From the sequence record MN709127.1: a DNA stretch of 64,000 nt; one strand, given 5' to 3'. The stretch comes from Escherichia phage Ec_Makalu_002. Shown one piece after another: positions 1 through 64,000 of the stretch. The notes under the pieces are model-generated. The model made no database searches and was not told where the DNA came from. It saw only the letters and a list, made by a program, of their open reading frames with translations. The position numbers and the translations under genes were made by a program. Within the stretch, counting starts at the first letter, position 1; every line of letters starts with the position of its first letter.

Positions 1-9
1 TATCACCTC

Positions 10-2118
10 TTAAAATTTAACATTCTTAACCAGTTTCATAAAGTCTTGTGCGCGTTTGTCGTTATGCAGAATACGATACCAGTTATCTACAATATCATAC
101 AGTAACGGGCTATTCTCTTTAAACTTCGCACAAACTGCTTTAATTCGTTCGTTTGCTGCCGTGAATTTTTCATCACAGATCTTTTTAGTTTCTTCGTCCA
201 TAATCCAACGAGTACGAAGGAGTAACTTGGAAACCTCTTTATTATAATGACGACCATAGAGTCTGTCAATAAATTCTGGAATACAGCGTTCTAATTCATC
301 GTCATGAAACAACATAGTGATCACGCCCAGATATTCGCCATACCCCAGATGATTGGTCTTAACCTTCTTAGCCAGACCAGCCAGCTTACCGCGAACAAAG
401 TCTAATGCGCATTCTAGCTGTTCGTCAACGAGATATTTTTGTGTCTCGTTTCGGGTAATAATATACTTTGTTACCCCGAAGTAGTCAAGCGCCGTGTGTA
501 ATGTATTTTCATTATAGATCGATTGACGGCTACGGCTTTCGAATGCATCACCCACGCGGAACATGTGCAAGCCTGATAACTCGCGAATCTCTGCCGCCTT
601 CATGTGATAGCTGGTTTTATGCCAACTGTCACCAATCTTTTCCATGATATACACGTTAGGCAGCTTAGGAGTAGCTTCACGCTGTGCACGTTCGGTCTTC
701 TCCGGCTTAACTGCTTTAGCACGCAGGTCATCGGCCTCGGATACCTTAATCACGGTCATTTCCGATTCATCATAATACTGTTTGATGTACTCGAAAGTCT
801 CCATGTGTTTTTCGTTGCTCTGACGGAACACCAGTACCTTTTTATTGATGCCGTATTCCTGGACCATGCCGTTAAGAGTCAGTGCACGCAGTTTCGGTTT
901 ATCCGTATCATCAATTACACATAGAATATCTTCTTTATGCATCCATACAAAGTGCGTAATGTTGTATTGACTGCTAACGAAAGCAGGGCGCAATTTGCTG
1001 ATTGTGTGTCGAGTACGATACAGAGTATACACTTGACCTTCCACGTCATTAGGCGAATCTTTACCAGCATTCACAAACTTATTATAGATTGCTACCGGAT
1101 CATCCCACTGTCCGATCTTACCCATCTTGCTAATAATATTGCGTTGAGTCGATGAATACTCGCTCATAAATTGAGCAAGTTTACGCTCTGTTTCAATGCT
1201 GGCGATCTTTTCTTTAACCTTTTCCAACATCATTTCATTGATTTCTGCAATACGTTTTTCGATGTTCGCTTTAGTCTCAATTGACAAGTGAACTTCTTCG
1301 CGCGATGGCATCAGGTCCAGATCACCCAACTCAAAATTAATGTAAATTGTCTGGTGCTGGCGGTTTACAGCTTCTAACCATGTTCCGCGAACATATTCAT
1401 ACGGGATCGGATACTGGATCTTACCCATGATTGCATATACCACGTAGGAATCGTTATCACGCCCATTGCAAACATAATAATTGTCAAAGCTAGGGAAATA
1501 ATTAATTTCGATTGCGTTGATATTCGGTTTATGTTCCCCAAAATGACGCAGTACAAATTGTGCTTCTCGATGCCATGTCTGAATATCTTTCTCTTTCACC
1601 GGAATAGTGATTTTCAGACCATTGTCTTCATAGGTTGGTTCGTCGAAAATCTGCACCATTTTCGGCATAGAGTTTTGCACGAATGCAGTAAAGCCATAAG
1701 CGCGACCATTGTAATAGTTCACGATTGTAAAGGTGTCGGTGTAGCTATAAGCAGACTTCGCACCCAAACCAAAAGATCCGATATAGTCATTAGTCTGGTC
1801 TTTGGTTGATTCAAAGTAAACCGTAAACAGTTGTTCTAATTCTTTCTTAGATGGAATACCCGTACCATAATCACGTACAGAGAAATACGGTTCGATTGCA
1901 GTTGGTAAATGAATATCAAACGGACGATCTAAGGTTCCCGCTTCTTTGTGAGTGTCGGTAGCATTGCACGAATACTCACGGACGCAAGCACGCTCACAAT
2001 ATTGATAGGTATTCTTAGAAAGCACCATAAAAGCCTTGCTACTTGCTTTCAGTGAAAAATCAACCGCACCGCTCAGGTCACTGCCAAATACTTCTTCATT
2101 ATCAATATGCATTTTCAT
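10..2118 (-). CDS. rIIA: rIIA protein (GHKL-type ATPase-like N-terminus)
   Basis: 702-aa ORF; HATPase-like motifs DYGTGIP and GSFGLGAKSAYSY; first gene on complement strand as in T4; SD GAGGA before ATG at 2118. Confidence 0.8.
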   Translation of the reverse strand: MKMHIDNEEVFGSDLSGAVDFSLKASSKAFMVLSKNTYQYCERACVREYSCNATDTHKEAGTLDRPFDIHLPTAIEPYFSVRDYGTGIPSKKELEQLFTVYFESTKDQTNDYIGSFGLGAKSAYSYTDTFTIVNYYNGRAYGFTAFVQNSMPKMVQIFDEPTYEDNGLKITIPVKEKDIQTWHREAQFVLRHFGEHKPNINAIEINYFPSFDNYYVCNGRDNDSYVVYAIMGKIQYPIPYEYVRGTWLEAVNRQHQTIYINFELGDLDLMPSREEVHLSIETKANIEKRIAEINEMMLEKVKEKIASIETERKLAQFMSEYSSTQRNIISKMGKIGQWDDPVAIYNKFVNAGKDSPNDVEGQVYTLYRTRHTISKLRPAFVSSQYNITHFVWMHKEDILCVIDDTDKPKLRALTLNGMVQEYGINKKVLVFRQSNEKHMETFEYIKQYYDESEMTVIKVSEADDLRAKAVKPEKTERAQREATPKLPNVYIMEKIGDSWHKTSYHMKAAEIRELSGLHMFRVGDAFESRSRQSIYNENTLHTALDYFGVTKYIITRNETQKYLVDEQLECALDFVRGKLAGLAKKVKTNHLGYGEYLGVITMLFHDDELERCIPEFIDRLYGRHYNKEVSKLLLRTRWIMDEETKKICDEKFTAANERIKAVCAKFKENSPLLYDIVDNWYRILHNDKRAQDFMKLVKNVKF

Positions 2119-2132
2119 AATATAATCCTCAC

Positions 2133-2390
2133 TTAATTAAAATCTTCTTTGTCCATCTCTGCGTAGATTACATCCCACGCCCATAAATCAATAAACGCAT
2201 TATATGTCACGGTGCAATTATTGTCAATCACTTCTTTCGCATATTTCTTGATGTTTTCGTAGGAAACTTGCGGATCAATTTTGTTCTTCCGAAGGTGAAG
2301 ATATTCATACCTCAAACATTCCATAAACAGGTCCATCGATTTCTTGTCTCGATGATACTTGGCGAACATAAAATCAAAACTTCTATTCAT
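2133..2390 (-). CDS. hypothetical protein (rIIA.1 position)
   Basis: 85-aa minus-strand ORF tiled directly upstream of rIIA. Confidence 0.5.
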   Translation of the reverse strand: MNRSFDFMFAKYHRDKKSMDLFMECLRYEYLHLRKNKIDPQVSYENIKKYAKEVIDNNCTVTYNAFIDLWAWDVIYAEMDKEDFN

Positions 2391-2400
2391 TTTCTACTCC

Positions 2401-2595
2401 TTACACATTTTCAATCACCCATTGCAGATGGGCTTCTGCGTCAACCAATTCAGCGCGGCTTTTATCTAAGCACTTGCTGTATTCTTTACGTTCCCAATCA
2501 GCAATTTCGTTTTTCAGGACTTCTTCATAGTAAGCAATTACGCCTTTCAGATCGGAAACTTTACGGCTTGCCAGTTCGATGTAATGGTTACGCAT
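2401..2595 (-). CDS. hypothetical protein
   Basis: 64-aa minus-strand ORF in tandem tiling. Confidence 0.45.
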   Translation of the reverse strand: MRNHYIELASRKVSDLKGVIAYYEEVLKNEIADWERKEYSKCLDKSRAELVDAEAHLQWVIENV

Positions 2596-2782
2596 TTTGA
2601 TTCTCCTTTGTTACTAGATAACGAATTTGGTCTTGCATTGCAATCAGTTCCCAGCGTGCTACTTTCATCAAGGAAACTGCCTCTTTGAACATAATATTAG
2701 CCTTTTCCTTCTCTCCTGTCAAGTAGATTTCTGCAATTTTTTCACAAAATTTTTGAGTTTCTTCATTCTTAAACGGTTTCAT
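2588..2782 (-). CDS. hypothetical protein
   Basis: ORF track gives 2588..2791 with TTG start; first ATG at 2782 (MKPFKNEE...), downstream of promoter cassette. Confidence 0.45.
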   Translation of the reverse strand: MKPFKNEETQKFCEKIAEIYLTGEKEKANIMFKEAVSLMKVARWELIAMQDQIRYLVTKENQNA

Positions 2783-2812
2783 ATAAGTCAACCTTTTGTT
2801 TTCGATGGGGAT

Positions 2813-2841
2813 ATTATGCTATATCCCCGATCCAGCGTCAA
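2813..2841 (-). promoter_or_regulatory. sigma70-like early promoter cassette (TTGACG-N17-CATAAT) with hairpin GGGGATAT/ATATCCCC
   Basis: read on minus strand; followed by CATCGAAAAC box and SD. Confidence 0.5.
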
Positions 2842-2848
2842 CAACTTT

Positions 2849-3148
2849 TTAATCTTTTTTCAGTGCATCCATTACTCGCTCTGCAATCAGTTCTCTTAAG
2901 CACTGATAACCATGATATTTGATAGCAATGTCACGCAGATCATTAACCAGTTCCCGTACTTCATGGTCTTTCAAATCGTCTCTGTATTTCGATTTAACCG
3001 TGTCTTTAGGTGGATTGCGGATAACCTGAAAACCTTGTTCTGCAATCACTGCGGCTTCTCGCTGACGTTCATGCTGTACTGTATTTTTGATCAGGTCTGC
3101 TTCCATGAACTTTGCCATGCTCATCATCATGTTATTCTTTTTGCTCAT
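2849..3148 (-). CDS. hypothetical protein
   Basis: ORF track 2849..3184, but a promoter cassette lies inside its 5' end; internal ATG 3148 (MSKKNN...) has SD GAGGA. Confidence 0.45.
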   Translation of the reverse strand: MSKKNNMMMSMAKFMEADLIKNTVQHERQREAAVIAEQGFQVIRNPPKDTVKSKYRDDLKDHEVRELVNDLRDIAIKYHGYQCLRELIAERVMDALKKD

Positions 3149-3182
3149 TATTAAATCCTCATAAAAGAAAAGGGAGACTCCC

Positions 3183-3210
3183 ATTATAGAGAATCTCCCT
3201 TGTATGTCAA
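3183..3210 (-). promoter_or_regulatory. sigma70-like promoter (TTGACA-N16-TATAAT) overlapping palindrome GGGAGACTCCC
   Basis: minus-strand reading immediately downstream of topoisomerase stop. Confidence 0.5.
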
Positions 3211-3216
3211 GTGTTT

Positions 3217-5040
3217 TTAGCTACACATCCACTCTTTACGGCGGTCTGAATCTTCGCTATAGAGCAAATCGAATAGCTCTTTATAGTTTTCCGGTAACGT
3301 GATGATCTCCATGACAGGATCATTGATCACGCGATGATAATCTGATTCTGTAAGCGATGCTAACCCTTTGATATATCGAATGTTATAACCTTTGATATTA
3401 TCTCGGTCGTTCTCGAAATCTTCTAGGTCATAATACCATCGAACATCATCACCTTTCTTTGGTTCTGCAATGATAATAGGCGTTTTGATAAACCGGATTC
3501 GTCCATCTTCGAACAATTCAGGCCAACGTGCAAAGAAAGAGATCAGACTAGGCTTAATAGATCCGATCCCGTCAGTATCCGCGTCAGTCATAATCGCAAT
3601 ATTTTTGTATTGCATAACTTCCAATGCATCAACACCAAATTGCAAGCCAGTGATCGCCATGATGTTAAAAATTTCGGCATTCTTAACGATCTTTGCCTCC
3701 GGTTGTTCCCACGTTGTAAGAGTTTTACCTCGCAACGGGAAACCTCCATGTAAATCTTGATCACGTACAGAGATCAGATAGTTGATCGCGGAGTCACCCT
3801 CCGTCAGAAACAGGGTAGTTTCTGCGTCAGTTCCAATAAGGTTAGCTTTAACGTGTTTTGCTACCTTAGCCCGTTTTGCTGCCTTTGCTGCCTTAGTCGC
3901 TGCCGCTTTATCTGCTGCCTCTTTGCGTGCCAGGACTACAGCAATAATAGGCATGATAATGTTTTCTTTCTTAGCAATGACCTTAGCCAGCTTTTTAAAA
4001 TCAAGATCAATGTGACGCTTGATATCACCAGTCGGGTTAGTCAATCGCTCTTTTGTCTGTGAATCAAAGCGCAGGTTAGGCAATTCACGAACAATAAGAA
4101 TACAGGTCAAACCAGACTTAACCGCAGCTTTAGTAACATCAACCTTATATTCTTTCTTGATTCGTTTTACAATCTCTTCACAAAGATCATCTGTCACATA
4201 GTCTACGTGTGTTCCCCCGTTTTTGGTAAACAGACCATTAGCAAAGGATACAGATTTAAAACCTTCACCCTCAACCGCAGGAACTAGGGCAAGTGAAAAG
4301 TTTTTATCTTCAATGACAAACGGATCATCATTATAGAGTTTAGCATAGTCCTTGAACTTGCTAACAATACGTTTACCATTAAACTTAAACGTGATCTTAG
4401 GAAAGATTACGCTCAATGATTGCAGACGATCATGAACGATATCTAAAACAGAGTTGTCCATCATATAGCCTTCGAAGTGATCGAAGTCTGGACAAAATGT
4501 AACCTTTGTTCCTTTTAATTTTGATGGTTTTGATGACCATGTGATATTTTCAGCACCGTTGGTACATTGAACGGTCATTTCTGTTTCACCGTCACAGGTT
4601 ACACCAGTAAACCAATCGCTAAAGAAATTTGACAACGAAGATCCTACGCCGTTCATCCCTTGCGTTAATCGATTGGTATCATCAAAGTTAGATCCGGCTT
4701 TTGTTCTTGTCCATGCGGCGACTGGTTGCGGAATCTGCGTACCCTCTGGGGTAGTGACCATATGTTGAGGAATACCGCGACCATTGTCTGTTACCGTAAC
4801 AATATTGTTTTGGATATCGACGCTAATCACATTGGCAAATTCAAAATTAGTGCGGATCGCCTCATCTACAGAGTTGTCGATGATCTCATCAATGATTTTA
4901 ACCAGTCCAGGAACGTATGAAATTTTTGTCCACTTACCGAACAGGAAACGTTGATGTTCTTCGTAAGTAGTTGATCCTATGTACATTCCTGCACGCTTAA
5001 GGACATGTTCACGATCCGATAAAATGCGGAACTCACTCAT
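3217..5040 (-). CDS. 39: DNA topoisomerase II large subunit, gp39 with gp60 portion fused (GyrB-like)
   Basis: 607 aa; N-terminus MSEF..ILSD.EHV.KR.GMYIGS and DNGRGIP match T4 gp39 from memory; single continuous ORF. Confidence 0.85.
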   Translation of the reverse strand: MSEFRILSDREHVLKRAGMYIGSTTYEEHQRFLFGKWTKISYVPGLVKIIDEIIDNSVDEAIRTNFEFANVISVDIQNNIVTVTDNGRGIPQHMVTTPEGTQIPQPVAAWTRTKAGSNFDDTNRLTQGMNGVGSSLSNFFSDWFTGVTCDGETEMTVQCTNGAENITWSSKPSKLKGTKVTFCPDFDHFEGYMMDNSVLDIVHDRLQSLSVIFPKITFKFNGKRIVSKFKDYAKLYNDDPFVIEDKNFSLALVPAVEGEGFKSVSFANGLFTKNGGTHVDYVTDDLCEEIVKRIKKEYKVDVTKAAVKSGLTCILIVRELPNLRFDSQTKERLTNPTGDIKRHIDLDFKKLAKVIAKKENIIMPIIAVVLARKEAADKAAATKAAKAAKRAKVAKHVKANLIGTDAETTLFLTEGDSAINYLISVRDQDLHGGFPLRGKTLTTWEQPEAKIVKNAEIFNIMAITGLQFGVDALEVMQYKNIAIMTDADTDGIGSIKPSLISFFARWPELFEDGRIRFIKTPIIIAEPKKGDDVRWYYDLEDFENDRDNIKGYNIRYIKGLASLTESDYHRVINDPVMEIITLPENYKELFDLLYSEDSDRRKEWMCS

Positions 5041-5139
5041 TATTAAACCTCTTCATAACATAACCATAACTTACTGCAACCGCCACAAAGACGGCTGCAA
5101 CAATCATATTAAAAATTGAGTGATTGTCAAGTATATGAC

Positions 5140-5313
5140 TCATGACACGCGCACATTTTTATCGTAATACCCGCCATTAATACCGCGCGGGGCAGTTAAT
5201 CCCTGTTTACATTCTTTCCCACATTCAGGACATTCTGCCTTTTCACGCTCGGAAATTTTGCGGATTTTCTGGAATTGACCGTGTTCTTCACAAGAATAAT
5301 CGTATAATGGCAT
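5140..5313 (-). CDS. FmdB-family zinc-ribbon protein
   Basis: MPLYDYSCEEHG...CPECGKEC; paired CxxC motifs; start set at internal ATG 5313. Confidence 0.6.
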   Translation of the reverse strand: MPLYDYSCEEHGQFQKIRKISEREKAECPECGKECKQGLTAPRGINGGYYDKNVRVS

Positions 5314-5314
5314 A

Positions 5315-5983
5315 TTATCCCCTTTGTTTCTTAACTGAATTTGGATCTGGATTTTCTGGCAAGTCTTCCAGACCCATAGCATAACGTTGTGCATAGATTA
5401 GCATAAGAATATCGCGAGCGCAATCATGAATTGCATCATGTGCGATGAATCCGTCTAATGTACCCATTGGTAGCGGACACTCACACATACCACGATGCAT
5501 TAATGTGCGCTCAATGGCGGTGCGAACATCTCGGATGTTCCAGAATCGCACAGGTTCAAGATTAAACGTCTCGCGGGTATTATGAGCACGTCGAATCATA
5601 TCAACTAGTAACGGAATATCAAACGCATTACCGCGTGACCACATTACGGATTTAACCGGATCTACTCCTACGGATTCACAGAATGCGTTAAAACGCGCTA
5701 AACCTTCTTTGGTTGATACTTCCGTCCCATTTGTGATTAATTGCTTTCTCATGCCTTCTGAGGCGGTATTCTTCCACCATTCAACCACACCATGATCAAA
5801 GATCCTTACACCTTTCTGGGAAGGAATATCAAATTTTACCAGAAAGGAATTATCAACCAGTTCTTTAAATGTCGGTGGATTGTGTGGGTCTTCTTTAAAT
5901 CCGATTGCCGCCATATTGATTACCGCCCCATCAGGCGGATAACCTAAACTTTCAAAGTCAATCATTAAATCCACTGGAAGCAT
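5315..5983 (-). CDS. dexA: exonuclease A (DEDD 3'-5' exonuclease)
   Basis: MLPVDLMIDFESLG and FWNIRDVRTAIE resemble T4 DexA; start at internal ATG 5983. Confidence 0.8.
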   Translation of the reverse strand: MLPVDLMIDFESLGYPPDGAVINMAAIGFKEDPHNPPTFKELVDNSFLVKFDIPSQKGVRIFDHGVVEWWKNTASEGMRKQLITNGTEVSTKEGLARFNAFCESVGVDPVKSVMWSRGNAFDIPLLVDMIRRAHNTRETFNLEPVRFWNIRDVRTAIERTLMHRGMCECPLPMGTLDGFIAHDAIHDCARDILMLIYAQRYAMGLEDLPENPDPNSVKKQRG

Positions 5984-5984
5984 T

Positions 5985-6227
5985 TTAAATATCCTCCGCG
6001 ATGTGCCGGAACAACTCAAGATCGTTTTTGTCCAGAATGAAACCGCTACAATCAATAATTCCTTTACCGTAATTATCGGTTAACAGTCGGTCCGTTGCCA
6101 TGTATGCGCATACCTTGTTGTTAAAATTCATTACATGTTGTGCATAGTCACAATGAATCTTTTGACGGTTCCACGCGACAATTGATTCAAGATGAATTAC
6201 CTTAGAGATATCGTTAATAACAACCAT
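5985..6227 (-). CDS. hypothetical protein
   Basis: 80-aa ORF; its start codon and RBS lie inside the 58-bp direct repeat. Confidence 0.5.
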   Translation of the reverse strand: MVVINDISKVIHLESIVAWNRQKIHCDYAQHVMNFNNKVCAYMATDRLLTDNYGKGIIDCSGFILDKNDLELFRHIAEDI

Positions 6228-6281
6228 ATCAAAAACCTCGCTTAGTGAAATATTCGATCATTTTATTGATACATGCAGCTT
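6224..6281. repeat. 58-bp direct repeat, copy 1 (57/58 identical to 6401..6458)
   Basis: ccatatcaaaaacctcgcttagtgaaatattcgatcattttattgatacat... read directly in both places. Confidence 0.9.
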
Positions 6282-6404
6282 GGTAGTCACGAGATTTTTT
6301 GACGAATTAAGAGCTACAGCCAAAAAGTCCTGTAATTGTTCGTTTGTCATTTTTGGCTTACGACGCGTATCTAAACTCTTCTTTCTTCTAACTTTATTAG
6401 CCAT
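6258..6404 (-). CDS. hypothetical small basic protein (48 aa)
   Basis: MANKVRRKKSLDTRRKPK...; ORF bounded by the two repeat copies; below the 60-aa ORF-track cutoff. Confidence 0.3.
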   Translation of the reverse strand: MANKVRRKKSLDTRRKPKMTNEQLQDFLAVALNSSKNLVTTKLHVSIK

Positions 6405-6458
6405 ATCAAAAACCTCGCTTAGTGAAATATTCGATCATTTTATTGATACATTCAGCTT
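6401..6458. repeat. 58-bp direct repeat, copy 2
   Basis: see copy 1. Confidence 0.9.
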
Positions 6459-6573
6459 CACTGTCGCCGGACACGTTCCATCCATAATAACCCCAACAAA
6501 AACACATGGTAACAGTTCCATTGTGACGGCGTACCGTCACTTCGTCAAATTCGGGGATATTTCGCATAATCAT
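6406..6573 (-). CDS. hypothetical small protein (55 aa)
   Basis: MIMRNIPEFDE...; SD GAGGAAA overlaps dda stop; below ORF-track cutoff. Confidence 0.35.
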   Translation of the reverse strand: MIMRNIPEFDEVTVRRHNGTVTMCFCWGYYGWNVSGDSEAECINKMIEYFTKRGF

Positions 6574-6583
6574 AATAGTTTCC

Positions 6584-7975
6584 TCAAATATAGTCTACCC
6601 GATAACGTGCACGGGTAACACCCACATATAATAACTGCATTGCCAGTTCAAAGTCAACATTATCTGTACACATGCAAGGAGTATACAGGAACACGCGGTC
6701 TACGCTGATCCCTTGTGACTTATGAATAGTGCAAGCTGGTAATGCTTTTACATTCAGGAACATACGTTTCATCGTCCAGAAAGAATCCCAATCTGGTTTA
6801 AAGTTTGGATTCTCTTTCTTCATTTCGCGATATTGTCCGGCGACCGTATTCAGGTAGATAGAGAAAATGTTCTTCTGTCGTTGTTCTGTCAGAATATTGA
6901 TTTCTACTAAATCCGGTTTGTCGGTAGTGATTCCGACTGCATCTAAACCAACTTTCTGATTCAGGATCTCTTTGTCTTCGTCATTATCTACGCTTTCTAC
7001 TTTAAGAGTATAGCCTAAAACTGGTTGCGGATCTACCCCCGTGCAACGTAATGTAAATTCGCGCGGTATAACCTCTTTAACTCGGATCATCTCACCGTTG
7101 TTAAAAATCACATTAGGAATCTTCTTCCCGCGTTCATCTCGCAGATATTCGATCAACGGTTCCTGAGTAACCAGAATTTCATCTACAATGACCGGATCTT
7201 CTGTATTGTAAATGCGCTTACGCACAATTTCATTGAGTTTTTCGACACTCTTATTAGTGTAAGCCAGAATACGGTTTTCTAACAGGTCTTCCGGCGTTTT
7301 AACTGCTTCAAAATAACGAGTCATAAACTCCGGCAGAGTTGAGCTATGGAATACACCCTCGTTACCGCACTGCTTTTCGAATACCCATTTACCGTTACGG
7401 ACAGCGGTCGCCACATCAATTATTGGTGCATTAGATCGTTTAATCTCTGTAAGTTCTACATTATGGAACTTTTCATCGGTGAAGAAAGGAGAAATCGACG
7501 TTGCACCGCTCGGATCAACTGGTCGTAACTGGTGCGGATCACCCACGGCAATAATAACAATTCGCCCGTTGATACTCTTCATGAGAATATCAAATAACTT
7601 CTTATCGACCATACTCGCTTCATCAACAATGATGATCTGAACATCATCTAGCTTAGGAGTATCTTTTTGTTCAAATACTTGAGTATCTTCATAGTTGGTC
7701 GGATTAAGACGCAATAAAGCATGTAAAGTAAATGCTTGACGGCCTACCGCCTTACTCAAAACCTTTTTAGCCTGGTGGGTAGGCGTTGCCAAAACCACAC
7801 CAGTTACACCACGGCGGACCATTTCCTGAACAATGAATTTCATCATTGCGGTTTTACCAGTACCCGCCGCACCTCGGACAGTTGTATGCTTCTTTTGTTC
7901 AATGCGTTTCATCAGAACATCGAAAGCATGTTTTTGTCCGTCTGTCAACATATCGAAAGTTAATACTCTGCTCAT
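6584..7975 (-). CDS. dda: Dda DNA helicase (SF1)
   Basis: TFDMLTDGQKHAF..GAAGTGKT..ATPTHQAKK..IIVDEASM closely resembles T4 Dda. Confidence 0.85.
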   Translation of the reverse strand: MSRVLTFDMLTDGQKHAFDVLMKRIEQKKHTTVRGAAGTGKTAMMKFIVQEMVRRGVTGVVLATPTHQAKKVLSKAVGRQAFTLHALLRLNPTNYEDTQVFEQKDTPKLDDVQIIIVDEASMVDKKLFDILMKSINGRIVIIAVGDPHQLRPVDPSGATSISPFFTDEKFHNVELTEIKRSNAPIIDVATAVRNGKWVFEKQCGNEGVFHSSTLPEFMTRYFEAVKTPEDLLENRILAYTNKSVEKLNEIVRKRIYNTEDPVIVDEILVTQEPLIEYLRDERGKKIPNVIFNNGEMIRVKEVIPREFTLRCTGVDPQPVLGYTLKVESVDNDEDKEILNQKVGLDAVGITTDKPDLVEINILTEQRQKNIFSIYLNTVAGQYREMKKENPNFKPDWDSFWTMKRMFLNVKALPACTIHKSQGISVDRVFLYTPCMCTDNVDFELAMQLLYVGVTRARYRVDYI

Positions 7976-8289
7976 TATCCTAAAATCCTCACCTTGCGAA
8001 CACAGATAGTATTGAGTTCTCGTCGTACCCGCTCTTTTTCATAGTCTGGAATTTTGTATTCTACACCATCCCGAACAATTTCAGAAGACCGGATTATACC
8101 AAATTTTCGTTTAGGCACAACCTTGTATTTCGGTTCACCTGCCAATAGACTCTCACAATAATCTATCTGATCACACATTGACGCTAACGCAGCATCATGT
8201 GTTTCGCAAGTTAGGACGCGACCCTTCGCGTCCACTGAGTATTGAAAGAATCCGTCTTTATCACGATAACATACAGCAAATACATGCAT
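7975..8289 (-). CDS. hypothetical protein (dda.1 position)
   Basis: 104-aa ORF; start overlaps upstream stop (TAATG). Confidence 0.5.
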   Translation of the reverse strand: MHVFAVCYRDKDGFFQYSVDAKGRVLTCETHDAALASMCDQIDYCESLLAGEPKYKVVPKRKFGIIRSSEIVRDGVEYKIPDYEKERVRRELNTICVRKVRILG

Positions 8290-9044
8290 TATAAACCTAC
8301 CTTCGCTTTCATCAATTCAATCCACGACGCATCAATCGGAAGCCCGTATTTCACGCGTTCTTTTTGTGCTGGCGTTAAGTTCTCATACTTAGAAAGAGAT
8401 TCAATCAAAACGCTGGTATATTTTAGCACGATTTCGGTATTGTTTGCAATAGCCTTAAGTTTTTCCTCTTTCTTGTTGATTTCGCTAAGGGCTTGCTTGA
8501 GATCTGCAATTTTCTGATAACGTTCTTCCATACGGAAGAGAGTGTTTTTAATTGCTTTCTCTGCTGCCTCGGCTTTCTCCGGTTCATTGTGCTTTTTGTG
8601 GCGTTCTATCGCTAATTTCTTTTCTTCAATAGCCATTTCCTGATTCTTGATGCGACTCTCGTTAAGTTCGATCCATTCGATGTACTTTGCACGCAGGGCG
8701 ATCTCATCATCAGAAAGTTTACCGTTAGTTCCTAGTTCCTGGATCTCTTTAAGAGATTCGATAGTGTGATTACCACGGAATGAATTGTATTTCAGTTTAA
8801 CCGGAATCACATTGCCATCAACATAGCCCAGATTGCAATCAATGCGCTCTAAGGAGAGTCCATCATCACCTTCACCGAACGCCTCACCTGAATATGCGCA
8901 ATGAGTCTGGCGATAGATGTTACGCACAGTGACTAAGCTCATAGAGAAGTCTTTGTTACGACGAGAAGCGCCAGCCATGATAGAGTTCAAACGGAAAACA
9001 ACCAGCGCCAATTCTTCGTTAGATTTAAAAGCAAACATTTTCAT
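8289..9044 (-). CDS. hypothetical protein, coiled-coil C-terminus (Srd position)
   Basis: 251 aa; sits between modA-like and dda as srd does in T4; call is positional only. Confidence 0.45.
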   Translation of the reverse strand: MKMFAFKSNEELALVVFRLNSIMAGASRRNKDFSMSLVTVRNIYRQTHCAYSGEAFGEGDDGLSLERIDCNLGYVDGNVIPVKLKYNSFRGNHTIESLKEIQELGTNGKLSDDEIALRAKYIEWIELNESRIKNQEMAIEEKKLAIERHKKHNEPEKAEAAEKAIKNTLFRMEERYQKIADLKQALSEINKKEEKLKAIANNTEIVLKYTSVLIESLSKYENLTPAQKERVKYGLPIDASWIELMKAKVGL

Positions 9045-9073
9045 AATTGATTCTCCTTAGTTGGTATGTGTTT

Positions 9074-9102
9074 ATTATTGTCTATCTGGTTTGTGCTGTC
9101 AA
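9074..9102 (-). promoter_or_regulatory. sigma70-like promoter (TTGACA-N17-AATAAT)
   Basis: followed by SD TAAGGAGAA and ATG 9044. Confidence 0.5.
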
Positions 9103-9105
9103 CAC

Positions 9106-9609
9106 TTAAATTAAAGAAAATTTGTAAATCTCTATCAGGTCGCCATTGCACGCGTAAACTTCCTCGATCTCATCAAGGATCATGGTCGTCCCTGTCTTGT
9201 ATATGCACTCGCGCTCATCCGCCAACATAGCATACAAAGACAGTCGAGTAGTCGGATTGTCATACTCTTTAGACACCACTCGGTCAATAGCATGTTCGTA
9301 ATAATTCATGCAAGGCTTGGTAGGTTTTATTGCAATAATCTTTCCTGTTGCATAAACATCGGTTGCAAAGTCCTCTGCTGTTGATTGTAGTGGCGTAAAG
9401 CTCATAGGACGCTCTACAACGAAAGAATCCCCTACAATTAAGGTATCCAGCTTACGGCCTTCTCTTTTGCTCACCCCGCGATACAAGGCTTCATGATGCA
9501 CTAACCGCTCAGTCTTTTCGATCAATCCATTAAGGATCGACATATCGATATTTTCTTTAGAGTTCATCACTTCATCAATGATGTTAAGTTCTTCTGGTGT
9601 GAATTGCAT
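9106..9609 (-). CDS. ADP-ribosyltransferase, ModA/ModB-like
   Basis: R-S-E triad candidates (LYRG, QSTAED, ERE); T4 modA position. Confidence 0.5.
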   Translation of the reverse strand: MQFTPEELNIIDEVMNSKENIDMSILNGLIEKTERLVHHEALYRGVSKREGRKLDTLIVGDSFVVERPMSFTPLQSTAEDFATDVYATGKIIAIKPTKPCMNYYEHAIDRVVSKEYDNPTTRLSLYAMLADERECIYKTGTTMILDEIEEVYACNGDLIEIYKFSLI

Positions 9610-9612
9610 AAT

Positions 9613-9642
9613 AAAAAAGCCTCCAATCTTTCGACGGGAGGC
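9613..9642 (-). terminator. hairpin GCCTCC..GGAGGC plus T-run just before the ART start (terminator or attenuator)
   Basis: minus strand GCCTCCCGTCGAAAGATTGGAGGCTTTTTTATT. Confidence 0.4.
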
Positions 9643-9671
9643 ATAATAAAACCATTATAGAGTAGTGTCAA
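9643..9671 (-). promoter_or_regulatory. candidate promoter TTGACA-N17-TATTAT
   Basis: lies upstream of the hairpin/T-run, the reverse of the usual cassette order. Confidence 0.3.
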
Positions 9672-9678
9672 CTAATTT

Positions 9679-10203
9679 TTAGTAGCCGCGTTCTTGACGG
9701 GCGAAATTTTCGGCATTTTTCAGGTAGTACAGAATAAAGAGTTCTTGAGCGTCAATACCCAGCGGGATCATCTTTGACAGAATGAAGTGGATCGCGTCCA
9801 CAAATTCAAATTTCACTTCAAGCTGATCTTCTGGTGACAGTTCAGAGAATTTACGCGCTCGCGCTTCCCCGTGGTTCTTTTTCCACATTTTCCAGATTGC
9901 GCTTGCATCTTTACCATTGGACATTCCACCCAGCGATGTGTATAGCTCTCGTGTTTCGTCTGCGATAGCGTCATCCATCCGTTGCATCCAATCCAGCATT
10001 TCACCGCAAGTCTCTAGCTTAGTTGGATTTGGGACCCAATCAAATTTTTCAGATAATGCAACTTGTAAACCAGTTTGCATTTCAAGCATCACCTGAAACG
10101 GATCTTTACCTTCTGCGATCGCATGATGATATGCGGCGATAGCCGCGTTAATATCTTTTTCGTTAACCAGACCAGCACAAGAATTAAATTCTGACATATT
10201 CAC
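9679..10203 (-). CDS. 56: dCTPase/dUTPase-dCTPase (gp56, MazG-like)
   Basis: KDPFQVMLEMQ, SPEDQLEVKFE and LYYLKNAENFARQ closely match T4 gp56. Confidence 0.8.
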   Translation of the reverse strand: MNMSEFNSCAGLVNEKDINAAIAAYHHAIAEGKDPFQVMLEMQTGLQVALSEKFDWVPNPTKLETCGEMLDWMQRMDDAIADETRELYTSLGGMSNGKDASAIWKMWKKNHGEARARKFSELSPEDQLEVKFEFVDAIHFILSKMIPLGIDAQELFILYYLKNAENFARQERGY

Positions 10204-10211
10204 CTCATTAA

Positions 10212-11240
10212 TTAAAATTTACAATATTTCATAAACCGCATTTTAGCCATCAGACCTTGTACGGTGTTCTCTTTGATATATTCCATGATCTGGTCGCGTG
10301 TAGCACCCTCATCCTGAATCATGGCGTTAACGTCTTTAGAATGCCACGGGCAACGATCCCACAATACAATCTTTTCCCCTGCATTGATAAACTTTTCCAG
10401 TCGGTGCATTGTATCGGCTGACCGTGGTTCCGCATCAAGTACAAACACTCGCTGGTCTGGGAAAGGGATTTCATCTAATCCCAAAGTACCGCCAGTGATA
10501 GCACATCCATTATCAATAAACAGGGAATCTATCGGACCCTCTAAGAAGTACACTGGTTTGCTCGGATCAGCACGTTCAAGACCGTAGACCTTACTCGCTA
10601 ACTCATGAGTTTTAATCGTCATATATTTGGTCTTTCCGTAATCCTTTCTCAATGCTCGCCCCTGAATGGATTCTATCTTGTTCTCACGGTTAAAGATAGG
10701 AATCACTAAACGCGGTTCAGGTTGCGGATTCTTGAAGGTATCCGCTTTAATGTGATTTGCTACCTTTTGCCATTCTCTCGTGAAATACAGAAGATCCCAT
10801 TTATCGTGGGGAATGCAACGATCACTGACATACTTTATTATAGGATGATTAGCCGGAAGAGTATCTAATCTCTCGCAGAAAGGCAATGTTTGCACTTTCT
10901 TAATCTCCGGCTTTTCTACCTTTTTCAGTGGCTTGAACGTGGTGTTCTTGTGGTCGCCTTGTTCCTTCCGTCGTTCCATAAGCCATTCCCTGAATAGGTC
11001 CGGCTTATATTGTTTAAGAAATTCACCTAACGGCTGATTGTAGTTACAGTTGAAACAACCACAACGCAAACTATCTTTGTAGGTATAGATACGGAATCGC
11101 GCTTGAGTATGATTTTTCTTTGAGTCACCGCAGATCGGACAACTACAGACCAGCGTAAATGAGCTAGTATGCAACCGTTTAAAATTTCGTTCGCCGTATA
11201 TGGCTTTTTCCGCTATTTCATAATCTGCGTAGTAAATCAT
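10212..11240 (-). CDS. 61: DNA primase gp61
   Basis: 342 aa; N-terminal zinc ribbon CxxC..CxxC, TOPRIM-like core; T4 order 61-56. Confidence 0.85.
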   Translation of the reverse strand: MIYYADYEIAEKAIYGERNFKRLHTSSFTLVCSCPICGDSKKNHTQARFRIYTYKDSLRCGCFNCNYNQPLGEFLKQYKPDLFREWLMERRKEQGDHKNTTFKPLKKVEKPEIKKVQTLPFCERLDTLPANHPIIKYVSDRCIPHDKWDLLYFTREWQKVANHIKADTFKNPQPEPRLVIPIFNRENKIESIQGRALRKDYGKTKYMTIKTHELASKVYGLERADPSKPVYFLEGPIDSLFIDNGCAITGGTLGLDEIPFPDQRVFVLDAEPRSADTMHRLEKFINAGEKIVLWDRCPWHSKDVNAMIQDEGATRDQIMEYIKENTVQGLMAKMRFMKYCKF

Positions 11241-11249
11241 AATAACCTC

Positions 11250-11453
11250 TTATAGCTCAAATTTCATGAAAGTTCCAACACTTTCATTTTCATTCTCTCC
11301 GTTTTCATCTAAGCCAAATTTGTAGACACTACCATCTGGCGATGTGTAAGAGAATACACGAAAACGGCCTACCTGGTCAAGTTCTGTAAATTCATATTCT
11401 TTTCCTGCTTCAAAAAGTGCATATGTGCTTTTAAGACATTTCATCGTAATCAT
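11250..11453 (-). CDS. hypothetical protein
   Basis: 67-aa ORF; ATGA overlap with upstream ORF. Confidence 0.45.
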   Translation of the reverse strand: MITMKCLKSTYALFEAGKEYEFTELDQVGRFRVFSYTSPDGSVYKFGLDENGENENESVGTFMKFEL

Positions 11454-11593
11454 TTAAGCGCCACCGATAACAGAATGAGAACTACACCAACATACATTGT
11501 GATCTCGGATAACTTTTCTGTTTTTGTTTTGTGTCCAGATAATCCGAAAACAACAACACCGATAATAGCGGACAGCAAGCCAACGATAAACAT
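11450..11593 (-). CDS. hypothetical small membrane protein (47 aa)
   Basis: MFIVGLLSAIIGVVVFG...; hydrophobic; overlapped start and stop. Confidence 0.3.
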   Translation of the reverse strand: MFIVGLLSAIIGVVVFGLSGHKTKTEKLSEITMYVGVVLILLSVALK

Positions 11594-11600
11594 GATGATA

Positions 11601-11777
11601 CTAAGCACCGTCTTTCTCCTTCTTGCGTTTTTCTTTACCCACTACGCTAGGTCCACGATTGGTAATAGATCCGCTCGTTTCCCCTGCTGCGATCTTCTCA
11701 GGATTGCCGCCAGCATCACCAGCGGTCATATCTTCTTTGAGTTTATTTTCTTCAACAAACTGTTTAAAGCCAATCAT
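11601..11777 (-). CDS. hypothetical small protein (58 aa)
   Basis: MIGFKQFVEEN...; start overlaps stop of upstream ORF. Confidence 0.3.
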   Translation of the reverse strand: MIGFKQFVEENKLKEDMTAGDAGGNPEKIAAGETSGSITNRGPSVVGKEKRKKEKDGA

Positions 11778-12151
11778 AGAATAATCTCTTTCAGTAAGTC
11801 AACGATCTGGTCTTTCGTCAGTTTATCCTGATTCTCTACAATCTTGATAACACAAGCGTTAACATCTTTGCGAGTCACACGGGAGATCGTTTTAATACGA
11901 TGAAACGGTTCGTAGAAATATACTGCTTCATTATAGAGCGCAGCAATTTTTCGACGCATTTGATCTTTATCTGACAAGAAAACAAGTGTTGTTTTATGAC
12001 CTTCTACACCCGCCACGTTATATAGTTCAGCAACACCCCAACGACCTTCCGGTTCAATCATTCCGGCGTGTTTACCGTCGATAAAAATAAGAATATCTCC
12101 GTTGAATGCGGTTTTGAATGCTACATCTTCCGGCGTAATCATATTTTTCAT
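11774..12151 (-). CDS. hypothetical protein
   Basis: 125-aa ORF; SD AAGGAGA; between 61 and 41. Confidence 0.5.
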   Translation of the reverse strand: MKNMITPEDVAFKTAFNGDILIFIDGKHAGMIEPEGRWGVAELYNVAGVEGHKTTLVFLSDKDQMRRKIAALYNEAVYFYEPFHRIKTISRVTRKDVNACVIKIVENQDKLTKDQIVDLLKEIIL

Positions 12152-12181
12152 AATATAGTCTCCTTAGATTTTCATTATAGA

Positions 12182-12817
12182 TCAATCGAATGTAGAAAGC
12201 AATTGTTTTGTTTCTTTCAGTTGTCGTTCAAGATCTTTGCGTTTCTCTTTAAGTTGCATTTTAGCATTATTTCGCTCTCTTGTAACCTCTTTATCAATGC
12301 TCTTATTCCAGTTATCAATATCAGAATAAGTTGGCATACCCAATTCTAGACCTAATGCGGTTGGATACAGGGTAACGGTCCATAAACCTCTAATCTTCTT
12401 AAATAGGTCTGGGTGTAGTGTACTATCTACATCTTCCGGTGTCAACTCTTTTTCTTCTTTCAGTGGTGGGTTCTCGTCATATGGTTCTAGGGCATCTACT
12501 TTATTAGCGGATAGCTCATCAAAGAATCCTCGTACATCCGCAGGAAATACACAAGCAATTTCCCAACCGTGATCGCGCAGAGAAGTAATATTTTTCACTT
12601 CCCCGCCATGTGTGATAATTGACGTGACATTACCATCAAGATCCACCGAATTTACGAGAAATGGCTTATCGTCTGTCAGATCATTATAAAACTGTGCTTC
12701 GGCGGTAGTCATTTCCAGAAACAGATCCCGAATAGGGCGACCATCTGGTGCATTTCCTTCCTTGAGAGTATAAATTCGACTTACGATCCATTTTGGCGGT
12801 AAAGCATTAGCGATCAT
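12182..12817 (-). CDS. hypothetical protein
   Basis: 211-aa ORF; SD AGGAGAT. Confidence 0.5.
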   Translation of the reverse strand: MIANALPPKWIVSRIYTLKEGNAPDGRPIRDLFLEMTTAEAQFYNDLTDDKPFLVNSVDLDGNVTSIITHGGEVKNITSLRDHGWEIACVFPADVRGFFDELSANKVDALEPYDENPPLKEEKELTPEDVDSTLHPDLFKKIRGLWTVTLYPTALGLELGMPTYSDIDNWNKSIDKEVTRERNNAKMQLKEKRKDLERQLKETKQLLSTFD

Positions 12818-12867
12818 GTTATATCTCCTATCAAATCATTCACCAGCGCCCCGCAGGGCGCATTTTA

Positions 12868-14280
12868 TTAGAAAGTCATGTTATTTGCTAGCTCGTCGAG
12901 TTTTTCGCGTTTCTCGGCTTGCTGTGCGCTTTGTGGTTTAACTTGTGCATTCTCCTGATCTGCAATCTGGTTTGGGACTTCATACCAACGCTGATTGCCT
13001 TTTTTCACACCAACGTTAAACCGTGAATAATAGTTCTTATCACCGTAACGAGATTTAATCTGCTTGAGTAATTGAACACCCATTTTTGCAAGATCTTCGG
13101 TCTCAATTACACCCAACATAAAATCGGCTGTAGCCGGAAGACCTGCTGATTCAGCGGTATCACTCATGTTAAGATCCGATGCGTCCCAACCAGCACGGGT
13201 AGTTTGTGCCGCAGTCCAACCAACAACATCCCACTTAACAAAAAATCCGCGAAGTTCTTCCGCAATCGCTTTAACGAGAGTGTAGCTATTCTCAGAGTAT
13301 ACACGCAATCGAGACGATGCGCAAATCCCCAGATAATCAACAATTACAACATCAGGTTTAAACTGTTTCTTGAGTCGCAATTCATTCATTAACGCCTCAA
13401 AGTGATTGGAGTTCGCGCCACCAGTCGGATATTGCTTGATCATCAGCTTGCCGATTGGACGTTCCCCAGCTTTCTTATTCTTGACACGTTTCATGCGTGC
13501 GGAATATTCAGCAAAGGAAACATTACCATCATCCAATTCATCTAAGGTAATGTCAAGCAAATTTGCGTCAATACGTTTGGCTACGACATGCTCTGCCATC
13601 TCCATTGAGATATACAGAACATTATAACCACATTCCATATAATCCGCAGCAAGAGAACACAATCCCAACGATTTACCAACGTTTACACCAGCAAGTAAAA
13701 CATTCAATGTCTTTTTCTCTGCCCCGCCTTTCGTGATTTTATTCAGAATAGACAGCTTAAACGGGATCTTATTCGCTTTAGTCTGATATAACAAGAATCG
13801 TTTTTCAAAGTCATTAAACCAGTCATGACCTACATCAGAATCAAACGTAATGGATAGTGCTTCCTGCATGATCTCAGGAATAGCGCCTTCACTTGGCAAG
13901 TTCTTATTCTGTTTCTCTTTTGGTAGTTGTGCGTTCGCCTGAATCTCAAGCGCCCGTGACATTGCATTATACATAGCGCGGTCACGAATAAATTTTTCGG
14001 TTTCCTTCATTAACCAATCAAGGTCTTCCGGTGTATTCTCCAGCGAATCGAGAAGGGTTTTAGCCCCTTCATATGTTGTCTGATTGCCTCTCTCCTTGTC
14101 TAAAGCAATTTGTAATGCAGTTGGTGTAGGAATATTAGAATATTCGTCTACGTGCTTTTTAATCAGCTTATAAATCAGCTTTTCTTCGTCTTCGGTGAAG
14201 TAGTCCGCTTTAAGGTGAGGCCATACATTCGTAAAGAATGCGCCATTGTAAATCAACTGTGAAAAGATAGTTTTAATCAT
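12868..14280 (-). CDS. 41: replicative DNA helicase gp41 (DnaB-like)
   Basis: 470 aa; Walker A GVNVGKS and DnaB-like motifs. Confidence 0.9.
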   Translation of the reverse strand: MIKTIFSQLIYNGAFFTNVWPHLKADYFTEDEEKLIYKLIKKHVDEYSNIPTPTALQIALDKERGNQTTYEGAKTLLDSLENTPEDLDWLMKETEKFIRDRAMYNAMSRALEIQANAQLPKEKQNKNLPSEGAIPEIMQEALSITFDSDVGHDWFNDFEKRFLLYQTKANKIPFKLSILNKITKGGAEKKTLNVLLAGVNVGKSLGLCSLAADYMECGYNVLYISMEMAEHVVAKRIDANLLDITLDELDDGNVSFAEYSARMKRVKNKKAGERPIGKLMIKQYPTGGANSNHFEALMNELRLKKQFKPDVVIVDYLGICASSRLRVYSENSYTLVKAIAEELRGFFVKWDVVGWTAAQTTRAGWDASDLNMSDTAESAGLPATADFMLGVIETEDLAKMGVQLLKQIKSRYGDKNYYSRFNVGVKKGNQRWYEVPNQIADQENAQVKPQSAQQAEKREKLDELANNMTF

Positions 14281-14594
14281 ACATAGCCCCCGACTACACG
14301 CATAACAAAGGTCTTGAGTTTATACCAGAAAGTTTCCTTTTTCAACTTTTCTTCTGCTTCTTTGATCTGCGCGGTTAACGCCTTAATGACGTGAGGATAT
14401 ACCACATCACGATCTGACGGCGTGGAGTAGTCGACCACAATACCTTTAGTGTCTGGATCGTATTCAACATTATGAATATAGACAATATGATGCTCTCCCT
14501 CTTCATCAACAATTATCAGTTCCTGAATAACTGTCTTCATTGCTTCTTGAATCAAGCCGTGTGCTTCTTCTAAACTTGTTGGTTTCTTATCCAT
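14277..14594 (-). CDS. hypothetical protein (gene 40 position)
   Basis: 105 aa; ATGA overlap with gp41; SD GAGAGGA. Confidence 0.45.
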   Translation of the reverse strand: MDKKPTSLEEAHGLIQEAMKTVIQELIIVDEEGEHHIVYIHNVEYDPDTKGIVVDYSTPSDRDVVYPHVIKALTAQIKEAEEKLKKETFWYKLKTFVMRVVGGYV

Positions 14595-14611
14595 AATATA
14601 ATCCTCTCTAG

Positions 14612-14640
14612 ATATGAAAAAGGGGCAAGTAGCCCCTTTA
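14612..14640 (-). terminator. rho-independent terminator after uvsX
   Basis: minus strand AAAGGGGCTACTTGCCCCTTTTTC. Confidence 0.6.
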
Positions 14641-14649
14641 CTACCATTG

Positions 14650-15720
14650 TTATGCTAACATATCTTCGATTTCTTTGTCAACTGCTTCATCGCTGATCAC
14701 TTGTCCCAGCTTATAATGATCGTTGATTGCTTCGTTAAACTTATCGTTTGTCAGAAGTGGTTTCCAGAACTCAATACTATTTGTTTCTTTAGCACGGAAC
14801 TTGCGTTCTTCGGTTTCCATCTCTCCGGTCTCCGTATTCAGGATGGAACGAGAATACCAGCCGTTTGACGGTTTCACTACCCAACCTAACTCTACAGCCA
14901 ATTCCAGTAAGCCAGAATAAGGATCGATACCACCGCTAAAGGTTACGCTAATCGGGAACTTAGATTTTTCTTTAACGGTTCGTGATTTTTCCGCATTCAG
15001 GATAAAATCATAACCAGTAATTTCGGTTCCTTCTTTCTGCTGACGACGACCGATAATGAAAACTTCATTGGCTGAATACATCGCGCCCGTACCGCCTGAC
15101 ATAACGGTCTTACTAAACATTTCTTGCGTTTCGTAAGTGTGGTTAATGGCGATGCACGGGATATCATTCATAGTCAGATACGGAGTAACCATACGGAACA
15201 AGCCTTTAAGTGCTTTAGCTCGCGTCATATCTTGTGCGGATTTCTCATTAATCGCGTCTTCAACTTCTTTTTTGCTTGCTAAGTTACCGATTGAGTCGAT
15301 AAAGATAATCACTTTATCTTCGCGGGTAATTTGCTCAAGCTGGTTCATGATTTCAAATTTAAGTTCTTCGATGTTCTTGATCGGAACATGCACCACGCGA
15401 TCAGGGTCTACACCCATAGATTCAAGATATGCGGAAGTAATACCAAACTCAGAATCAAAGAACAAGCAAGCCGCATCAGGATTCTGTTTCATGTATGCAC
15501 TAACACAAGTTAATCCCATGTTTGATTTAAAGTGCTTAGACGGACCAGCAAAGAAAATCAGACCAGATTGAAAGCCTTTTTTAAGATCACCAGAAAACGC
15601 AATATTCAGCATCGGGATCTTAGTGCGAGTATTTGTTTTTTCGTTAAAGAAGCTGGATTTAGACAGTACCGCAGTAGTTTTCAGGGTAGAGTTCTTTTTC
15701 AGTTTTTCCAGTACAGACAT
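14650..15720 (-). CDS. uvsX: UvsX recombinase (RecA-like)
   Basis: 356 aa; RecA-fold motifs; T4 order 41-40-uvsX. Confidence 0.9.
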   Translation of the reverse strand: MSVLEKLKKNSTLKTTAVLSKSSFFNEKTNTRTKIPMLNIAFSGDLKKGFQSGLIFFAGPSKHFKSNMGLTCVSAYMKQNPDAACLFFDSEFGITSAYLESMGVDPDRVVHVPIKNIEELKFEIMNQLEQITREDKVIIFIDSIGNLASKKEVEDAINEKSAQDMTRAKALKGLFRMVTPYLTMNDIPCIAINHTYETQEMFSKTVMSGGTGAMYSANEVFIIGRRQQKEGTEITGYDFILNAEKSRTVKEKSKFPISVTFSGGIDPYSGLLELAVELGWVVKPSNGWYSRSILNTETGEMETEERKFRAKETNSIEFWKPLLTNDKFNEAINDHYKLGQVISDEAVDKEIEDMLA

Positions 15721-15731
15721 TATTAATACCT

Positions 15732-15920
15732 CTATTCAGTTAATCCGTAATACTTTAATTGCTTCATTGTTATTCGATCTTTGTAGTGCTCTTGAATTAA
15801 CTTTTTCATCGCATCAACATCGATCGTCACAAATACTTCGTTGCTGTGATTTCCGTGAACTTTCTTGAAATGCTCTATGCCTTCCTCTCGTTCACGTCTA
15901 ATCTTCTCGATATCTCTCAT
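15732..15920 (-). CDS. hypothetical protein
   Basis: ORF track 15732..15959; promoter hairpin lies in the extension so internal ATG 15920 (MRDIEK...) preferred. Confidence 0.4.
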   Translation of the reverse strand: MRDIEKIRREREEGIEHFKKVHGNHSNEVFVTIDVDAMKKLIQEHYKDRITMKQLKYYGLTE

Positions 15921-15964
15921 AGTATATTTCTCACATTGGCGGGTATCGTCACCCAACACCCGCC

Positions 15965-15992
15965 ATTATACACACTTTATTTTAAATGTCAA
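15965..15992 (-). promoter_or_regulatory. sigma70-like promoter (TTGACA-N16-TATAAT) then hairpin GGCGGGT..ACCCGCC
   Basis: -35 overlaps last codons of gene 43. Confidence 0.5.
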
Positions 15993-18660
15993 ACAGGTCA
16001 GTCAGAGAAGCAACTTTTTCATATTGCAGCTTTGCAGCCGTGGTAATGTTCTCCAGTGGTTTGACGAAAGTCTTATTAAACAACAAAGGCCAGTCTAACC
16101 ACTTTAACACTTCTGATTCAATTTCTGGCGGAATACGAGTACCAGACAACCAACCAAAGCAGATTTCTCCAAACGGATTTCGATCTTTGAGCGGTACGAT
16201 CATAACTTTCTCGCCCTCACGAATCGGATCTAGTCCGAATTTTCGAGCATTACGATTATAACACAATACACTCTTAACCGCATACGGACAACCCTTAATC
16301 GGATACCCGTTTGAATCGCTGTATTTCTGTAGGTTGTTTGCAGATGATACCGCAGCAACCTCAAGATAGTCAAGTTTTCTAAATTCTTGCTCAAAAATAC
16401 CGTAGTATTCCTGCAATGACTCTTCACCTTCCTGCAACATACGACGAATACATTCTTTCAGTGATTTCTGACATGCTTTAGGAGTAGAACTACGCTGTGT
16501 TTCCAAGCCCATGATTTTTAGCTTAGGTTCAGCAAAGCGCGTTCCTTCCATATCCCAAACATTAAGAGCATAACGCTTTTTACCCGTCCAGAATCCACCG
16601 ATACCCGCAGATTTCAATGGAGGACCAGCAATTGCCTCACGGTCCATAAACATCAAGTGCTCATAGTTGTTCATGTACTCGCATAACTCGCGATATCCCT
16701 TGTCGATAATCGGTTCCATTCGATGTTTACCGAAATTATCAAGGAAGTCAACAAGTTTTTCGGTATCGTCGAAACGGTCTTCCCCGCCAACCTTATCAAC
16801 AACATTGTTAACCAGCACATAAACGGAGTCAGTATCACAATAACGAACATACGCAAAATCAGTTGTTCCGCAAAGCTCGTTTAAGTATTCGTTAATCTTA
16901 CGCTCAATCCACTGAATTGCAAGCTGACCAAACAGTGTGATCGCACTAGCGTTACGGAGATCATAAAAGCGGAATTTAGGATTCCCCAACGCACCATAAA
17001 GGGAGTTGATCAAAACTTTACGAGAAAGCTGGTTTGTATTGCACAAGATCGACTCGTCTTTACACTCTTCCAGCAATTTCTCTAGGGTATCTTTGCTTAA
17101 TTCCGAAAGCATAGATTTAAACGCTTCATCGAAGTCGTGACGCACTTCAACGCTATAGCTAATGGTTCCCCCATAAACATGATTTTCATCGTGTAGAATC
17201 GCTTTACAGAGTTCAGCATTGCGATCACATGCCAACATCATGTTTTTGTACTGCTTACGCTGATCGAATACCTTTTTAATCTCAATCGGTACGATACCAT
17301 GAATATCTTTTCTATACATCCATCCGTTAGGCGAGCAAGAATACTCATCACTCGGACGTGGTGCAGTTTTATTGATATACTCGTGCATCGGTGCAGCATC
17401 AAAAGACCCAGCGATCGTTTCCGGCGAAATATTAACCTGTCGAATAATAGATGGATACAGACTTGTTAAGTCAAAGCTCATCATCCAACGGTAAGCATTC
17501 GGCACAGGTTCTTTTACAAATGCGCCTGGATAAGTCTGCTTAGGCTGTATCTTATTTTCCGGTACTACTTTACCCTCTGCTTTCAGAGATCCGAAGATAA
17601 TAGCATCCCATACTTTCATCGGATTATAAACATGGTTAAATTTAATCTTTGCATAGAAACATAGGCTATACACCAGATCAATAAAACCACGTTTTTTATC
17701 AATCGCCAACACACGGTCAACGTCGCCGATGTTATAATCGATGTAAAGTTGATGGTTGTCATCACGCAATTTCTTTAACGGACCATCATAATCAACCTTA
17801 CCGATTCCTGTCTCATATTCAGCAACATAATCTAATGCATATGTTGGTTGAGTCGTAAAGCTAAATTTCTTGTACAGGTCAATATAATCAAGGCTTTCGA
17901 TCCCCATGATCGTAAATGCTTCACGTTCGTTGCCAAAATCATCCTGTGAGATTCGGGATTTAATCTTACCGCACGGGCTTAAACGGTTTGCCGTTCGACT
18001 TCCAAACTTATTACTGATACGCTTAATGATATACGGGATATCGAATGTTTCTGTGTTCCAGCCAGTGAAGCCAACGGGTCGGTTTTCCTCAAAGAATCGG
18101 ATGTATTCTAATAGCAATTCATCTTCTGTATCATAGACATTATAAACAACGCGCTCTACAATATCAGGTCGAAGAATAGATTTGCTTGCTTCCCAGATTT
18201 CACCGTTTTTTCCTTTCAAATCAAATACAAAGAAACGATCATGTACGGAGTCATAATGCGTAATTGCATCGATAGGATATTTCGCCTCTTCTGGTTTAGG
18301 AAATTCAGGTGCAGTGACCTCAATATCAACCCATGCTACACGGATTTTATTTCGGTCATATCGAATCTCGCCTTTATATGTATCCGACAGATAGGAGATG
18401 ATAAAATCATCCATCCCTAGTGCCTCTTGCCCCATTTCCCCCATTTTTTTACGCCATTTGTTGGCATCGTTCATAGATGGGAATTTTTTAGCAATGCAAG
18501 GCTTGCCGTAGATATCTTTATAATTAGTAACCATACCGGGTGCGGCATGATGAAATAATGTTGGCGTATATTCAACGTAACGCTCTTGTTCTTGTCCAGC
18601 ATCATCAATATAACGCTCGTAGATCTTATCACCTACTCGCTCACATGACAGAAAATACAT
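15982..18660 (-). CDS. 43: DNA polymerase gp43 (family B)
   Basis: ORF track 15982..18690 (GTG start); ATG 18660 (MYFLSCERVGDKIYERYID) aligns with T4 gp43 N-terminus; YCDTDS motif; SD GAAGGAG. Confidence 0.9.
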   Translation of the reverse strand: MYFLSCERVGDKIYERYIDDAGQEQERYVEYTPTLFHHAAPGMVTNYKDIYGKPCIAKKFPSMNDANKWRKKMGEMGQEALGMDDFIISYLSDTYKGEIRYDRNKIRVAWVDIEVTAPEFPKPEEAKYPIDAITHYDSVHDRFFVFDLKGKNGEIWEASKSILRPDIVERVVYNVYDTEDELLLEYIRFFEENRPVGFTGWNTETFDIPYIIKRISNKFGSRTANRLSPCGKIKSRISQDDFGNEREAFTIMGIESLDYIDLYKKFSFTTQPTYALDYVAEYETGIGKVDYDGPLKKLRDDNHQLYIDYNIGDVDRVLAIDKKRGFIDLVYSLCFYAKIKFNHVYNPMKVWDAIIFGSLKAEGKVVPENKIQPKQTYPGAFVKEPVPNAYRWMMSFDLTSLYPSIIRQVNISPETIAGSFDAAPMHEYINKTAPRPSDEYSCSPNGWMYRKDIHGIVPIEIKKVFDQRKQYKNMMLACDRNAELCKAILHDENHVYGGTISYSVEVRHDFDEAFKSMLSELSKDTLEKLLEECKDESILCNTNQLSRKVLINSLYGALGNPKFRFYDLRNASAITLFGQLAIQWIERKINEYLNELCGTTDFAYVRYCDTDSVYVLVNNVVDKVGGEDRFDDTEKLVDFLDNFGKHRMEPIIDKGYRELCEYMNNYEHLMFMDREAIAGPPLKSAGIGGFWTGKKRYALNVWDMEGTRFAEPKLKIMGLETQRSSTPKACQKSLKECIRRMLQEGEESLQEYYGIFEQEFRKLDYLEVAAVSSANNLQKYSDSNGYPIKGCPYAVKSVLCYNRNARKFGLDPIREGEKVMIVPLKDRNPFGEICFGWLSGTRIPPEIESEVLKWLDWPLLFNKTFVKPLENITTAAKLQYEKVASLTDLFDI

Positions 18661-18692
18661 AATATAAACTCCTTCACTTACGAAAGACACTC

Positions 18693-18721
18693 ATTATAGG
18701 GGAGTCGAACTAGTTTGTCAA
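18693..18721 (-). promoter_or_regulatory. consensus sigma70 promoter (TTGACA-N17-TATAAT) inside inverted repeat ATAGGGG..CCCCTAT, upstream of gene 43
   Basis: minus strand ATAGGGGTGTTGACAAACTAGTTCGACTCCCCTATAATGAG. Confidence 0.55.
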
Positions 18722-18742
18722 CACCCCTATCCCATCAGTATC

Positions 18743-19105
18743 TTAGCGTCCGATCTGATACTTTTCGATCAGAGTCCACTCTTCTTTCTGTTTAAAAGAC
18801 AGTACGCGGAAATTATTAACTTCGGTAGTTTCAAAATCACTATCAATCAGGGTGCATAGATTCCACTGCGCAAGAAGTTTTGCAATGTTATTACGGCGTA
18901 ATTCATCTTCCCACGTCATTTTAACACTACGACCATCTAATTTCAACAACTCCTTGAAATGAACGATGTAATAACGCCCCTTCTTCTGGAGAATATGACA
19001 AGACTGATACAGCGTCTTGTCTCGATTGTTGGCAATGCCGCAGCGGGTTAAAGTCTCCTTAATTTTAAGGAAGTTTTCAGGATTAATCAAATTAATTTCA
19101 ATCAT
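18743..19105 (-). CDS. regA: translational repressor RegA
   Basis: MIEINL..ENFLKIKETLTRCGIANN.DKTLYQSCHILQKKG.YYIVHFKE nearly identical to T4 RegA. Confidence 0.85.
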   Translation of the reverse strand: MIEINLINPENFLKIKETLTRCGIANNRDKTLYQSCHILQKKGRYYIVHFKELLKLDGRSVKMTWEDELRRNNIAKLLAQWNLCTLIDSDFETTEVNNFRVLSFKQKEEWTLIEKYQIGR

Positions 19106-19106
19106 T

Positions 19107-19685
19107 TTACCACCTTTCTATAATCTTTTTAAGTCGTTTCCTTTCTGTCTGATTCTTAGTAACACCCGCCAAAAGTTCATCGGTCGCATACGGTTTAATG
19201 TGCTTCAATAACTTGTCCATATATCCCTTTTCATTAGCCAAATCGAGATAAAACCGGGCGTCATCCATATTTACACAATATGCTTTCGCCACTGCCATTA
19301 AAACCAATTTTTGGTCCAATTCTTCTGTTAGTTTAGCCCATTTACCGTATCGTTTCCCCTTAGAAATACTCTGTAAGAGATAATCAAAGTGCATTTGATC
19401 TGGGAGGCCATGACCGATTAAATTCATCACATACGCGCTATATAGACAATCTGCGTGCTGGGAAAGAGCGGTGTTAATCCATCTCTGGTTATATGCAGAA
19501 TTGTTTCCCACATTAACGCGCTGTTTATCTAAGGTGATATGATCCATCAGAGCAAATAATGCATTGTCGGTTTTCTCGGTGAATGTGTCCGCTAGTTCAG
19601 ACACCTTTTCCCAATCACGAGAGCGCCATGCAATTTCATGCTCGTTTAATTGTGTATCATCTTCACCGAAAAATTGACCTAACAT
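19107..19685 (-). CDS. 62: clamp loader small subunit gp62
   Basis: 192 aa; between regA and gp44 as in T4. Confidence 0.7.
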   Translation of the reverse strand: MLGQFFGEDDTQLNEHEIAWRSRDWEKVSELADTFTEKTDNALFALMDHITLDKQRVNVGNNSAYNQRWINTALSQHADCLYSAYVMNLIGHGLPDQMHFDYLLQSISKGKRYGKWAKLTEELDQKLVLMAVAKAYCVNMDDARFYLDLANEKGYMDKLLKHIKPYATDELLAGVTKNQTERKRLKKIIERW

Positions 19686-20674
19686 TATACGAACTCCAAT
19701 TCAACCATTAATTGCATTAACAAAAAGACAATGTGAATCTCTTTATCAGCCGCGTGTGCAAACATCTGATTATTTTCACCGATAATCTCAGTGAGACGAA
19801 TAATCGACGCTGGCTTAACTTGAGTATACAACTCATTATAAAGTTTCTTGACAAATTGAGCGTAGGTATTGGTATATCGTGGCGCAAGTTTACGCACATT
19901 AGCAAACTGTTTAGTTTTAAGTGCTTCCACCACATCGGTTACTTCGGTATTGCTACTTTCGATAACCATGCTCAATACACCAGCATCAATTTTACCGTGT
20001 TTTGCGTAACGGTCCAAGAGTTTCATTACGCGCCGGAAATCTGGGAAGTTCTGCTTAACCAGTTCCGCCAATACGCGCATTTCTTCTACTGGAACACCTT
20101 CTTTATCAAGAATTGCTTTACACCGGACGATCATTTCTTTCATCATGCGAAGCTGATCATCTTTAGTCGGAGATCCAAACGTGATGGGGTCAAATCGAGA
20201 TCGCAACGCTGGGATAATACCTTCTAGATCGTTTGCTGTGATAATGAATGTCACATTGTTTGAGTATGCCTCAGAGAAACTACGCAAGTGTCTTTGAGCA
20301 TCAGCCAGCCCCGCTCGGTCATACTCATCGATAATCACAACTTTGCCTTTTTCTCGTTTTTCTTCATCGAGTGATACACTCTGCGCAAAGCGTGTAATCT
20401 CATCGCGGATAAAGTCAATCTTACAATCTGCGCCGTTAACAAACAGATAATCAACGCCCACGTCTTCACAAAGCGCCTTAGCAACGGTTGTTTTACCAGT
20501 ACCCGGTGATGGGCTATGCAGAATCATTGAAGGGATTCGGCCTTGTTTAACGATCTGCGCGAAGATCTTTTTATCTGCTTCCGGCAGAATACATTCAGAA
20601 ATTGATTTCGGACGGTATTTCTGTTCCCACTGAAACTCATTTTCATTAACACTCAGCATATAATCACCTCTCAC
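19685..20674 (-). CDS. 44: clamp loader ATPase gp44 (AAA+)
   Basis: Walker A SPSPGTGKTT; 329 aa. Confidence 0.85.
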   Translation of the reverse strand: MRGDYMLSVNENEFQWEQKYRPKSISECILPEADKKIFAQIVKQGRIPSMILHSPSPGTGKTTVAKALCEDVGVDYLFVNGADCKIDFIRDEITRFAQSVSLDEEKREKGKVVIIDEYDRAGLADAQRHLRSFSEAYSNNVTFIITANDLEGIIPALRSRFDPITFGSPTKDDQLRMMKEMIVRCKAILDKEGVPVEEMRVLAELVKQNFPDFRRVMKLLDRYAKHGKIDAGVLSMVIESSNTEVTDVVEALKTKQFANVRKLAPRYTNTYAQFVKKLYNELYTQVKPASIIRLTEIIGENNQMFAHAADKEIHIVFLLMQLMVELEFV

Positions 20675-20724
20675 AAATTACATCATTAAAACGGGGAGTA
20701 TTTACACTCCCCACAAACATTATA

Positions 20725-21414
20725 TTAGTCGGTGTAGCTGGAGTCAAGGTCACACGCGATCATATAAGATACGGTTTCACTTGCCAGCCATACAGCCTTA
20801 CGGCGAGTGAAGCTCAGTTTGTAATCGCCGAAGTCAGTAGCAACCAGTTTCATGTTGTCTTTACGAATAAAGAAATGGAAGTCGGCGGTTCCGGTATATT
20901 CGCCCATGTCAAGACAAAACATCTCATTAGGATTGTTTTTGTCAATCTCTTCCCAGCCTTTGATCATCAGACGACCATCAATCGGAAGAAATTCAAGGCG
21001 GTCCACTTTAAGCTGATTGCTCATTTTCATAAGCTGTTTCAGATCGTCGTTGCTCAGTTCGTAATCTACATCGCTTGCAGGTGGAGTAACTCGGCCTTTC
21101 GGTGATACGATAGCGGCAGCACTAGCACCAGGATAATTAATTTTCAGTCGATCGTTAGACACACGAATGTTTCCAGTGCGGTTATCAACCGTAATATCTG
21201 CTTCATCGCCTACCAGATTCAGAATACCCAGGAAAGAGTTAAGATCATAGATCCCGATTTCGTGTTCCAGTTCTTGATTCAGAGTCGCTTCACCATATAC
21301 AACGTTTGTCATGTTTTTGGTGATCAGGACGTTTCCTTTTTTCAGGATGATACCTGGGTTAATAGCGGAAAAGTTTTTCAGAGTAGCAATAGTTTCTTTA
21401 GTCAGTTTCATCAA
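20725..21414 (-). CDS. 45: sliding clamp gp45
   Basis: 229 aa; MKLTKETIATLKNF... resembles T4 gp45. Confidence 0.85.
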   Translation of the reverse strand: MMKLTKETIATLKNFSAINPGIILKKGNVLITKNMTNVVYGEATLNQELEHEIGIYDLNSFLGILNLVGDEADITVDNRTGNIRVSNDRLKINYPGASAAAIVSPKGRVTPPASDVDYELSNDDLKQLMKMSNQLKVDRLEFLPIDGRLMIKGWEEIDKNNPNEMFCLDMGEYTGTADFHFFIRKDNMKLVATDFGDYKLSFTRRKAVWLASETVSYMIACDLDSSYTD

Positions 21415-21440
21415 ATCACCTTTATCATGTTAATCAATTA

Positions 21441-21839
21441 TTACGGGTTTACTTCGTGTTCGTTACGAATCTTGAGCATTTTGTTTTGGAAGTTTTCCGC
21501 AGCTTTCTCATCAATAGTATGAGTATATCTGAATCCAATATATGCTGTCAAGTATTGTTGCAGAGCATAGACAGTAACAGGATTCTTTGCGGTCTTCTTG
21601 CCTTCGAGATATACCAGATCACCGCAAGGTTCAAAAGCAAGTTTACGACGAATCACATTATCAACAAACTCATCAACAACAAAATGCCAAATGTTGCTAT
21701 CGGTTCCAATATCAAAATTAACCACACTGCCACGTTTGACATAATCAAACGGTATCGGGAATAGTTTATAGTCAAGTTCGATAAACATTAATTGTTCTTT
21801 TAGGCTCATACGTTTCATTCTATCACTTCCCATCAGCAA
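21441..21839 (-). CDS. hypothetical protein (rpbA position)
   Basis: 132 aa; positional only. Confidence 0.4.
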   Translation of the reverse strand: MLMGSDRMKRMSLKEQLMFIELDYKLFPIPFDYVKRGSVVNFDIGTDSNIWHFVVDEFVDNVIRRKLAFEPCGDLVYLEGKKTAKNPVTVYALQQYLTAYIGFRYTHTIDEKAAENFQNKMLKIRNEHEVNP

Positions 21840-22215
21840 TTGCGATTAGACGAGTTACTACTACGCTAGCGGCTTCAATCAGCAGTTCATCAGTGTCAAT
21901 CTGATAACCCTTTTCGAGAATATCTTTACCTCGAATAGTTTTAGCGCCCTTAGCAATTGAATCATCGTAATACTTGCGCATTGCCGCGATCCATTCTTTT
22001 TGCACCATATCATCAATATGCGCGTACAGTTCAAAGCGTGCTTGCTGCGGGATAACCTTCATTTTAGCTTTCTCGCTTTCCGGCATTTGCAGTACCCACG
22101 CTTTACGGATCTTGTTCATTGCTCGGTCAAATTCGAGACTGGTTTTCTTGTTCTGAATGTCTGCTACAGTAATTTTAGCCAGGTTTGCGGAAGTAGTCAT
22201 AATATTAATCTCCAA
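21823..22215 (-). CDS. hypothetical protein
   Basis: 130-aa ORF in tiling. Confidence 0.45.
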   Translation of the reverse strand: MEINIMTTSANLAKITVADIQNKKTSLEFDRAMNKIRKAWVLQMPESEKAKMKVIPQQARFELYAHIDDMVQKEWIAAMRKYYDDSIAKGAKTIRGKDILEKGYQIDTDELLIEAASVVVTRLIAIADGK

Positions 22216-22230
22216 AATAAAATCAGTATA

Positions 22231-22461
22231 TCACGTTCTAAAGTTTGTTGCAACCCCAGCATCAGGGTAATCAAGTTTATCTAAGTTGGGGACCAGCATA
22301 AACTCATGATGACGACAAGACAACATTTTTGTTATGTCTTCATCGCTGTATATGCTGTTTTTCATATCCCCCATACTAACTACATATTCTTCACCGGAAT
22401 ATAGATTGATTAATGTATACAATTCTAACTCCGGCTGCGTTACTCTGTCAAATGTTAACAT
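22231..22461 (-). CDS. hypothetical protein
   Basis: 76-aa ORF; short overlap with gp46 start. Confidence 0.4.
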   Translation of the reverse strand: MLTFDRVTQPELELYTLINLYSGEEYVVSMGDMKNSIYSDEDITKMLSCRHHEFMLVPNLDKLDYPDAGVATNFRT

Positions 22462-24130
22462 TCATTTCAGTGAATCGCCCACGTTTAACCATCTTGAGAT
22501 GACGGCTAAAATCATCAGGGTTATGGTCACGATGGCTGATAATATACACGTTATCATCTAACTTGTCAATGATGGAATCAAGTGCTTTTACGCCTTGAAC
22601 GTCAGTAGCCCCATCATAAATTTCATCGAGTACCAACAAAGAAATATTAGTACCAGATACTTTACCAGCAACATCACGCCATGTAAAGAGCATCGCAAGA
22701 TCAATACGTGCTTTTTCGCCTTGACTGAATGATGTATACGAAAACGATTCACGCCCCCGTGATTTAATTGTCTCGTTAAACTCTTCATCTAACGTAAAGA
22801 TATAATCCGCTTCCATGATCTCCAGATAATAAGCAATTCGATCATTGAAATATGGAATATATTTCTTGACGATAGACGCCTTAACACCGGAATCCTTCAA
22901 CATTTCTGTTACAAATCCACGATGATATTTTTCAAGAACTAGTTTTGATTTTTCATTGGTAATCTCTACCAGTTCGTGTTCCAGTTTAGCAAGTTCTTCG
23001 GAATTGTCAACCCTTTCTTTTTGTAATTCCTGAATTGCTTTCTGAATCTGTTTAGCCCGACCTACAGATGCCGTTAAATTCGCTCTCTGTGACTCTATAG
23101 CGCGTTTAATTTCCAAGACCTTAGTTTGTGCTGTCTGGAAAGAATTGGCTTTCTCTGCGTATTCTACGCGTTTCTCGTCAATCAGAGACAGCTTATGTTC
23201 TGCTTGTGCTTTTTGTTCGCGTACAGCCCGATCATTACCCTGAATGATCGGTTGTGTGCACGTAGGACAAACCCCGCCTTTCTCGTGCATATGGATAACA
23301 CGATCAAAGTTCTGGATCTGCGCACCAATCTGTGCGATAGCCGTATTAATTTTAGCCAATGCCGCGCTGGGATCTTCCGGCATAACAACAGCCAATAGCT
23401 CATCGGTCAAGCGCGTTTCTTCGGCTTTAAATGCTTTAGCCGACTCTACCTCTTTATCATACATATTCTGTAAACGCTGGAGATTCTCGGCACTCGCCTT
23501 GCTCGCGTCTTCTATGTACTTTTTGTGGGTGTTGATTTGTTGCTGAACGTGATTAGCTTTCATTTCCTGCATTTGGATATTCTGGGTAATCTCACGCACA
23601 TACGCTTTATTCAGCTTGTCCATTTCTCCTAGCGTAGCAATATCAAGCAAATCCTCGACCAGTTTACGGCGACCCGCTGCCGGAAGACTCATAAACGGAA
23701 CATAACCAGCAGTGCCTAAAACAACGATCTGTTTAAAGCTGGCTAGGTTCATGCCTATGATACCTTCAAAATATTCCTGAAAGTCTTTGGTGCTCGCGCT
23801 CTCGTCGATCTTTTGACCGTCGCGATGCACTTCGAATACTTCCGGCTTTTGACCACGTTTAATATAAAATTCTTTCCCGTCCAGTTCAAACCAGACTTCG
23901 ACTAACAGTTTCTTTTTGTTGACGCTGTTAATCAATTGGCCTTTCTTGATACTACGAAACGGTTTACCAAACAATACAAAGCAAAGCGCCTCGATCATTG
24001 TTGATTTACCAGCACCGTTAACACCAGTGATTAGTGTCTTTTTGAATCCGTCTAGCTGAATCTCTACAGGTTCAGCACCTACGCTCATTATATTTTGATA
24101 GCGCAAGGTTTTAAAATTTAACTTTGCCAT
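22448..24130 (-). CDS. 46: recombination endonuclease subunit gp46 (SbcC/Rad50-like)
   Basis: 560 aa; Walker A GVNGAGKST; coiled-coil middle. Confidence 0.85.
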   Translation of the reverse strand: MAKLNFKTLRYQNIMSVGAEPVEIQLDGFKKTLITGVNGAGKSTMIEALCFVLFGKPFRSIKKGQLINSVNKKKLLVEVWFELDGKEFYIKRGQKPEVFEVHRDGQKIDESASTKDFQEYFEGIIGMNLASFKQIVVLGTAGYVPFMSLPAAGRRKLVEDLLDIATLGEMDKLNKAYVREITQNIQMQEMKANHVQQQINTHKKYIEDASKASAENLQRLQNMYDKEVESAKAFKAEETRLTDELLAVVMPEDPSAALAKINTAIAQIGAQIQNFDRVIHMHEKGGVCPTCTQPIIQGNDRAVREQKAQAEHKLSLIDEKRVEYAEKANSFQTAQTKVLEIKRAIESQRANLTASVGRAKQIQKAIQELQKERVDNSEELAKLEHELVEITNEKSKLVLEKYHRGFVTEMLKDSGVKASIVKKYIPYFNDRIAYYLEIMEADYIFTLDEEFNETIKSRGRESFSYTSFSQGEKARIDLAMLFTWRDVAGKVSGTNISLLVLDEIYDGATDVQGVKALDSIIDKLDDNVYIISHRDHNPDDFSRHLKMVKRGRFTEMNVNI

Positions 24131-24374
24131 TAATCCACTCCGCGATCACACATTCCATAATATTAAATGCTAACACATCTTCATCAATGTTGTAAACACT
24201 TGCCGCCTTCACTTTAACTAGTGTGTCTCTGCGATCTGGCAACATGATCACATAATCCAGTGTCGCCGGATCATAGGTCATAAAGGGGTCAATATAAACC
24301 CCTTTATTCAGTGCCAGATATTCGCGAAGACCTTCTATAACCCTGTGTCTAAGGTAGGTCATCGATAGAATCAT
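24111..24374 (-). CDS. hypothetical protein
   Basis: 87-aa ORF between 47 and 46. Confidence 0.45.
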   Translation of the reverse strand: MILSMTYLRHRVIEGLREYLALNKGVYIDPFMTYDPATLDYVIMLPDRRDTLVKVKAASVYNIDEDVLAFNIMECVIAEWINGKVKF

Positions 24375-24967
24375 TTTAGTTTATGTTCCTCTAAAAATTC
24401 TTCAATTTCACCTTGCAGGTCTTCCGCTTGCTGTTCCAGAATATCGCGAAATTCACCTACAGTCAAGCGGTGGTCACATTTCACCAGTCGATGTGGGAGA
24501 ATATATCCCTTGTACATTGTCTCTGACGCTTCCAGGAATACACCGCTATGCATGACAGAGATCCAACCTGTTAGCGTCAATGGAGTATTCGGAAAATAAT
24601 ACTTGCTGGATTGTATCCACTGGACGAAAGCACCATATACAATCGGATTATATTCACCTACCACGCTTTTAATGATAGACTCTACTTGGTCTTTGACAAA
24701 TACGCCAATGTCCATAGTTACCATCAAATCCTGCGGATGAATCACTTTAAGGTAACGACGATAACCATCATCATAGTACAGCTTAACCGCTGACTGATTC
24801 CCCATTTTAGCAATATTCGCTTTCAGATACCCATAAATCGGATTCTTGTAATATGATTGTTTTGCTGTGTATGTATGCAACAACGTAATAAAATGTTGCA
24901 TTACCAGTAAATCAGAATCAGCCGCGACCATAGTCGTATTCATAATATGTTCCCCCTTCAATCTCAT
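24371..24967 (-). CDS. hypothetical protein
   Basis: 198-aa ORF; true start may be internal (24943 or 24931). Confidence 0.45.
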   Translation of the reverse strand: MRLKGEHIMNTTMVAADSDLLVMQHFITLLHTYTAKQSYYKNPIYGYLKANIAKMGNQSAVKLYYDDGYRRYLKVIHPQDLMVTMDIGVFVKDQVESIIKSVVGEYNPIVYGAFVQWIQSSKYYFPNTPLTLTGWISVMHSGVFLEASETMYKGYILPHRLVKCDHRLTVGEFRDILEQQAEDLQGEIEEFLEEHKLK

Positions 24968-25235
24968 ATTGTTTCAGGTCTTCTAAAAGTTCATCCATTG
25001 CTTGTTTCAGCACATGACGCAGCGTAAAGTAATAGCTTTCATCAAATTCTATTTCCTCGCGAGGAATAGAACGAATCTTACACTTAACGGTAGTGTCAGT
25101 GAGTCGCTTTTCGAGCATCATCCGAACTTCTTCATGCTCTTTGGAATACCATACATCAACGGAGATCCCCTTACGGCGAGCGAACATCGGCAACGCTGCA
25201 TTAAATTCCATTACTTTCTGTGCAAGTGTTTTCAT
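24918..25235 (-). CDS. hypothetical protein
   Basis: 105-aa ORF. Confidence 0.45.
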   Translation of the reverse strand: MKTLAQKVMEFNAALPMFARRKGISVDVWYSKEHEEVRMMLEKRLTDTTVKCKIRSIPREEIEFDESYYFTLRHVLKQAMDELLEDLKQYEIEGGTYYEYDYGRG

Positions 25236-25498
25236 CGTACAGACTCCATAGATCCACGCGCAATAACATTCTGGGTAATATCAGCAATCTTACGGGATAC
25301 AATGGTCGCTAGTTCCAGTCTAGTGATATTGTCTCGGTCGAAAGGAATTTCGTCATGTGTCCACATCCCGTAGTTAGAACGGAAGGATAGCATATGTTGA
25401 CCATTCCGAACAACCTCAAAAACTCGGATCTTAGTGAACTTCTCTAAACTTGCGTTAAATTCTTTCAGTGCATCAGTAATCATAATAACCTCCATCAA
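25232..25498 (-). CDS. hypothetical protein
   Basis: 88-aa ORF; SD GGAGG; preceded by promoter cassette. Confidence 0.45.
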   Translation of the reverse strand: MMEVIMITDALKEFNASLEKFTKIRVFEVVRNGQHMLSFRSNYGMWTHDEIPFDRDNITRLELATIVSRKIADITQNVIARGSMESVR

Positions 25499-25507
25499 TT
25501 TTTAGTG

Positions 25508-25536
25508 AGTATAACGGGGATTTCTCCCCGCGTCAA
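25508..25536 (-). promoter_or_regulatory. sigma70-like promoter (TTGACG-N17-TATACT), hairpin GGGGA..TCCCC in spacer
   Basis: begins right after gp47 stop. Confidence 0.5.
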
Positions 25537-26562
25537 CTAACTTTTTGCGCTATTTACTTCTGCTAAAAGTTCATCAGAGATACGCTTAACTGCCGCAAGT
25601 TCTTCCGGTTCTAGGTTTTGTTCTTCCAGATATTCATAGACCATCTGAATAGTGCTTTTAACTTCAATAACACCTGTTTCCTGTGATGCGCTACTCTCCA
25701 GCTTATGGACCACTTTTAGCTTGTGTACAACGGCCTCTAACGCGCTTTCTAACTTAGTTAACCCATTATCAGCAACCGTTGCAATAAGACGCACACTAAG
25801 CCCCTTATAGCGTTCTACATCGATTTTATCATCTGACGGGTAAGTGATCCGCACATGATATGTTTTATCATTCTGGATAAACTCTTTTTTGTGTGTATCG
25901 GTATCGAATACCCAAAAACCACGCGGATCATTTTCGTCACCCGCCGTTAGTGTGTATGGTGTACCAATATACGTTACGTTACCTCCATCACTGATAGTAT
26001 GAAAGTGACCGGAAAACACTTCACGGTATTTCTTGAGGAAGTCCGCGCTATAACCTTCGGATTTTAGACCTTTATAGAAATAGTAACCGGATAATTCCCA
26101 ATGGCCTACACAATATTCGCTGAATGAATTTTGAATAAACTCTAAAATCTCTGATTTATTGTCATCACAAAACCACGGGAACAGATCAAACGATACCCCA
26201 TCAAAGGTAACTGTTTCCGGCTTATCGATGACCTTAATGCAATCATACTGGCTTAACACTTCACGCGGTGCGTTAGGCTGGATCTTGTTTCGTTTAAACA
26301 TATCATGATTCCCGACCGTGATATAACAAGTAATTCCAGCCTCTTCCAGTAACGGGATGACCTTAGTACGGTTAAATTTCATGGTTTCATGGGTAATTGC
26401 TTTTCGGCAATCAAACCAATCCCCTGTTTGAATCCATGTCTTAATATTATGCTCTTTGGAGTATTCAACCGCTTTCTTGATCGTGTCTAAAATATACTCA
26501 TGCACCCACGGATCGTCGCCACCGATACCAGTATGCAGGTCACCTAAAAGCAAAATTTTCAT
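25537..26562 (-). CDS. 47: recombination endonuclease subunit gp47 (SbcD/Mre11-like)
   Basis: 341 aa; MKILLLGDLH phosphoesterase motifs. Confidence 0.85.
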   Translation of the reverse strand: MKILLLGDLHTGIGGDDPWVHEYILDTIKKAVEYSKEHNIKTWIQTGDWFDCRKAITHETMKFNRTKVIPLLEEAGITCYITVGNHDMFKRNKIQPNAPREVLSQYDCIKVIDKPETVTFDGVSFDLFPWFCDDNKSEILEFIQNSFSEYCVGHWELSGYYFYKGLKSEGYSADFLKKYREVFSGHFHTISDGGNVTYIGTPYTLTAGDENDPRGFWVFDTDTHKKEFIQNDKTYHVRITYPSDDKIDVERYKGLSVRLIATVADNGLTKLESALEAVVHKLKVVHKLESSASQETGVIEVKSTIQMVYEYLEEQNLEPEELAAVKRISDELLAEVNSAKS

Positions 26563-26652
26563 AGTCTCTTCCTCTCTTAGTTTTCGATGCTCTCACTATA
26601 TCACAGAAAAATAAAAAGGGAAACCCCTTTCGGAGTCTCCCTTATAAAGCCA

Positions 26653-26940
26653 TTACAGCATACTTAATACCGTTTGCCGTGTACTAACCCACATAGCAGA
26701 AAGCAGTTCTGGCGTGTGTGGCTGTTTGTAGATATCACGTAACTTTCCGATAGCGTAGATATACGCATCACGGTTATCATCGATGATAGCCTTTTCAGCC
26801 CACAATTTAAGGCGTTCAATCTCTCGCGCGTTCTTACGCAGGATCTTTTCAGCCTTTTTAGCGGCTTTCGCCTCTAGGTCTGCTTGAACTTTGTCTACTT
26901 CATTCACAGCAATTTGCTCATGGTGTTCATTGTAAGTCAT
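26653..26940 (-). CDS. hypothetical protein
   Basis: 95-aa ORF. Confidence 0.45.
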   Translation of the reverse strand: MTYNEHHEQIAVNEVDKVQADLEAKAAKKAEKILRKNAREIERLKLWAEKAIIDDNRDAYIYAIGKLRDIYKQPHTPELLSAMWVSTRQTVLSML

Positions 26941-26941
26941 A

Positions 26942-27175
26942 TTATTTTCCTTCTGGGATATAGTCGATGATTAAAGAAAATTCATCTTCCGAAACATTAT
27001 AGCTATGTGAGATTGTACCCGTCAAGACCTCAAGATCCGGTGACTTGATATTACACGGATCGATAATCACCGGAACGCCGCAATCTCTCAAAAATAATTT
27101 GGAGAAATACGGCACAAGGTCAGTTTCAAACTCTGCTTCTTCCAGCAAACGGGAAATGTTAATTTTCAATCTCAT
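26942..27175 (-). CDS. hypothetical protein
   Basis: 77-aa ORF. Confidence 0.4.
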
Positions 27176-27692
27176 AAAATTGGTCCAGACTAGGCAATTC
27201 CTCGGTCAATACATCTTCAACCTTTGGCGCTTTCGGTTTATTGACCGATTCCTCGTAGTTGTTGATTTTATCGTAAATATCCTGTATGAATGCCTCATCA
27301 GCAATCTGGCACATATCAGCGTCGCGTTCGTCATATACATGATGCACAAAATATTTGTATTTTGCGGCTGTCGCTGTTCTCTCTTTTTTAATGCGCTGTA
27401 CAAAAGCATTAAAGCACGCTTGCGTGATGTAAGCATGAGGATTTTTATACTTTGTCTCGTCAAAATTAATCAAACCCTTGACCGCCGCTTCGATTCCGTC
27501 GTCGATCATTTCTTCGCGCCATGTTTGACTATAACCAGAAAAGTTAAAACGCCGTGATAGATTTTTAGATATTTGCATAATTGCCAGACCGATTTGATCG
27601 CTCATTGGAACTTGCCGACCTTCTGCTGCAATTCGTTGTTTCCAACGGCAAATTTCTTCGTAAAGCTCTTTATTGTTTACATAATCAGACAC
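27159..27692 (-). CDS. 55: late sigma factor gp55
   Basis: [57 protein letters not shown] nearly identical to T4 gp55; apparent GTG start with SD GAGGGTG. Confidence 0.85.
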
Positions 27693-27711
27693 TTCGCACC
27701 CTCGATATTAT

Positions 27712-29202
27712 TTAGGAAATAACCCTTTCGGGCGATTCCCCATTACCATTATACTTTCTTTGCTTAGTTATCCACACTCTAACCATCTCTACCGATTCAC
27801 CGTCAGACGGGTCAAGAGTTTTTCCTTTTTTCTTCATGCGGTACTTAAATCCGTTAAATCTGGCATTCTCTTGCTCGTTAAAGTCGAACATCTTTTTAAA
27901 TGATTTTCGCCCTTTACGCTCACCACATTCTAGCGGAATCATTCGGTCTGTTATTACATTGGCATTAGGTAGAAACGTTTTTAGATAATCCACCAACGCC
28001 CAATCAGGAACATATAGATTAACACTCTCCTTGCTCTTGTTGTCTCTCAGGTTACAACGCAAACATAATTGAAATGCTGGTTCCAGATAATCAGACACAT
28101 GACGCGCTTTCAAAAACTCATTTGTCGGGAGACCGCAACTATTAGCAAGACCTTTTAAAATATCAATCTCCCATCGTTGAGGGTTAAAGCTGAACATCAC
28201 AGCAACATTTTTATGATGAATGTAAGAGTTAAGACCATAAGATCCGTAAGGTATCCGCTCACCAATACCATTTGTGCACGCTTCACGGTCCCGATTCACG
28301 GTATAAATGAAGTCATCACCGCATTCATTTTTAACCATATCAACAAGACGTTCAAAGGTATTGTTTGTTTCTGACTGGTGACGCGACCAGCGTTCGGAGT
28401 CCGTCATAAGGATGATATTAACTCTATCTGTATTTTTATACTCTTTGAAATATAGTCTGGATTCTAGCGCACTCGGAACAAAATCGCAATTTGCATAGTA
28501 TCGTAGATACTTTCCGCTGTATGTATCAAAGAGATTTGCACATGCTATCGTAACCTTTTTAAAGTCTCCCCACGTACCGTGTTTGTTATCGTTCAAGAAA
28601 ACAATTTTCGACCCATTCTTCCGGTGTCCTTCGTTATGTTTTACCATAACGTTGATTTTCTTCTCTAATAACGCCTCATAAAGCCCTCTAAGCGAAGAAT
28701 CGATCATATCAGTACCATCCTTCGCACTTTCTATCTTTTCTTTGATAGCGGACTTCTCAGAGTCTTTTAGAACTAAGTTCTGTAGACATTCCGATTCGTC
28801 GGCGATTGGTTCGCAATGCTTCGTGATAAGTTCAAGATTAGACTTAAACGGATACTCATTAAATTCAACCAGTTGAGGAACTTCATCAATGTAAAGAGCA
28901 TAATCACCAAACATTTTTGAACGTTCCATATTAGATAACGCTGTATGTGTAATGAATATCACATCAGCGCCGTCTTTAACTGATTGCATTATCGACGCTT
29001 GCACTGTCTTAAGGCTTCTTAGTCTTGTGCTATCAATCAAGACAGCACGACCGCCCATTCTTTTAAACTTATTGTAAGATTGTTCACTTAAAACACGAGA
29101 TGGCGAAGCAATAACCGCTTTTTCTTTTGTCTCTAGGACGTGGGAAAGTATAGCATCAGTTTTCCCCGCCGCTGGCAATGCGATTAATGTTTCAATCTTC
29201 AT
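27712..29202 (-). CDS. P-loop NTPase, SF2-helicase-like N-terminal domain, function unknown
   Basis: 496 aa; Walker A LPAAGKTD, motif Ia-like SPSRVL, Walker B/DExx YIDEVPQ; occupies the T4 alpha-gt slot. Confidence 0.5.
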   Translation of the reverse strand: MKIETLIALPAAGKTDAILSHVLETKEKAVIASPSRVLSEQSYNKFKRMGGRAVLIDSTRLRSLKTVQASIMQSVKDGADVIFITHTALSNMERSKMFGDYALYIDEVPQLVEFNEYPFKSNLELITKHCEPIADESECLQNLVLKDSEKSAIKEKIESAKDGTDMIDSSLRGLYEALLEKKINVMVKHNEGHRKNGSKIVFLNDNKHGTWGDFKKVTIACANLFDTYSGKYLRYYANCDFVPSALESRLYFKEYKNTDRVNIILMTDSERWSRHQSETNNTFERLVDMVKNECGDDFIYTVNRDREACTNGIGERIPYGSYGLNSYIHHKNVAVMFSFNPQRWEIDILKGLANSCGLPTNEFLKARHVSDYLEPAFQLCLRCNLRDNKSKESVNLYVPDWALVDYLKTFLPNANVITDRMIPLECGERKGRKSFKKMFDFNEQENARFNGFKYRMKKKGKTLDPSDGESVEMVRVWITKQRKYNGNGESPERVIS

Positions 29203-29507
29203 TAGAAACCCTTACGTCGTGCTTTCTGGCATTTCTTGATCATCTTATCAGAGATTTCTCGCTTTGGTGCAATCTCTTTCACACCGAAAGCACTAATGCC
29301 AAATTCAGAGAGAATATATTCAACCAACAATTCACGCACACGCGCTTTACCGATATTCACGCCGTTATTTTTCAGATATGTCTGACCTTCTACTTGCATC
29401 AGATCTAAATCTGCATCGGTAATACTGATTTCTTCCATGCGTCCAAATCGAGAGTAAACCATGTGTGCGATTGCATTGTGTACTAACATAATATATTCCT
29501 CGCTCAA
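29202..29507 (-). CDS. hypothetical protein
   Basis: 101-aa ORF. Confidence 0.45.
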   Translation of the reverse strand: MSEEYIMLVHNAIAHMVYSRFGRMEEISITDADLDLMQVEGQTYLKNNGVNIGKARVRELLVEYILSEFGISAFGVKEIAPKREISDKMIKKCQKARRKGF

Positions 29508-29510
29508 GAA

Positions 29511-29669
29511 TTACTTAATGATACTTACTTTACCAGATCCGTGACAATGAGCGCAACACCCATCACCACGCAATCCTGTTCCGTTACAGTGTTTACACTT
29601 CTTCAACGGTAAAGCCATTATAGCAAATAAAGCAATAATGAACACCGAAACTAAATTCTCAATAATCAT
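29511..29669 (-). CDS. small membrane-anchored DnaJ-type zinc-finger protein (52 aa)
   Basis: hydrophobic N-terminus then CKHCNGTG and CAHCHGSG (CxxCxGxG x2); below ORF-track cutoff. Confidence 0.4.
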   Translation of the reverse strand: MIIENLVSVFIIALFAIMALPLKKCKHCNGTGLRGDGCCAHCHGSGKVSIIK

Positions 29670-29928
29670 AAATCGCCCTCAGTTCTTTATAGCCTCCAAT
29701 GTGCTCGTTGTCAATGAATATCTGGGGGTATACAAACCGGAGGCTCTTTGAGTTCAGCCTCCCCGCCAGTTCTTCAATCATATCACGGTCGGGAATAATG
29801 TCAACCCCGACCTGCTTGAATACTGGTTTAAGTGTATACGGAATACCCAGATCATCCAGTAGCTTCATTGCACTAATACAACCATAACAATGATAAGCCT
29901 CTTTCGGTATGCCGTATATCTCGATCAT
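29659..29928 (-). CDS. glutaredoxin-like protein (NrdH/Grx)
   Basis: CYGC active site; 89 aa. Confidence 0.65.
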   Translation of the reverse strand: MIEIYGIPKEAYHCYGCISAMKLLDDLGIPYTLKPVFKQVGVDIIPDRDMIEELAGRLNSKSLRFVYPQIFIDNEHIGGYKELRAIYDY

Positions 29929-30431
29929 TTCTCAGCCTTTAATCTTTCCAGTTCTTCTTCCAGTTCCTTGATGCGCTTCTCGCGTTCAATATCACGTTGG
30001 ATCTTAGTGGCGAATACTCGTTTAAACTGATTATAGTCATCAATTTTAAATACTTCCTCTTCACCATATCGACGTACAGAAACTTCGTAGTTGTTAAAAA
30101 ATTGTTCCAACATTGCATCAGTGGTCAGTTCTGCCGATACCACTTTAAAATGACGTTCTTCTGATTGCAAAAACCAGTTGTGCGCGTACTCCCGTACATC
30201 ATCAACATTGCAGCAGGTGTACACCTTGCCATCAATTTCAATCACAGAAACATAATCCACATCCGATGCATGGTGATCAAATGCAATAACTTTAAATGGA
30301 CGGTCGCCGATAAACTCTGCTATTGCATCATTTGCAACGCTAAAGTTTGCAAAATCTTCTCTCGTTTTCTTATCTTTCCACTGATAGGTCACGCCAGCAA
30401 CAAACATATTACCATCCTCGCTCTTTACCAA
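29925..30431 (-). CDS. paralog-family protein (novel ~90-aa domain + coiled-coil tail)
   Basis: GVTYQWKD..DRPFKVIAFD..IEIDGKVY..W; C-terminal EREKRIKELEEELERLK. Confidence 0.5.
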   Translation of the reverse strand: MVKSEDGNMFVAGVTYQWKDKKTREDFANFSVANDAIAEFIGDRPFKVIAFDHHASDVDYVSVIEIDGKVYTCCNVDDVREYAHNWFLQSEERHFKVVSAELTTDAMLEQFFNNYEVSVRRYGEEEVFKIDDYNQFKRVFATKIQRDIEREKRIKELEEELERLKAEK

Positions 30432-31233
30432 TCAAAAATTCAACTTCACGACGGTTAATGTCTTCTTGAAGGTCTTTAATCTTCTGTCGATCTTGCATGA
30501 TTTCGTCCATCTTGTCAAGTGCTGTGATGAAATCATCGAAACGTTCAAAGGTTTTACCTTCATTTGCTTCGCCAAATTTAACCATTGTTAGGCCATAACG
30601 ACTACTAAACAGACGCTTCAATTGCCCAACGATCTTAGAATCAGTGGTTATAACTTCCAATTCTTCTACTTCTTGAAAGAATTTTCTATCAGAATCAATA
30701 AACCAGCTAGTTCCTTTATGGTCGCTATCTTCGGTTGCACTCATTAGAGTATGGTCTTTACCATCAATTTCAATTACATCAATTTGCCCACATGGACGAA
30801 CATTTTTAACAGTAAAAGGTCTATAATTTATTGCTCGTGCAATAACATAATTAAGATTAGATACGTTTTCAGCATAATGACAGAAGTCGGTCATAGCATT
30901 CGCATCTTTCCAAGTATAAGTTTTACCAACCTCCCATTTCTGGGGAACTTCTTCAACTTCACGAAAGAATTTTCTATCGAATGGACTAAAGAGATATGTT
31001 GCAGTCCAAATGTCTTTTCCTGTAGCAGTTTTCGCCGTATGCTCAACCCCATCGAGTTCTATTACATCAATCCAACCATTATCCTCGATCTCGATGATGG
31101 TAAATGGCTTGTCACCAATAGCTGCACTAATATCGCTGTTAAGTGGAGAAAGAACACCTTCACCGTTAGTAATAAACTCAGTTTTAGCTTTTTCATCTTT
31201 CCAAGTGTAAGTTTTACCAATTTCCCATTTCAT
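30409..31233 (-). CDS. paralog-family protein with two tandem copies of the domain
   Basis: MKWEIGKTYTWKD...DRKFFREVEE then QKWEVGKTYTWKD...DRKFFQEVEE. Confidence 0.5.
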   Translation of the reverse strand: MKWEIGKTYTWKDEKAKTEFITNGEGVLSPLNSDISAAIGDKPFTIIEIEDNGWIDVIELDGVEHTAKTATGKDIWTATYLFSPFDRKFFREVEEVPQKWEVGKTYTWKDANAMTDFCHYAENVSNLNYVIARAINYRPFTVKNVRPCGQIDVIEIDGKDHTLMSATEDSDHKGTSWFIDSDRKFFQEVEELEVITTDSKIVGQLKRLFSSRYGLTMVKFGEANEGKTFERFDDFITALDKMDEIMQDRQKIKDLQEDINRREVEFLIGKERGW

Positions 31234-31245
31234 AATATATTCCCC

Positions 31246-31746
31246 TTAACCGATTTTATCAAGTTCGTTTAATGCTTTCTCTGCTTCCTGTATAGCTTGC
31301 ACTCTTTCCGGCATTTTGTCAAGAAAATCTTTCAACTCTTCAAAACTGGAGATATGACGCAATGCATTAGCACCGATAGCCGCATGTGATTTGCATTCAA
31401 AGCGAATTTTATAATTATCCATCGCCAATTTGAGAAGATCAATTAGATCATGCTCATGACCAGGCAATAAAACTTCTTTGAAGCACGCTCGGTCGCCATC
31501 GGAAAACCATATATTATCACCAACATCGATAGAACTAATATAATCCCCTTCGTGATTATAGATTGAACGTACATTACCCCAACGGTCTACCGTAGCAACA
31601 ATAAATGGTTTATCGAGATATGTAAACATACCATCAATATTAGGTCTTCGTTCGTAACGCCAACAATCACGCAAAATACTCTTTTCGTATTCTCCACCCA
31701 ACTTATAGGTCTTACCTTCTTCCCATTTCATATTATCATCTCTCAT
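31246..31746 (-). CDS. paralog-family protein
   Basis: MKWEEGKTYK...DKPFIVATVD...DRACFKEV; helical tail. Confidence 0.5.
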   Translation of the reverse strand: MRDDNMKWEEGKTYKLGGEYEKSILRDCWRYERRPNIDGMFTYLDKPFIVATVDRWGNVRSIYNHEGDYISSIDVGDNIWFSDGDRACFKEVLLPGHEHDLIDLLKLAMDNYKIRFECKSHAAIGANALRHISSFEELKDFLDKMPERVQAIQEAEKALNELDKIG

Positions 31747-32272
31747 TTTTGATACGTGATTCTAATTGGATCATACGGTCGCGCGTTTGCTTGTATTCGC
31801 GGATAGCACCGATCCGGCTAGGCATACCATCCAGTACGCTCTTAATACCTTCTAGGGTAGTGATTTTAGCAATGCTATTGTGCAATCCTGTCTTATCGAT
31901 CAACTGAATGTCGTAGGCTTCCATAAGCAGACCCAGACGTTCTAAAGTTAGGTCTTCTTCTTTTTCTTCCGATTCTGGAATCTTAGGTTCAATAGTAACT
32001 TCGGTAAAGAAACGACGCTCACCCGACCAAAACCACACACCAGAACAACCAATAGGGGATTCTTTTAACGTCATAGAGTCGAAATTACTACCAATAATAG
32101 TAATTTCTCTAACATCACCATCATCGTCAAGGTCTTCTACCCTAAACGGGCGACCAGCCAACAAGTCAACAATACATCTGTTAATAGACGACGAAAATTT
32201 AGTCAGTTCGGCTTTCGACGCTTCGCATTCAATCTTGTAAGTTTTACCAACTTCCCATTCCATAATAATCAC
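31736..32272 (-). CDS. paralog-family protein
   Basis: MEWEVGKTYK...GRPFRVEDLD...ERRFFTEV; helical tail. Confidence 0.5.
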   Translation of the reverse strand: MIIMEWEVGKTYKIECEASKAELTKFSSSINRCIVDLLAGRPFRVEDLDDDGDVREITIIGSNFDSMTLKESPIGCSGVWFWSGERRFFTEVTIEPKIPESEEKEEDLTLERLGLLMEAYDIQLIDKTGLHNSIAKITTLEGIKSVLDGMPSRIGAIREYKQTRDRMIQLESRIKNER

Positions 32273-32273
32273 C

Positions 32274-32777
32274 TCAAATAATTTTCACGGGAATACTATT
32301 AACAATCTTGTATTGTACTTGATTGTCAGACCCCCGCCACGGCTTCTTCGTTGGCATATCTTTAATATAACGCCCATCGATGAACATGTCAACCGATTCT
32401 ACAATTTTTCTTTGCTCATCATTCAATTGGTCAAGGGTATAACCGGACCATAGCCAAATATCTTTATTTGGCATCCATGATTTTACTTCATCGATGATCC
32501 GCTGTACACCCTTTAAATTGCGTTTATACAGCGGATCGCCACCTAAGAATGTTAGCCCCTGAATAAAATCAGGTCTAAGCAGATCCAGAATCAATCCCAT
32601 TGTATCATCGGTGAATGGTTCCCCGTTCTTAGGATTGAGTATACTGGAATTAAAGCAACCATCACATGCGTGTGAACATCCGGTAACGTAAAGGGAGACT
32701 CTCACTCCCTCACCGTTAACCATATCACAATCTTTAATATCGGCATAGCGTAGTTTGCCGTATGTATCAGAACTCAT
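32274..32777 (-). CDS. nrdG: anaerobic ribonucleotide reductase activating protein NrdG (radical SAM)
   Basis: CSHACDGCFN cluster, GGDPLY, DIWLWSGY, PTKKPWRGS match T4 NrdG; ATG 32777. Confidence 0.85.
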   Translation of the reverse strand: MSSDTYGKLRYADIKDCDMVNGEGVRVSLYVTGCSHACDGCFNSSILNPKNGEPFTDDTMGLILDLLRPDFIQGLTFLGGDPLYKRNLKGVQRIIDEVKSWMPNKDIWLWSGYTLDQLNDEQRKIVESVDMFIDGRYIKDMPTKKPWRGSDNQVQYKIVNSIPVKII

Positions 32778-32919
32778 ATTCAATTACCCCGAACTCGTTT
32801 ACAATCTGCGCTTTATAGTAACCGCCGCGAGATGCCAATAGATAAGCTGGGCTTAGGTATTCGTATTCACGGATTTCTACTTGTGCGTTTTCAGTTTCCC
32901 AAATCAGTAAAGTCCACAT
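32767..32919 (-). CDS. hypothetical small protein (50 aa)
   Basis: ORF track 32767..32994 contains the promoter cassette; internal ATG 32919 with SD AGGAGAA. Confidence 0.35.
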   Translation of the reverse strand: MWTLLIWETENAQVEIREYEYLSPAYLLASRGGYYKAQIVNEFGVIEYEF

Positions 32920-32961
32920 ATTTGATTCTCCTGTAAAGTTGTATCTCGTCTTGATGAATAT

Positions 32962-32990
32962 AGTATAGGGGATCTCGCGATCCCCGTCAA
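32962..32990 (-). promoter_or_regulatory. sigma70-like promoter (TTGACG-N17-TATACT), spacer palindrome GGGGATC..GATCCCC
   Basis: minus-strand reading. Confidence 0.5.
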
Positions 32991-32994
32991 GCAT

Positions 32995-33546
32995 TTATTT
33001 AAATTTTTCGAGAGATTTCAACCACAGGCGGCCTGGTAGGTACTCTCCGGCAAACATGAAATTGTCATCTGGATAAGAACGCAGCATATTCAAAATAAAC
33101 TTCCGGCACTCTTCGTAATCTTTACGTTTAAGATAAATCACATTCTCGCCAGTACCGATCACACCTTTGCTGTATCCATGCTCTTTACGCACAGACCATT
33201 GTACAGTATCCTTTTTAACCCGAATCACAACAGGTTCCCAATACCCAGCGCATCCGGCTACACCACACGAACAGGTGAGGAAGTATTGACCTTTTGCTTT
33301 GTTTTCCTCCCACCCGATATTAACCGGATGCCATTCGTGAAACAAGGCTAAAGCATCGTGTGTCTCTTCGATCTGTTTATTGTCAATTCTTACCGTAACC
33401 ATCCATACAGGGATCTTATTTGTTGGTTCATCATCATAACATGAATCATCATCAATATGTTCTAATGTCATATCAACATTAATTGATTTTGCGTGTTCCA
33501 TGTGTCGTTGTGCTTTACGTTTACGGTTTAATGATTTCATAGTCAC
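32995..33546 (-). CDS. hypothetical protein
   Basis: 183-aa ORF between nrdD and nrdG. Confidence 0.5.
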   Translation of the reverse strand: MTMKSLNRKRKAQRHMEHAKSINVDMTLEHIDDDSCYDDEPTNKIPVWMVTVRIDNKQIEETHDALALFHEWHPVNIGWEENKAKGQYFLTCSCGVAGCAGYWEPVVIRVKKDTVQWSVRKEHGYSKGVIGTGENVIYLKRKDYEECRKFILNMLRSYPDDNFMFAGEYLPGRLWLKSLEKFK

Positions 33547-33557
33547 CTCACATTATT

Positions 33558-34100
33558 TCAAAGATCGCGATATTGTACATTATGAAAGTGAGAACTTGCA
33601 TTACCAATATTGTAGATAATAAATTCTTCATCCGGCGCTTGCGCTACAAATTGAGTATGAGCAACCGCCACAACCTTAAAAATACGATCCGTGATCTTGT
33701 GTTTAATTTCGGCTCCTACTTCCATAGGAACATATTCATGTGTTTCTGTTTCAGTCGCAAAAAAGCCATCTTCTTCATAAGCACGAACAAATCGATCGCA
33801 ATCAGTACGCTTAACAAATTCAAGAGTATACAATTCTCGTGAATTGTCGGTATATACCAATACAGAATTATTCTGATAGCGAATCACATACAGGTTATTA
33901 TCATCGTCAATTACGCAAAAGCTACGGATTTGTGTTCCTTCTCCTTTACTCCAGCAGATATTAACTACCGTTCCTCTAATAAAAAAACTTTCCTTTAAAT
34001 TAAAACTAGCCAATGTGCTAGCGTGCATTTTAACAACAACACCATCACCAATTTCCAGTTTACGAAGTTTAACTTCTTTGCTCAGTACACAAAACATCAT
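33558..34100 (-). CDS. hypothetical protein
   Basis: 180-aa ORF; SD GAGAGGA. Confidence 0.5.
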   Translation of the reverse strand: MMFCVLSKEVKLRKLEIGDGVVVKMHASTLASFNLKESFFIRGTVVNICWSKGEGTQIRSFCVIDDDNNLYVIRYQNNSVLVYTDNSRELYTLEFVKRTDCDRFVRAYEEDGFFATETETHEYVPMEVGAEIKHKITDRIFKVVAVAHTQFVAQAPDEEFIIYNIGNASSHFHNVQYRDL

Positions 34101-34132
34101 AATGTTGTCCTCTCTTTGTTTTCGATGTGAGC

Positions 34133-34160
34133 ATTATACATGAGCTAATCATGTTGTCAA
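34133..34160 (-). promoter_or_regulatory. sigma70-like promoter (TTGACA-N16-TATAAT)
   Basis: directly follows nrdD terminator; CATCGAAAAC box. Confidence 0.55.
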
Positions 34161-34162
34161 CA

Positions 34163-34202
34163 CCCCAAAAACGAAAAAAGCCGACCCTTTCGGATCGGCT
34201 GA
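34163..34202 (-). terminator. rho-independent terminator after nrdD
   Basis: minus strand AGCCGATCCGAAAGGGTCGGCTTTTTTCGTTTTT. Confidence 0.65.
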
Positions 34203-34205
34203 AAA

Positions 34206-36068
34206 TTACATGTGCTTAACGCGGTTTACCATCTCGGAGTGTTTCCCGTGGTTAAATGGACGCAGATCAACAGATCCAAGATATCCACTAACGCGACGGA
34301 TGACATTCATCTTTTCCAGATTGTCATTGCCGCAATCAGGACAAACAAAACCAGACTCGGTCGCTCTCATTTCCTTAGTAGATCCGCATACATGACATAC
34401 ATCAGAAGGAGTATTAACACCGAAGTAGTGCAATTTATCCATTGCATAGTCTACTACAGTTTCAAGCCCTTTAATGTTGTTTTTCATGTCCGGGAACTCA
34501 ACATAAGAGATCATACCACCAGACGCCAGCCAGTGATAGTCTTTCTCAAAGTCGATTTTCTCAAACGGTGTAACTTTCCGGTCTACGTCAAGGTGGAATG
34601 AGTTGGTGTACCAATCTTTATCGGTAGCACCCTTAACAATACCAAATTGCTCTCGGTCCAGTCGATTAAATCGATAACAAAGGCTCTCGGCTGGCGTGCC
34701 GTAAAGACTAAACCCAAGTCCGGTTTCGTCCTTCCATTTTTCAGTATAATGACGCAGGATTTTAAGAATATGTTTACCGTATCGCTGCGCATCTTCCGAA
34801 TCAAACGGATGAACACCAAACAGGACGCTCAACACTTCATGTAAACCAATATACCCAAGAGAGATACTAGCGCGACCATCTTTCAGCACTTCCAAAATTT
34901 CATCGTTTTGATGAATACGGAAAAATGCACCTTCTGTATACAGCACCGGAGCAACATTGGCTTTAGCCCCTTTTAAAGCGTCTACGCGACTCATGAGCGC
35001 ATCAAAGCAAATAGGCAGACGATTAGCTAGCTCTTGTTCGAATAGCTCAATTCTGCGCATTACAGACGCTTTACCAGCACGACGCGCGGCAATAAGTGCA
35101 ATACGCGGAAGATTCAGAGTCACAACACCTAAGTTATTACGTCCGTCTAATACTTCTTCGCCTTTCTCATTATGCCACACACCCAGGAAGCTACGACAAC
35201 CCATCGGGCTAACCGGAACACTAGATCCAGTGATACTACGGTTATTCTTCGCAGAGATATAATCAGGGTAAAGACGCTTACTAGAACATTCCAATGCAAG
35301 TTGCTTAATATCGTAGTTCGGATCTTCCGGTTTAAGGTTTAATCCTTCTTCTAAGAACATCACCAGCTTAGGAAACACCGGAGTTATACCATCTTTACCT
35401 AAACCTTTAGTTCGAACTTTCAGGATCGCTTTCTGAATCAGTTTTTCTTCCCAGCTAGTACCCATACCAAAGGTTAAAGTCACAAAAGGTGTTTGACCGT
35501 TGGTAGAGAACAAAGTGTTGATCTCATATTCCAACGCCTGATATCCGTCTAGTGTTTCTTTTTCTGTCTTCTCTTGTGCATAGAGAGTATTAGCTTTGAT
35601 TCCGTAGGTTTCGGCATCAGCAAGATGTTTATGATATGTTTTCTTAACATACGGTGCTAACACCTGATCGATGTTTGCTATGGTAGTTCCGCCATATTGA
35701 TGACTTGCCACCTGTGCGATAATTTGAGCTGTTACAGCACATGCAACACCGATCGATTTAGGACTTTCGATTTGTGCGCTACCCAATTTAAAACCATTCT
35801 CTAACATGTCTTTGAGATTAACAAGACAGCAGTTAGTAAACGGCATAGCGGGTGCATAATCCATATCATGATAATGAATATCACCGTCTACATGCGCTTT
35901 ATAGATGTGCTCAGGTAACACGGTTTTAGCAATCTGTTTAGACACAGCACCAGCAATCAGATCTCGACGTGTCGGGAATGTTCGCGCGTCTTTGTTCGCG
36001 TTCTCTTTGCTTACTTCGTTTTCTTTACCCGTTGCGATCTCTGTAATGTCTTTGATTAGTTTTTCCAT
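34206..36068 (-). CDS. nrdD: anaerobic ribonucleoside-triphosphate reductase NrdD (glycyl radical enzyme)
   Basis: 620 aa; C-terminal Zn ribbon CHVCGSTK..CPDCGN and glycyl-radical motif RVSGYLGS; no intron. Confidence 0.9.
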   Translation of the reverse strand: MEKLIKDITEIATGKENEVSKENANKDARTFPTRRDLIAGAVSKQIAKTVLPEHIYKAHVDGDIHYHDMDYAPAMPFTNCCLVNLKDMLENGFKLGSAQIESPKSIGVACAVTAQIIAQVASHQYGGTTIANIDQVLAPYVKKTYHKHLADAETYGIKANTLYAQEKTEKETLDGYQALEYEINTLFSTNGQTPFVTLTFGMGTSWEEKLIQKAILKVRTKGLGKDGITPVFPKLVMFLEEGLNLKPEDPNYDIKQLALECSSKRLYPDYISAKNNRSITGSSVPVSPMGCRSFLGVWHNEKGEEVLDGRNNLGVVTLNLPRIALIAARRAGKASVMRRIELFEQELANRLPICFDALMSRVDALKGAKANVAPVLYTEGAFFRIHQNDEILEVLKDGRASISLGYIGLHEVLSVLFGVHPFDSEDAQRYGKHILKILRHYTEKWKDETGLGFSLYGTPAESLCYRFNRLDREQFGIVKGATDKDWYTNSFHLDVDRKVTPFEKIDFEKDYHWLASGGMISYVEFPDMKNNIKGLETVVDYAMDKLHYFGVNTPSDVCHVCGSTKEMRATESGFVCPDCGNDNLEKMNVIRRVSGYLGSVDLRPFNHGKHSEMVNRVKHM

Positions 36069-36079
36069 TGTATCACCTA

Positions 36080-36105
36080 TGAAAAAGCGGGATTTTCTCC
36101 CGCTC
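36080..36105 (-). terminator. hairpin AGCGGGA..TCCCGCT plus T-run immediately upstream of nrdD
   Basis: minus strand GAGCGGGAGAAAATCCCGCTTTTTC. Confidence 0.5.
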
Positions 36106-36113
36106 GTTGATAG

Positions 36114-36608
36114 TTATTTTACCAGTTCTGCTAATTCTTTTTCTTTAGCTTCCAGTTCAGCCTTAAGCTGTTTAATCTCTTGTCGCTTCTTATTAGCGGC
36201 TTCCTGCTTACTATTTCGGATAATCTGATCTAGATACAACTCCCAATCCTGAATATTTTTGATAATATAACCGTCAACATTAATTGGTTGGATATTTAGT
36301 ACAGCTTCCAGTTTAGTCGCAAAAACTTTAATTGCTGGGGTGAAGTATTCATATTCGTTATCTTCAAACCAATAACCTAGACTTGCATTATCAATACGAA
36401 GACGAAGTTCAAGATCAAGGTCTTTATCTTCGGTGTATAGGTCTTTTACACCCCCCATCGAACCAACAACAACTTTAAAACGAATTTTATCAACACCACC
36501 AAACACATCAGTAAGGATACCAGCAATTGAACTATTAGCGCAAGATTGGTCGCTGAATGCGTCAAGGTTTTCTTTAGTTACAGTATACCAAACATCTTGT
36601 ACCCACAT
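36114..36608 (-). CDS. hypothetical protein with coiled-coil tail
   Basis: 164 aa; C-terminal KKRQEIKQLKAELEAKEKELAELVK like the paralog-family tails. Confidence 0.45.
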   Translation of the reverse strand: MWVQDVWYTVTKENLDAFSDQSCANSSIAGILTDVFGGVDKIRFKVVVGSMGGVKDLYTEDKDLDLELRLRIDNASLGYWFEDNEYEYFTPAIKVFATKLEAVLNIQPINVDGYIIKNIQDWELYLDQIIRNSKQEAANKKRQEIKQLKAELEAKEKELAELVK

Positions 36609-36638
36609 AATATAATCCTCTCGTTGTTAAGTGGGAGT

Positions 36639-36666
36639 ATTATAGCATACTCCCTTCGCATGTCAA
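36639..36666 (-). promoter_or_regulatory. sigma70-like promoter (TTGACA-N16-TATAAT), hairpin GGGAGTAT..ATACTCCC
   Basis: minus-strand reading. Confidence 0.5.
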
Positions 36667-37841
36667 GCACGAACTTTTTTCTTTACTGCTTTCACCTTCT
36701 GGCGAATTGCTCGAATCGCTTCGATCTCTTTTTCAGTCTCTTTAACAATTTCTTTGCGATTCTGAATATCTGTATCGAGATTATCATCAAGTTTAGGCAG
36801 CACGTCAATCAAGAACTTTTTAAAGTCTTTCAGGTTTCGGATAACCGCACCTTCACCCATTACCGCCACCCCTACACCATCCGGCAGATCACCAAACAGC
36901 TTAACCAGTTCAGATAGATGATCATGATCCTCTAGTGCTTCTTCCGGTTCAGATGGCAGTTCAACAAAGTTATAACGTTCATCATTGCTGATCAGATGAT
37001 ACCAGCAAAGCCCGAAAGATTTAGGAGTATATTCTACACCATCAACTTCAACCGCGTCAACACTTCCGAAAGGATCTACTTTAGTTACCTTAAATCCATG
37101 TTCCAGCTTTTGAACAATTTCAATAACATGGCTGGATACGGTTTCAGTGTTAAACCAATGAGGCAAATTATGCTGATTTGGCTTGTAGCGTTCGCCTACT
37201 TTAAATCGCTGACCTTCCGCTTGCATAGAATGAAATTGATGGTTGGTGATTTCCGCGAAGTATTCAAATTCGCCACCGTCAAACACACAAGCCCATTGAT
37301 CACAAAAACGATCTGCCTTAACGGTTTCACCTTTCGCGGTGATCATGGTAGCTGATCCGTGCAATTCTTCTTCAACCAAAAAGCCATATTCGACAAAATC
37401 AGCAAGTTTCATGGCTTCTTTGTGTTCTGGGTCATGCTCTCCCCAGAATCGCTTAAATTCTTGCAAACCTTCTGGGGTAAACGAATAACATTTACCTTTT
37501 TCAAAGTAAGTCGGCATTGCATCCTCTTTCTTGTTCATCGCTTCGTATGCCTCTTTTGAGATACGTTTAAAGTATTTGCGCTCATTGTGCATAATCATAG
37601 TAGACCAATAATAAACGATATCCTCAGCGGAATAAACTACATCTCCAGCTTCAATAGTAATAACATGACCGTGGTCATCTTTTTCTAATACTTTAAAGCC
37701 CTTTTCTACGATTTCAGCAACTCGAATATGACCACGGCGCGAAGCATCGGTCAGAATAATTGAATAGCGAGAAAAGTCTAGAAACTCATCTTTACCGCCT
37801 TCACGGAATGCATAGTAATGACCTTCAAAGAATTTAGCCAT
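36663..37841 (-). CDS. paralog-family protein with three tandem domain copies
   Basis: 392 aa; GHYYAF..GFKVLEKDDHGHV..NERKYFKRI; KGKCYSF..; KVGERYK..GFKVTKVDPFG..ERYNFVEL. Confidence 0.5.
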   Translation of the reverse strand: MAKFFEGHYYAFREGGKDEFLDFSRYSIILTDASRRGHIRVAEIVEKGFKVLEKDDHGHVITIEAGDVVYSAEDIVYYWSTMIMHNERKYFKRISKEAYEAMNKKEDAMPTYFEKGKCYSFTPEGLQEFKRFWGEHDPEHKEAMKLADFVEYGFLVEEELHGSATMITAKGETVKADRFCDQWACVFDGGEFEYFAEITNHQFHSMQAEGQRFKVGERYKPNQHNLPHWFNTETVSSHVIEIVQKLEHGFKVTKVDPFGSVDAVEVDGVEYTPKSFGLCWYHLISNDERYNFVELPSEPEEALEDHDHLSELVKLFGDLPDGVGVAVMGEGAVIRNLKDFKKFLIDVLPKLDDNLDTDIQNRKEIVKETEKEIEAIRAIRQKVKAVKKKVRA

Positions 37842-37872
37842 AATATAATCCTCTCGTTGTTTAGATGGGAGT

Positions 37873-37901
37873 ATCTTACTACTCCCGTTTCATCATGTCA
37901 A
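37873..37901 (-). promoter_or_regulatory. sigma70-like promoter (TTGACA-N17-TAAGAT), hairpin GGGAGTA..TACTCCC
   Basis: minus-strand reading. Confidence 0.45.
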
Positions 37902-38464
37902 GCGTTAAATGACTTTTTAATCTCTTTCAGTTCTTCCACTTTCTCGGCGCTGAATTTAGCGTAGGTATCATGTCGAATAATTTCACTTTCAAGAAAGGTT
38001 TCCAGTCGAGATCTATTTTCAATAAGGAACTCTTTCAGGTCTTCCGCGTTCTTGACAAAGATTTTATTGTCGGTAATGTCATCTTCAATCGCAAAGGAGA
38101 TAGAGCGAACTTTACCAAACAAGTTAATCAGATCTTCCAGAGATTCTTCTTTCTTAACTGGCTTCATTTCTTCAAACTGCTTTTTAGTGATGCGTTTAAA
38201 GTATTTGCGCTCGTTTGCAGCAATCAGAACAGATGCACCTTCATACCCATGAGTTTCTACCAGATACACACGCCCCATCGCATCAACAGTGAGAACTTTA
38301 AAGCCGTTACAAAGCACGTCATACAAGAACTTATTATGTTGCGGACATCGTTTGATAAATTCTGCGGCTGTTTCTGCACTACGGAAAGTGTAATAACGAC
38401 CTCGTTCAAAAACAGCATCATTTGAAGACTTAGCCGGATACAATTTATACGTTTTCTGTACCAT
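37898..38464 (-). CDS. paralog-family protein
   Basis: GFKVLTVDAMGRVYLVE..NERKYFKRI; start moved to ATG 38464 with SD GAGGATTATATT. Confidence 0.5.
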   Translation of the reverse strand: MVQKTYKLYPAKSSNDAVFERGRYYTFRSAETAAEFIKRCPQHNKFLYDVLCNGFKVLTVDAMGRVYLVETHGYEGASVLIAANERKYFKRITKKQFEEMKPVKKEESLEDLINLFGKVRSISFAIEDDITDNKIFVKNAEDLKEFLIENRSRLETFLESEIIRHDTYAKFSAEKVEELKEIKKSFNA

Positions 38465-38490
38465 AATATAATCCTCTATCATTTCACTAA

Positions 38491-38751
38491 TTAAACAGCA
38501 CGGAACAGAATGCGCTCACACGGAAGCAGCATAAATTCCCAACGCGGGTCAAAGTCTTTAGCGGTGTATGTTTTCCCATCAACCGCTATTTCACTTACAT
38601 AACCAACAGGTGACACTTTAAGAACAGTAAACCCATTCTTGATGACTTCGTAGGTATCTTTCACCCCTTCGTATTCATCATCTAAGAAGTCTTTATGTGC
38701 TTGCTCAGATTTAAAAACATAGGCCACACCGGATTTAAACATCTTACGCAT
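38491..38751 (-). CDS. paralog-family protein (single domain)
   Basis: GVAYVFKS..GFTVLKVSPVGYV..VDGKTY..W; start ATG 38751 with SD AAGGAGAA. Confidence 0.45.
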   Translation of the reverse strand: MRKMFKSGVAYVFKSEQAHKDFLDDEYEGVKDTYEVIKNGFTVLKVSPVGYVSEIAVDGKTYTAKDFDPRWEFMLLPCERILFRAV

Positions 38752-38782
38752 TGTTGATTCTCCTTCTTGATTAGATGGGAGT

Positions 38783-38811
38783 ATTTTACTACTCCCATTT
38801 CTTATTGTCAA
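38783..38811 (-). promoter_or_regulatory. sigma70-like promoter (TTGACA-N17-TAAAAT)
   Basis: minus-strand reading. Confidence 0.5.
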
Positions 38812-38814
38812 CTA

Positions 38815-39288
38815 CTATCTTAATCTTTGTATGAATTGTTTCTTATACTTCTTCGTGATTTCTTCTCGTGTATCAGCGTCGCAGTAATCGAAACCTTCTG
38901 CGTCCATAATAGCAACCATCTCCGCGCGTGTCAAGCGTGAAAATCGTTTTACTTTATCAACAGCATATTGAGGATGTAAATGATTGTTGGTGTAGTCTCC
39001 TTTGATGTAATTAACATAGTTTGTAGCCCAAACTACGAAATCAGCACCTAAAGCACCAACACCAAACCGCTTAAAGTCTCCGGTCAACGATCCTTCTAGG
39101 CGGTTGCAACACGAATGAAGCAATCCCCTTACACGTCCTTGACCTTTACCATCTAGATCGTGGTCGTGGTCAAGATGGTTTTTGCTCATATCCTCAAAAA
39201 GTGGCAATTGACAAAGGGGGCAAATGCCCCCTTGTTTTTCGAATAGTTCTTGTTTGTACTCTTTAGCACTCTTAGCAGTCAGTAACAT
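38815..39288 (-). CDS. 49: endonuclease VII (Holliday junction resolvase gp49)
   Basis: MLLT.K..KE.KQ...GICPLCQ...NHLDHDH.L.G...G.VRGLL..CN closely matches T4 endo VII; 157 aa from ATG 39288. Confidence 0.85.
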   Translation of the reverse strand: MLLTAKSAKEYKQELFEKQGGICPLCQLPLFEDMSKNHLDHDHDLDGKGQGRVRGLLHSCCNRLEGSLTGDFKRFGVGALGADFVVWATNYVNYIKGDYTNNHLHPQYAVDKVKRFSRLTRAEMVAIMDAEGFDYCDADTREEITKKYKKQFIQRLR

Positions 39289-39312
39289 AAATTCACCCTC
39301 CAAAGAAGGTAT

Positions 39313-39594
39313 TTAACCATTAATCTTGTTTTTGACTACAAAGGATCGGAACTCATCAAAGCCACCGATATAATCACCATTATAGAAAATCTGCGGCATG
39401 GTGGCAATAACTTCTACCCCTGCGCGATCCTGAATATCGGCAATGATAGAATCAATCTTTACAGGGCGACCGTTTTCGTCCACACCATCATTAACAGGAA
39501 TATAGATGTAAGGGATCTTGCGCGATTCACAAAGGCGCTTTGCGTTCTGGCAATACTTACAGTTGTAACCTTCAAAACCAAAAATTTCTACCAT
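39313..39594 (-). CDS. nrdC: thioredoxin/glutaredoxin NrdC-like
   Basis: CKYC active site, NAKRL, MPQIF..GGFDEF resemble T4 NrdC; ATG 39594. Confidence 0.7.
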   Translation of the reverse strand: MVEIFGFEGYNCKYCQNAKRLCESRKIPYIYIPVNDGVDENGRPVKIDSIIADIQDRAGVEVIATMPQIFYNGDYIGGFDEFRSFVVKNKING

Positions 39595-39602
39595 GTTATA
39601 CC

Positions 39603-40415
39603 TCAATCTACGTTAGTTACATAAACTTCTTGTGTATCAGAAGACTTGCCACCTGAACGATCTAGACAATAGGTCTTATTCAACAGGACGCAGTTTAAAT
39701 CATTCCGCTTGATAAAGTCAATAAGATGGTTATTGACCTTTCCCTTATGATGCGTGACATTACTGATACCAAACTGAACACCACGCGCCATAATAGATTC
39801 TACCCACCGATAGAATTTAATCTCTTCCTCATCACCCCAGAACTTATTATATTCAGCAGAAGTGATAAGGTACGGCGGGTCCAAATAAACAAAATCACCG
39901 GGCAAGATCTCGATCTCGTCATACCGTCCAGAAGTAAACTTGATTCGACCGTCTTTGGTTTCTTCCTTAAAATTCAAGACACGCTCTACCGCATTTTCGT
40001 TAAAAGTCCGGCGACCAAAGTTAGCATTAAATTCGCCCTTCCGGTTATGGCGGTTAATGTTGCTAAAACTATGCTGAATCAACACAAACAGCGATAGCGG
40101 ATCTGGATTCTCATTATACTTCTTACGGAATGCCATGTAAGCATCTTTATCATCACGAGACAAACCATTCTCGGAAATAATCCGCTTGATCGTAGAAACC
40201 GGGTCAGGACACGCATCAATGGCCTTGTAAGCGTCAATTAAACGATGGTCGTAGTCATTAGCCAGTACATCACCTTCAACATACAGAGACACGCTCAAGC
40301 CACCGCAAAAGGCATCAACAAAGCGGTTGTAGTGCTTAGGGAAATACTTACTAACACCAGGCAATAACTTTTCCTTATTGCCAGTATAGGGAATTAAACC
40401 TAATGCTTTCTTCAT
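39603..40415 (-). CDS. dam: DNA adenine methyltransferase Dam
   Basis: YTGNK, FVD.FCGGLSVSL and DPPY motifs resemble T4 Dam. Confidence 0.8.
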   Translation of the reverse strand: MKKALGLIPYTGNKEKLLPGVSKYFPKHYNRFVDAFCGGLSVSLYVEGDVLANDYDHRLIDAYKAIDACPDPVSTIKRIISENGLSRDDKDAYMAFRKKYNENPDPLSLFVLIQHSFSNINRHNRKGEFNANFGRRTFNENAVERVLNFKEETKDGRIKFTSGRYDEIEILPGDFVYLDPPYLITSAEYNKFWGDEEEIKFYRWVESIMARGVQFGISNVTHHKGKVNNHLIDFIKRNDLNCVLLNKTYCLDRSGGKSSDTQEVYVTNVD

Positions 40416-40846
40416 TATCCCTTCCTTAAATAAGTTCTTTCAGTTTCTACCAGTTCGAAAAATTCATCCCAATCACACGGAAAGTTACAGTTTCCAAAAT
40501 GGTCTTCGTTGTAGAGTTCTTCACCGGATGGCAACTTAATATCTGTTACAGTATACCAACCGCAGCAATCGCAATCACCCTCAACAACAGAAACCTTCGT
40601 AGGAATTTGCATCATTGCCAGATACAAAGGTACGTCAGACTGTTCAAAGATCATGTAACCTTCATGGTCAAACGAGACAAAATTGTCATCACCCAAAAAA
40701 GGAATGTAATGGTCATAATCGATGACAGGTTGACCGTGCAATTCCCATTCTACAATTTTAACAATACCACTAAACTTTATACCCATCATATCAACCATAA
40801 AATGGGTATCATCAATGTAAATCTTACTAGGTGTTGGATAAACCAT
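40415..40846 (-). CDS. hypothetical protein
   Basis: 143-aa ORF. Confidence 0.45.
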   Translation of the reverse strand: MVYPTPSKIYIDDTHFMVDMMGIKFSGIVKIVEWELHGQPVIDYDHYIPFLGDDNFVSFDHEGYMIFEQSDVPLYLAMMQIPTKVSVVEGDCDCCGWYTVTDIKLPSGEELYNEDHFGNCNFPCDWDEFFELVETERTYLRKG

Positions 40847-40856
40847 TATATAATCC

Positions 40857-41153
40857 TCATATCTCAGAGAATAGAATCTCTGTTAGCTTCACTGACTGCT
40901 CTCTGAATGTTAGCGTATACTCGAAAGGAAAGTCAACACCTAATTTCAGAAGAGAATAACCTACCGCCTCTTTATGCTTATCGGTTAGGGCGATCCTAAC
41001 CAATTCCCGTTGAATCTCTTTAGGCGGTGAATGGATAGTAACACGGGTATCATGTAATGTCCAGTCACCATTTCGAATTAAGATTAACGGTTTATCATCA
41101 TTGAAGATCACCGACCCCTTTCCGGTCGGTGAATGTTTTATATTAATCATCAA
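40857..41153 (-). CDS. hypothetical protein
   Basis: 98-aa ORF. Confidence 0.45.
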   Translation of the reverse strand: MMINIKHSPTGKGSVIFNDDKPLILIRNGDWTLHDTRVTIHSPPKEIQRELVRIALTDKHKEAVGYSLLKLGVDFPFEYTLTFREQSVKLTEILFSEI

Positions 41154-41364
41154 ATTCTAAGAAATATTCTGGAACGATATAACCGTTAAAGTCATTGCAC
41201 TTATAAAAATGTGGTGCATTTAATGCTTGATGAGCATTAGTAAAGAGTTCACCCTCTAGAAACAGAATGTAATTAATCGGTCTAATACCGACAGAATCAG
41301 GGTCTAAACCTTTTTCTTTCAGTTCAGCCAGCGTTAAAACTCGTCCAGATCTTAACTTAGCCAT
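41143..41364 (-). CDS. hypothetical protein
   Basis: 73-aa ORF. Confidence 0.4.
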   Translation of the reverse strand: MAKLRSGRVLTLAELKEKGLDPDSVGIRPINYILFLEGELFTNAHQALNAPHFYKCNDFNGYIVPEYFLEFDD

Positions 41365-41650
41365 GATTTACCCCCAATTCATCAAGATTATGTCGCAGCA
41401 TTTCAGAGTATTTTTCTACTTCCTTAATCTTAGTGTGGATCTCCACGATCTCATCCACACTATCAGAAATTTTAATGGCATTCGCGAGCGTGCTTTTACC
41501 CGCTTTCACAGTCTCTTTCATTTCAACCAACATGTCCGCGTGTTTCAATAGTAATTCTTCACGTCGAACATAGGCGACGGTCAAAGCCTCATCAGCAAGT
41601 TCTAAAGCATTTTCAGCGACACCAACAACCATTTTACGAGTAGACAACAT
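41357..41650 (-). CDS. hypothetical protein
   Basis: 97-aa ORF. Confidence 0.45.
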   Translation of the reverse strand: MLSTRKMVVGVAENALELADEALTVAYVRREELLLKHADMLVEMKETVKAGKSTLANAIKISDSVDEIVEIHTKIKEVEKYSEMLRHNLDELGVNHG

Positions 41651-41664
41651 AAATTCACCTCACA

Positions 41665-41973
41665 TTATTTCACGTTAACGCCGTCATCAATCCAGCCGAC
41701 GCTATTTGGTTTAACAGTTTTACCATAGGATGCATACTTAATCAAGCATGGTTTAACATCATTATCAAATCTTCCTAAGCGCACTCCCAAATCAGGAATA
41801 TCCATGTATGCGGCTTTATATCCCCATGTACAATATTCAGCATCAATCTCAACCGGACGGCCTTTAAAAGCATATACTACACCGTGACGGTCAACGATAA
41901 CATAGCGATAGCCAGCCGGAAGATACACAGTTTCGCCATAAACTTTAACTGGAGTAGCAGAAGAGATAAACAT
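41665..41973 (-). CDS. hypothetical protein
   Basis: 102-aa ORF; SD GAGGATTATATT. Confidence 0.45.
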   Translation of the reverse strand: MFISSATPVKVYGETVYLPAGYRYVIVDRHGVVYAFKGRPVEIDAEYCTWGYKAAYMDIPDLGVRLGRFDNDVKPCLIKYASYGKTVKPNSVGWIDDGVNVK

Positions 41974-42007
41974 AATATAATCCTCACATCGTTCATTTGA
42001 TGCGGCT

Positions 42008-42036
42008 ATTATAGGATAACCGCATTTTCATGTCAA
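42008..42036 (-). promoter_or_regulatory. sigma70 consensus promoter (TTGACA-N17-TATAAT), hairpin GCGG..CCGC
   Basis: minus-strand reading. Confidence 0.55.
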
Positions 42037-42044
42037 CTGTTTTT

Positions 42045-42419
42045 TTAAAAATCTTCTTCCGGTTTATATCGACAGTCGTCTTCTTTTTTTGGAGTAAATC
42101 CGGTATGCTTGCGCGGCTTCGCTTCCGGTTTACCCGCAATTGATAGACCAAACCATTTAAGAAGTTTGTATGAGTAAGCGATGACCACAACCACCCACGT
42201 TATAGGCCAGATGATTGCAGCAATACAAAATGCTCCTGTATCGACCTCTTTGGTGTCCTTGTCGAATCTGGCATACAAGCAGAATATAAGATACGAGATC
42301 ATTGCACCAGTAGGCCAAATATAAAGCACATTAACAATATCTTGTGTTGTCACATTATCCTCCTTACATGTCTTGCAGTGCGTAAAAGCATTTATCTTCA
42401 TAGTCATAGAAAATGTCAA
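42045..42419 (-). CDS. hypothetical membrane protein
   Basis: 124-aa ORF; overlaps upstream ORF by 56 nt so true start may be internal (42302). Confidence 0.4.
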   Translation of the reverse strand: MTFSMTMKINAFTHCKTCKEDNVTTQDIVNVLYIWPTGAMISYLIFCLYARFDKDTKEVDTGAFCIAAIIWPITWVVVVIAYSYKLLKWFGLSIAGKPEAKPRKHTGFTPKKEDDCRYKPEEDF

Positions 42420-42642
42420 AGTATGCTTTTTCTACATACTCGCCATTGATCCAAGCGGCAGTAACAATCAGGGTAGTCCAGTTAGATCCGCTCTCCACCG
42501 TAAAGGTTTTAATACCCAGCTTAACAGCCAAGTCACGAGCAAACTGATCGCAACCACGGCAGGAAGTGATATTGGAAGTTTTGATTTTGATGCCACCGCG
42601 AGTTTTAGAAATTTCTACTTTAGCGAAAGACAGGTTGCTCAT
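42364..42642 (-). CDS. hypothetical protein
   Basis: 92-aa ORF. Confidence 0.45.
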   Translation of the reverse strand: MSNLSFAKVEISKTRGGIKIKTSNITSCRGCDQFARDLAVKLGIKTFTVESGSNWTTLIVTAAWINGEYVEKAYFDIFYDYEDKCFYALQDM

Positions 42643-42684
42643 TTTGATTCTCCTTAAGAAAGTGTGTTTCGTTTTGATGTGTGT

Positions 42685-42713
42685 AGTATAGGGGATCGGC
42701 GATCCCCTGTCAA
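42685..42713 (-). promoter_or_regulatory. sigma70-like promoter (TTGACA-N17-TATACT), spacer palindrome GGGGATC..GATCCCC
   Basis: minus-strand reading. Confidence 0.5.
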
Positions 42714-42729
42714 CAACTTTTTTATGATT

Positions 42730-43050
42730 TTAGTGAATTAACTCTACACCAAAATGAGGCACAGAGAACGCATTACGAAACACATATTCACCATGTTTAG
42801 GAATCGCCCCTAACCGCTCTATTTCGCTCGCCATCACGATAAACTGTTTATCTGGTGCATATGCCTTGTGTGCTTCAACAACGCACGGAAAACGCGTTTT
42901 AGAGAGTTCTGGATAGTTTTCTGAATCCAGAAGGACAATGAATACCCTGTTACATTGATTGTAGAATCCTGTTTTTGATTTCATCAAGTTTTCTTCTATG
43001 TTCAAGTCGTGCAATCTTCTTTTCATGATTTCGTTGGTTCTTGTCTTCAC
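42730..43050 (-). CDS. hypothetical protein (possible 3' part of a frameshifted gene)
   Basis: 106-aa ORF overlapping 42950..43288 by 101 nt in another frame. Confidence 0.35.
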   Translation of the reverse strand: MKTRTNEIMKRRLHDLNIEENLMKSKTGFYNQCNRVFIVLLDSENYPELSKTRFPCVVEAHKAYAPDKQFIVMASEIERLGAIPKHGEYVFRNAFSVPHFGVELIH

Positions 43051-43288
43051 AGTTTACCCACTCAACAAGATCTTTACCTAACTCAAAAGCCCATTCTCGG
43101 TCTTGCTTTACGTTTTGTAGGTATGGACTTTCCGACACTCGACGAAGTGATGTTGTCGTAACAAGAATGATCCCAGGAATGGTCGGATGCTCCTTACCAT
43201 ATACAATCGGACGGGAATCCCTTTCGACACCTTGTAAGAAGGTGTATCCTGAATCATTCAGCAACAAATACATTTTCGGTTCGTTCAT
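42950..43288 (-). CDS. hypothetical protein (possible 5' part of a frameshifted gene)
   Basis: 112-aa ORF with low-complexity charged tail in the overlap. Confidence 0.4.
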   Translation of the reverse strand: MNEPKMYLLLNDSGYTFLQGVERDSRPIVYGKEHPTIPGIILVTTTSLRRVSESPYLQNVKQDREWAFELGKDLVEWVNCEDKNQRNHEKKIARLEHRRKLDEIKNRILQSM

Positions 43289-43554
43289 TACAGCTTCCTC
43301 AACCAGTTATTAAAGCGAGCAAACAATGATGCTTTTCGTGCTTCTTCTTCGGCTTTGCACGCACGCAAACCACTGAAACACCATTCATAATCATCACTGA
43401 AACATGATTCAACAGGAACACCCGCATTTCGTAGTTCTCTGGTCGTTATCATAAATCCTTGACATAATGGGCGACCTTCAACAATGATAGGAAGTTTAAC
43501 TTTTTTCATGAAAGTATACCCAGCACGGTCAATAATTTCAATTTTAATTTTCAT
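43288..43554 (-). CDS. hypothetical protein, small paralog family
   Basis: AGYTFMKKVKLPIIVEG..TTRELRNAGV resembles 45907..46128 product. Confidence 0.45.
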   Translation of the reverse strand: MKIKIEIIDRAGYTFMKKVKLPIIVEGRPLCQGFMITTRELRNAGVPVESCFSDDYEWCFSGLRACKAEEEARKASLFARFNNWLRKL

Positions 43555-43799
43555 TTTACGTTATCTCCATAGATCTTTCCATCAATATCAATTTCACCAG
43601 CGCGAACATCTAGGATAAGATGCGGTAGGTGTATGTAGTTTTCCCACCCTACGCGCTTCATTTCTTCTACGGTAACGTAAGCCCACCCGTTCGCTGTAAT
43701 AAAGTCTACTTCAACCTTGAGAGGAAAGCAAGACTTTTCTATGTCTTCGAATCCGACAATATGTTTTGTTGTTGAATATGGAATATATCCGGTGATCAT
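43551..43799 (-). CDS. hypothetical protein
   Basis: 82-aa ORF. Confidence 0.45.
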   Translation of the reverse strand: MITGYIPYSTTKHIVGFEDIEKSCFPLKVEVDFITANGWAYVTVEEMKRVGWENYIHLPHLILDVRAGEIDIDGKIYGDNVK

Positions 43800-44230
43800 T
43801 TTGTGATCTCCTTATACTCAACACACCATAAGCGGGTAGCCCATGATAAACGCTCATAACGCTGGCAGAAATCGGACCATAGATATTGTGCACCGTTCGG
43901 CATAGTTGAAATATGCGTTTTCTCTCCAACTTTCACGAAAGAAGTGTTCGATTTTGTGATCTCGACCGGAGTATATCCGAAAGCGGGTTCCAAGCCAACA
44001 TCTGAACTAAATGCCAATTTAACAGAATTTGTTTTTCTAACCGCTGTCCGGTTTCCTTCTGGGTATAGCACAGCAGGTTTAGCGCCTAAGCGGATAAACT
44101 CACTATTTTTAATAAACAGAATATCATGATAACCGTCATATTCCGACACTTCCATAGTAACAGGAAAATCGACATGTTCTAAACCTGGTAGATCTCGCAT
44201 ATCATAAAATGTAGCAATCAACTTTTTCAT
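43796..44230 (-). CDS. hypothetical protein (C-terminal domain duplicated in next gene)
   Basis: EITKSNTSFVKVGEKTHISTM..YLWSDFCQRYERLSWA matches 44241..44459 product. Confidence 0.45.
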   Translation of the reverse strand: MKKLIATFYDMRDLPGLEHVDFPVTMEVSEYDGYHDILFIKNSEFIRLGAKPAVLYPEGNRTAVRKTNSVKLAFSSDVGLEPAFGYTPVEITKSNTSFVKVGEKTHISTMPNGAQYLWSDFCQRYERLSWATRLWCVEYKEITK

Positions 44231-44240
44231 CTTGTATTCC

Positions 44241-44459
44241 TCACTCTTCTGTAATTACTTCATATTCAATTTTCCACACATCAATCGCCCAGCTTAAAAG
44301 CTCATACGATTTACAGAAAGATGACCAAATATACTGTTTTCCGTGCATCGTTGTTATGTGTGTATGCTCGCCAACTTCAACGAAAGACATATTTGACTTT
44401 GTGATAACTATAGGAATACGACCGAAAGGAGGCGGTATTACTGATTCGTTGGTCTTCAT
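44241..44459 (-). CDS. hypothetical protein, paralog of 43796..44230 C-terminus
   Basis: start ATG 44459 with the same 17-nt RBS segment (attcctcactcttctgt) as the neighbour. Confidence 0.45.
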   Translation of the reverse strand: MKTNESVIPPPFGRIPIVITKSNMSFVEVGEHTHITTMHGKQYIWSSFCKSYELLSWAIDVWKIEYEVITEE

Positions 44460-44469
44460 TCTATATTCC

Positions 44470-44706
44470 TCACTCTTCTGTTTCATTTCTTTTATATGGT
44501 ACTATAACAGGATTAAGACAGCAAGCACCAATTACGTTATGAGCACCACAATTTAAGCATTTATAATCATGGAACTTGTTAAGGAATCGACCGAACTCAT
44601 AACCGACTAACGCCGCGTGCACTTGAGTCTCGATCTCATCCATATCAGCCAATGTTTTAACCTTCATAATATAATCCTCAAATGGTAGTTTTGCGAAGAT
44701 GGTCAT
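44470..44706 (-). CDS. hypothetical Cys-containing protein
   Basis: 78-aa ORF; CLNCGAHNVIGACC. Confidence 0.4.
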   Translation of the reverse strand: MTIFAKLPFEDYIMKVKTLADMDEIETQVHAALVGYEFGRFLNKFHDYKCLNCGAHNVIGACCLNPVIVPYKRNETEE

Positions 44707-44968
44707 TACATGCTTTTAATGCATCAGTCGCTGTGTCATAACGAGTATTATCATAGCACCAGTAACCATCTATCAACTGATAAATTAATCCATCCTTTTT
44801 AGCTTCGATGAAAGACAATTCTTTGAAAGTTTCTACTTTCTTTGCTGATAATCCACGATCACGGCGCTTATAGAGTTTAGCTAAAATGCGTTCAGCTTGT
44901 TCCTCTTTATCACCAGACAGATCCCAAATAATGTTGCGGATATGTTTGATTAATTGTTCAGTGGTCAT
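44678..44968 (-). CDS. hypothetical protein
   Basis: 96-aa ORF; SD AAGGAGAA. Confidence 0.45.
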   Translation of the reverse strand: MTTEQLIKHIRNIIWDLSGDKEEQAERILAKLYKRRDRGLSAKKVETFKELSFIEAKKDGLIYQLIDGYWCYDNTRYDTATDALKACNDHLRKTTI

Positions 44969-44997
44969 CTTTGATTCTCCTTAGTTGGTATGTGTGC

Positions 44998-45025
44998 ATT
45001 ATAGCACTATGATTTTCATTGTCAA
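44998..45025 (-). promoter_or_regulatory. sigma70 consensus promoter (TTGACA-N16-TATAAT)
   Basis: directly follows terminator. Confidence 0.55.
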
Positions 45026-45030
45026 CAACT

Positions 45031-45064
45031 AAAAACAAAAAAGGCTACCCCGAAGGATAGCCCA
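45031..45064 (-). terminator. rho-independent terminator after the Gly-rich gene
   Basis: minus strand GGGCTATCCTTCGGGGTAGCCTTTTTTGTTTTT. Confidence 0.65.
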
Positions 45065-45069
45065 TAAAA

Positions 45070-45849
45070 TTACACGCGAGCACCATAGATCGTGCCTACT
45101 TTATCCCAGCGAGGGGCATTGCCAGTAACAGCCTTACCAGCCGCCCCGCCATTATATTCCGATCCCTGTCCACGGATATTACATTTACCACCAGCACCAC
45201 CAGCATCACCACCGTTACCGCCATTATATACACCGTTGACAGACCCTTTACCTGGCGCGGAAATAGTACCAGCAGTAGCACCCCGTTCCATATTAGCAGA
45301 CCCGCCAGCAGCACCAAACGGACGACCACCGCCACCACCAAAGGTTAATTTCATTTGTGACATAGGAGACCAGTATCCGCCGCCACCGCCGCCACCGCCA
45401 CCGCAAATAGCGCCGTTATTTGTGATGCGTAAGCGTGTGCCTATACCGTTGTTAATTGCATTACCACCAGCACCACCAGCGGAGTTATTGCCACCATTAC
45501 CACCACGCCCCCAAACATGAACACCGGGGTTAATGATCAATGTTACATATTCGTTTGTTAACGAGCTAGGGAAGTCAAGACAAGGAACGCCAGTAGAATG
45601 GGAAACAATATTACCTGTGATAGTAATTACTACCGGAGTAGATCCTTGTGCTTTCATCCAGTTAATAAGAGTGTCTTTATTGTAAGAGTTACTAGCACCA
45701 ATGCTATAATGAATCTCTTTAGAGCGTCCGACCATCGCTGACATATACGCCGGACGGCCTAAGCGTACAGCTTGCATTGCGGCGCTCATCCACCGTTGAC
45801 CTGTTTCTGATACGGCAGATGAACCGACCCACCCAGAAGATATTGCCAT
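45070..45849 (-). CDS. glycine-rich adhesin-like protein (gp38-type receptor-recognition protein?)
   Basis: 259 aa; GWVGSSAVSETGQRWMS N-terminus then glycine-rich motifs (GRGGNGGNNSAGGAGGN, GGGGGGGGGYW, GGGGGRPFGAAGG) alternating with variable segments, as in T2-type gp38. Confidence 0.55.
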   Translation of the reverse strand: MAISSGWVGSSAVSETGQRWMSAAMQAVRLGRPAYMSAMVGRSKEIHYSIGASNSYNKDTLINWMKAQGSTPVVITITGNIVSHSTGVPCLDFPSSLTNEYVTLIINPGVHVWGRGGNGGNNSAGGAGGNAINNGIGTRLRITNNGAICGGGGGGGGGYWSPMSQMKLTFGGGGGRPFGAAGGSANMERGATAGTISAPGKGSVNGVYNGGNGGDAGGAGGKCNIRGQGSEYNGGAAGKAVTGNAPRWDKVGTIYGARV

Positions 45850-45863
45850 AAAATTTCCTCACA

Positions 45864-45886
45864 AGAAAAGCCCCAATTAAGGGGCA
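45864..45886 (-). terminator. hairpin GCCCC..GGGGC plus T-run upstream of the Gly-rich gene
   Basis: minus strand GCCCCTTAATTGGGGCTTTTCTT. Confidence 0.5.
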
Positions 45887-45906
45887 TTGTTGATTGATAA
45901 TATTAC

Positions 45907-46128
45907 TTAGATGATCTCAGCTTCACCATTCAGGAAGAAAGACCAAGTTTTGTTTGGGTAACGACGCGCCCATGATTCGGCGGTTTTAACACCAGCTTCG
46001 AACAATTGACGGCTGGTTACTTTAGCCATACCATCTTCGATGGCAACGTTTTCAATAATCATCGGGTACTTAGCGCCACGCATGAAACCGAAGCCAGCGG
46101 AAGATTTGATAATTTTAACAGTTGCCAT
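45907..46128 (-). CDS. hypothetical protein, small paralog family
   Basis: AGFGFMRGAKYPMIIEN..TSRQLFEAGV resembles 43288..43554 product. Confidence 0.45.
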   Translation of the reverse strand: MATVKIIKSSAGFGFMRGAKYPMIIENVAIEDGMAKVTSRQLFEAGVKTAESWARRYPNKTWSFFLNGEAEII

Positions 46129-46169
46129 TTTTGATTCTCCTAGAAAGTGTATCTCGTTTCGATGGGTGT

Positions 46170-46198
46170 ATTATGCAATAACACCGGATCGCTGTCAA
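46170..46198 (-). promoter_or_regulatory. sigma70-like promoter (TTGACA-N17-CATAAT)
   Basis: CATCGAAAC box downstream. Confidence 0.5.
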
Positions 46199-46217
46199 CA
46201 CTTTCTAAGAAAATTTT

Positions 46218-46502
46218 TTAAATTAATCGAAGATAGCCCAGAATTTCAGCACCTTTAGCCAGACCTAAAACTTCCCAATCAAGGTCGCCGTAGTCATAAT
46301 TTGCAACCATCAGTTCACCATTTTTCATGCAGCAATCATGAGAGAAAATTTGCCCTGCATAAACTACGATAGTAATAAACTTTCCTGATTCTGGCGGTGT
46401 GGAAGACAAAGCGACCATATGACCATTCAGCTTAGTCACCAGTGACGGAACAATAAAATTCGGGCTTACCTGAATGCCGTTAAATTCGTTTGTGTCTTTC
46501 AT
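46218..46502 (-). CDS. hypothetical protein
   Basis: 94-aa ORF. Confidence 0.45.
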   Translation of the reverse strand: MKDTNEFNGIQVSPNFIVPSLVTKLNGHMVALSSTPPESGKFITIVVYAGQIFSHDCCMKNGELMVANYDYGDLDWEVLGLAKGAEILGYLRLI

Positions 46503-46849
46503 GCCATACCCCTTAAAACACTAATAGCATAATCATGCTGGTTATTCATAATATCAATTGCATTGTGATAACGAGCTAAACCATCAAGGATAAATTCTTG
46601 TTTATCTTGTTTCAGCTTAGTATCACGCGCAGCCATAAGAGCATCGAGAACAGGTCCAAAGTGATTGTCCAATTCATCTTCGGTTGCAATGTTTCCTATT
46701 GCCTCGTCGATCCGTGATTCTAATGCTTGCTTTTCGTTGATCACTTGCTGGGTATATTCCAGAACATCAAGAATATCGCGGGTAACGTCGCCATGATAAG
46801 GTATTCCCGCATGAAGATGATCAATTAATCGCTGAATATCAATGTTCAA
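46499..46849 (-). CDS. hypothetical protein
   Basis: 116-aa ORF; ATGA overlap. Confidence 0.45.
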   Translation of the reverse strand: MNIDIQRLIDHLHAGIPYHGDVTRDILDVLEYTQQVINEKQALESRIDEAIGNIATEDELDNHFGPVLDALMAARDTKLKQDKQEFILDGLARYHNAIDIMNNQHDYAISVLRGMA

Positions 46850-47184
46850 TTGTAGCCCTCCTCTGAAAGTACATCCCAGATAATCGGATCAAGGTGCATT
46901 AAATTCCACATAATAGAGTCATAACTACCGGAGCCATGAGTAAAAATTACATCACACTGGCGATAGGTCTTATGAAAATCGGTTGCACTCTTTGCATGAA
47001 TAGGCATATCGTCACCAGAAAGCACCAGACATTTAAGAATCATGATTCTGTTAGCGGATGGCGCGCCTTTAGTTGCTTCGGCGTATCTTTCGATGATCCG
47101 TTTCGCCTTTTCTTCGGTGATACGTCCAGACCAAATCCGGTTTCGGTATTGATTCATAATAATTTCAATCACATCATTTTGCAT
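46846..47184 (-). CDS. hypothetical protein
   Basis: 112-aa ORF. Confidence 0.45.
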   Translation of the reverse strand: MQNDVIEIIMNQYRNRIWSGRITEEKAKRIIERYAEATKGAPSANRIMILKCLVLSGDDMPIHAKSATDFHKTYRQCDVIFTHGSGSYDSIMWNLMHLDPIIWDVLSEEGYN

Positions 47185-47383
47185 TCTTTACAGTCTCCAT
47201 AATTGTTTTGTAAGCCAGTTTAAGATGATCACCGAAAAACTTTGCGGTGTTACCTTTCGGATCGCGAAGCATGGTTTCTACGATCTCATCGGCAGTAACA
47301 ATTTCTCCTTTCTTTGCTGCATGTTCTACCATATACTTCAAAGTTTCTTCGGAAGCAAGTGCTGCGGCTACTGGATTAATCAT
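47174..47383 (-). CDS. hypothetical protein
   Basis: 69-aa ORF; SD AAGGAGAA. Confidence 0.45.
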   Translation of the reverse strand: MINPVAAALASEETLKYMVEHAAKKGEIVTADEIVETMLRDPKGNTAKFFGDHLKLAYKTIMETVKNAK

Positions 47384-47412
47384 TTTGATTCTCCTTTGTT
47401 GTCGATGTGTGC

Positions 47413-47441
47413 ATTATGCTATACTATATTCCGGTTGTCAA
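47413..47441 (-). promoter_or_regulatory. sigma70-like promoter (TTGACA-N17-CATAAT)
   Basis: directly follows terminator; CATCGACAAC box. Confidence 0.55.
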
Positions 47442-47444
47442 CAC

Positions 47445-47480
47445 CTAAAAACGAAAAAGCCACCCTTTCGGATGGCTTTT
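47445..47480 (-). terminator. rho-independent terminator (GAAA tetraloop)
   Basis: minus strand AAGCCATCCGAAAGGGTGGCTTTTTCGTTTTT. Confidence 0.65.
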
Positions 47481-47711
47481 GATTATATTTTATTCACGTC
47501 CATTTGTATAGTAGTGTTTGAATCGACCTTTGCTAAACTAGTTAAACATAGTAACCAATTCACCATCCCTTTCCAATGATAACCCTTCCTCGTCTTAGAC
47601 GGGTCTTCCGATTCGGCAGTAATTGAACACGCGAAAGTATGAGGAAGCCAAATAGTTGTGTTAATGCTAGTATTCTTTTACTTCTGGTATGCATCCACCC
47701 TGTGACTAACA

Positions 47712-55845: not shown

Positions 55846-56184
55846 TCACACCTTCAAAGTCATAGACGCATAAACATTAATATCAGGCCAGTTAGGATCG
55901 CAATTATACTCAACATCCCACAAATAAAGCGGTTTAGATGTATCAGCCAGGTTTTTAAAATCTTCTACCCACATTTCAAGGCTATATGAAGGATAAACTA
56001 GGCTATCATACCCGCCGTAACGTTGGCCTACTGGTCGGTCAGTAAAGACTACCTCAAGATCCGGCAATTCTTTTTCTAGGATAACAGCCAGCGCATAAAT
56101 CAGGCGGTCTTCCTTGTTACGCTGCCGTAGGACCGTTGTTAGTTGGTTCTTCTGGTTCACTAGCAAGTACCTCCACATTTTCAC
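55846..56184 (-). CDS. hypothetical protein (possible 3' part of a frameshifted gene)
   Basis: 112-aa ORF overlapping 56117..56437 by 68 nt. Confidence 0.4.
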   Translation of the reverse strand: MKMWRYLLVNQKNQLTTVLRQRNKEDRLIYALAVILEKELPDLEVVFTDRPVGQRYGGYDSLVYPSYSLEMWVEDFKNLADTSKPLYLWDVEYNCDPNWPDINVYASMTLKV

Positions 56185-56437
56185 AGAATGAAATTTTCAC
56201 AGACACAATTTTACCATAAGTGAAGAATGAATATACATTATCGAGATATTCAACGTCACCTACAATCACATCAAACTGCGGGTCAGCCACTGCCGCAACA
56301 TATTCTACCAGTTCATCAAGAGAATGCAACTTAATTTCATCAATTCGGCTATATTTGGTTGCATCTTTAATTTTAAAACCACGTTCTTTCAGCTTGTCAA
56401 TCAGAATTTCGCGCGGAGTTTCAAACAGTTTGCTCAT
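56117..56437 (-). CDS. hypothetical protein (possible 5' part of a frameshifted gene)
   Basis: 106-aa ORF; low-complexity tail EPEEPTNNGPTAA in overlap; SD GAGGATTATATT. Confidence 0.4.
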   Translation of the reverse strand: MSKLFETPREILIDKLKERGFKIKDATKYSRIDEIKLHSLDELVEYVAAVADPQFDVIVGDVEYLDNVYSFFTYGKIVSVKISFCENVEVLASEPEEPTNNGPTAA

Positions 56438-56455
56438 AATATAATCCTCACACAG

Positions 56456-56656
56456 TTAATCAGTATAATCAATAATCTTGCACATTATAACAGAAAGAAC
56501 AAAGACCGCAACCCACATATAGATCCCAGCAATCAATGCAATTTCAATATCACAATATCCAAGATATACAACAGGAATAAAAACAAACATACAGACCAGC
56601 GCAATGAAACTAGCATATACGCTCGAAAATCTGATGGCACTATTATTAATTTTCAT
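56456..56656 (-). CDS. small membrane protein
   Basis: 66 aa hydrophobic. Confidence 0.45.
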   Translation of the reverse strand: MKINNSAIRFSSVYASFIALVCMFVFIPVVYLGYCDIEIALIAGIYMWVAVFVLSVIMCKIIDYTD

Positions 56657-56657
56657 A

Positions 56658-56840
56658 TTAACAATCCTCGCGGCTTAAGTCAACAGCAATTGCATACAGA
56701 AGAATGAATATACTAGCAGATCCCAGAATCAATGCACCGTCACATTTTGAAACTCGCTCATCAAAATGCAACATTATCCATCCGAGGATGTTAAAGGCGC
56801 ATATCGCGCCTATGTTATCTAACCAATTAATCTTTTTCAT
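56658..56840 (-). CDS. small membrane protein
   Basis: 60 aa hydrophobic. Confidence 0.45.
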   Translation of the reverse strand: MKKINWLDNIGAICAFNILGWIMLHFDERVSKCDGALILGSASIFILLYAIAVDLSREDC

Positions 56841-56848
56841 AATATACC

Positions 56849-57175
56849 TTAGAAAGAAACAGTTTTCAAGAAATCCAGATTTTCAGTACCGAAAACAGAA
56901 AAGTAGTGTTTTCCTTTTTCGGTTTTAGAGAAAGCGATTGTCTTCTCTACATGGTGACGGAAGCCAGACAGACGATCACCCAGGTCAAGGCGGCAAGCGT
57001 AAGTAGTGCCGTTTTCGAAAGTAACCTCGATTTGAGTTTTGTCATATTCGCTTTCATAGGCTTTTGCTGCCGCTTCCAGTGCTTTACGCTCGAAGTCTTC
57101 GAAGTGGAATACTTCGTTTGCGTTAGCGAATACAGAAGATTCAGAGAAGATAACTTTAACAGATACTGGTTTCAT
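56849..57175 (-). CDS. hypothetical protein
   Basis: 108-aa ORF. Confidence 0.45.
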   Translation of the reverse strand: MKPVSVKVIFSESSVFANANEVFHFEDFERKALEAAAKAYESEYDKTQIEVTFENGTTYACRLDLGDRLSGFRHHVEKTIAFSKTEKGKHYFSVFGTENLDFLKTVSF

Positions 57176-57217
57176 TTTGATACTCCTTAGTAGTTCGTGT
57201 TTCGTTTCGATGGGTGT

Positions 57218-57246
57218 ATTATGCTATACACCCTCTCGCGTGTCAA
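57218..57246 (-). promoter_or_regulatory. sigma70-like promoter (TTGACA-N17-CATAAT), hairpin GGGTGTAT..ATACACCC
   Basis: CATCGAAACGAAAC box downstream. Confidence 0.55.
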
Positions 57247-57254
57247 CAACTTTT

Positions 57255-57443
57255 TTAGTCTTTTTTCATAATTTCTAGAGCAGTTTCTACCGCACCTTTC
57301 CAACCCTCCCACATAATGGACATGGTAATGAAGGTAAAGCACCCACAGGAATCAGCCTTTTTAGAAATAAACCATTCTACAAACTCTTCGCTCATACCAT
57401 GCTCTTTAGCGGATTCGCGTAATTGTTCAATTTTGTCTTCCAT
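57255..57443 (-). CDS. hypothetical protein
   Basis: 62-aa ORF. Confidence 0.4.
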   Translation of the reverse strand: MEDKIEQLRESAKEHGMSEEFVEWFISKKADSCGCFTFITMSIMWEGWKGAVETALEIMKKD

Positions 57444-57465
57444 AGTATCACCTCAACACTTAACG

Positions 57466-57654
57466 TTATTCAAACGGTTTATTCAACCTATTGTAAAAGT
57501 ACATGTAACAAGCATAGTTTTGTTTTGGTTGTACCGTATCCGATAGACACGCTTTTACAGCCTCGCGGTCCGATGGATCTACACCCTCAGCTTTAAGTAA
57601 TGCTAAAATCTGGTTATAGCGTACTCTCAATTGCGTTAATGGTTTATCCCCCAT
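57466..57654 (-). CDS. hypothetical protein
   Basis: 62-aa ORF. Confidence 0.4.
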   Translation of the reverse strand: MGDKPLTQLRVRYNQILALLKAEGVDPSDREAVKACLSDTVQPKQNYACYMYFYNRLNKPFE

Positions 57655-57663
57655 ATTACCCCC

Positions 57664-57891
57664 TTATAGTTGATCAGCGATGTATGCGGTGCATTTGCGG
57701 AGTTTAGCCATAGCACCACCTTTCATGTCGCTTGCGCCTACAATGTTCATGATCTCTAAGCGATCAGCCGGATTCAGTCTAGTAGCCCAGATCTGGTTAG
57801 CCAGTTCCATTTTACCCATCTGCGGTTCCATCTCAAACAGTTCACGCTCAAAGTCGATAATTTCTTTTGCTGCGTCTTTAAAGTTAATCAT
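57664..57891 (-). CDS. hypothetical protein
   Basis: 75-aa ORF. Confidence 0.4.
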   Translation of the reverse strand: MINFKDAAKEIIDFERELFEMEPQMGKMELANQIWATRLNPADRLEIMNIVGASDMKGGAMAKLRKCTAYIADQL

Positions 57892-57920
57892 TTTGATTCT
57901 CCCGTTTCGTTGATGGTTGT

Positions 57921-57949
57921 ATTGTAGGGGAGTTATCCTCCCCTGTCAA
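57921..57949 (-). promoter_or_regulatory. sigma70-like promoter (TTGACA-N17-TACAAT), hairpin AGGGGAG..CTCCCCT
   Basis: minus-strand reading. Confidence 0.5.
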
Positions 57950-57957
57950 CACTTTTA

Positions 57958-58143
57958 TCAGAAATATGCAATATAGTTTGCCAGCCCTACAGAGTCATCA
58001 TTCGGCATTGCTTTTACCGCCAGTTCAAACCCTGCTTCAACTTTCTGTTTAGCGGATTCTTCGTTATAACCCCAGATTACCAGAATAGCTACTACGTTTT
58101 CTTTGCTTACTGCTTTCAGTGCTTTAGTGATGCGACGTGCCAT
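57958..58143 (-). CDS. hypothetical protein
   Basis: 61-aa ORF. Confidence 0.4.
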   Translation of the reverse strand: MARRITKALKAVSKENVVAILVIWGYNEESAKQKVEAGFELAVKAMPNDDSVGLANYIAYF

Positions 58144-58189
58144 AATTTGATTCTCCGTTTAAGAAAGTGTGTTTCGTTTCGATGGGTGT

Positions 58190-58218
58190 ATTATGCTATA
58201 GGCCGGATCTGGTGTCAA
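58190..58218 (-). promoter_or_regulatory. sigma70-like promoter (TTGACA-N17-CATAAT)
   Basis: directly follows terminator; CATCGAAACGAAAC box. Confidence 0.55.
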
Positions 58219-58242
58219 CAACTTTTTTAAAAAAATTTTAGG

Positions 58243-58271
58243 CAATAAAAAAGCCACTCCGAAGAGTGGCT
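58243..58271 (-). terminator. rho-independent terminator
   Basis: minus strand AAGCCACTCTTCGGAGTGGCTTTTTTATT. Confidence 0.65.
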
Positions 58272-58419
58272 TATAGGGAAGGTAGCGAATCTTCCTTGTC
58301 TCCAACCTGCTAGCGGCCTAGCAAGTGAATGCTTTAGCGTACCGGATCGCCCATACGCTGCAATAAATGCGGCTAGGTGACGTCCAAATCATTCTAACCG
58401 CGCTGTCTTTAGTTCACTA

Positions 58420-58638
58420 TTATTTATATCGCTTTCTCTCGCGACGTTTTTGATCTTCTTCCTTGATAGAGTTAAATGCATCAAAAAGACACATGACACT
58501 AATAATAAACATAACCGTATTTTCTACGATATCCCACGGCTTCGCATCAGTACAGATCCCCCAAACGGTAAGAAATGCAAATAAGGCAGAAGAGATCACA
58601 AGCATGATACTTGCTAAGACATAAAAGGTCATCTTCAT
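58420..58638 (-). CDS. small membrane protein
   Basis: 72 aa; hydrophobic core, basic tail. Confidence 0.45.
   Translation of the reverse strand: MKMTFYVLASIMLVISSALFAFLTVWGICTDAKPWDIVENTVMFIISVMCLFDAFNSIKEEDQKRRERKRYK
58421..58428 (-). promoter_or_regulatory. T4-type late promoter core TATAAATA
   Basis: exact motif overlapping upstream stop, heading a 148-nt non-coding stretch. Confidence 0.4.
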
Positions 58639-58829
58639 GGTTTTACCTCAATTCTTCGATATTCATCACACATCCATGCAGTAAGCAAGAATCCCAACAC
58701 ATAAGCAACAAAATACGTTAATGCTTCTTCTGGTTCGGTGCTATGCGCCATCATCAGACCAGCGAGAAAGGTCTTAACAATTACATTTAAAATAATTAGC
58801 CACGCAAATAATTTCATCGTTTGCCCCAT
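58635..58829 (-). CDS. small membrane protein
   Basis: 64 aa hydrophobic. Confidence 0.45.
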   Translation of the reverse strand: MGQTMKLFAWLIILNVIVKTFLAGLMMAHSTEPEEALTYFVAYVLGFLLTAWMCDEYRRIEVKP

Positions 58830-59053
58830 TTCGGTCGAGTCTTCTCAAACTTATACATTCCGTGACAATCTCGAATCATCCACGTAACAAGAGCACCACT
58901 CAACACCGACAGCACACAGAAGAAGTAAAACGGTCCGGTTGCATTATCAACATGAGCAAGCCATGTAAAGAATACACATGCTAAGAATGTAAAGAACATC
59001 ATAAAACACAAGAAAGCAAAATATTTTATGCTACTCATATCGCCACCATACAA
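58814..59053 (-). CDS. small membrane protein
   Basis: 79 aa hydrophobic. Confidence 0.45.
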   Translation of the reverse strand: MYGGDMSSIKYFAFLCFMMFFTFLACVFFTWLAHVDNATGPFYFFCVLSVLSGALVTWMIRDCHGMYKFEKTRPKWGKR

Positions 59054-59141
59054 CAGATCATAAGAAACCCAAACGCAATAAGAATTGCATCAAATTTAGT
59101 GAACTCCGGTCCACCTATCAACATCATTCGTTCCTGTTCAG

Positions 59142-59339
59142 TCATAGATCACAGATCCATCTAAAAGCACCACATACAGCGATCAGGAGTGTAGGAACAC
59201 TTGAGAAGAAAACCAATGTACAAAAATCATCTAGTGTAATACCGGAATAACTACCGACTGCAATCACACCGATGATCAGACACAGAAAGAAAACAAATGC
59301 AATCAGAAACAAAGTATTGCTAAACAGTTTAGTGATCAT
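59142..59339 (-). CDS. small membrane protein
   Basis: 65 aa hydrophobic. Confidence 0.45.
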   Translation of the reverse strand: MITKLFSNTLFLIAFVFFLCLIIGVIAVGSYSGITLDDFCTLVFFSSVPTLLIAVCGAFRWICDL

Positions 59340-59533
59340 TAGACACCCCCACGACGGTCAATTTCAAAAACTTTCTTATCACAGACAAAGCAGGTCACTA
59401 CAGCCTCATTGACTTCCGCAAATTGTTGTGTTACCCACTTAAGGTCAGAGCGAAACAATGTTTTGTTAATAACAAATGTTTTACCTTTCTTATCCTTACC
59501 CATAAATTTTGCTTTAACCATATCCAATTCCAT
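59339..59533 (-). CDS. dmd: Dmd-like antitoxin (inhibitor of RnlA/LsoA-type toxins)
   Basis: ME...FMG..K...W.TQQFAEVNEAVV..F..DKKV.E.D.RG pattern matches T4 Dmd (60 aa) as recalled. Confidence 0.5.
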   Translation of the reverse strand: MELDMVKAKFMGKDKKGKTFVINKTLFRSDLKWVTQQFAEVNEAVVTCFVCDKKVFEIDRRGGV

Positions 59534-59542
59534 ATTATCACC

Positions 59543-59701
59543 TTATTTGCTAATCGCTAAACCTAATCCGAAGAGAGCACCAGACGCTACAGTATACCCG
59601 AAAGTTTCAAAGGCAGTCAAGATATCCAACCCACCAGCTAACAGAGTTGCAGTAAACAGAGTACCAGCTACGAACATAAAAGTTTTACCGATAAATTTCA
59701 T
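59543..59701 (-). CDS. small membrane protein (52 aa)
   Basis: MKFIGKTFMFVAGTLFTATLLAGG...; SD AAGGAGAA. Confidence 0.35.
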   Translation of the reverse strand: MKFIGKTFMFVAGTLFTATLLAGGLDILTAFETFGYTVASGALFGLGLAISK

Positions 59702-59733
59702 TTTGATTCTCCTTTCGTTTGTTTGTTGGGGGT

Positions 59734-59762
59734 ATCTTACTACCCCCGTTTCATGTTGTCAA
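59734..59762 (-). promoter_or_regulatory. sigma70-like promoter (TTGACA-N17-TAAGAT), hairpin GGGGGTA..TACCCCC
   Basis: minus-strand reading. Confidence 0.45.
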
Positions 59763-59768
59763 CTGTTT

Positions 59769-60146
59769 TTAAGAAAATTTTACTTCGTCTACAATGTCTT
59801 TCATGACATTGATTTCCATTCCGGTCAGAACACGTTGGAACATGTGCTGCACATACGCTTTCAGGTATTCATTTGATGGCTTGCTATCAAAAGTCTTTTT
59901 AGTGTAGTAGTCATCACCGAAAGCTACTGTAATTACATTTTCGTCGTCGTTCCAGGCAATATAAGCAAATTTGCCGTTATCCCAGAATCGAGCACTAATT
60001 GCTACTTTCGTTGAATCGAATCCTACTTCGCTGTGAGATTCAAGAACTACTTGCGTGCCAGTTTCTTTATGAATGTAGTAGCGGGATACTAAGTCAAAGT
60101 TACGGGTGTAGTGACATTCGAATTTATCTTTAAACATCATCATCAT
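59769..60146 (-). CDS. hypothetical protein
   Basis: 125-aa ORF. Confidence 0.5.
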   Translation of the reverse strand: MMMMFKDKFECHYTRNFDLVSRYYIHKETGTQVVLESHSEVGFDSTKVAISARFWDNGKFAYIAWNDDENVITVAFGDDYYTKKTFDSKPSNEYLKAYVQHMFQRVLTGMEINVMKDIVDEVKFS

Positions 60147-60185
60147 TTTTTGATTCTCCTAAGTGTGTTTCGTTTCGATGTGTGC

Positions 60186-60214
60186 ATTATGCTATAGTCG
60201 TTTATGGTTGTCAA
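60186..60214 (-). promoter_or_regulatory. sigma70-like promoter (TTGACA-N17-CATAAT)
   Basis: directly follows terminator; CATCGAAACGAAAC box. Confidence 0.55.
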
Positions 60215-60219
60215 CACAT

Positions 60220-60256
60220 AAAAACAAAAAAACCCCGAAAAAAAATTTCGGGGTAT
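60220..60256 (-). terminator. rho-independent terminator after Acb1-like gene
   Basis: minus strand ACCCCGAAATTTTTTTTCGGGGTTTTTTTGTTTTT. Confidence 0.65.
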
Positions 60257-60260
60257 AGAA

Positions 60261-60731
60261 TTACAGTTTGGTCGTCCACTCCAGATCTAGATCTTCGACA
60301 TATTCATGTGATCGGACAATCTCTAAATCGAACTCTAGGTCAGTGCCAAATTTACGCGCGCCAACATCATAAGAAAGCGTGATATGCGGTACATATTCAG
60401 GATAATCCCACGTCGCACCTAAAGCAGTTCCGATATCGTGTCTGAATTGCATGTAGTCGCTTTCAAATGCCAGCACAAGTGCATTAGTACCGGATTGAGT
60501 TTCAAACACTTTCAGATGGCACAGAGAGCCTAAGAACTTCTCCCCTTCTTCTGGGATAAACGGAACATAAACACGAGAATATAAGATCGTGCTATGAAGT
60601 TTATCACGAGGAACGGCATTAGGCAGATCGTAGAACTCCTGCAATTTTTCAATGCGGTCTAGTGTATCCTCAGTGAATTTAACCGCCGCATATGTACCTT
60701 TAACGGATTCTCGAAACGGGGTCATAATCAA
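60261..60731 (-). CDS. 2H phosphoesterase, Acb1-like anti-CBASS nuclease (T4 57B position)
   Basis: two H-x-T/S motifs (KLHSTILYS, VPHITLSY); directly upstream of 57A-1-3 as T4 57B. Confidence 0.6.
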   Translation of the reverse strand: MIMTPFRESVKGTYAAVKFTEDTLDRIEKLQEFYDLPNAVPRDKLHSTILYSRVYVPFIPEEGEKFLGSLCHLKVFETQSGTNALVLAFESDYMQFRHDIGTALGATWDYPEYVPHITLSYDVGARKFGTDLEFDLEIVRSHEYVEDLDLEWTTKL

Positions 60732-60994
60732 GCCTCCGTGATCAGTTCTACTTCCTCTTTATCGTCTTCCGCTGCCTCGTCTTTAGGGAGAAGTGCTTTT
60801 ACTTCTTCGACAATAGCATCAAGGGAAACAGTGCCGTTTTCGTCTGGCTGAATACCCAGAATGCGTACCAGTTCCATCAAGACACGCTCACGATCTTTCA
60901 GTTGGCCTTCTAAGAATGCGGCTTTTTCTTGAGTGTCAAACAGACGTACTTTCAGGACATTAATCATTTGTTCATGCTGATTGGACATATTCAC
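60728..60994 (-). CDS. 57A: tail fiber assembly chaperone gp57A
   Basis: 88-aa coiled-coil; FDTQEKAA and IVEEVKAL with acidic tail resemble T4 gp57A; ATGA overlap. Confidence 0.6.
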   Translation of the reverse strand: MNMSNQHEQMINVLKVRLFDTQEKAAFLEGQLKDRERVLMELVRILGIQPDENGTVSLDAIVEEVKALLPKDEAAEDDKEEVELITEA

Positions 60995-61020
60995 ATCTCC
61001 TACTTGTTGATAACTTTTTA

Positions 61021-61677
61021 TTAAAGGTTCGCGAGAATCGCGCTTTCAAATTCTTCTAATGTACCATTATTTATGATAATGGTTTCACCGTCAATAGGCA
61101 AAATTCCTTTTTCGGTGGAGTGAGTCGATACAATACCAGTATCACGCTGAATATGCAACACCTTAGCACCCATAGTACGCATGAGAGCAATTTCAATAGG
61201 CTGACGCACATCAACTACTACAAAATACCCTTCTTCATTTTTGCGCTTCATAAACTCATTCACGAAGAGATTACACCAATAAAGCGGATTAATCAAGTTA
61301 ACCATTATGTCAGTACCGAGAGTGGTTAACATGAGACGGATAGACCAGACGTTATTATGTTTTTCTCCGATCTCATTAACGACCTTGTAAATCTCAGCCA
61401 GACGGTCACATGTAAAGGAACTACCACCATACTTAGAATCTAGCATAAGCAGACACTGAATAAACCACTTATGCGCGGTGTAGGTATCAATACCTAGATC
61501 GGCTTCTCTGTCACGCCCTAACCCGTCAAAGTCAAGATAAGTCAGACCTAAGTCTGGTTGACATTCGCATAAGATTTCTTTGATCGGTGCTGCCAGCTGA
61601 TAACTGTGTCCATCAATGATTAACGCGGCAGTGTCTTTTCCTACGCGTTTTTTACCACAAAGTGCAATCAATTTCAT
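61021..61677 (-). CDS. 1: deoxynucleoside monophosphate kinase gp1
   Basis: MKLIALCGKKRVGKDT P-loop N-terminus as in T4 gp1. Confidence 0.8.
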   Translation of the reverse strand: MKLIALCGKKRVGKDTAALIIDGHSYQLAAPIKEILCECQPDLGLTYLDFDGLGRDREADLGIDTYTAHKWFIQCLLMLDSKYGGSSFTCDRLAEIYKVVNEIGEKHNNVWSIRLMLTTLGTDIMVNLINPLYWCNLFVNEFMKRKNEEGYFVVVDVRQPIEIALMRTMGAKVLHIQRDTGIVSTHSTEKGILPIDGETIIINNGTLEEFESAILANL

Positions 61678-61692
61678 AATATAAGCCTCTTG

Positions 61693-62283
61693 TTACTTTC
61701 TAAAAGCAGGGTGCATAGCTTTAATTCCTTCCACTCGCTGACGATCCGCCGCCTGAATTGCTGGGCGAGGAACGATCAGTTGACCATCACGTTCAATGCT
61801 CATTGTTTTAAATGGAAGAATTGCAGTACACACCAGAGATTCATGCATATCATCGGTGTATGTTAACTCAAGTTCCCCCAATTGTGAACACCAACAACCA
61901 TAAAAGTTAAAGGTGCATACAATGTTACGGCGTTCATTGTCCATCATGTGAACTTGAACGGCTTCCGGCATTGAATCCTTCCACGCGGTGGAGTTACCGT
62001 TATTGTAGTCTACTATAGAAAGCATCCATGTGTAAAGGTTTAGATAGCTTTCCAAATGCTCATCGACAATAAACCGGACTACCAGCGGGTCAAACTCTAC
62101 ATGACTGGAAGGATAATCAGCGACCGCCAAACCATATTGACCAGCAACTTGCTTAGTCGGTGGAATGGTTATAGCCGGAAGTGTAACACCTTGAGCATTT
62201 AAAGTAAAGCCTTTTGTTAGTTGACCATCTGGAATACTGATCTGCCAGTTACTAGGGTTAGCATAGTTAAAGAGATTAGACAT
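61693..62283 (-). CDS. 3: tail completion/sheath stabiliser protein gp3 (positional)
   Basis: 196-aa ORF after gene 1 as in T4 order 57A-1-3-2. Confidence 0.5.
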   Translation of the reverse strand: MSNLFNYANPSNWQISIPDGQLTKGFTLNAQGVTLPAITIPPTKQVAGQYGLAVADYPSSHVEFDPLVVRFIVDEHLESYLNLYTWMLSIVDYNNGNSTAWKDSMPEAVQVHMMDNERRNIVCTFNFYGCWCSQLGELELTYTDDMHESLVCTAILPFKTMSIERDGQLIVPRPAIQAADRQRVEGIKAMHPAFRK

Positions 62284-62472
62284 TACTGATTCCTCAAATG
62301 AAAATATTTATTAACAATTGTCGCTTTGCGACGTGCCGTAGGCACTGACTACTTTTTAACCGAAACAAATTTTTATTATTCTAAAGATCTTTCTTCGTTT
62401 TGGTTATGTTTTAACCAATAACTATATTTTTATACAGTAATAAATAAAACGGGTACTATACGAGGACTTCTT

Positions 62473-62727
62473 ATGACAGAAGACATTTTGTTAAAACTCT
62501 ATGATCGTTTGGATAACGAATTAGCAACATTGCGGGGTGAAGTTCTCTATTTGTCTAAATGTAATACAGATCTGCTTAAGCAGATTGCAGAAAGGGATGA
62601 CCAAATAAAATCCCTTTCAGGTGCATTACGTGACCGCGACAAGGCATTAGAGATTTTACAGCGTGTTACCAATAAGGAAGAATTAAAAGACTTCTTACAT
62701 GGTTATGCTCATGCTATCGATCTATAA
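62473..62727 (+). CDS. hypothetical coiled-coil protein (plus strand)
   Basis: 84-aa ORF; SD GAGGA; converges with gene 2 on a shared hairpin. Confidence 0.5.
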   Translation: MTEDILLKLYDRLDNELATLRGEVLYLSKCNTDLLKQIAERDDQIKSLSGALRDRDKALEILQRVTNKEELKDFLHGYAHAIDL

Positions 62728-62754
62728 TAAAAAAGCCCGTCATTGACGGGCTTA
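62726..62754. terminator. bidirectional hairpin terminator between convergent genes
   Basis: AAGCCCGTCATTGACGGGCTT; T-run on minus strand. Confidence 0.6.
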
Positions 62755-62757
62755 ATC

Positions 62758-63579
62758 TTATGCATCCTTCCAAACTTTCCTTGCGTCGTATTTCTTGCCT
62801 TTTGACATAAACTGATATGTAGGCATATAGATAATATTGCTCCAGTCTTTCGGGCTAATCTCAACAAGTTTTGTTTTAATGTGTCCCGGCAAGTATGCTT
62901 TGATCATGTGATCACTACCACGCATACCTTTTACATCGCTCCATTTGATTTTTAAGCGTGTTTTATTGCTCAAGGTAGGCGTAGATGCATATTGCTTTAA
63001 AAGTGCTTCCAGAAACTGCTGACGGGCTTTAGGCGTTACATAGTGTAAGTTAAGACCCAGCATTACAGTATTACCCGCCTTTGTCTTAGAATCACCCAGA
63101 CAAATGATCAGCGGGAAAACATCCCAATATGGCAAAGTGTCTTTATACTTCGCATCATACATAAAAGTATAGATTCGCCCTACTTGCGGTTTTACAATCT
63201 GGTGTCCCTTTATTCCCGCTTTTATTGTTTTGGTAAACCATTCCTGTGATTTTTCTTTAGGACGACTCTTTGATACAGCACGCATAGACGCACGAAAATC
63301 ATTAATCATCATCATTGCGCGTTGCTGCTTATTGAGACCCTTTGCACCTTTCCCTTTTAGTTTTTCAACTTCTATTGCTGTTTTAATTTCGCTGGCATAA
63401 CGAGACATACTTTTAGTGAAAGTCGCATAGGCTATTCCCTTAGAATCTGCAAATGCTTTAGCTGTCATGCCTTTGGCTTTTGCTTTCGCAAATTCTACAC
63501 CCAATTCGACCCACTGTTTAGACTTTCGCTTTTGGGGAGACGGCTTTTCGTCTTCTGTGATTATTTCAAATACGCTCAT
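62758..63579 (-). CDS. 2: DNA end protector protein gp2 (positional)
   Basis: ORF track 62758..63711; start moved to ATG 63579 (MSVFEI...) with SD AGGATAA; 273 aa, basic. Confidence 0.5.
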   Translation of the reverse strand: MSVFEIITEDEKPSPQKRKSKQWVELGVEFAKAKAKGMTAKAFADSKGIAYATFTKSMSRYASEIKTAIEVEKLKGKGAKGLNKQQRAMMMINDFRASMRAVSKSRPKEKSQEWFTKTIKAGIKGHQIVKPQVGRIYTFMYDAKYKDTLPYWDVFPLIICLGDSKTKAGNTVMLGLNLHYVTPKARQQFLEALLKQYASTPTLSNKTRLKIKWSDVKGMRGSDHMIKAYLPGHIKTKLVEISPKDWSNIIYMPTYQFMSKGKKYDARKVWKDA

Positions 63580-63613
63580 AATATTATCCTCTATGTTTAT
63601 GTATGTTACACAC

Positions 63614-63642
63614 TTGACAATCCTCTTTGCTATTGCTAAAAT
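63614..63642 (+). promoter_or_regulatory. plus-strand sigma70-like promoter (TTGACA-N17-TAAAAT)
   Basis: upstream of plus-strand HNH ORF; divergent from gene 2. Confidence 0.5.
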
Positions 63643-63705
63643 GCAGACGAAAATAAACAGCGATACTTGTTGATAAATATCATTATACCATAGGAGTAAC
63701 CTTAG

Positions 63706-64000
63706 ATGCAAGATATTAAGAACAAAATTTTGATGCAGTTTCCGAATGCAGATATCAAGTATTTAGAAAAGTATCTAGAAATTTGTGCAAACCCAGATAA
63801 GGATGGGGAATTAGAGAGGCATCATATTCTACCAAAATCAATTTGGAAGGAATATGAAGACCTTAAAATTCATGATTTTAATGCTGTTCACTTGAACACC
63901 GTTCGTCATATGATGGCACACTACTATTTCAGTAAAGCAACAAATTCCATTTGGAAGTCTGTTGTTATGATGTTTAATACCAGAATTGATATTATGAAGG
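63706..64000 (+). CDS. HNH homing endonuclease-like protein (5' part; runs off window end)
   Basis: MQDIKNKIL...ERHHILPKSIW..., HNH-type signature; SD AGGAG; no stop before 64000. Confidence 0.55.
   Translation, partial: MQDIKNKILMQFPNADIKYLEKYLEICANPDKDGELERHHILPKSIWKEYEDLKIHDFNAVHLNTVRHMMAHYYFSKATNSIWKSVVMMFNTRIDIMK

Follow-up and report, generated by a model that had tools for sequence, protein, structure and literature searches.

It is very probable that the open reading frame at 45070-45849 is the Krischvirus gene 38, present as the sole copy, and that its product is a long-tail-fibre adhesin with an S16/T2-like mechanism, the mode of expression and the receptor being those that we infer below from sequence. 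The window, by which we mean the whole stretch of 64,000 nucleotides of Escherichia phage Ec_Makalu_002 that was analysed, contains the gene as an intact reading frame, and its domains and the signals around it are collected in Table 1.

Table 1. Gene 38, its domains, and the neighbouring genes and signals in the window
Feature	Position	Strand	Remarks
Late promoter TATAAATA	48433..48440	-	Nearest canonical late promoter on the gene 38 strand; before rI, 2.6 kb upstream of gene 38
Sigma-70-type early promoter TTGACA-17-CATAAT	46170..46198	-	11/12 consensus; nearest promoter 5' of gene 38; annotated at the same place in GEC-3S
73-aa ORF	45907..46128	-	phrog_7345 (5e-34); first gene of a two-gene unit with gene 38; AGGAGAATCAAA leader
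Upstream hairpin GCCCC-TTAATT-GGGGC, then TTTTCTT	45870..45885	-	5 G-C pairs, -11.2 kcal/mol, z -2.9
Shine-Dalgarno GAGGA	45856..45860	-	6 nt 5' of the gene 38 ATG; read from the sequence; RBS annotated in Ec_Makalu_001
Gene 38, long-tail-fibre tip adhesin (gp38, T2/S16 type)	45070..45849	-	Intact ORF, ATG start, 259 aa and stop codon
N-terminal gp37-attachment domain, Krischvirus type, codons 1-45	45715..45849	-	Gp38_N match; identity to RB49
Glycine-rich receptor-binding domain, codons 113-259	45073..45513	-	Glycine-rich motifs alternating with hypervariable loops
Strong intrinsic terminator directly 3' of gene 38	45042..45063	-	9-pair stem, -14.7 kcal/mol, z -4.1, long T-run; annotated in Ec_Makalu_001 and GEC-3S
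Sigma-70 promoter TTGACA-16-TGnTATAAT	44998..45025	-	12/12 consensus, extended -10; starts the next early unit of small ORFs
AGGAGAATCAAA sites	2596, 9046, 32921, 38753, 42643, 44970, 46130, 47384, 57176, 57892, 58146, 59702, 60149	-	

Identity of the gene 38 product

The protein was tested for membership in the family of T2/S16-type gp38 tail-fibre adhesins (PF05268 together with PF21721). It matches Pfam GP38 along profile positions 1-218 of 218 (3.8e-72, 243 bits with a cut-off of 25) and Gp38_N along the whole profile with its residues 1-40 (3.9e-18, 65.6 bits, the cut-off again being 25). It also matches PHROG 2056, ‘tail fiber protein; host specificity’, with 2e-101, and these three matches exclude a chance ORF. 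The solved gp38 of Salmonella phage S16 (PDB 6F45_D) is aligned over residues 1-257 (E 2.6e-50), a second solved gp38, 9V85, also aligns, and the same gene is annotated as an adhesin in 99%-identical phages. The initial annotation had read the N-terminus and the polyglycine motifs with variable spacers as those of a T2-type gp38 adhesin and had proposed homology to the gp38 N-terminal attachment domain as a check. This homology is found, both domains are matched, and the reading holds.

The motif GWVGSSAVSETGQRWMS occupies residues 6-22. Residues 113-259 are 34% glycine, with the runs G9 (150-158) and G5 (171-175) and the further blocks GRGGNGG, GGAGG, GGNGGDAGGAGG and GGAAG, between which variable segments are placed. 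Alignment of seven adhesins (this gp38 and those of GEC-3S, RB49, slur04, T6, T2, and S16) yields 80 invariant columns, which include all glycine-rich blocks. W7, G9, S11, E15-T16-G17-Q18, and W20 are the same in all seven proteins and make up the N-terminal W-G-S-ETGQ-W signature. The invariant blocks of the C-terminal part are GRGG, G7 (G7-9), GGGGGRP, GNGG, and GGAAG, and the segments between them vary. The length of 259 aa compares with 247-265 aa in S16, RB49, JK38, T2, and T6.

S16 gp38, solved in complex with the gp37 tip (PDB 6F45), has the same two-domain plan, with 45% identity overall and with other variable loops. Identity is 98% to gp38 of GEC-3S and 85% to that of RB49, and Krischvirus gp38 is an established long-tail-fibre adhesin and host-range determinant (PMC9569957). 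Spontaneous host-range mutants of RB49 carry E230K, or E230K together with Y231S, in gp38 only (Golomidova 2022, PMC9569957); E230 of RB49 aligns with E231 here. In T6-like phages a swap of gp38 changes the receptor (bioRxiv 10.64898/2026.04.02.716166).

The entry in the RB49 GenBank record reads ‘38 ... similar to T2 and RB69 gp38 adhesin’. The labels of the gene in the records of RB49, JSE, GEC-3S, PHB13, JEP8, Cognac, Whisky, and KFS-EC are ‘distal long tail fiber assembly catalyst’, ‘tail assembly protein’ or ‘hypothetical protein’. Krischvirus labels of this kind, given after T4 gp38 or without any call, are misleading for an adhesin.

Displacement from the tail-fibre module

The 3-kb stretch around gene 38 has DNA identity of 99.3% to Ec_Makalu_001 (Krischvirus gec3s), 99.0% to Ec_Makalu_003, and 91-96% to GEC-3S, RB49, JSE, ECD7, and other Krischvirus. 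At least 80% of the stretch is covered in 43 phage records with unchanged gene context, and no presence/absence polymorphism of the locus is seen, the context being the same in all Krischvirus records matched. RB49, GEC-3S, JSE, phi1, Cognac49, Whisky49, and Brandy49 all carry gene 38 at this displaced locus, and the hairpin, terminator and promoter that flank it there are the same.

No tail-fibre genes are found near gene 38. The fibre module falls outside the window and was located in the 163.7-kb genome of Ec_Makalu_001, the 99.3%-identical relative, in which the coordinate at gene 38 minus 9 gives that of the window. The module lies at 144-155 kb in Ec_Makalu_001 and RB49, with the order 34-35-36-37, a 79-aa ORF, and the holin gene t. 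From the end of gene 37 to gene 38 it is 54.7 kb round the record end in both genomes, and about 105 kb in the opposite way. Thus the remoteness from the tail-fibre genes claimed initially is borne out, gene 37 being about 55 kb off in Ec_Makalu_001 and RB49. In the Tequatrovirus phages slur04, T6, T2, and JK38, unlike here, gene 38 directly follows gene 37. We note that the gene order 37-38, typical of the family, is absent here, and that adjacency to gene 37 is not a defining property of the protein. The displacement in RB49-like phages was noted by Trojet 2011 (PMC3157838) and appears for Krischvirus also in a 2026 preprint (bioRxiv 10.64898/2026.04.02.716166); it is a genus-wide Krischvirus trait, in the literature since at least 2011, and is nothing new.

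The word ‘orphan’, by which the gene had been described, is right for its position and wrong for its partner. The gp37 gene lies outside the window and was hence tested on the closest relative: gp37 of Ec_Makalu_001 carries Peptidase_S74 at residues 872-931 of 980 (1.3e-11). A self-cleaving chaperone domain at the C-terminus of gp37 is the arrangement of gp38-capped fibres (PMC9569957).

The slot between genes 37 and t is taken by the 79-aa ORF (Ec_Makalu_001 154132-154371; ORF251w/dc5 of RB49; phrog_402), which has neither similarity to gp38 nor a Pfam match. A remnant of gene 38 beside gene 37 was considered and rejected, as the ORF in the slot is unrelated to the adhesin. One local match of 19 residues (10/19 identical, pairwise E 0.001) joins the 79-aa ORF to T4 gp38 and may be due to chance.

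Two other readings of the gene are to be weighed here. If the product names in several GenBank records, among them RB49, JSE, and GEC-3S, were right, gene 38 would encode a non-virion tail-fibre assembly chaperone of the T4 type. T4 gp38, a chaperone for a gp37 with its own receptor-binding tip (PMC3157838; T4 RefSeq note), shares with the gene described here, however, only the gene number and the copied product name: there is no sequence similarity to the gene 38 product (BLASTP E 5.5), and the T4 RefSeq note terms T2-type gp38 ‘unrelated’. Matches to the adhesin family and to the solved S16 adhesin cover the full length of the protein, and the RB49 host-range mutations fall in the C-terminal domain (PMC9569957). 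We thus regard a T4-type chaperone as extremely improbable. Hardly more credit can be given to the view that the gene is a second, spare receptor-binding cassette, kept for alternative host ranges while a canonical gp38 adjoins gene 37. Its isolated place in a hyperplastic region speaks for this, as do the flanking promoter/terminator cassettes, a type of element for which a role in module shuffling has been proposed. However, when 50,697 phage records were searched by tblastn, every Krischvirus genome listed, including RB49, GEC-3S and the 99.3%-identical Ec_Makalu_001, showed exactly one gp38 place, and the ORF that follows gene 37 is the unrelated one of 79 aa. Hence, of the initial wording ‘relocated or spare’ the former stands and the latter falls: as there is one gp38 gene per Krischvirus genome listed, gene 38 is relocated and single-copy, not spare.

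Surroundings of gene 38

The gene is placed among small hypothetical ORFs in the nrdC-tk region, nrdC being about 5.5 kb away on one side and rI/tk at a distance of about 2.3-3.2 kb on the other. This location and terminators on both sides of the gene had been indicated by the initial annotation, and both agree with our analysis: the flanking elements are terminator-like hairpins, the upstream one weaker and the downstream one strong. The upstream hairpin, identical in GEC-3S and RB49, separates the 73-aa ORF from gene 38 and is predicted to act as a weak terminator or attenuator. Sequestration of the ribosome-binding site by this hairpin in the style of T4 lysozyme was rejected, as GAGGA is free in the centroid fold.

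The ribosome-binding site of gene 38 differs from that of the 73-aa ORF. The leader of the latter, the 12-mer AGGAGAATCAAA, comprises the ribosome-binding site and the spacer and has, with one mismatch allowed, 13 occurrences in the whole window, all of them on the minus strand, versus 0.5 expected. In three of these places (44970, 46130, and 47384) it leads the first ORF downstream of a sigma-70 promoter; thus it looks like a part of a repeated early promoter (PeSL) cassette. A 37-nt direct repeat that brackets the 73-aa ORF and gene 38 was tried as the boundary of a cassette and rejected, since the 13 occurrences make AGGAGAATCAAA a generic first-gene leader, not a locus-specific one.

Two pairs of paralogues are found near gene 38 on the minus strand. 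One consists of the phrog_7345 ORFs at 45907-46128 (73 aa) and 43288-43554 (88 aa), the other of the phrog_16117/phrog_10407 ORFs at 43796-44230 (144 aa) and 44241-44486 (81 aa), which have in common a C-terminal module of about 55 aa. Scans of the whole window for tRNA genes and Rfam families found nothing.

The concept of PeSL (promoter-early plus stem-loop) comes from RB49 and phi1 (Arbiol et al. 2010, PMC2839356), a paper in which gene 38 is not mentioned. Directly after gene 38, at 45063-44998, a stem-loop terminator, an AT-rich stretch and a consensus sigma-70 promoter follow each other as in a PeSL-type cassette, and a second such cassette is found at 47480-47413, with about 79% similarity to the first over 47480-47381. 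The region of gene 38 is in this respect a hyperplastic early region like those with PeSL in RB49 and phi1 (PMC2839356). Unlike a full PeSL flank (PMC2839356), however, the 5' side of the gene has a hairpin only, with no adjoining promoter. The nearest 5' promoter (46198-46170) is one ORF beyond gene 38 and has no G+C-rich stem-loop, whereas the 3' cassette is complete. The pair of the 73-aa ORF and gene 38 could be a PeSL-bounded module.

Expression of gene 38

A structural gene without a late promoter is unusual in T4-type phages. Exact TATAAATA sites number two in the 64-kb window (48433-48440 and 58421-58428, both on the minus strand) versus 5.4 expected by chance. The latter shares positions with the end of a membrane-like ORF of 72 aa (58420-58638), and an ORF of 61 aa follows about 280 nt downstream of it. 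Within 2.5 kb upstream of gene 38 there is no exact TATAAATA, and in the intergenic parts none even with one mismatch; the sole one-mismatch site on the gene 38 strand in this range, 46543-46550, is inside an ORF. The late-promoter prediction for RB49 (Nolan 2006) has in the region only Pl:48756, which is the same site as 48433-48440.

The best 8-mer upstream of gene 38, TCTAAGTA, is two positions off the late-promoter consensus. In RB49, (T/A/G)ATAAATA is the form of the late promoters ahead of structural genes, CTAAATA being found at genes 26 and 37, and the 15-mer upstream of gene 38, TCTAAGTAATATTAT, resembles TCTAAATAATATTAT upstream of gene 37. Across 50 kb of the late region of RB49, no late gene is preceded by the CTAAGTA core of TCTAAGTAATATTAT.

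The RB49 late genes 13, 14, 19, 20, 35, and 37 have a hairpin of the GGGGC...GCCCC type and a T-run directly before the ribosome-binding site, with no promoter between. The same layout of hairpin and then ribosome-binding site is seen at gene 38. Since it occurs inside the late operons of RB49, read-through of such hairpins seems normal in these phages. We suggest that gene 38 would be the second gene of a short unit, which runs from the early promoter at 46198-46170 through the 73-aa ORF and the weak hairpin to gene 38 and the strong terminator. Since no late promoter is recognisable for it, gene 38 is probably transcribed from upstream promoters by read-through of the hairpin. A search of the literature on Krischvirus transcriptomics found nothing relevant.

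Mosaic adhesin and proposed receptor

The identity to other adhesins changes along the protein. For residues 1-45 it is 96% to RB49, 67% to JK38 (= slur04), and 60% to T6; for residues 46-112 it is 96, 90, and 34%, respectively; and for residues 113-259 it is 76, 92, and 75%. Residues 1-112 taken together are 96% identical to RB49. In the receptor-binding half RB49 differs by one 5-residue and one 4-residue indel, located in the variable loops. The loops YWSPMSQMKLTF, NMERGATAGTISAPGKGSVNGVYN, and KCNIRGQGSEYN are built, indels included, like those of T6/JK38 and unlike those of RB49, and the loops YxSPxxQMxLTF and KCNIRGQGSEY are common to this protein, T6 and JK38 and absent from RB49. In general, the variable loops of the T6 and JK38/slur04 adhesins are nearly the same as here.

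With identity of 76% and indels in this half, the receptor probably differs from that of RB49, to which OmpA has been assigned (bioRxiv 10.64898/2026.04.02.716166). JK38 is Tsx-dependent, as determined by RB-TnSeq (bioRxiv 10.64898/2026.04.02.716166). In its variable loops this gp38 allele agrees with the Tsx-binding adhesins of T6 and JK38 and not with the OmpA-binding RB49 allele; for this reason we suggest, with moderate confidence, that its protein receptor would be the Tsx nucleoside channel. We note that a single loop substitution can switch the receptor (Q206L, from OmpF to OmpW; bioRxiv 10.64898/2026.04.02.716166), and that RB49-like gp38 can also use O antigens (PMC9569957).

The gp38 proteins of slur04 and JK38, which are identical, look chimeric: the first 45 residues or so are T2-like, whereas in the rest they have 90-92% identity to the adhesin of Krischvirus gec3s. 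Their genes, like that of T6, sit between 37 and t. The chimeric appearance suggests exchange of receptor-binding parts between the genera despite the different loci.

The question arises whether gene 38 was recently imported from Tequatrovirus as a mobile PeSL-flanked cassette and is not an old resident of the genus. Such an import would explain why the receptor-binding half is closer to JK38/slur04 (92%) than to RB49 (76%), and PeSL-type elements do flank the unit. However, position and flanks are kept across the genus, the N-terminal 112 residues are of the RB49 kind, and at the DNA level gene 38 is only 77% identical to that of slur04. GC3 of gene 38 (0.36) also fits the resident genome, with 0.35 in 12 neighbouring ORFs, and not the Tequatrovirus genes, with 0.25 in JK38 and 0.25-0.27 among T6, JK38, and slur04. 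We thus consider recent import unlikely. The data fit old residence of gene 38 together with exchange of the distal half. The exchange could equally have gone from Krischvirus to Tequatrovirus, because the JK38/slur04 adhesin looks like a T2-type N-terminus joined to a Krischvirus-like remainder.

Proposed mechanism and implications

By homology with S16 and T2, the following sequence of events may be proposed at the fibre tip. The C-terminal chaperone domain of gp37 would assist the folding of the trimer and then would cleave itself off. One gp38 would dock on the exposed tip of the fibre through its N-terminal 45-85 residues or so, and its C-terminal glycine-rich domain would form a polyglycine-II sandwich. 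The hypervariable loops would then bind the outer-membrane receptor reversibly, thus starting the infection and setting the host range. By this analogy, we infer that gp38 is located at the fibre tip of the virion and determines receptor and host range there.

Earlier work has already described the adhesin role, the displacement and the modular exchange of receptor-binding loops. More speculatively, the Krischvirus adhesin gene might be uncoupled from late transcription, either by means of the sigma-70 early promoter and the attenuating hairpin or with a non-canonical late signal (TCTAAGTAATATTAT), and its siting in a hyperplastic-region module with promoter and terminator boundaries may ease the exchange of adhesin alleles between genera. 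We put this forward as a tentative idea that is rather less likely to be right than wrong. If it is true, the Tsx-type half common to this phage and to Tequatrovirus JK38/slur04 would be an example of inter-genus allele exchange.

Last, gp38 is the main host-range determinant in most T4-type phages and an engineering target for therapeutic phages; therefore, annotation and receptor-prediction pipelines must find its gene. For Krischvirus this means that gp38 has to be searched for outside the tail-fibre module, which is a practical point and not a discovery.

Follow-up and report, generated by a model that had tools for sequence, protein, structure and literature searches.

The locus examined here raises the question of what a phage keeps in a stretch of its genome where no protein appears to be encoded. 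Within the window, the whole 64,000-nucleotide (64-kb) stretch of DNA analysed, the gap at 58144-58419 (276 nt) was the largest internal stretch in which none of the six frames held an open reading frame (ORF) of 50 aa or more. A first-pass annotation, made from the letters alone, had described the minus strand here as a structured non-coding stretch running from the stop codon at 58420 to a strong terminator, and had offered a small late RNA or a long structured leader as its identity. The non-coding stretch was confirmed, with its features where they had been placed. Our preferred reading, to which we assign a probability of about 45%, is that the element is a single-copy, structured non-coding RNA specific to Krischvirus and undescribed before, which would be made from the minus strand both as the 3' end of an early transcript and as a late RNA of ~170 nt. 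The evidence supports well that this is a functional non-coding element, and weakly suggests a late trans-acting RNA.

The 1-kb region around the element matched 58 phage records at 97-99% identity, all Krischvirus and including RB49, Phi1, JSE, GEC-3S and their relatives (T4-type coliphages); judged by sequence, the 64-kb window is Krischvirus DNA of the RB49/Phi1/JSE type. In RB49, the element is placed between ORF118c and ORF117c. No RNA was annotated at this locus in the Krischvirus records inspected. The 72-aa ORF upstream of the element closes the series of genes in the early dmd transcription unit, and its protein fell into 6 clusters in all, each at least 82% identical; the gene end reads TAT-AAA-TAA, with the stop TAA at 58420-58422. 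The nearest early promoter upstream lies at ~59762 (GEC-3S annotation and promoter scan). This promoter serves a unit made up of ORF124c, dmd and five small ORFs (four or more of them hydrophobic) and closed by the terminator of the element, so that the element forms the 3' end of the dmd operon. Acb1 (gene 57B) sits in the transcription unit preceding the dmd unit, and the element lies ~1.9 kb downstream of 57B. The DUF7421 gene on the other side is common to Krischvirus and T1-like phages; the element was not detected by blastn outside Krischvirus records, though this neighbouring gene is shared.

The features of the locus are collected in the table. The non-coding body (58272-58419, 148 nt, minus strand) is bounded by the stop of the 72-aa ORF and the strong intrinsic terminator. 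The three stems named in the first-pass annotation were real and correspond to hairpins H1, H2 and H3, to which a fourth, H4, was added; the exact TATAAATA said to overlap the upstream stop was likewise present. The H1 stem was unvarying among relatives, with one C/U change in its loop, and H4 showed a single A-to-G change that keeps the pair as G-U. The terminator is one-way and serves the minus strand. The early promoter beyond it (TTGACA-17-CATAAT) matches the consensus at 11 of 12 positions, and terminator and promoter are both annotated in GEC-3S. The minimum free energy (MFE) fold also paired the 5' UAGUGAA with UUCGCUA in the H4 loop, as a closing stem or pseudoknot. This pairing was not relied on, because neither strand varies, an RNA begun at the predicted late start would lack most of the 5' strand, and two relatives deviate: contig L059 is without the 5' strand and L060 has a different H4 loop.

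Table. Features of the element and its borders (positions in the 64-kb window).
Feature	Position	Strand	Remarks
Upstream ORF, 72 aa	58420-58638	minus	RB49 ORF118c; two predicted membrane helices and a basic tail
TATAAATA, T4-type late-promoter motif	58421-58428	minus	overlaps the codons Tyr-Lys-stop; predicted late start ~58415
Three consecutive in-frame stops, UAA-UAG-UGA	58414-58422	minus	read from the sequence, at the end of the upstream ORF
5' single-stranded linker GAACUAAAGACAGC, 14 nt	58402-58415	minus	invariant bar one G/A or single-base-deletion polymorphism
Hairpin H1, GCGGUUAG/CUAGCCGC	58369-58401	minus	8 bp + 4 bp with internal loop; apical loop UUGGAC
Hairpin H2, AGCGUAU/GUACGCU	58336-58359	minus	7-bp lower stem and GG(G)/(U)CC apical stem
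Hairpin H3, UUCACUUGCUAG/CUAGCAGG.UGGA	58301-58329	minus	12 bp, one bulged U, GCCG loop; invariant
GGAG motif	58300-58303	minus	overlaps the 3' end of H3; invariant, A-rich run after it
Purine-rich linker GACAA, between H3 and H4	within 58277-58300	minus	
Hairpin H4, GGAAG/CUUCC	58277-58295	minus	9-nt loop AUUCGCUAC
Intrinsic terminator	58243-58272 (stem 58251-58272)	minus	9-bp stem, UUCG loop, U6 tail
AT-rich tract and early sigma-70-type promoter	58190-58242	minus	TTGACA 58213-58218, CATAAT 58190-58195
Next ORF, 61 aa, DUF7421	57958-58143	minus	driven by the promoter half of the PeSL

The 148-nt body was predicted to fold at -49 kcal/mol (z = -2.5), as well as or worse than 3 of 200 shuffles, which is a modest score for the body alone. 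From the predicted late start through the terminator end the fold reached -63.6 kcal/mol (z = -5.0, equalled by 0 of 200 shuffles), and body plus terminator gave z-scores of -4.5 to -5.0, again with 0 of 200 shuffles equal. The 150-nt segment 58251-58400, which includes the terminator, had the lowest MFE among 1277 overlapping minus-strand segments and dropped to rank 6 of 1277 after GC correction; its GC content is 0.51 against a mean of 0.40 for the window, in the top 0.7% of segments. The opposite strand folded nearly as well (-45.6 kcal/mol, z = -2.2). The many G-U pairs, together with the one-way terminator, favour a minus-strand RNA.

The element is not protein-coding. Stops are present in all six of its frames, and the longest ATG ORF inside the stretch (58318-58392, minus strand) has 24 aa, so that the first-pass count of no ORF above 23 aa was nearly right; it had also passed over a 48-aa TTG ORF (58159-58305) that begins in H3, crosses the terminator and promoter and reaches beyond the stretch. 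The ATG ORF ends after 15-40 codons in different phages, because its reading frame is displaced by 1-2-nt indels in H2. The TTG ORF is annotated in some GenBank records and looks spurious. Several GenBank records carry spurious small CDSs over the element.

The analysis of known RNA families was negative. ARAGORN found no tRNA or tmRNA in the whole 64-kb window, and RB49 has been published as lacking tRNA genes. None of the Rfam 15 families matched the window at the gathering threshold, and there was no Rfam tRNA match in it, while the same scan recovered all 8 tRNAs of the T4 locus. A permissive E-value scan of 58100-58550 gave best sub-threshold scores of 23.9 bits (cut-off 100) and 22.8 bits (cut-off 47), the latter for RNAI (E = 0.046), and these weak matches rest largely on the H3-H4-terminator portion. 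The element resembles bacterial 3'-UTR-derived or multi-hairpin sRNAs such as ColE1 RNAI in its stable hairpins, short AU-rich linkers and shared intrinsic terminator; the RNAI-type matches themselves are far under the gathering scores. The Rfam negative is silent on any relationship to the T4 stable RNAs RNAC and RNAD, because neither of these has an Rfam family.

The element was present in one copy per genome in 58 of 58 Krischvirus records at 96.8-100% identity, and public metagenomes and assemblies yielded about eight further Krischvirus-like copies (L003, L005-L009 and L059-L061). It was not found by blastn in phages outside Krischvirus. Searches of 5,426 E. coli genomes and 72,556 plasmids by blastn matched the generic terminator hairpin alone, and a host or plasmid origin was rejected on this result. 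The exact H1 pattern had 0 matches in 185,579 bacterial and archaeal genomes. IMG/VR scans with the upstream ORF, the H1 block and the motif pattern returned Krischvirus loci and chance matches and nothing else, and a metagenome scan with the H3 block returned 3 contigs, all Krischvirus. A candidate second copy at 3168-3293 in the window (R2 model match, E = 0.83) reads as an early promoter with a ribosome-binding site and was discounted as a paralogue.

To compare the element with its surroundings, the window was taken as reference against four relatives (RB49, L003, L005 and L007). Outside H2, the element differed from RB49 at 0 of 119 positions, where the neighbouring genes differed at 10.5% of third codon positions and 4.3% of first and second positions. 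The corresponding values were 1/119 against 18.1% and 6.4% for L003, 3/119 against 17.5% and 6.4% for L005, and 1/119 against 14.6% and 4.5% for L007. Divergence of the element outside H2 was thus 0-2.5% between relatives, and that of the gene just upstream 14-20%. The conserved block opens ~30 nt inside the upstream ORF, near 58449, with 58420-58449 conserved along with the element. Sequence divergence on this scale indicates strong purifying selection on the element, although Krischvirus genomes are mosaic, with other near-identical coding patches, and some of this similarity may stem from past recombination. Over most of its length the element is under tighter constraint than the neighbouring proteins, which speaks against a neutral relic. 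The first-pass annotation had counted negative Rfam and tRNA searches combined with a lack of structural conservation against an RNA; the searches were negative, but the conservation is strong.

Nearly all of the variation is confined to H2. Its loop varies in length and sequence, with 1-2-nt indels; in its lower stem an A-U pair is G-U in some relatives, the neighbouring G-C pair is G-U in L005 and L006 and A-U in L003 and L009, and in its apical stem a G-U pair is G-C in JK32. Across eleven distinct sequences, 99.8% of cells in the predicted stems were paired, compared with 30-43% when the partner column was slid, and the lone unpaired cell was in RB49, beside the H2 loop indel. The substitutions counted in predicted stems keep standard pairs, one double change included. 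This double change affects one pair and is probably a single event, and the observed covariation score was reached by 30 of 500 shuffles; the pair-preserving substitutions accordingly indicate selection for pairing only weakly. The H1, H3 and terminator helices showed no variation and H4 one A-U/G-U change, and being practically unvarying, these helices offer the comparison nothing for or against their pairing. Taken with the negative ARAGORN search, the indels that break the ORF and conservation above that of the flanking genes, the preserved pairs bear out the first-pass description of a structured non-coding stretch that is not a tRNA.

The T4-type late motif (TATAAATA at -13 to -6, recognised by gp55) is matched exactly at the 5' border of the element, and RB49 late promoters use (T/A)ATAAATA. 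TATAAATA occurs twice in the 64-kb window, against 5.4 occurrences expected. The other copy (48433-48440) is situated in a hairpin loop, and the ribosome-binding site of the following gene falls within the 3' arm of that hairpin. T4 gene e has been described with this arrangement, so the copy is very likely a working late promoter. At the element, the motif was kept in 13 of 14 distinct variants, though the codons that it overlaps could vary. The exception, contig L059, is 98% identical to the window and carries a 14-nt deletion that removes TATAAATA and leaves the remainder of the element unchanged; the putative late promoter may therefore be dispensable, at least in L059. A late transcription start ~6 nt after TATAAATA is plausible from the position of the motif. 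The small late RNA of the first-pass annotation was in this way made plausible by the retained motif and by the evident late promoter at the other copy, and weakened by its loss in L059. The proposal of a long structured leader was not upheld. Since the next gene has its own early promoter, placed beyond the terminator, the stretch belongs to the 3' end of a transcript rather than to a leader, and no antiterminator alternative structure was found; a riboswitch was rejected on the same two observations.

Under the preferred reading, the element would be made early in infection as the 3' end of a ~1.5-kb transcript running from ~59762 through dmd to the terminator. At late times, a separate RNA of ~170 nt would start ~6 nt after TATAAATA. 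The stable hairpins and the terminator would let the element accumulate as a small stable RNA, and the invariant loops and linkers would bind a specific partner, either a protein or another RNA. Binding of a partner is preferred over mere blocking of exonucleases because stems and single-stranded linkers are both invariant. The further step, that the element is a trans-acting RNA, abundant late, which titrates or redirects a host or phage factor, is doubtful as matters stand. Candidate factors would include CsrA, ProQ, Hfq, a ribonuclease or an RNA-sensing defence system; the H1 loop and the ACAAGGAAG stretch contain GGA motifs that resemble CsrA-binding sites and could matter here. The region also encodes Dmd (anti-RnlA/LsoA) and Acb1 (anti-CBASS). 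Complementary 10-12-mer targets within the window occurred at chance frequency (24 10-mer matches against ~20 expected).

A purely cis-acting 3' UTR would account for part of the same evidence. On this account, the hairpins shield the dmd-operon mRNA from 3' exonucleases or set a processing site for RegB, at the GGAG, or for RNase E; we regard it as a serious alternative that is nonetheless rather unlikely. The element does close an early unit, with the terminator immediately after it, and the intact body of L059 without TATAAATA would be expected if early read-through transcription matters. RegB cuts GGAG in early T4 transcripts and RB49 carries a regB gene, so the invariant GGAG with its A-rich run between H3 and H4 is a possible RegB site, and the AU-rich linkers could be RNase E sites. 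Downstream of the GGAG, however, only ~4 of 7 positions agree with GGAGRAYARAA, the strong RegB consensus, and the GGA is partly paired in H3. An exonuclease barrier, moreover, needs stable stems and not near-invariant loops and linkers.

The comparison with other terminators of this type also counts against a purely cis-acting role. PeSL cassettes of RB49 and Phi1 were defined by Arbiol et al. 2010 (PMC2839356), and the stretch 58190-58272 conforms to their description, being intergenic and consisting of a terminator stem-loop, an AT-rich tract and a near-consensus early promoter. Only this stretch satisfies the definition. The structured body at 58277-58415 falls outside it and is not mentioned in either PeSL paper; the 148-nt structured stretch upstream of the cassette is unlike a PeSL and single-copy, whereas PeSLs are repeated. 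None of the other PeSL terminators checked is preceded by a structured stretch of comparable length; in the GEC-3S region examined, the one further annotated terminator is ~8 nt from the stop of its upstream gene, and the element, by contrast, fills the largest ORF-free gap of the window.

The position of the element invites a second explanation, based on the stable-RNA genes of T4. Along its transcribed strand, T4 carries 57A, 57B, ipI, trna.4 to trna.2, eight tRNAs, rnaD, rnaC and a terminator in that order, and the window carries 1-57A-57B-...-element. In Hadassahvirus, Tulanevirus and Biquartavirus, tRNA clusters are likewise found just downstream of genes 1, 57A and 57B, and in these genera and T4 the cluster lies 1-8 kb downstream of the three genes. 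The element occupies the positional slot of the T4-type tRNA and stable-RNA cluster. RNAC (species 1, 139 nt) and RNAD (species 2, 119 nt) of T4 are, like the element, small structured non-coding RNAs located downstream of 57A/57B and before a terminator, with no Rfam family, and both have been classed as late RNAs. They are unlike it in that no similarity of the bodies to the element was found at the level of sequence or model. RNAC also has a tRNA-like T arm and is processed from a tRNA precursor, whereas the element has no tRNA-like arm and its phage no tRNA genes.

A more specific resemblance was noted in the interval of ~45 nt between rnaC and its terminator in T4, here called the trailer, which contains CACUUGCC..GCAGGUGGA..GACAAGG. 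In T4-type phages, the hairpin after rnaC is similar to the H3 stem CACUUGC/GCAGG(U)UG, and the trailer shares the stem and the collinear order of motifs with H3 and the linker after it. The T4-type trailer is composed of CACUUGC/GCAGGUG, then AACC..GGUU, then the terminator; the H3 stem sequence and GACAAGG are common to it and the element, and both stand at the end of a transcription unit with the terminator next. The trailer is conserved independently in Tevenvirinae, following rnaC in Tequatrovirus, a sequence like the rnaD 3' end in Dhakavirus and a protein-coding gene in Gaprivervirus. It differs from the element in length (~45 nt against ~150 nt), and GACAAGG forms a hairpin loop and 3' arm in the T4 types but a linker and 5' arm in the element. 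With a T4-type trailer consensus as query, the element was the best-scoring place in the window under 4 Smith-Waterman scoring schemes, by a small margin (26 vs 25; 13 vs 13) and with a query picked after the resemblance had been noticed.

Model-based searches did not bear this resemblance out. The T4-type trailer covariance models (R1, R3) did not single out the element: the full model scored it at 8.4 bits (E = 1.2, rank 10), and the core model had no match to it at E up to 10. A Krischvirus covariance model found nothing in T4-type or other Straboviridae loci. The three models, run in both search directions, were negative for T4/Krischvirus homology. Plain local alignment of the element with T4 rnaC, rnaD and the trailer was not significant, and blastn with T4 rnaC plus trailer returned no Krischvirus among the best 60 of 804 matching records. 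Sequence homology of the element to the T4 region may be kept as an open lead. We consider it improbable that the element is what is left of the tRNA and stable-RNA cluster after 57B, or a diverged counterpart of that cluster, with a 3' half homologous to the T4-like trailer. The slot is tRNA-bearing in T4 and the three other genera and tRNA-free here, and the shared stem, the collinear motifs and the top alignment score point the same way; against this stand the small margin and post hoc query, the failure of the models in both directions, the non-significant alignment and the different structural context of GACAAGG, and a decaying relic would not out-conserve the neighbouring genes.

A site acting at the level of DNA was considered as well, whether as an operator for a dimeric protein (TGCTAG-N4-CTAGCA), an extended PeSL recombination site or a replication-related site. 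The hairpins are palindromic in DNA, the opposite strand folds almost equally well, and CTAG, found 101 times in the window against 227 expected, occurs 3 times in the element; the adjoining PeSL is, in addition, a known recombination substrate. However, the G-U pairs of the stems are A-C mismatches on the other strand, and two of the changes pass via G-U states, which is sensible only for a minus-strand RNA or a single strand. The element is also single-copy where PeSLs are repeated, and indels in the H2 loop are tolerated with the pairing kept. These points make a DNA-level site very improbable. A micro-peptide of 15-24 aa from the AUG at 58392 (MIWTSPSRIY...), whose first ~10 codons are identical in all variants, is the least credible of the alternatives and scarcely worth entertaining, as those codons lie within the invariant H1 with the start codon paired inside it, no Shine-Dalgarno sequence stands upstream, and each H2 indel alters the C-terminus and the length, which ranges over 15-40 aa.

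The element is thus best described as a candidate small structured RNA, new and unannotated so far, comparable in kind to T4 RNAC and RNAD. A 2010 review stated that no T4 trans-acting regulatory RNA or riboswitch had been functionally characterised and that the roles of RNAC and RNAD were unknown, and a 2022 study still called the two RNAs of unknown function. At a minimum, the element deserves annotation as a non-coding feature. As a single-copy, near-invariant folded RNA in the tRNA-less RB49 group, it is a clean and genetically tractable candidate; Krischvirus phages are widely isolated for therapy and easily engineered, and the element can be deleted without touching genes. It adjoins the anti-defence genes dmd and acb1, so a role in phage-host conflict is testable. 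If the trans-acting reading were true, T4-type phages would gain, in this element, their first regulatory or decoy RNA to which a function can be assigned, and the element would provide a handle on the purpose of the RNAC/RNAD slot in T4.

The upstream ORF, a 72-aa reading frame that ends the early dmd unit, is closed by all three stop codons (UAA UAG UGA), consecutive and in frame, at 58414-58422 (-), directly 5' of the structured RNA. The junction differed in a metagenomic Krischvirus contig with 98% identity to the window (L059, MAVA01000028.1). A 14-nt deletion, equivalent to 58417-58430 of the window, removes the T4-type late-promoter motif TATAAATA together with the tandem stops, and the upstream ORF terminates at the TAA within ACUAAAG; the element is otherwise the same. 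Another Krischvirus-like copy (L060, OQVL01013596.1) matches the window as far as GGAGAC and then continues in unrelated sequence, which comprises the last 49 nt of the contig (equivalent to the window below 58290). A GGAA/UUCC hairpin is still formed there; the loop of the fourth hairpin, H4, and the terminator are missing. The breakpoint marks a recombination junction or else is an artefact of the contig end.

The window is strongly depleted in the tetranucleotide CTAG, with 101 copies found vs 227 expected. Three copies are present inside the element (58243-58431), located in the arms of hairpins H1 and H3. The GenBank records of Delraymugoa and SSG23 carry small 'hypothetical protein' CDSs, almost certainly miscalled genes, across the stretch from H4 through the terminator to the early promoter.

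Between dmd and the element lie at least four successive small hydrophobic ORFs (65, 79, 64 and 72 aa; 58420-59339 (-)), which look like membrane proteins. In relatives, the divergence of these ORFs leaps from 1% to 20% between neighbours, a sign of allele swapping. On the other side, 3' of the segment comprising the terminator stem-loop, AT-rich tract and early promoter (PeSL), is a 61-aa gene, 57958-58143 (-), assigned to Pfam DUF7421. About 110 T1-like siphoviruses infecting E. coli and Shigella carry homologues with 72-80% identity, and no T4 homologue was seen. The gene is a small cassette common to unrelated phage families. Elsewhere in the window, the most GC-rich island is at 45071-45840 (0.53-0.59 vs a mean of 0.40). 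The second-largest internal ORF-free gap (62284-62472, 189 nt) is very AT-rich (~0.27 GC), with a fold better than predicted from its composition (z = -2.5).

An unannotated module of ~80 nt was identified as nearly invariant among Tequatrovirus, Gaprivervirus and Dhakavirus. It is comprised, in order, of a CACUUGC/GCAGGUG hairpin, AACC-CCGACAA-GGUU, a variable hairpin and a GAAA-loop terminator. Its 5' neighbour is rnaC, a sequence resembling the rnaD 3' end, or a protein-coding gene, and TATAAATA is present 3' of the module in most of the loci listed in the table.

Coordinates of small CDSs, module copies and the second late-promoter motif (L-numbers, loci from other phages or contigs)
Feature	Locus	Position	Strand	Remark
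Small CDS over H4, terminator and promoter	L055	272-418	+	
Small CDS over H4, terminator and promoter	L052	329-430	-	
~80-nt T4-type module	L010	1326-1408	-	
~80-nt T4-type module	L046-L048	1499-1581	+	
~80-nt T4-type module	L019, L020, L025, L038, L040, L045			
Other TATAAATA	Window	48433-48440	-	Sole copy besides the element's

The other TATAAATA of the window lies in the loop of a hairpin, CCCCAGAU...AUCUGGGG (region 48400-48467 (-)), directly 3' of the ORF 48468..49064. The 3' arm of this hairpin overlaps the ribosome-binding site of a 100-aa ORF (48097..48399 (-)). The site looks like the arrangement at T4 gene e, where the ribosome-binding site is sequestered in early read-through transcripts and accessible in the late one.

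Follow-up and report, generated by a model that had tools for sequence, protein, structure and literature searches.

Bacterial HEPN endoribonuclease toxins that act against T4-type phages include RnlA, encoded in the K-12 prophage CP4-57, and its plasmid-encoded homologue LsoA, whose labile antitoxins vanish after phage shut-off (PMC3014915, PMC8266594, PMC9391042). Phage T4 counters these toxins with Dmd, a protein that binds the toxin in the groove separating its TBP2/NRD domain from its HEPN domain and protects phage mRNAs (PMC3014915, PMC8266594, PMC9391042). Inhibition of RnlA by T4 Dmd is direct (PMC3014915, PMC8266594), T4 dmd is driven by an early promoter (PMC9391042), and the gene is conditionally essential, being required only on rnlAB+ K-12 (bioRxiv 10.1101/2025.11.20.689424). 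Coverage of both RnlA and LsoA has led to the description of T4 Dmd as a 'master key' (PMC11990801). T4 carries dmd at a site between genes 41 and 61, and in RB69, as in T4, the gene adjoins a tifA homologue (PMC9391042).

We analyzed a dmd gene within a 64,000-nucleotide stretch of Escherichia phage Ec_Makalu_002 (MN709127.1; hereafter the window), which is a Krischvirus (RB49-like) genome. This gene is the Krischvirus orthologue of T4 Dmd (gene 61.5), and its product is predicted, with a probability of about 0.8, to act early in infection as a direct inhibitor of RnlA/LsoA-family HEPN RNase toxins. Both the identity and the position of the gene are already public: the RB49 reference has carried the dmd annotation since 2003, and many other Krischvirus records likewise label it 'dmd: antitoxin'. 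Gene, family, structural relatives and position in the genus are all found in public annotation, and the gene itself carries little weight as a discovery. The features of the locus and the reference genes used to place it are collected in Table 1.

Table 1. Coordinates of dmd, its flanking features and reference genes in the window.
Feature	Coordinates	Strand	Description	Source
dmd CDS	59339..59533	minus	ATG to TAA, 64 aa including Met	ORF list
dmd Shine-Dalgarno AAGGTGA	59538..59544	minus	5 nt 5' of ATG	direct sequence reading
G5 homopolymer (C5 on plus strand)	59346..59350	minus	3' end of dmd	window compared with RB49 DNA
PeSL-type early promoter cassette	59725..59762	minus	directly 5' of orf52-dmd; 10/12 matches; direct-repeat family D1	promoter scan
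-35 TTGACA of cassette	59762..59757	minus	followed by 17-nt spacer
-10 TAAGAT of cassette	59739..59734	minus
GGGGGTA/TACCCCC stem-loop	59728..59747	minus	overlaps -10; fold z = -3.0
orf52	59543..59701	minus	first gene of unit, GGAG Shine-Dalgarno; phrog_16462, unknown function	ORF list
orf65, orf36, orf79, orf64, orf72	58420..59339	minus	3' of dmd, tightly packed/overlapping	ORF list
orf65	59142..59339	minus	directly 3' of dmd
Intrinsic-terminator-like hairpin	58251..58272	minus	9-bp stem and T-run, first 3' of dmd	terminator scan
Next PeSL promoter	58218..58190	minus	3' of terminator-like hairpin	promoter scan, cassette alignment
orf75	57664..57891	minus
orf125	59769..60146	minus	between acb1 and dmd unit
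PeSL promoter of orf125	60214..60186
57B homologue (acb1)	60261..60731	minus	two genes upstream of dmd
gp61	10215..11237			tblastn
61.1	11610..11777			tblastn
gp41	12871..14280			tblastn

Family membership of the window protein

An earlier note on this DNA had placed a 64-residue product resembling T4 Dmd at positions 59339-59533, and we found the open reading frame with exactly these ends on the minus strand, encoding the 64-residue protein MELDMVKAKFMGKDKKGKTFVINKTLFRSDLKWVTQQFAEVNEAVVTCFVCDKKVFEIDRRGGV. The Pfam Dmd profile (PF17587) matches this protein over profile positions 2-60 of 60 with a score of 52.7 bits (curated gathering score 27) and an E-value of 5.4e-14, and PHROG 2102, 'Dmd discriminator of mRNA degradation', matches with an E-value of 2.5e-29. 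The earlier note had proposed a pairwise alignment with T4 Dmd; tblastn with the translation from a T4 record as query gave one match in the window, the dmd reading frame, with 45% identity over 60/60 residues and an E-value of 3e-13, which is far above chance. A sequence search of the Protein Data Bank returned significant matches limited to T4 Dmd in the LsoA–Dmd complex (5hy3_B, E 6e-12, ungapped over residues 4-62) and RB69 Dmd (5i8j_A, E 2e-9). The residues that the earlier note had given as shared with T4 Dmd are confirmed by this comparison, with FMG, W, T.Q, AEVN, A.V, F, DKKV, E.D and RG all identical in the 5hy3_B alignment.

An AlphaFold2 model of the window protein built with 19 close homologues as input (mean pLDDT 92, pTM 0.76) has strands at residues 5-14 and 19-27, a helix at residues 28-42, and strands at residues 44-50 and 53-59, in the order beta-beta-alpha-beta-beta. 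Foldseek comparison with the Protein Data Bank superposes the model on 5hy3_B with an rmsd of 0.5 Å and a TM-score of 0.96 and matches 5i8j with a TM-score of 0.86; all significant matches are Dmd structures, and the next candidate has an E-value of 0.4. The Dmd crystal structures predate the AlphaFold2 training cut-off, so the model may partly reflect memorised Dmd, and we treat the fold match as supportive and not as an independent test. Neither the model nor a hydrophobicity analysis revealed a second domain or a membrane segment in the protein. Profile matches, pairwise alignment, fold and conserved residues all identify the window reading frame as encoding a full-length, single-domain Dmd homologue.

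To define the conserved residues we aligned Dmd proteins of seven subtypes, from the window, RB49, the metagenomic protein P0020 described below, T4, RB69, a Dhakavirus and Erwinia phage FBB1, with identities to the window protein of 30-91%. Just seven columns are invariant in this alignment: W33, Q37, A39, E40, V41, N42 and D59. In the 5hy3_B alignment, W33 and N42 of the window protein pair with W31 and N40 of T4 Dmd. In 2016 work by Wan and colleagues, mutating W31 or N40 of T4 Dmd reportedly abolished LsoA binding.

Comparison with RB49 reveals 10 synonymous and 4 non-synonymous codon differences in dmd, and all four substitutions (positions 6, 16, 24 and 51) fall outside the invariant core. 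This pattern is as expected under purifying selection, of which the codon differences appear to give signs. Beyond the small size of dmd, nothing favors a chance open reading frame or mis-called gene without a product. The profile E-values of 1e-14 to 1e-29, the good Shine-Dalgarno sequence ahead of the gene, the excess of synonymous over non-synonymous changes relative to RB49 and the retention of the reading frame in 58 genomes all speak against a chance origin, whose probability is close to nil; we rejected it as already refuted by the homology statistics.

The 7 kb around dmd are 98.5% identical to Escherichia phage Ec_Makalu_001 and share 95-98% identity with over 50 further RB49-like Krischvirus phages. 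A protein search identified 58 Krischvirus-like records encoding Dmd at 90-99% identity, and a DNA search with the region likewise gave 58 records; dmd is present in every one of the 58 Krischvirus records of the collection. The window protein is 96.9% identical to Dmd of Ec_Makalu_003 and 93.5% identical to RB49 Dmd over 62 residues. RB49 Dmd has 67 residues compared to the 64 of the window protein, a difference that results from one nucleotide in a homopolymer: the G5 run of the window yields a 64-residue protein ending ...RRGGV*, whereas G4, as in RB49, yields a 67-residue protein ending ...RRGVSNDH*. This length polymorphism lies past the conserved domain and leaves the start of the next gene untouched, and both protein forms are common among homologues in public databases. 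The TAA stop codon of dmd (59339..59341) and the ATG of the next gene overlap as TAATG.

The Dmd family is tiny. When 1.84 billion cluster representatives were searched exhaustively for Dmd with HMMER, four hits were returned, two of which are credible, a T4-type representative and P0020. The remaining two, a eukaryote-type C2H2 zinc-finger repeat protein (P0022) and a tandemly duplicated assembly product (P0023), were discarded as artefacts whose scores were each summed from eight weak stretches. P0020 is a 65-residue metagenomic Dmd-family protein that is 62% identical to the window protein and nearer the Krischvirus type than the T4 type. Neither IMG/VR nor the GenBank phage collection contains P0020, its best matches in the latter being Krischvirus proteins at 61%, which suggests an unsampled phage lineage with a Krischvirus-like Dmd subtype.

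Map position across T4-like phages

The T4 record lists dmd next to gene 41, followed by 61.4/tifA, sp, 61.2, 61.1 and 61, in agreement with the placement between genes 61 and 41 given in the earlier note. We located gp41, gp61 and 61.1 in the window (Table 1) and found that dmd lies ~45 kb from the 41-61 interval that represents its T4 position. The gene had been called relocated; the separation of ~45 kb from the T4 site bears out the difference in position, whichever way the gene may have moved.

The 41-61 site of dmd is common to Tequatrovirus, Mosigvirus and Dhakavirus. In the RB49 genome (NC_005066), dmd (RB49p123, NP_891694.1) is found at 59798..60001 under the name 'Dmd discriminator of mRNA degradation' with the note 'T4 gene synonym 61.5', and in RB49, phi1, GEC-3S, Ec_Makalu_001/003 and other Krischvirus genomes the gene lies at ~59-60 kb, counted from the conventional start of the genome, as it does in the window. 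The neighbors of dmd in RB49 and these other Krischvirus genomes are also those of the window, with 57B/acb1, orf125 and orf52 upstream and a string of small open reading frames downstream. This RB49-type site is the norm and is fixed across Krischvirus.

Erwinia phage FBB1 (Roskildevirus) encodes an unannotated 65-residue Dmd-family protein (MT920315 65591..65788; QOI66483.1, 'hypothetical protein'). The FBB1 protein scores 33.1 bits against the Pfam Dmd profile (gathering score 27) and has kept the family-invariant W, Q, AEVN and D. Its gene is found at a third location, flanked by the gene for the topoisomerase large subunit (gp39) on one side and ndd/gp52 on the other.

Because one site is kept throughout Krischvirus and three sites are used among T4-like phages, the position of dmd in the window is not peculiar to this genome; it is the usual place in this lineage for what is a mobile accessory gene. 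The different site would reflect mobility among the hyperplastic regions of T4-like genomes without functional change. Synteny with genes 41 and 61 is a property of the T4 locus and is not defining for the Dmd protein family. Occurrence of dmd at no fewer than three map sites across T4-like genera, each a variable region, supports a view of counter-defence genes as mobile cargo.

A tblastn search of the window at E <1e-3 identified no homologues of T4 tifA, sp, 61.2/adfA or imm, and the window dmd lies outside any T4-type dmd-tifA-adfA 'anti-TA island' (PMC9391042). The 61-41 interval of the window (11238..12870, minus strand) contains orf211 (phrog_16187), a separate orf125 (phrog_16174), the 61.1 homologue, a 52-residue membrane open reading frame and a 67-residue open reading frame; apart from the 61.1 homologue these are unrelated ORFans, and the interval offers no functional assignment. 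We considered orf211 as a candidate AdfA on the basis of its length class and rejected it, as it has no Pfam or PHROG link to that protein.

PeSL cassette, transcription unit and neighboring genes

Phages RB49 and phi1 carry promoter-early stem-loop (PeSL) elements with experimentally demonstrated promoter and attenuator activity (Arbiol et al. 2010, PMC2839356), and these elements have been proposed to mediate recombinational ORFan shuffling in hyperplastic regions (PMC2839356). The cassette ahead of orf52-dmd represents one sub-class of the RB49/phi1 PeSLs described in that work (PMC2839356). Upstream of orf52-dmd we found each component of a composite PeSL, namely an A/T tract, located upstream of the -35 element, sigma-70 -35 and -10 elements, a polyG...polyC stem-loop, a Shine-Dalgarno sequence and a start codon. 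The window matches a pattern derived from this cassette 14 times, in every case on the minus strand, compared to 0.07 expected. The 14 sites (2804, 9065, 37864, 38774, 41999, 42676, 46161, 47404, 52048, 57209, 57912, 58181, 59725 and 60177) follow the form TTGACA-N17-YAWRAT and then ACMCMCAWC, and many of them have a polyG/polyC hairpin that covers the -10 element. We rejected the hairpin of the orf52-dmd cassette as a terminator of the previous unit, as it has no U-run on the transcribed strand; it attenuates at most, and transcription from the orf125 promoter at 60214 may in part continue past it.

Downstream of dmd, the next terminator-like hairpin is followed by a further PeSL promoter (Table 1), and from this arrangement we infer an early unit extending from orf52 to orf72 in the order orf52 - dmd - orf65 - orf36 - orf79 - orf64 - orf72, with dmd as the second gene. 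The hairpin is the probable end of this unit, and the five open reading frames downstream are presumably co-transcribed with dmd. The earlier note had described dmd as lying among small membrane-protein genes at ~59 kb, and its six apparent neighbors in the unit are indeed all small and hydrophobic; dmd alone in the proposed unit is non-hydrophobic. The orf52 product is a small hydrophobic ORFan with a GRAVY of 1.13, and orf65, orf36, orf79, orf64 and orf72 each contain hydrophobic 19-mers and each belong to a small PHROG of unknown function. A Pfam scan of orf52, orf65, orf79, orf64 and orf72 gave no match.

Co-transcription with six small hydrophobic ORFans in place of tifA, together with a basic pI that could suit nucleic-acid binding, would fit a Dmd-fold protein that lacks antitoxin activity and is kept for another role, such as RNA or RNase E modulation or one tied to the co-transcribed membrane proteins. 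We consider such a loss of antitoxin activity highly improbable, given a conserved core exactly as in the T4 and RB69 proteins, the signs of purifying selection, conservation throughout the genus and a protein consisting of the Dmd domain and nothing more. We therefore retain orthology with T4 Dmd, including a putative antitoxin role, as the preferred reading of the locus.

RB49 and many Krischvirus records give the label 'RNA ligase' to the 57B homologue that lies two genes upstream of dmd. The encoded protein is the anti-CBASS 2H-phosphodiesterase Acb1 (PF23474, 174 bits; PDB 7t26, E 1.9e-43) and is 100% identical to its RB49 counterpart. With acb1 at a distance of two genes from dmd, two counter-defence genes are neighbors in the Krischvirus lineage. 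Between acb1 and the dmd unit lies orf125, which has its own PeSL promoter (Table 1) and a weak, sub-threshold match to Pfam Phage_T4_Gp30_7 (17.3 bits, E 0.004). Two further open reading frames stand out in comparison with RB49: orf65, directly 3' of dmd, shares only 74% identity with the RB49 version and orf75 only 76%, where the surrounding genes are 93-100% identical. Both of these small genes evolve fast locally and are possible arms-race targets.

One tentative proposal, which we regard as unlikely, is that the RB49-lineage dmd belongs to another counter-defence neighborhood than that of T4, in which some ORFans (such as orf52, orf125 or the fast-evolving orf65) could be unrecognised anti-defence or superinfection-exclusion factors and the toxin spectrum of Dmd could differ from that of the T4 protein. 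The position of dmd beside acb1 and behind a PeSL recombination/promoter cassette makes the unannotated neighbors candidates for counter-defence screening.

Proposed function and comparison with T4 and RB69 Dmd

As an orthologue of T4 Dmd, the Krischvirus protein would act through a sequence of steps. Host sigma-70 RNA polymerase would transcribe dmd from the PeSL early promoter in the first minutes of infection, and the product would bind RnlA/LsoA-family HEPN endoribonuclease toxins directly, replacing the labile host antitoxin (RnlB/LsoB) that is lost upon phage-induced shut-off of host genes. Phage mRNAs of the middle and late classes would then escape degradation and abortive infection would be avoided. 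We infer that dmd is expressed early, that its product binds the toxin directly and that the toxin is of this family, and homology makes it reasonable to regard dmd as putative anti-defence cargo. A literature search found no published experiments on Dmd of RB49 or any Krischvirus. According to the host fields of their records, several dmd-carrying Krischvirus isolates were obtained on K-12 MG1655, a strain that expresses RnlAB.

T4 Dmd (gp61.5, 5HY3 chain B) and the window protein belong to the same length class and share the beta-beta-alpha-beta-beta fold, the invariant W..Q.AEVN core and the C-terminal D, and an early promoter drives dmd in T4 and probably in Krischvirus as well. In contrast, identity between the two proteins is only 45%, and T4 Dmd is acidic with a pI of 5.2, whereas the Krischvirus Dmd of the window is basic with a pI of 9.3 and a net charge of about +4. 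The beta1-beta2 hairpin also differs, reading GKDKKGK in the window protein and GWFKNES in T4 Dmd. The shift in pI and the changed hairpin mean that the affinity or toxin specificity of Krischvirus Dmd could differ from that of the T4 protein.

These differences bear on a second possibility, that fold and antitoxin-mimic role are kept but retuned, so that the Krischvirus protein would inhibit another toxin of the RnlA/LsoA HEPN family, or would act on RnlA alone or LsoA alone. Consistent with this, Krischvirus-type proteins are at least 77% identical among themselves and 45-47% identical to the T4/RB69 type, the net charge has shifted by about +5 along with replacement of the hairpin, and a precedent exists in TifA homologues, which vary in their inhibition of a given ToxN (PMC9391042). 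On the other side, T4 Dmd acts on both RnlA and LsoA (PMC11990801), which suggests that breadth is typical. Krischviruses have moreover been isolated on RnlAB+ K-12. All seven family-invariant residues are kept, including W33 and N42, whose T4 counterparts are reportedly required for LsoA binding. On balance a retuned specificity seems improbable, though it is the most substantial of the alternatives to inhibition of RnlA/LsoA-family toxins by a T4-like Dmd, which remains our preferred reading.

RB69 Dmd (5I8J) is 47% identical to the window protein, matches its model with a TM-score of 0.86 and has the same conserved core, differing by a 2-residue insertion before the helix relative to the window protein. 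In genome context, T4 dmd is paired with tifA between genes 41 and 61, whereas the window dmd stands without tifA in the hyperplastic region that extends from 57B to the endolysin gene. Compared to these two structurally characterized proteins, Krischvirus Dmd represents a divergent, basic subtype of the family with a putative antitoxin function.

Follow-up and report, generated by a model that had tools for sequence, protein, structure and literature searches.

We find that a small minus-strand gene of Escherichia phage Ec_Makalu_002 is, with very high probability, the Krischvirus orthologue of T4 gene 57B, that its Acb1 product would linearise CBASS signals, and that it would be the last cistron of a 3-1-57A-acb1 block. 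The gene lies in the 64,000-nucleotide stretch of sequence record MN709127.1 that was analysed here (the window), to which all positions refer. It is already known: the family is represented by a Pfam model and two crystal structures, its biochemistry has been published, UniRef names the exact 154-aa protein 'Anti-CBASS protein Acb1 n=16 Tax=Krischvirus' (Q7Y455_BPRB4), and the gene of phage RB49 is already called 57B, with the GenBank label 'RNA ligase' standing against the UniRef name Acb1. By tblastn, copies of acb1 were found in 1,475 of 50,697 phage records.

Sequence and predicted fold point to an Acb1 orthologue

A sequence-only reading of this DNA had proposed an Acb1-like 2H phosphoesterase at this locus, and the proposal is borne out by both profile and structure comparisons. 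The product matches the Pfam Acb1 model PF23474 over profile positions 1–143 of 144 (E = 1.5e-51; 174.4 bits against a cut-off of 27), a similarity that, as a profile score, is far beyond chance, and the same family is present in all 64 database homologues. When the PDB was searched by phmmer, the Acb1 of the Erwinia phage FBB1 (7T26/7T27) was the only significant match (E = 1.8e-43, residues 10–153); an NCBIfam scan of the product returned no matching model. Alignment gives 47–48% identity to T4 57B and 52–53% identity to FBB1 Acb1.

An AlphaFold2 model built from a 62-sequence alignment has a mean pLDDT of 91.6 and a pTM of 0.84, dropping below a pLDDT of 50 at the first five residues of the protein and at the final four of the lid. 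Its best Foldseek match is 7T26, the apo structure of FBB1 Acb1 (target-normalised TM 0.97, rmsd 0.9 Å over 138 columns), and the second is 7T27, the same enzyme with 3'3'-cGAMP (TM 0.93). Behind the Acb1 structures, Foldseek ranks the phosphodiesterase of a Burkholderia phage next (TM about 0.7, 16–18% identity). The check set in advance for the sequence-only reading looked for a missing Acb1/LigT fold or for misaligned histidines; when run, it returned the fold of 7T26 and an alignment in which both histidines fall into place. Judged by sequence and predicted structure, the gene is an Acb1 orthologue encoding a small 2H phosphoesterase.

More broadly, the predicted structure matches a set of 2H phosphoesterases that share the fold and the two HxT/S motifs but belong to other subfamilies with other substrates, at 10–18% identity and TM 0.36–0.72. 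This set includes the phosphodiesterase of Burkholderia phage BCSR5 (9Q2Y/9Q2G), E. coli LigT (5LDI), the penguinpox cGAMP PDE (9CIW) and the coronavirus ns2 and rotavirus 2'-5'-oligoadenylate phosphodiesterases (4Z5V, 4YE2). Several of these enzymes are used by viruses to destroy nucleotide signals of host immunity.

Gene model and genomic position

The protein had been described as 156 aa long. The minus-strand ORF 60261–60731 is real and does read 156 aa from TTG, but its likely coding part is shorter. The TTG (60731–60729) overlaps the TGA stop codon of 57A (60730–60728), a GGAGG sequence precedes the ATG at 60725, and relatives annotate that ATG, so the CDS is taken here as 60261–60725, with the ATG as the likely start of a 154-aa product (Table 1). 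The 154-aa form is used by the annotations of Ec_Makalu_001 and RB49 alike, and Ec_Makalu_001 also has a ribosome-binding site annotated at the position of the GGAGG.

Table 1 Features of the acb1 locus in the window (residues numbered from the ATG)
Feature	Position	Strand	Basis or remark
Early promoter TTGACA-17-CATAAT of the next gene (59769–60146)	60186..60214	-	Consensus scan, 11/12 matches
Intrinsic terminator of the 57A-acb1 unit	60222..60254	-	ACCCCGAAA / TTTCGGGGT stem, then T-run
acb1 (57B orthologue) CDS	60261..60725	-	ATG to TAA, 154 aa; likely start
Second catalytic motif H114-I115-T116 (HITL)	60378..60386	-	Aligns with T4 H113/T115
First catalytic motif H44-S45-T46 (HSTI)	60588..60596	-	Aligns with T4 H44/T46
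Gene 57A, tail-fibre chaperone, 86 aa	60728..60988	-	PHROG 1002, E = 2e-26; Pfam GP57, 27.3 bits
Shine-Dalgarno GGAGG for acb1	60733..60737	-	Inside the 57A end, 7 nt 5' of the ATG; from sequence
Candidate 57A-acb1 promoter TTGACG-17-AATAAT	61066..61094	-	Inside the 3' end of gene 1; scan, 10/12 matches

The segment 59700–62300 shows 99.3% identity to Ec_Makalu_001 and about 97% to RB49 and other Krischvirus phages (Straboviridae), and by these values the window is that of a Krischvirus, an RB49-like coliphage. Along the minus strand, genes for head completion (4), the DNA-end protector (2), tail completion (3) and the dNMP kinase (1; Pfam DNMK, E = 9e-68) are followed by 57A and acb1. The T4 order 4-2-3-1-57A-57B is thus matched by the window, by Ec_Makalu_001 and by the RB49 maps. 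The gene therefore occupies the T4 57B position, as the sequence-only reading had claimed, with acb1 directly after 57A on the same strand and the T4 gene order kept. The accompanying statement that it lies directly upstream of 57A-1-3 is true in plus-strand coordinates only. All genes of the block are on the minus strand, and acb1 is therefore the last of them, transcriptionally downstream of 57A.

Between genes 3 and 2, on the opposite strand, sits a coiled-coil-like ORF of 84 aa (62473–62727, plus strand). It has ATAAATA ahead of it (62440–62446) and an annotated bidirectional terminator hairpin after it (about 62726–62753), and a search of its product gave no significant Pfam match. RB49 shares this ORF (RB49p130); T4 is without an annotated gene there.

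Probable co-transcription with 57A and candidate promoters

The gene had been credited with a terminator and a promoter of its own, and the two parts of this claim fared differently. The terminator is real. A hairpin at 60254..60232, directly 3' of the acb1 stop codon, was recovered by the consensus scan with a 9-bp stem that includes 5 G-C pairs, and its RNA fold of −14.2 kcal/mol corresponds to z = −3.9. It is conserved in RB49, where TransTerm predicted it as 'ORF125c<--57B' (Nolan et al. 2006 supplement).

An own promoter, by contrast, is not supported. A consensus scan of the minus strand across 60726–60994 gave no sigma-70-like site, and neither of the late-promoter motifs TATAAATA and ATAAATA occurs in this 57A region. 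What the junction does contain is a gap of only 2 nt from the 57A stop to the acb1 ATG and a GGAGG inside 57A, from which acb1 is likely co-transcribed with 57A; T4 has a 4-nt overlap at its 57A/57B junction. It is the position of its stop codon, so close before the acb1 ATG, that makes 57A the likely partner. In this view, acb1 closes the minus-strand block 3-1-57A-acb1 and would probably be translated from the 57A mRNA, and the 57A-acb1 transcript would end at the hairpin 60254–60232.

Two sites further upstream are weak candidates for the promoter that acb1 uses. The candidate at 61066–61094 overlaps the late-promoter-like CATAAATA (61068–61074), one of just eight ATAAATA sites in the window, and is conserved in RB49 and Makalu_001, yet lies within coding sequence; the second is AATAAATA at 62305–62312, ahead of gene 3. 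The published RB49 promoter predictions (Nolan 2006 supplements) list none for 57A or 57B and include neither site, and because of this absence we only tentatively infer that either one serves acb1. The first base of late promoters of the RB49 type can vary. Expression of T4 57B/acb1 falls mainly into the middle and late periods, which, by analogy, fits co-transcription within the block.

The strong early promoter just beyond the terminator was considered as acb1's own and rejected, as it points at the next gene, 59769–60146, and so marks the locus boundary on the downstream side. Its equivalent in RB49 is Pe:60694, with a score of 31 (Nolan et al. 2006 Additional file 3). Over the window as a whole, ATAAATA is strongly depleted: the two strands together have 8 sites where 23.4 (sd 4.8) would be expected, each of 100 shuffles had at least 8, and most of the sites in the window lie just upstream of gene starts.

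Functional residues and selection

In T4 Acb1, the catalytic tetrad is H44/T46/H113/T115, the bases are stacked by Y12, W74, F107 and W147, E141 touches adenine N6, and residues 145–152 form the C-terminal lid (Hobbs et al. 2022, PMC9117128). By our own count, these residue numbers fit the T4 57B sequence. Alignment places the equivalents here at H44, T46, H114 and T116 for the tetrad, at Y12, F74, Y108 and W150 for the stackers and at E144 for the adenine contact; both of the H-x-T/S motifs named by the sequence-only reading, HSTI and HITL, were located (Table 1). The four tetrad residues are found in 62/62 homologues and Y12 in 61/62. Position 74 is F or W throughout (62/62) and F in 41/62, whereas E144 is kept in 56/62 and W150, which adjoins the low-confidence C-terminal tail of the AlphaFold2 model, in 47/62. 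Every described Acb1 functional residue is retained or family-typical, and nothing in the sequence suggests loss of function.

Compared with T4 Acb1 (57B, NP_049750.1), the protein belongs to the same Pfam family and has the same HxT/HxT tetrad, adenine-reading Glu and lid Trp. The stacking positions are shared as well, but F74/Y108 stand here where T4 has W74/F107. Both genes occupy the slot directly after 57A with tight start/stop coupling. T4 Acb1 has 152 aa and the protein here 154 aa, with insertions of one residue near 80 and two residues around 129–133. FBB1 Acb1 has F and Y at positions 74 and 108, as here, and differs in the genus of its host and by a 2-residue insertion in the 128–133 region. 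The closest relative is RB49 57B (NP_891697.1 / Q7Y455_BPRB4), in which the protein is 100% identical and the flanking genes, the terminator and the downstream early promoter are the same.

The gene is under purifying selection. It differs from its RB49 counterpart at 15 synonymous and 0 non-synonymous sites, and from that of Ec_Makalu_001 at 10 synonymous and 0 non-synonymous sites. Across the 2,601 nt of 59700–62300, the 99.3% identity to Ec_Makalu_001 corresponds to roughly 18 expected differences, 10 of which, all synonymous, fall inside the 465 nt of acb1; this clustering may mark a small recombination patch.

Proposed mechanism and implications

T4 57B was identified as a cGAMP-degrading activity that protects T4 from CBASS, and 10/10 recombinant Acb1 proteins (that of T4 and nine homologues) cleaved 3'3'-cGAMP and cAAA (Hobbs et al. 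2022, PMC9117128). The lysate screen of the same study included the RB49-like phage vB_EcoM-G2494 (Hobbs et al. 2022, PMC9117128), whose Acb1 differs from the acb1 product here by a single residue (D129N). Among the papers covered by a literature search, none named Acb1 together with RB49 or Krischvirus. [quoted passage not shown]

By homology to the Acb1 enzymes of T4 and FBB1, from which we infer both the substrate range and the anti-CBASS effect in vivo, we propose the following course of events. During infection, the metal-independent enzyme would bind those CBASS signals that are 3'-5'-linked cyclic di- or trinucleotides with one or more adenosines, with 3'3'-cGAMP, cUA, cAAA and cAAG as probable substrates. 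The signal would be held in a U-shaped pocket beneath the C-terminal lid, its bases stacked by the aromatic residues Y12, F74, Y108 and W150 and its adenine N6 read by E144, and the adenosine of the bound signal would be strained before cleavage. Next, H44-x-T46 and H114-x-T116 would cut 3' of adenosine by acid-base catalysis via a 2',3'-cyclic phosphate intermediate. Once linearised, the signal would be unable to activate CBASS effectors, and abortive infection would be avoided.

There are several practical implications. For RB49-like phages that are candidates for therapy, many GenBank records say 'hypothetical protein' or 'RNA ligase' where they should read anti-CBASS Acb1. RB49-like phages would likely resist CBASS systems whose signals are cyclic di- and trinucleotides with adenine, and defences that respond to the depletion of such signals may in turn be triggered by them.

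Alternative readings

The label 'RNA ligase' corresponds to a different reading, in which the protein would be a generic LigT-type 2H enzyme, either a 2'-5' RNA ligase or a 2',3'-cyclic nucleotide phosphodiesterase acting in RNA repair or tRNA healing. PHROG 755 carries this label, which has been copied into many GenBank records, the Pfam models 2_5_RNA_ligase2 (PF13563; E = 0.0011) and LigT_PEase (PF02834; E = 0.057) match weakly, and LigT structures are among the Foldseek matches. However, both Pfam matches stay under their gathering cut-offs (19.4 against 27 bits and 14.1 against 23.3 bits) while Acb1 scores 174 bits, and E. coli LigT superposes on the predicted structure with a TM of about 0.5 and an rmsd of 6–7 Å, far from the agreement with FBB1 Acb1. 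Base-stacking residues and a lid tryptophan that are specific to Acb1 are also present. Because T4 57B, the founder of the family, is a proven cGAMP-degrading activity, the 'RNA ligase' label predates that work, and we regard a LigT-type function as very improbable.

A departure within the Acb1 fold would be a shifted main target, such as the cA3 of non-CBASS systems, or a range narrower or broader than that of T4. The protein has diverged by about 50% from the tested enzymes, carries the small insertions near residues 80 and 129–133 and has F/Y at two stacking positions where T4 has W/F; some papers discuss an action of Acb1 on cyclic tri-adenylate beyond classical CBASS and its sensing by Panoptes-type systems. 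Against such a shift, F74 and Y108 are shared with FBB1 Acb1, a protein with a solved 3'3'-cGAMP structure, most family members have F at position 74, and each of the nine further homologues tested (9/9) cleaved both 3'3'-cGAMP and cAAA (Hobbs et al. 2022, PMC9117128), so that this departure seems quite improbable. Finally, the dispensability of T4 57B/acb1 on E. coli K-12 and the annotation of acb1 as two fragments in Enterobacteria phage Cognac (QZI93712.1, 64 aa; QZI93711.1, 82 aa) could be taken to mean that the gene is a decaying, non-functional remnant kept by its position in the 57A transcription unit. The pattern of only synonymous differences from RB49 contradicts decay, the reading frame is intact with all catalytic residues present, at least 99% identical copies occur in 55 phage records, and 1,459 records have a copy that covers at least 80% of the query; a remnant is scarcely conceivable. 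The split annotation in Cognac suggests that this isolate has a frameshift or nonsense mutation, or that a sequencing error occurred. An intact Krischvirus Acb1 directed at CBASS signals is the reading we retain.

Downstream neighbourhood

Beyond the terminator, the minus strand carries a 125-aa orphan early gene, a 52-aa ORF, a Dmd homologue and five very small ORFs, whereas in T4 57B is followed by ipI and then a tRNA cluster. The 125-aa ORF (59769–60146) occupies the T4 ipI slot and has its own near-consensus early promoter (Table 1). It belongs to PHROG 15253, of unknown function, matches Pfam Gp30.7 weakly (E = 0.004), and in a search of 5.8 billion proteins returned three close Krischvirus-type clusters only, at 73–99% identity. 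The Dmd homologue (discriminator of mRNA degradation, an anti-toxin factor) lies at 59339–59533 (PF17587, E = 5.4e-14, 52.7 bits). This is about 730 nt downstream of acb1, and two counter-defence genes are therefore close together where T4 has ipI. The five tiny ORFs (58420–59339; 72, 64, about 74, 36 and 65 aa) have overlapping starts and stops and read as mostly hydrophobic and membrane-protein-like; searches of their products gave no significant Pfam family.

A tblastn search of the window and of RB49 58–164 kb detected no homologue of T4 Vs.4/Acb2, a cyclic-nucleotide sponge, or of IPI (best E at least 3), at a sequence level that a divergent analogue may escape. Because no Vs.4/Acb2 homologue is detectable, Acb1 may be the sole recognisable anti-CBASS gene of this phage type. 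The idea of an 'anti-defence island' has been raised for T4 (Hobbs et al. 2022, PMC9117128), and the downstream gene content here fits it. A more far-reaching combination, in which acb1 would mark the edge of a Krischvirus-specific anti-defence island with undescribed counter-defence genes, would perhaps be the sole anti-CBASS factor and would perhaps have shifted substrates, we consider rather unlikely as a whole.

The T4 region differs in its RNA genes as well: an eight-tRNA cluster and the small RNAs C and D lie about 1.5 kb beyond 57B, whereas scans of the 64-kb window found no tRNA genes and no Rfam families. Elsewhere on the minus strand, a macro-domain protein (49749–50204; Pfam Macro, E = 7.6e-7) is 45% identical to T4 Tk.4 and is adjoined by two small zinc-binding-domain proteins (PF23895, PF23903). 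The macro-domain protein could be an enzyme acting on ADP-ribose.

Follow-up and report, generated by a model that had tools for sequence, protein, structure and literature searches.

The junction between genes 3 and 2 of Escherichia phage Ec_Makalu_002 (MN709127.1) contains an 84-codon ORF on the strand opposite to both neighboring genes, which raises the question of whether a gene island has been inserted among the virion genes, as the initial annotation had proposed, or whether the ORF is a resident gene of this phage lineage, and what its product might do. The window (the whole 64,000-nt stretch that was analyzed) derives from a Krischvirus, an RB49-like T4-type phage. Krischvirus phages are used in therapy cocktails. 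Over the 2.2 kb around the ORF, the window is 96.7–99.5% identical to Escherichia and Shigella Krischvirus genomes (RB49, phi1, JSE, and GEC-3S, among others). The local gene order is 57B, 57A, 1, 3, the 84-aa ORF, and 2, and gp57A, dNMP kinase, gp3, and gp2 are supported by Pfam and PHROG matches. The genes and the ribosome-binding site on which the argument turns are as follows.

60728..60994, gp57A of the window phage (Pfam and PHROG match)
61693..62283, minus strand, gene 3, the left neighbor (tail tube terminator/sheath stabilizer; PF06841, E 1.6e-7; phrog_45, E 3.9e-43; gene 3 in the RB49 annotation)
62462..62466, plus strand, Shine-Dalgarno sequence GAGGA, 6 nt 5' of the ORF ATG (RBS in the Makalu_003 annotation)
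62473..62727, plus strand, the 84-aa ORF (RB49p130/phrog_17832), with an ATG start and a predicted coiled-coil product of 9.7 kDa and pI 5.1
62758..63582, minus strand, gene 2, the right neighbor (DNA end protector; phrog_429, E 2.4e-72; gene 2 in the RB49 annotation)
63706 onward, running off the window, plus strand, HNH homing endonuclease gene behind a near-consensus sigma-70 promoter

The window had been described as minus-strand throughout apart from the 84-aa ORF. For PHROG-supported ORFs of at least 80 aa this is accurate with one exception, the HNH gene at 63706; no plus-strand ORF of at least 80 aa with a PHROG match was found in the window besides these two. The HNH gene occupies the position next to gene 2 that is held by gene 4 in RB49. 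It and a second endonuclease gene (positions 906–1934 of contig L026) are separate, variable insertions, and the genuinely mobile insertions of this neighborhood are homing-endonuclease genes on both sides of gene 2.

The ORF itself is present as first described, on the plus strand between gene 3 and gene 2 with an ATG start. Its protein is identical to RB49p130 (NP_891701.1) at 84 of 84 residues and matches phrog_17832 over the full profile (E 2.1e-57; residues 1–84 on profile positions 1–84 of 84, PHROG search). Position, strand, spacer, and terminator are likewise the same as for RB49p130, with nothing that differs; the ORF is the same gene in another Krischvirus isolate. The gene is therefore already known: it entered GenBank with the RB49 genome under the label “hypothetical protein,” and no record assigns it a function. 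A length of 84 codons is not significant in itself, as the ORF listing of the window includes dozens of antisense shadow ORFs. We judge the ORF to be real because it lies in a free gap, is preceded by a Shine-Dalgarno sequence, is conserved, and has the substitution pattern of a coding sequence. Relative to RB49 there are three synonymous and no non-synonymous changes. Relative to two more distant uncultured lineages, the values are pN 0.183 and pS 0.660, with dN/dS 0.13 (L006), and pN 0.186 and pS 0.773 (L003); pN of 0.18 against pS of 0.66–0.77 points clearly to purifying selection. These properties identify the ORF as a genuine protein gene that is conserved, syntenic, and under purifying selection.

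The sequences on either side of the ORF bear on when it would be expressed, and three elements are relevant here.

62305..62312, minus strand, late-promoter-like box AATAAATA, 22 nt upstream of the gene 3 ATG and conserved in L003
62439..62446, plus strand, late-promoter-like box AATAAATA, 27 nt upstream of the ORF ATG
62733..62753, both strands, shared bidirectional terminator hairpin of the convergent ORF and gene 2, with a 9-bp stem including six GC pairs (terminator on both strands in the Makalu_003 annotation)

The octamer AATAAATA occurs twice in the 64 kb, against 7.9 occurrences expected, and both are in the spacer between gene 3 and the ORF, one per strand, placed back to back 126 bp apart. 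The site aligned with the ORF box is the canonical T4 late box TATAAATA in L003 and L006, and only CTAAATA in L007; the Krischvirus box is a 7/8 variant. The broader pattern [AT]ATAAATA has 21 occurrences in the window and the rest of RB49, and 16 of these (both spacer boxes included) are located 21–56 nt upstream of an annotated start on the same strand. Apart from the spacer boxes, the sites among these 16 precede genes 53, 9, 18, 20, 22, 23, 24, uvsW, inh, uvsW.1, 51, 31, 34, and 36, such that the starts downstream of the 16 sites are nearly all those of late genes. RB49 late promoters commonly have A or T at position −13 (Nolan et al., PMC1524935). Nolan et al. predicted 17 late promoters in RB49; neither spacer box is on this conservative list, which is also without a promoter for genes 3, 2, and 4.

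No sigma-70-type promoter serving the ORF was found, nor any promoter-like site within 62306–62472 on either strand. A weak sigma-70-like site at 62277–62305 (9/12) was considered as an early promoter for the ORF and rejected; its −35 hexamer overlaps the start of gene 3, and it is not conserved in L003. By the sequence test applied to T4-type late genes, the ORF has a TATAAATA-type box at −13 to −6 located shortly upstream, and no early promoter. A search of the literature on RB49 and Krischvirus found no transcriptome, no virion proteome, and no mention of the ORF. From the boxes and their placement, the spacer probably holds two divergent late promoters, and there is a good likelihood that the ORF is transcribed late. 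A gp55-type late promoter at 62439–62446 (AATAAATA) would drive late transcription of the ORF, and the gene 3 late promoter (AATAAATA at 62312–62305, minus strand) would fire divergently, back to back with it. The ORF transcript would then stop at the hairpin that is common to the ORF and gene 2. The stop codons of these two genes are 30 nt apart with a single 21-nt hairpin between them, with perfect 10-nt arms and folding energies of −15.1 and −16.2 kcal/mol on the two strands, accompanied by a T-run (minus strand) and an A-run (plus strand); the proposal that the ORF converges with gene 2 on a common hairpin terminator is thus well founded. Published surveys place the novel ORFs of T4-like phages in the early class (PMC1524935). 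In an RB49-like genome, few non-T4 ORFs have a late-type promoter box in place of an early one, and this ORF is among them.

The spacer between gene 3 and the ORF (62284–62472) is 189 bp long and has a GC content of 29.6% (window, 40.4%), a value this low being reached by only 0.2% of 189-nt windows. It had been described as an AT-rich region with small palindromes, which agrees with its composition and with the four palindromes that were located in it. These palindromes belong to a longer unit with the following components.

62311..62418, repeated intergenic cassette, consisting of the tandem hairpins, an AT-rich stretch that contains the palindrome AAAGATCTTT, and the palindrome at 62400–62418
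62320–62332 and 62333–62345, either strand, two abutting 5-bp GC-rich hairpins with 3-nt loops, GTCGCtttGCGAC and GTGCCgtaGGCAC
62383–62392, palindrome AAAGATCTTT, within the AT-rich stretch
62400–62418, palindrome TTGGTTA-N5-TAACCAA

The tandem hairpins have a folding energy of −13.5 kcal/mol and are folded on both strands. Across five copies and orthologs, 98% of cells are paired, compensatory double changes occur at 6 of 10 pairs, and there are no one-sided changes. A second copy of the cassette (110 nt, 92.7% identical) follows the gene 35 terminator and precedes the gene 36 late promoter in RB49 (L023 35982–36091), and this copy is also present in phage kvi; at genes 3 and 36 the cassette has the same orientation relative to the downstream late gene. 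Two degenerate copies are in the RB49p164|p165 gap, and the cassette is present at three to four places in every Krischvirus record. Most of the spacer is therefore a repeated cassette and is not private to the ORF.

No description of the tandem-hairpin cassette was found in the literature, and Arbiol et al. (2010; PMC2839356) do not mention this locus. The nearest known counterpart is the PeSL cassette (promoter-early plus stem-loop) of RB49 and phi1, whose defining feature is a consensus sigma-70 early promoter (Arbiol et al., 2010; PMC2839356). Like a PeSL, the spacer cassette is a repeated intergenic element with stable stem-loops beside a lineage-specific ORF, in the same genus. However, it has no sigma-70 promoter, its stems are two abutting 5-bp hairpins as opposed to the polyG/polyC stems of PeSLs, and it is located upstream of late promoters (genes 3 and 36). 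Assignment to the PeSL class was rejected: the cassette has the stem-loops and the repetition of a PeSL but not the consensus sigma-70 early promoter. It could serve as a backup terminator or a processing site, as an insulator placed before late promoters, or as a module for recombination.

The structured flanks also raise the alternative that the ORF is not translated at all, and that the conserved entity is an RNA or DNA element (for example, a transcript, antisense or spacer, that keeps genes 2 and 3 apart) of which the reading frame is a by-product. Conserved structured elements on the flanks are in keeping with this, as is the folding of the spacer, which is better than that of shuffled sequences (z −2.8 and −3.4), and as is the existence of frameshifted variants of the ORF. 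However, the changes relative to RB49 are all synonymous, and the comparisons with L003 and L006 give pN/pS of ~0.25 with pS saturated. Furthermore, the frame, the length (80–84 aa), and the C-terminal motif of the protein are kept down to 44% identity, the Shine-Dalgarno sequence is at the right distance, and there is no Rfam match in the spacer or in the whole window. We regard an untranslated element as barely credible.

The distribution of the ORF bears most directly on whether it is an insertion. It is present in all 58 records that match the locus and that constitute the Krischvirus set, in 52 of them at a protein identity of at least 99% (tblastn). Three more distant uncultured (metagenomic) lineages carry a homolog at the same site and in the same orientation, with identities of 72% (L006), 67% (L003–L005), and 44% (L007/L008). 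In all of these contigs (L003–L008) the homolog is opposite in strand to genes 3 and 2 and abuts the 3' end of gene 2. In L003–L006 it sits between gene 3 and gene 2, and in L007 two further plus-strand genes are located between the homolog and gene 3. The L003–L006 relatives came from the search of 5.8 billion proteins, whereas the 44% lineage came from a profile run against 1.84 billion representatives, which contributed a single further true homolog (P0008), encoded on a 168-kb T4-like contig. Identity to these relatives is 67%/44% for the ORF, 58%/47% for gp1, and 72–78% for gp3 and gp2; the ORF has diverged in step with its neighbor genes.

Beyond this clade the ORF was not recovered. Searches of 5.8 plus 1.84 billion proteins, IMG/VR, and JGI metagenomes gave no homolog outside the clade, and the IMG/VR and JGI scans for further relatives returned near-identical Krischvirus loci only. 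The ORF is absent from the 2|3 junction in six T4-like groups (Tequatrovirus, Karamvirus, Dhakavirus, a Klebsiella phage, Tulanevirus, and an Acinetobacter phage), and no small unannotated homolog is present in the larger 2|3 gaps that occur in T4-like phages of Aeromonas and Acinetobacter. In T4 itself, genes 2 and 3 are 106 bp apart with no ORF between them, in agreement with the initial annotation that the gene is extra relative to T4.

The same annotation read the ORF as an inserted gene island, and it named related phages carrying the same ORF as part of their conserved core as the observation that would refute this; on such a reading, the ORF would be a recent mobile island or moron, inserted by horizontal transfer together with its promoter and terminator and variable among close relatives. 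Related phages do carry the ORF as a conserved set (58 of 58 Krischvirus records plus the three distant lineages, always at the same site), and the claim of an inserted island is therefore not supported. An insertion would fit the opposite strand, the ORF's own promoter-like box and terminator, its absence from T4 and five other T4-like genera, the other cargo that the junction holds elsewhere, and the repeated cassette in the spacer, which could serve recombination. However, the in-step divergence argues against a recent arrival, as does the GC content of the ORF (36.9%; gene 2, 39.8%; window, 40.4%). No match to a nuclease, integrase, recombinase, or transposase was found for the ORF in Pfam, PHROGs, or NCBIfam, and the lack of any homolog outside the clade among 5.8 plus 1.84 billion proteins also counts against horizontal transfer. 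No empty 3|2 site was found among the 58 Krischvirus records and the sister-lineage contigs. A recent mobile origin is consequently very unlikely, and the ORF instead appears to be a lineage-specific gene that is old and vertically inherited. Its acquisition would thus predate the diversification of the Krischvirus clade, at a junction open to cargo; the ancestor of the clade may have gained it by an ancient insertion, yet this would not be an “island” in any operational sense.

That the junction accepts cargo is illustrated by the Pseudotevenvirus RB16, in which RB16p185 (phrog_7322) is likewise an opposite-strand gene lodged between genes 2 and 3. Unlike the 84-aa ORF, RB16p185 encodes an unrelated protein of 261 aa (blastp E 0.19 over 24 residues; a different PHROG), and has come to occupy this junction independently. 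Additional genes have repeatedly landed in the 2|3 junction and on the flanks of gene 2, namely the RB49p130 gene, RB16p185, the two additional genes of L007, and two different homing endonucleases.

The AlphaFold (AF2) model of the ORF product consists of a long helix (residues 2–64) and a short helix (residues 68–83), with a pLDDT of 90.5. In the best heptad register, 13 a/d positions are hydrophobic. The helix prediction and the heptad pattern fit the coiled-coil assignment made at the outset, and the model makes an oligomeric coiled coil the likely form of the product. Residues that are invariant across homologs include LRDR.KA.E.L.R and a C-terminal FL.GYAH, the latter carried by the short helix. 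Searches against Pfam, PHROGs, NCBIfam, PDB profiles, BFVD and PDB structures (Foldseek), and 5.8 plus 1.84 billion proteins recovered members of the family or generic coiled coils only; matches to generic long coiled coils that consisted of many short stretches were rejected as compositional.

Among characterized phage proteins, the product is reminiscent of T4 gp57A (PF17594), the small coiled-coil tail-fiber chaperone. Both are acidic proteins of ~80–88 aa that are mostly one long helix, both are encoded in the same block (57A-1-3-2), and there is a local resemblance over L[KR]DR[ED][RK].L..L.R[IV]. However, the FL.GYAH tail is missing from gp57A, and the ORF has a late-type promoter box only. 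Alignment of the ORF with six gp57A sequences gave an hhalign probability of 40% at 17% identity, with the register shifted by one heptad from the best local match, and there was no match of the ORF to PF17594 or phrog_1002 at E 0.1 or better (Pfam, PHROGs). Any two coiled coils would be expected to show this much similarity. A gp57A paralog was not adopted as an explanation. The phage also encodes a separate, true gp57A, at 60728..60994.

Natural variants provide some indication of how much the phage depends on the gene. In isolate FL20, a 1-nt deletion cuts the ORF to 45 codons, and in three Illumina-assembled contigs (L026–L028) a run of four A residues at codon 46 is extended to six. Both could be sequencing errors. 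Because two independent lineages carry frameshifts, we judge the gene to be probably dispensable, at least on laboratory hosts, and the same variants speak against a structural role that is essential. The overall best explanation, to which we assign a probability of roughly 0.6, is that the ORF is the clade gene RB49p130, probably expressed late and non-essential. Its significance beyond annotation is small, and nothing points to an unusual mechanism.

The product of such a gene would oligomerize as a coiled coil and act late in infection as a non-essential accessory factor. It may be an assembly helper or adaptor for the head and tail completion proteins that are encoded around it, working in a manner like that of gp57A but not belonging to the gp57A family; this morphogenetic role is a tentative guess, drawn from genomic context and timing.

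The main rival for the function of the gene is a non-morphogenetic one, in which the product would be a regulator of infection timing or host interaction (such as a lysis-inhibition accessory resembling T4 RIII, or an anti-defense factor) and its position among virion genes would be incidental. T4 RIII, the lysis-inhibition accessory protein of 82 aa, is likewise a small, helical, cytoplasmic protein, so that the product has the same size class and helical character. RB49 has no recognizable rIII: none is annotated between genes 30 and 31, and a tblastn search with T4 RIII of the window and the rest of RB49 gave a best E of 0.038. The apparent dispensability of the gene in FL20 and L026–L028 is usual for accessory genes, and restriction to one clade is typical of host-interaction genes. 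However, rIII has a different genomic location, and hhalign of the ORF family against RIII gave a probability of 0.6%, such that RIII is a speculative functional analogy for the ORF product. There is also no PHROG or Pfam link to a lysis or defense family, the gene is located tightly beside gene 2 in every lineage, and it has no early promoter, whereas the anti-defense genes of T4-like phages are usually early (PMC1524935). A regulator is on balance unlikely, and somewhat less favored than the assembly helper.

A broader reading would connect the RB49p130 gene to the element beside it. The cassette could be to late genes what the PeSL is to early ones (a module for insulation, termination, or recombination), and it could have shaped the junction and let an opposite-strand gene lodge there; the 84-aa protein could be a new late accessory factor of the Krischvirus clade, with a role in head or tail completion or in lysis timing. 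As a joint proposal this is doubtful, more so than the regulator reading. The cassette upstream of genes 3 and 36 is a candidate module for late-gene regulation or for recombination in Krischvirus, and one that can be tested.

The junction between genes 2 and 3 of the Pseudotevenvirus RB16 also holds an ORF on the opposite strand, although its 261-aa product is unrelated to the 84-aa plus-strand ORF (RB49p130) that occupies this position in the Krischvirus Ec_Makalu_002:

RB16 (L011) 726-1511, opposite strand: 261-aa ORF, phrog_7322

As the two ORFs are unrelated, the junction has been colonised independently. In the most distant relative, a T4-like contig (L007) encoding an 80-aa homologue of the 84-aa ORF, the junction extends to 1.76 kb (region 4512-6000) and includes several GC-rich hairpins, a sigma-70-like promoter, consecutive direct repeats of the GCGATTAC type at about 4800-4960, and two ORFs, all upstream of the homologue. 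These ORFs encode a 64-aa helix-turn-helix-like protein and a 204-aa protein with a coiled-coil C-terminus, neither of which had a Pfam or PHROG match. Genes 2 and 3 of Acinetobacter phage vB_AbaSI_3 are separated by 282 bp (L020 1219-1500) containing about five tandem 18-bp units (ATCTGATACATCTATATC) preceded by a terminator-like hairpin, and the corresponding gap in an Aeromonas phage (L018 1226-1494) contains several hairpins; the junction appears to be regulatory in other genera as well.

The spacer between gene 3 and the 84-aa ORF carries a repeated intergenic cassette composed of tandem hairpins, AAAGATCTTT, and TTGGTTA-N5-TAACCAA, which is present at 3-4 places per genome in all Krischvirus genomes, including the following copies:

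62311-62418, the window
35982-36091, RB49 (L023)
33556-33613 and 33683-33796, L013
1501-1610, L022

The late promoter of gene 36 is immediately preceded by a cassette copy with 92.7% identity, and the gap between RB49p164 and RB49p165 contains two degenerate copies. Identity with PeSLs, the early-promoter and stem-loop cassettes of RB49 and phi1, was ruled out because the cassette has no sigma-70 promoter.

Nolan et al. (PMC1524935) predicted a strong late promoter (score 15.4) directed against genes 35 and 36, which lie on the other strand, at a location (L023 35935-36003, corresponding to 149953-150021 of the RB49 record) where the promoter's own strand has no annotated gene. This predicted promoter coincides with the complement of the gene 35 terminator T-tail (TATAAAAAATAAAG), and its position relative to the cassette equals that of the promoter box of the 84-aa ORF in the spacer; a terminator tail may double as a late box for the opposite strand. 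Canonical TATAAATA boxes number two in 64 kb, against 5.4 expected, and both are on the minus strand, inside the minus-strand gene block that makes up most of the window. These and a further promoter-like site are as follows:

48433-48440, minus strand: canonical late box
58421-58428, minus strand: canonical late box
62066-62093, minus strand: sigma-70-like site within gene 3 (TTGACC, 16-nt spacer, TATTGT)

The site within gene 3 could allow gene 1 (dNMP kinase) to be transcribed early, without dependence on the late gene 3.

A frameshift affects the 84-aa ORF in two lineages, phage FL20 and a set of three Illumina contigs that come from a single study:

L025 301-551 (FL20): 1-nt deletion near codon 42
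L026 619-798, L027, and L028 1501-1680: A4 run at codon 46 expanded to A6, giving a 59-aa product

In a third variant (P0007, 53 aa, from a protein collection) the codon-46 run reads A5, as deduced from the protein sequence alone. The run may be slippery; alternatively, these frameshifts may be sequencing artefacts or a true loss of function.

Gene 2 is also flanked by homing endonuclease genes, including the second plus-strand gene of the window (region 63614-64000):

63614-63642: near-consensus sigma-70 promoter (TTGACA, 17-nt spacer, TAAAAT, with TG) ahead of the HNH gene
63706 to beyond the window end, plus strand: HNH homing endonuclease, phrog_655 (E 3.6e-10)
L026 906-1934 and L027 384-1412: 342-aa endonuclease, phrog_681 (E 2e-79)

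Among the 40 records listed of 58 matching, only PHB13 and Cognac span the HNH gene, and the match ends at query position 1995 in most; the HNH gene is therefore a truly variable and mobile insertion, lying between genes 2 and 4. The phrog_681 endonuclease represents a second, distinct insertion beside gene 2, located in some Krischvirus variants after the stop codon of gene 2 and before the terminator shared with the 84-aa ORF. This same insertion may explain why the matches of phiS and FL37 are split.

Elsewhere in the window, minus-strand ORFs of at least 80 aa are absent from two gaps (11241-11773 and 47185-47711); the plus-strand ORFs filling them (11475-11831 and 47225-47482) had no PHROG match. 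Three Krischvirus GenBank records (MW748999, MN850615, and OP114734) start exactly 36 nt upstream of the 84-aa ORF, which they place at 37-288, thereby dividing the spacer between the record ends; this start looks like an annotation convention rather than biology.
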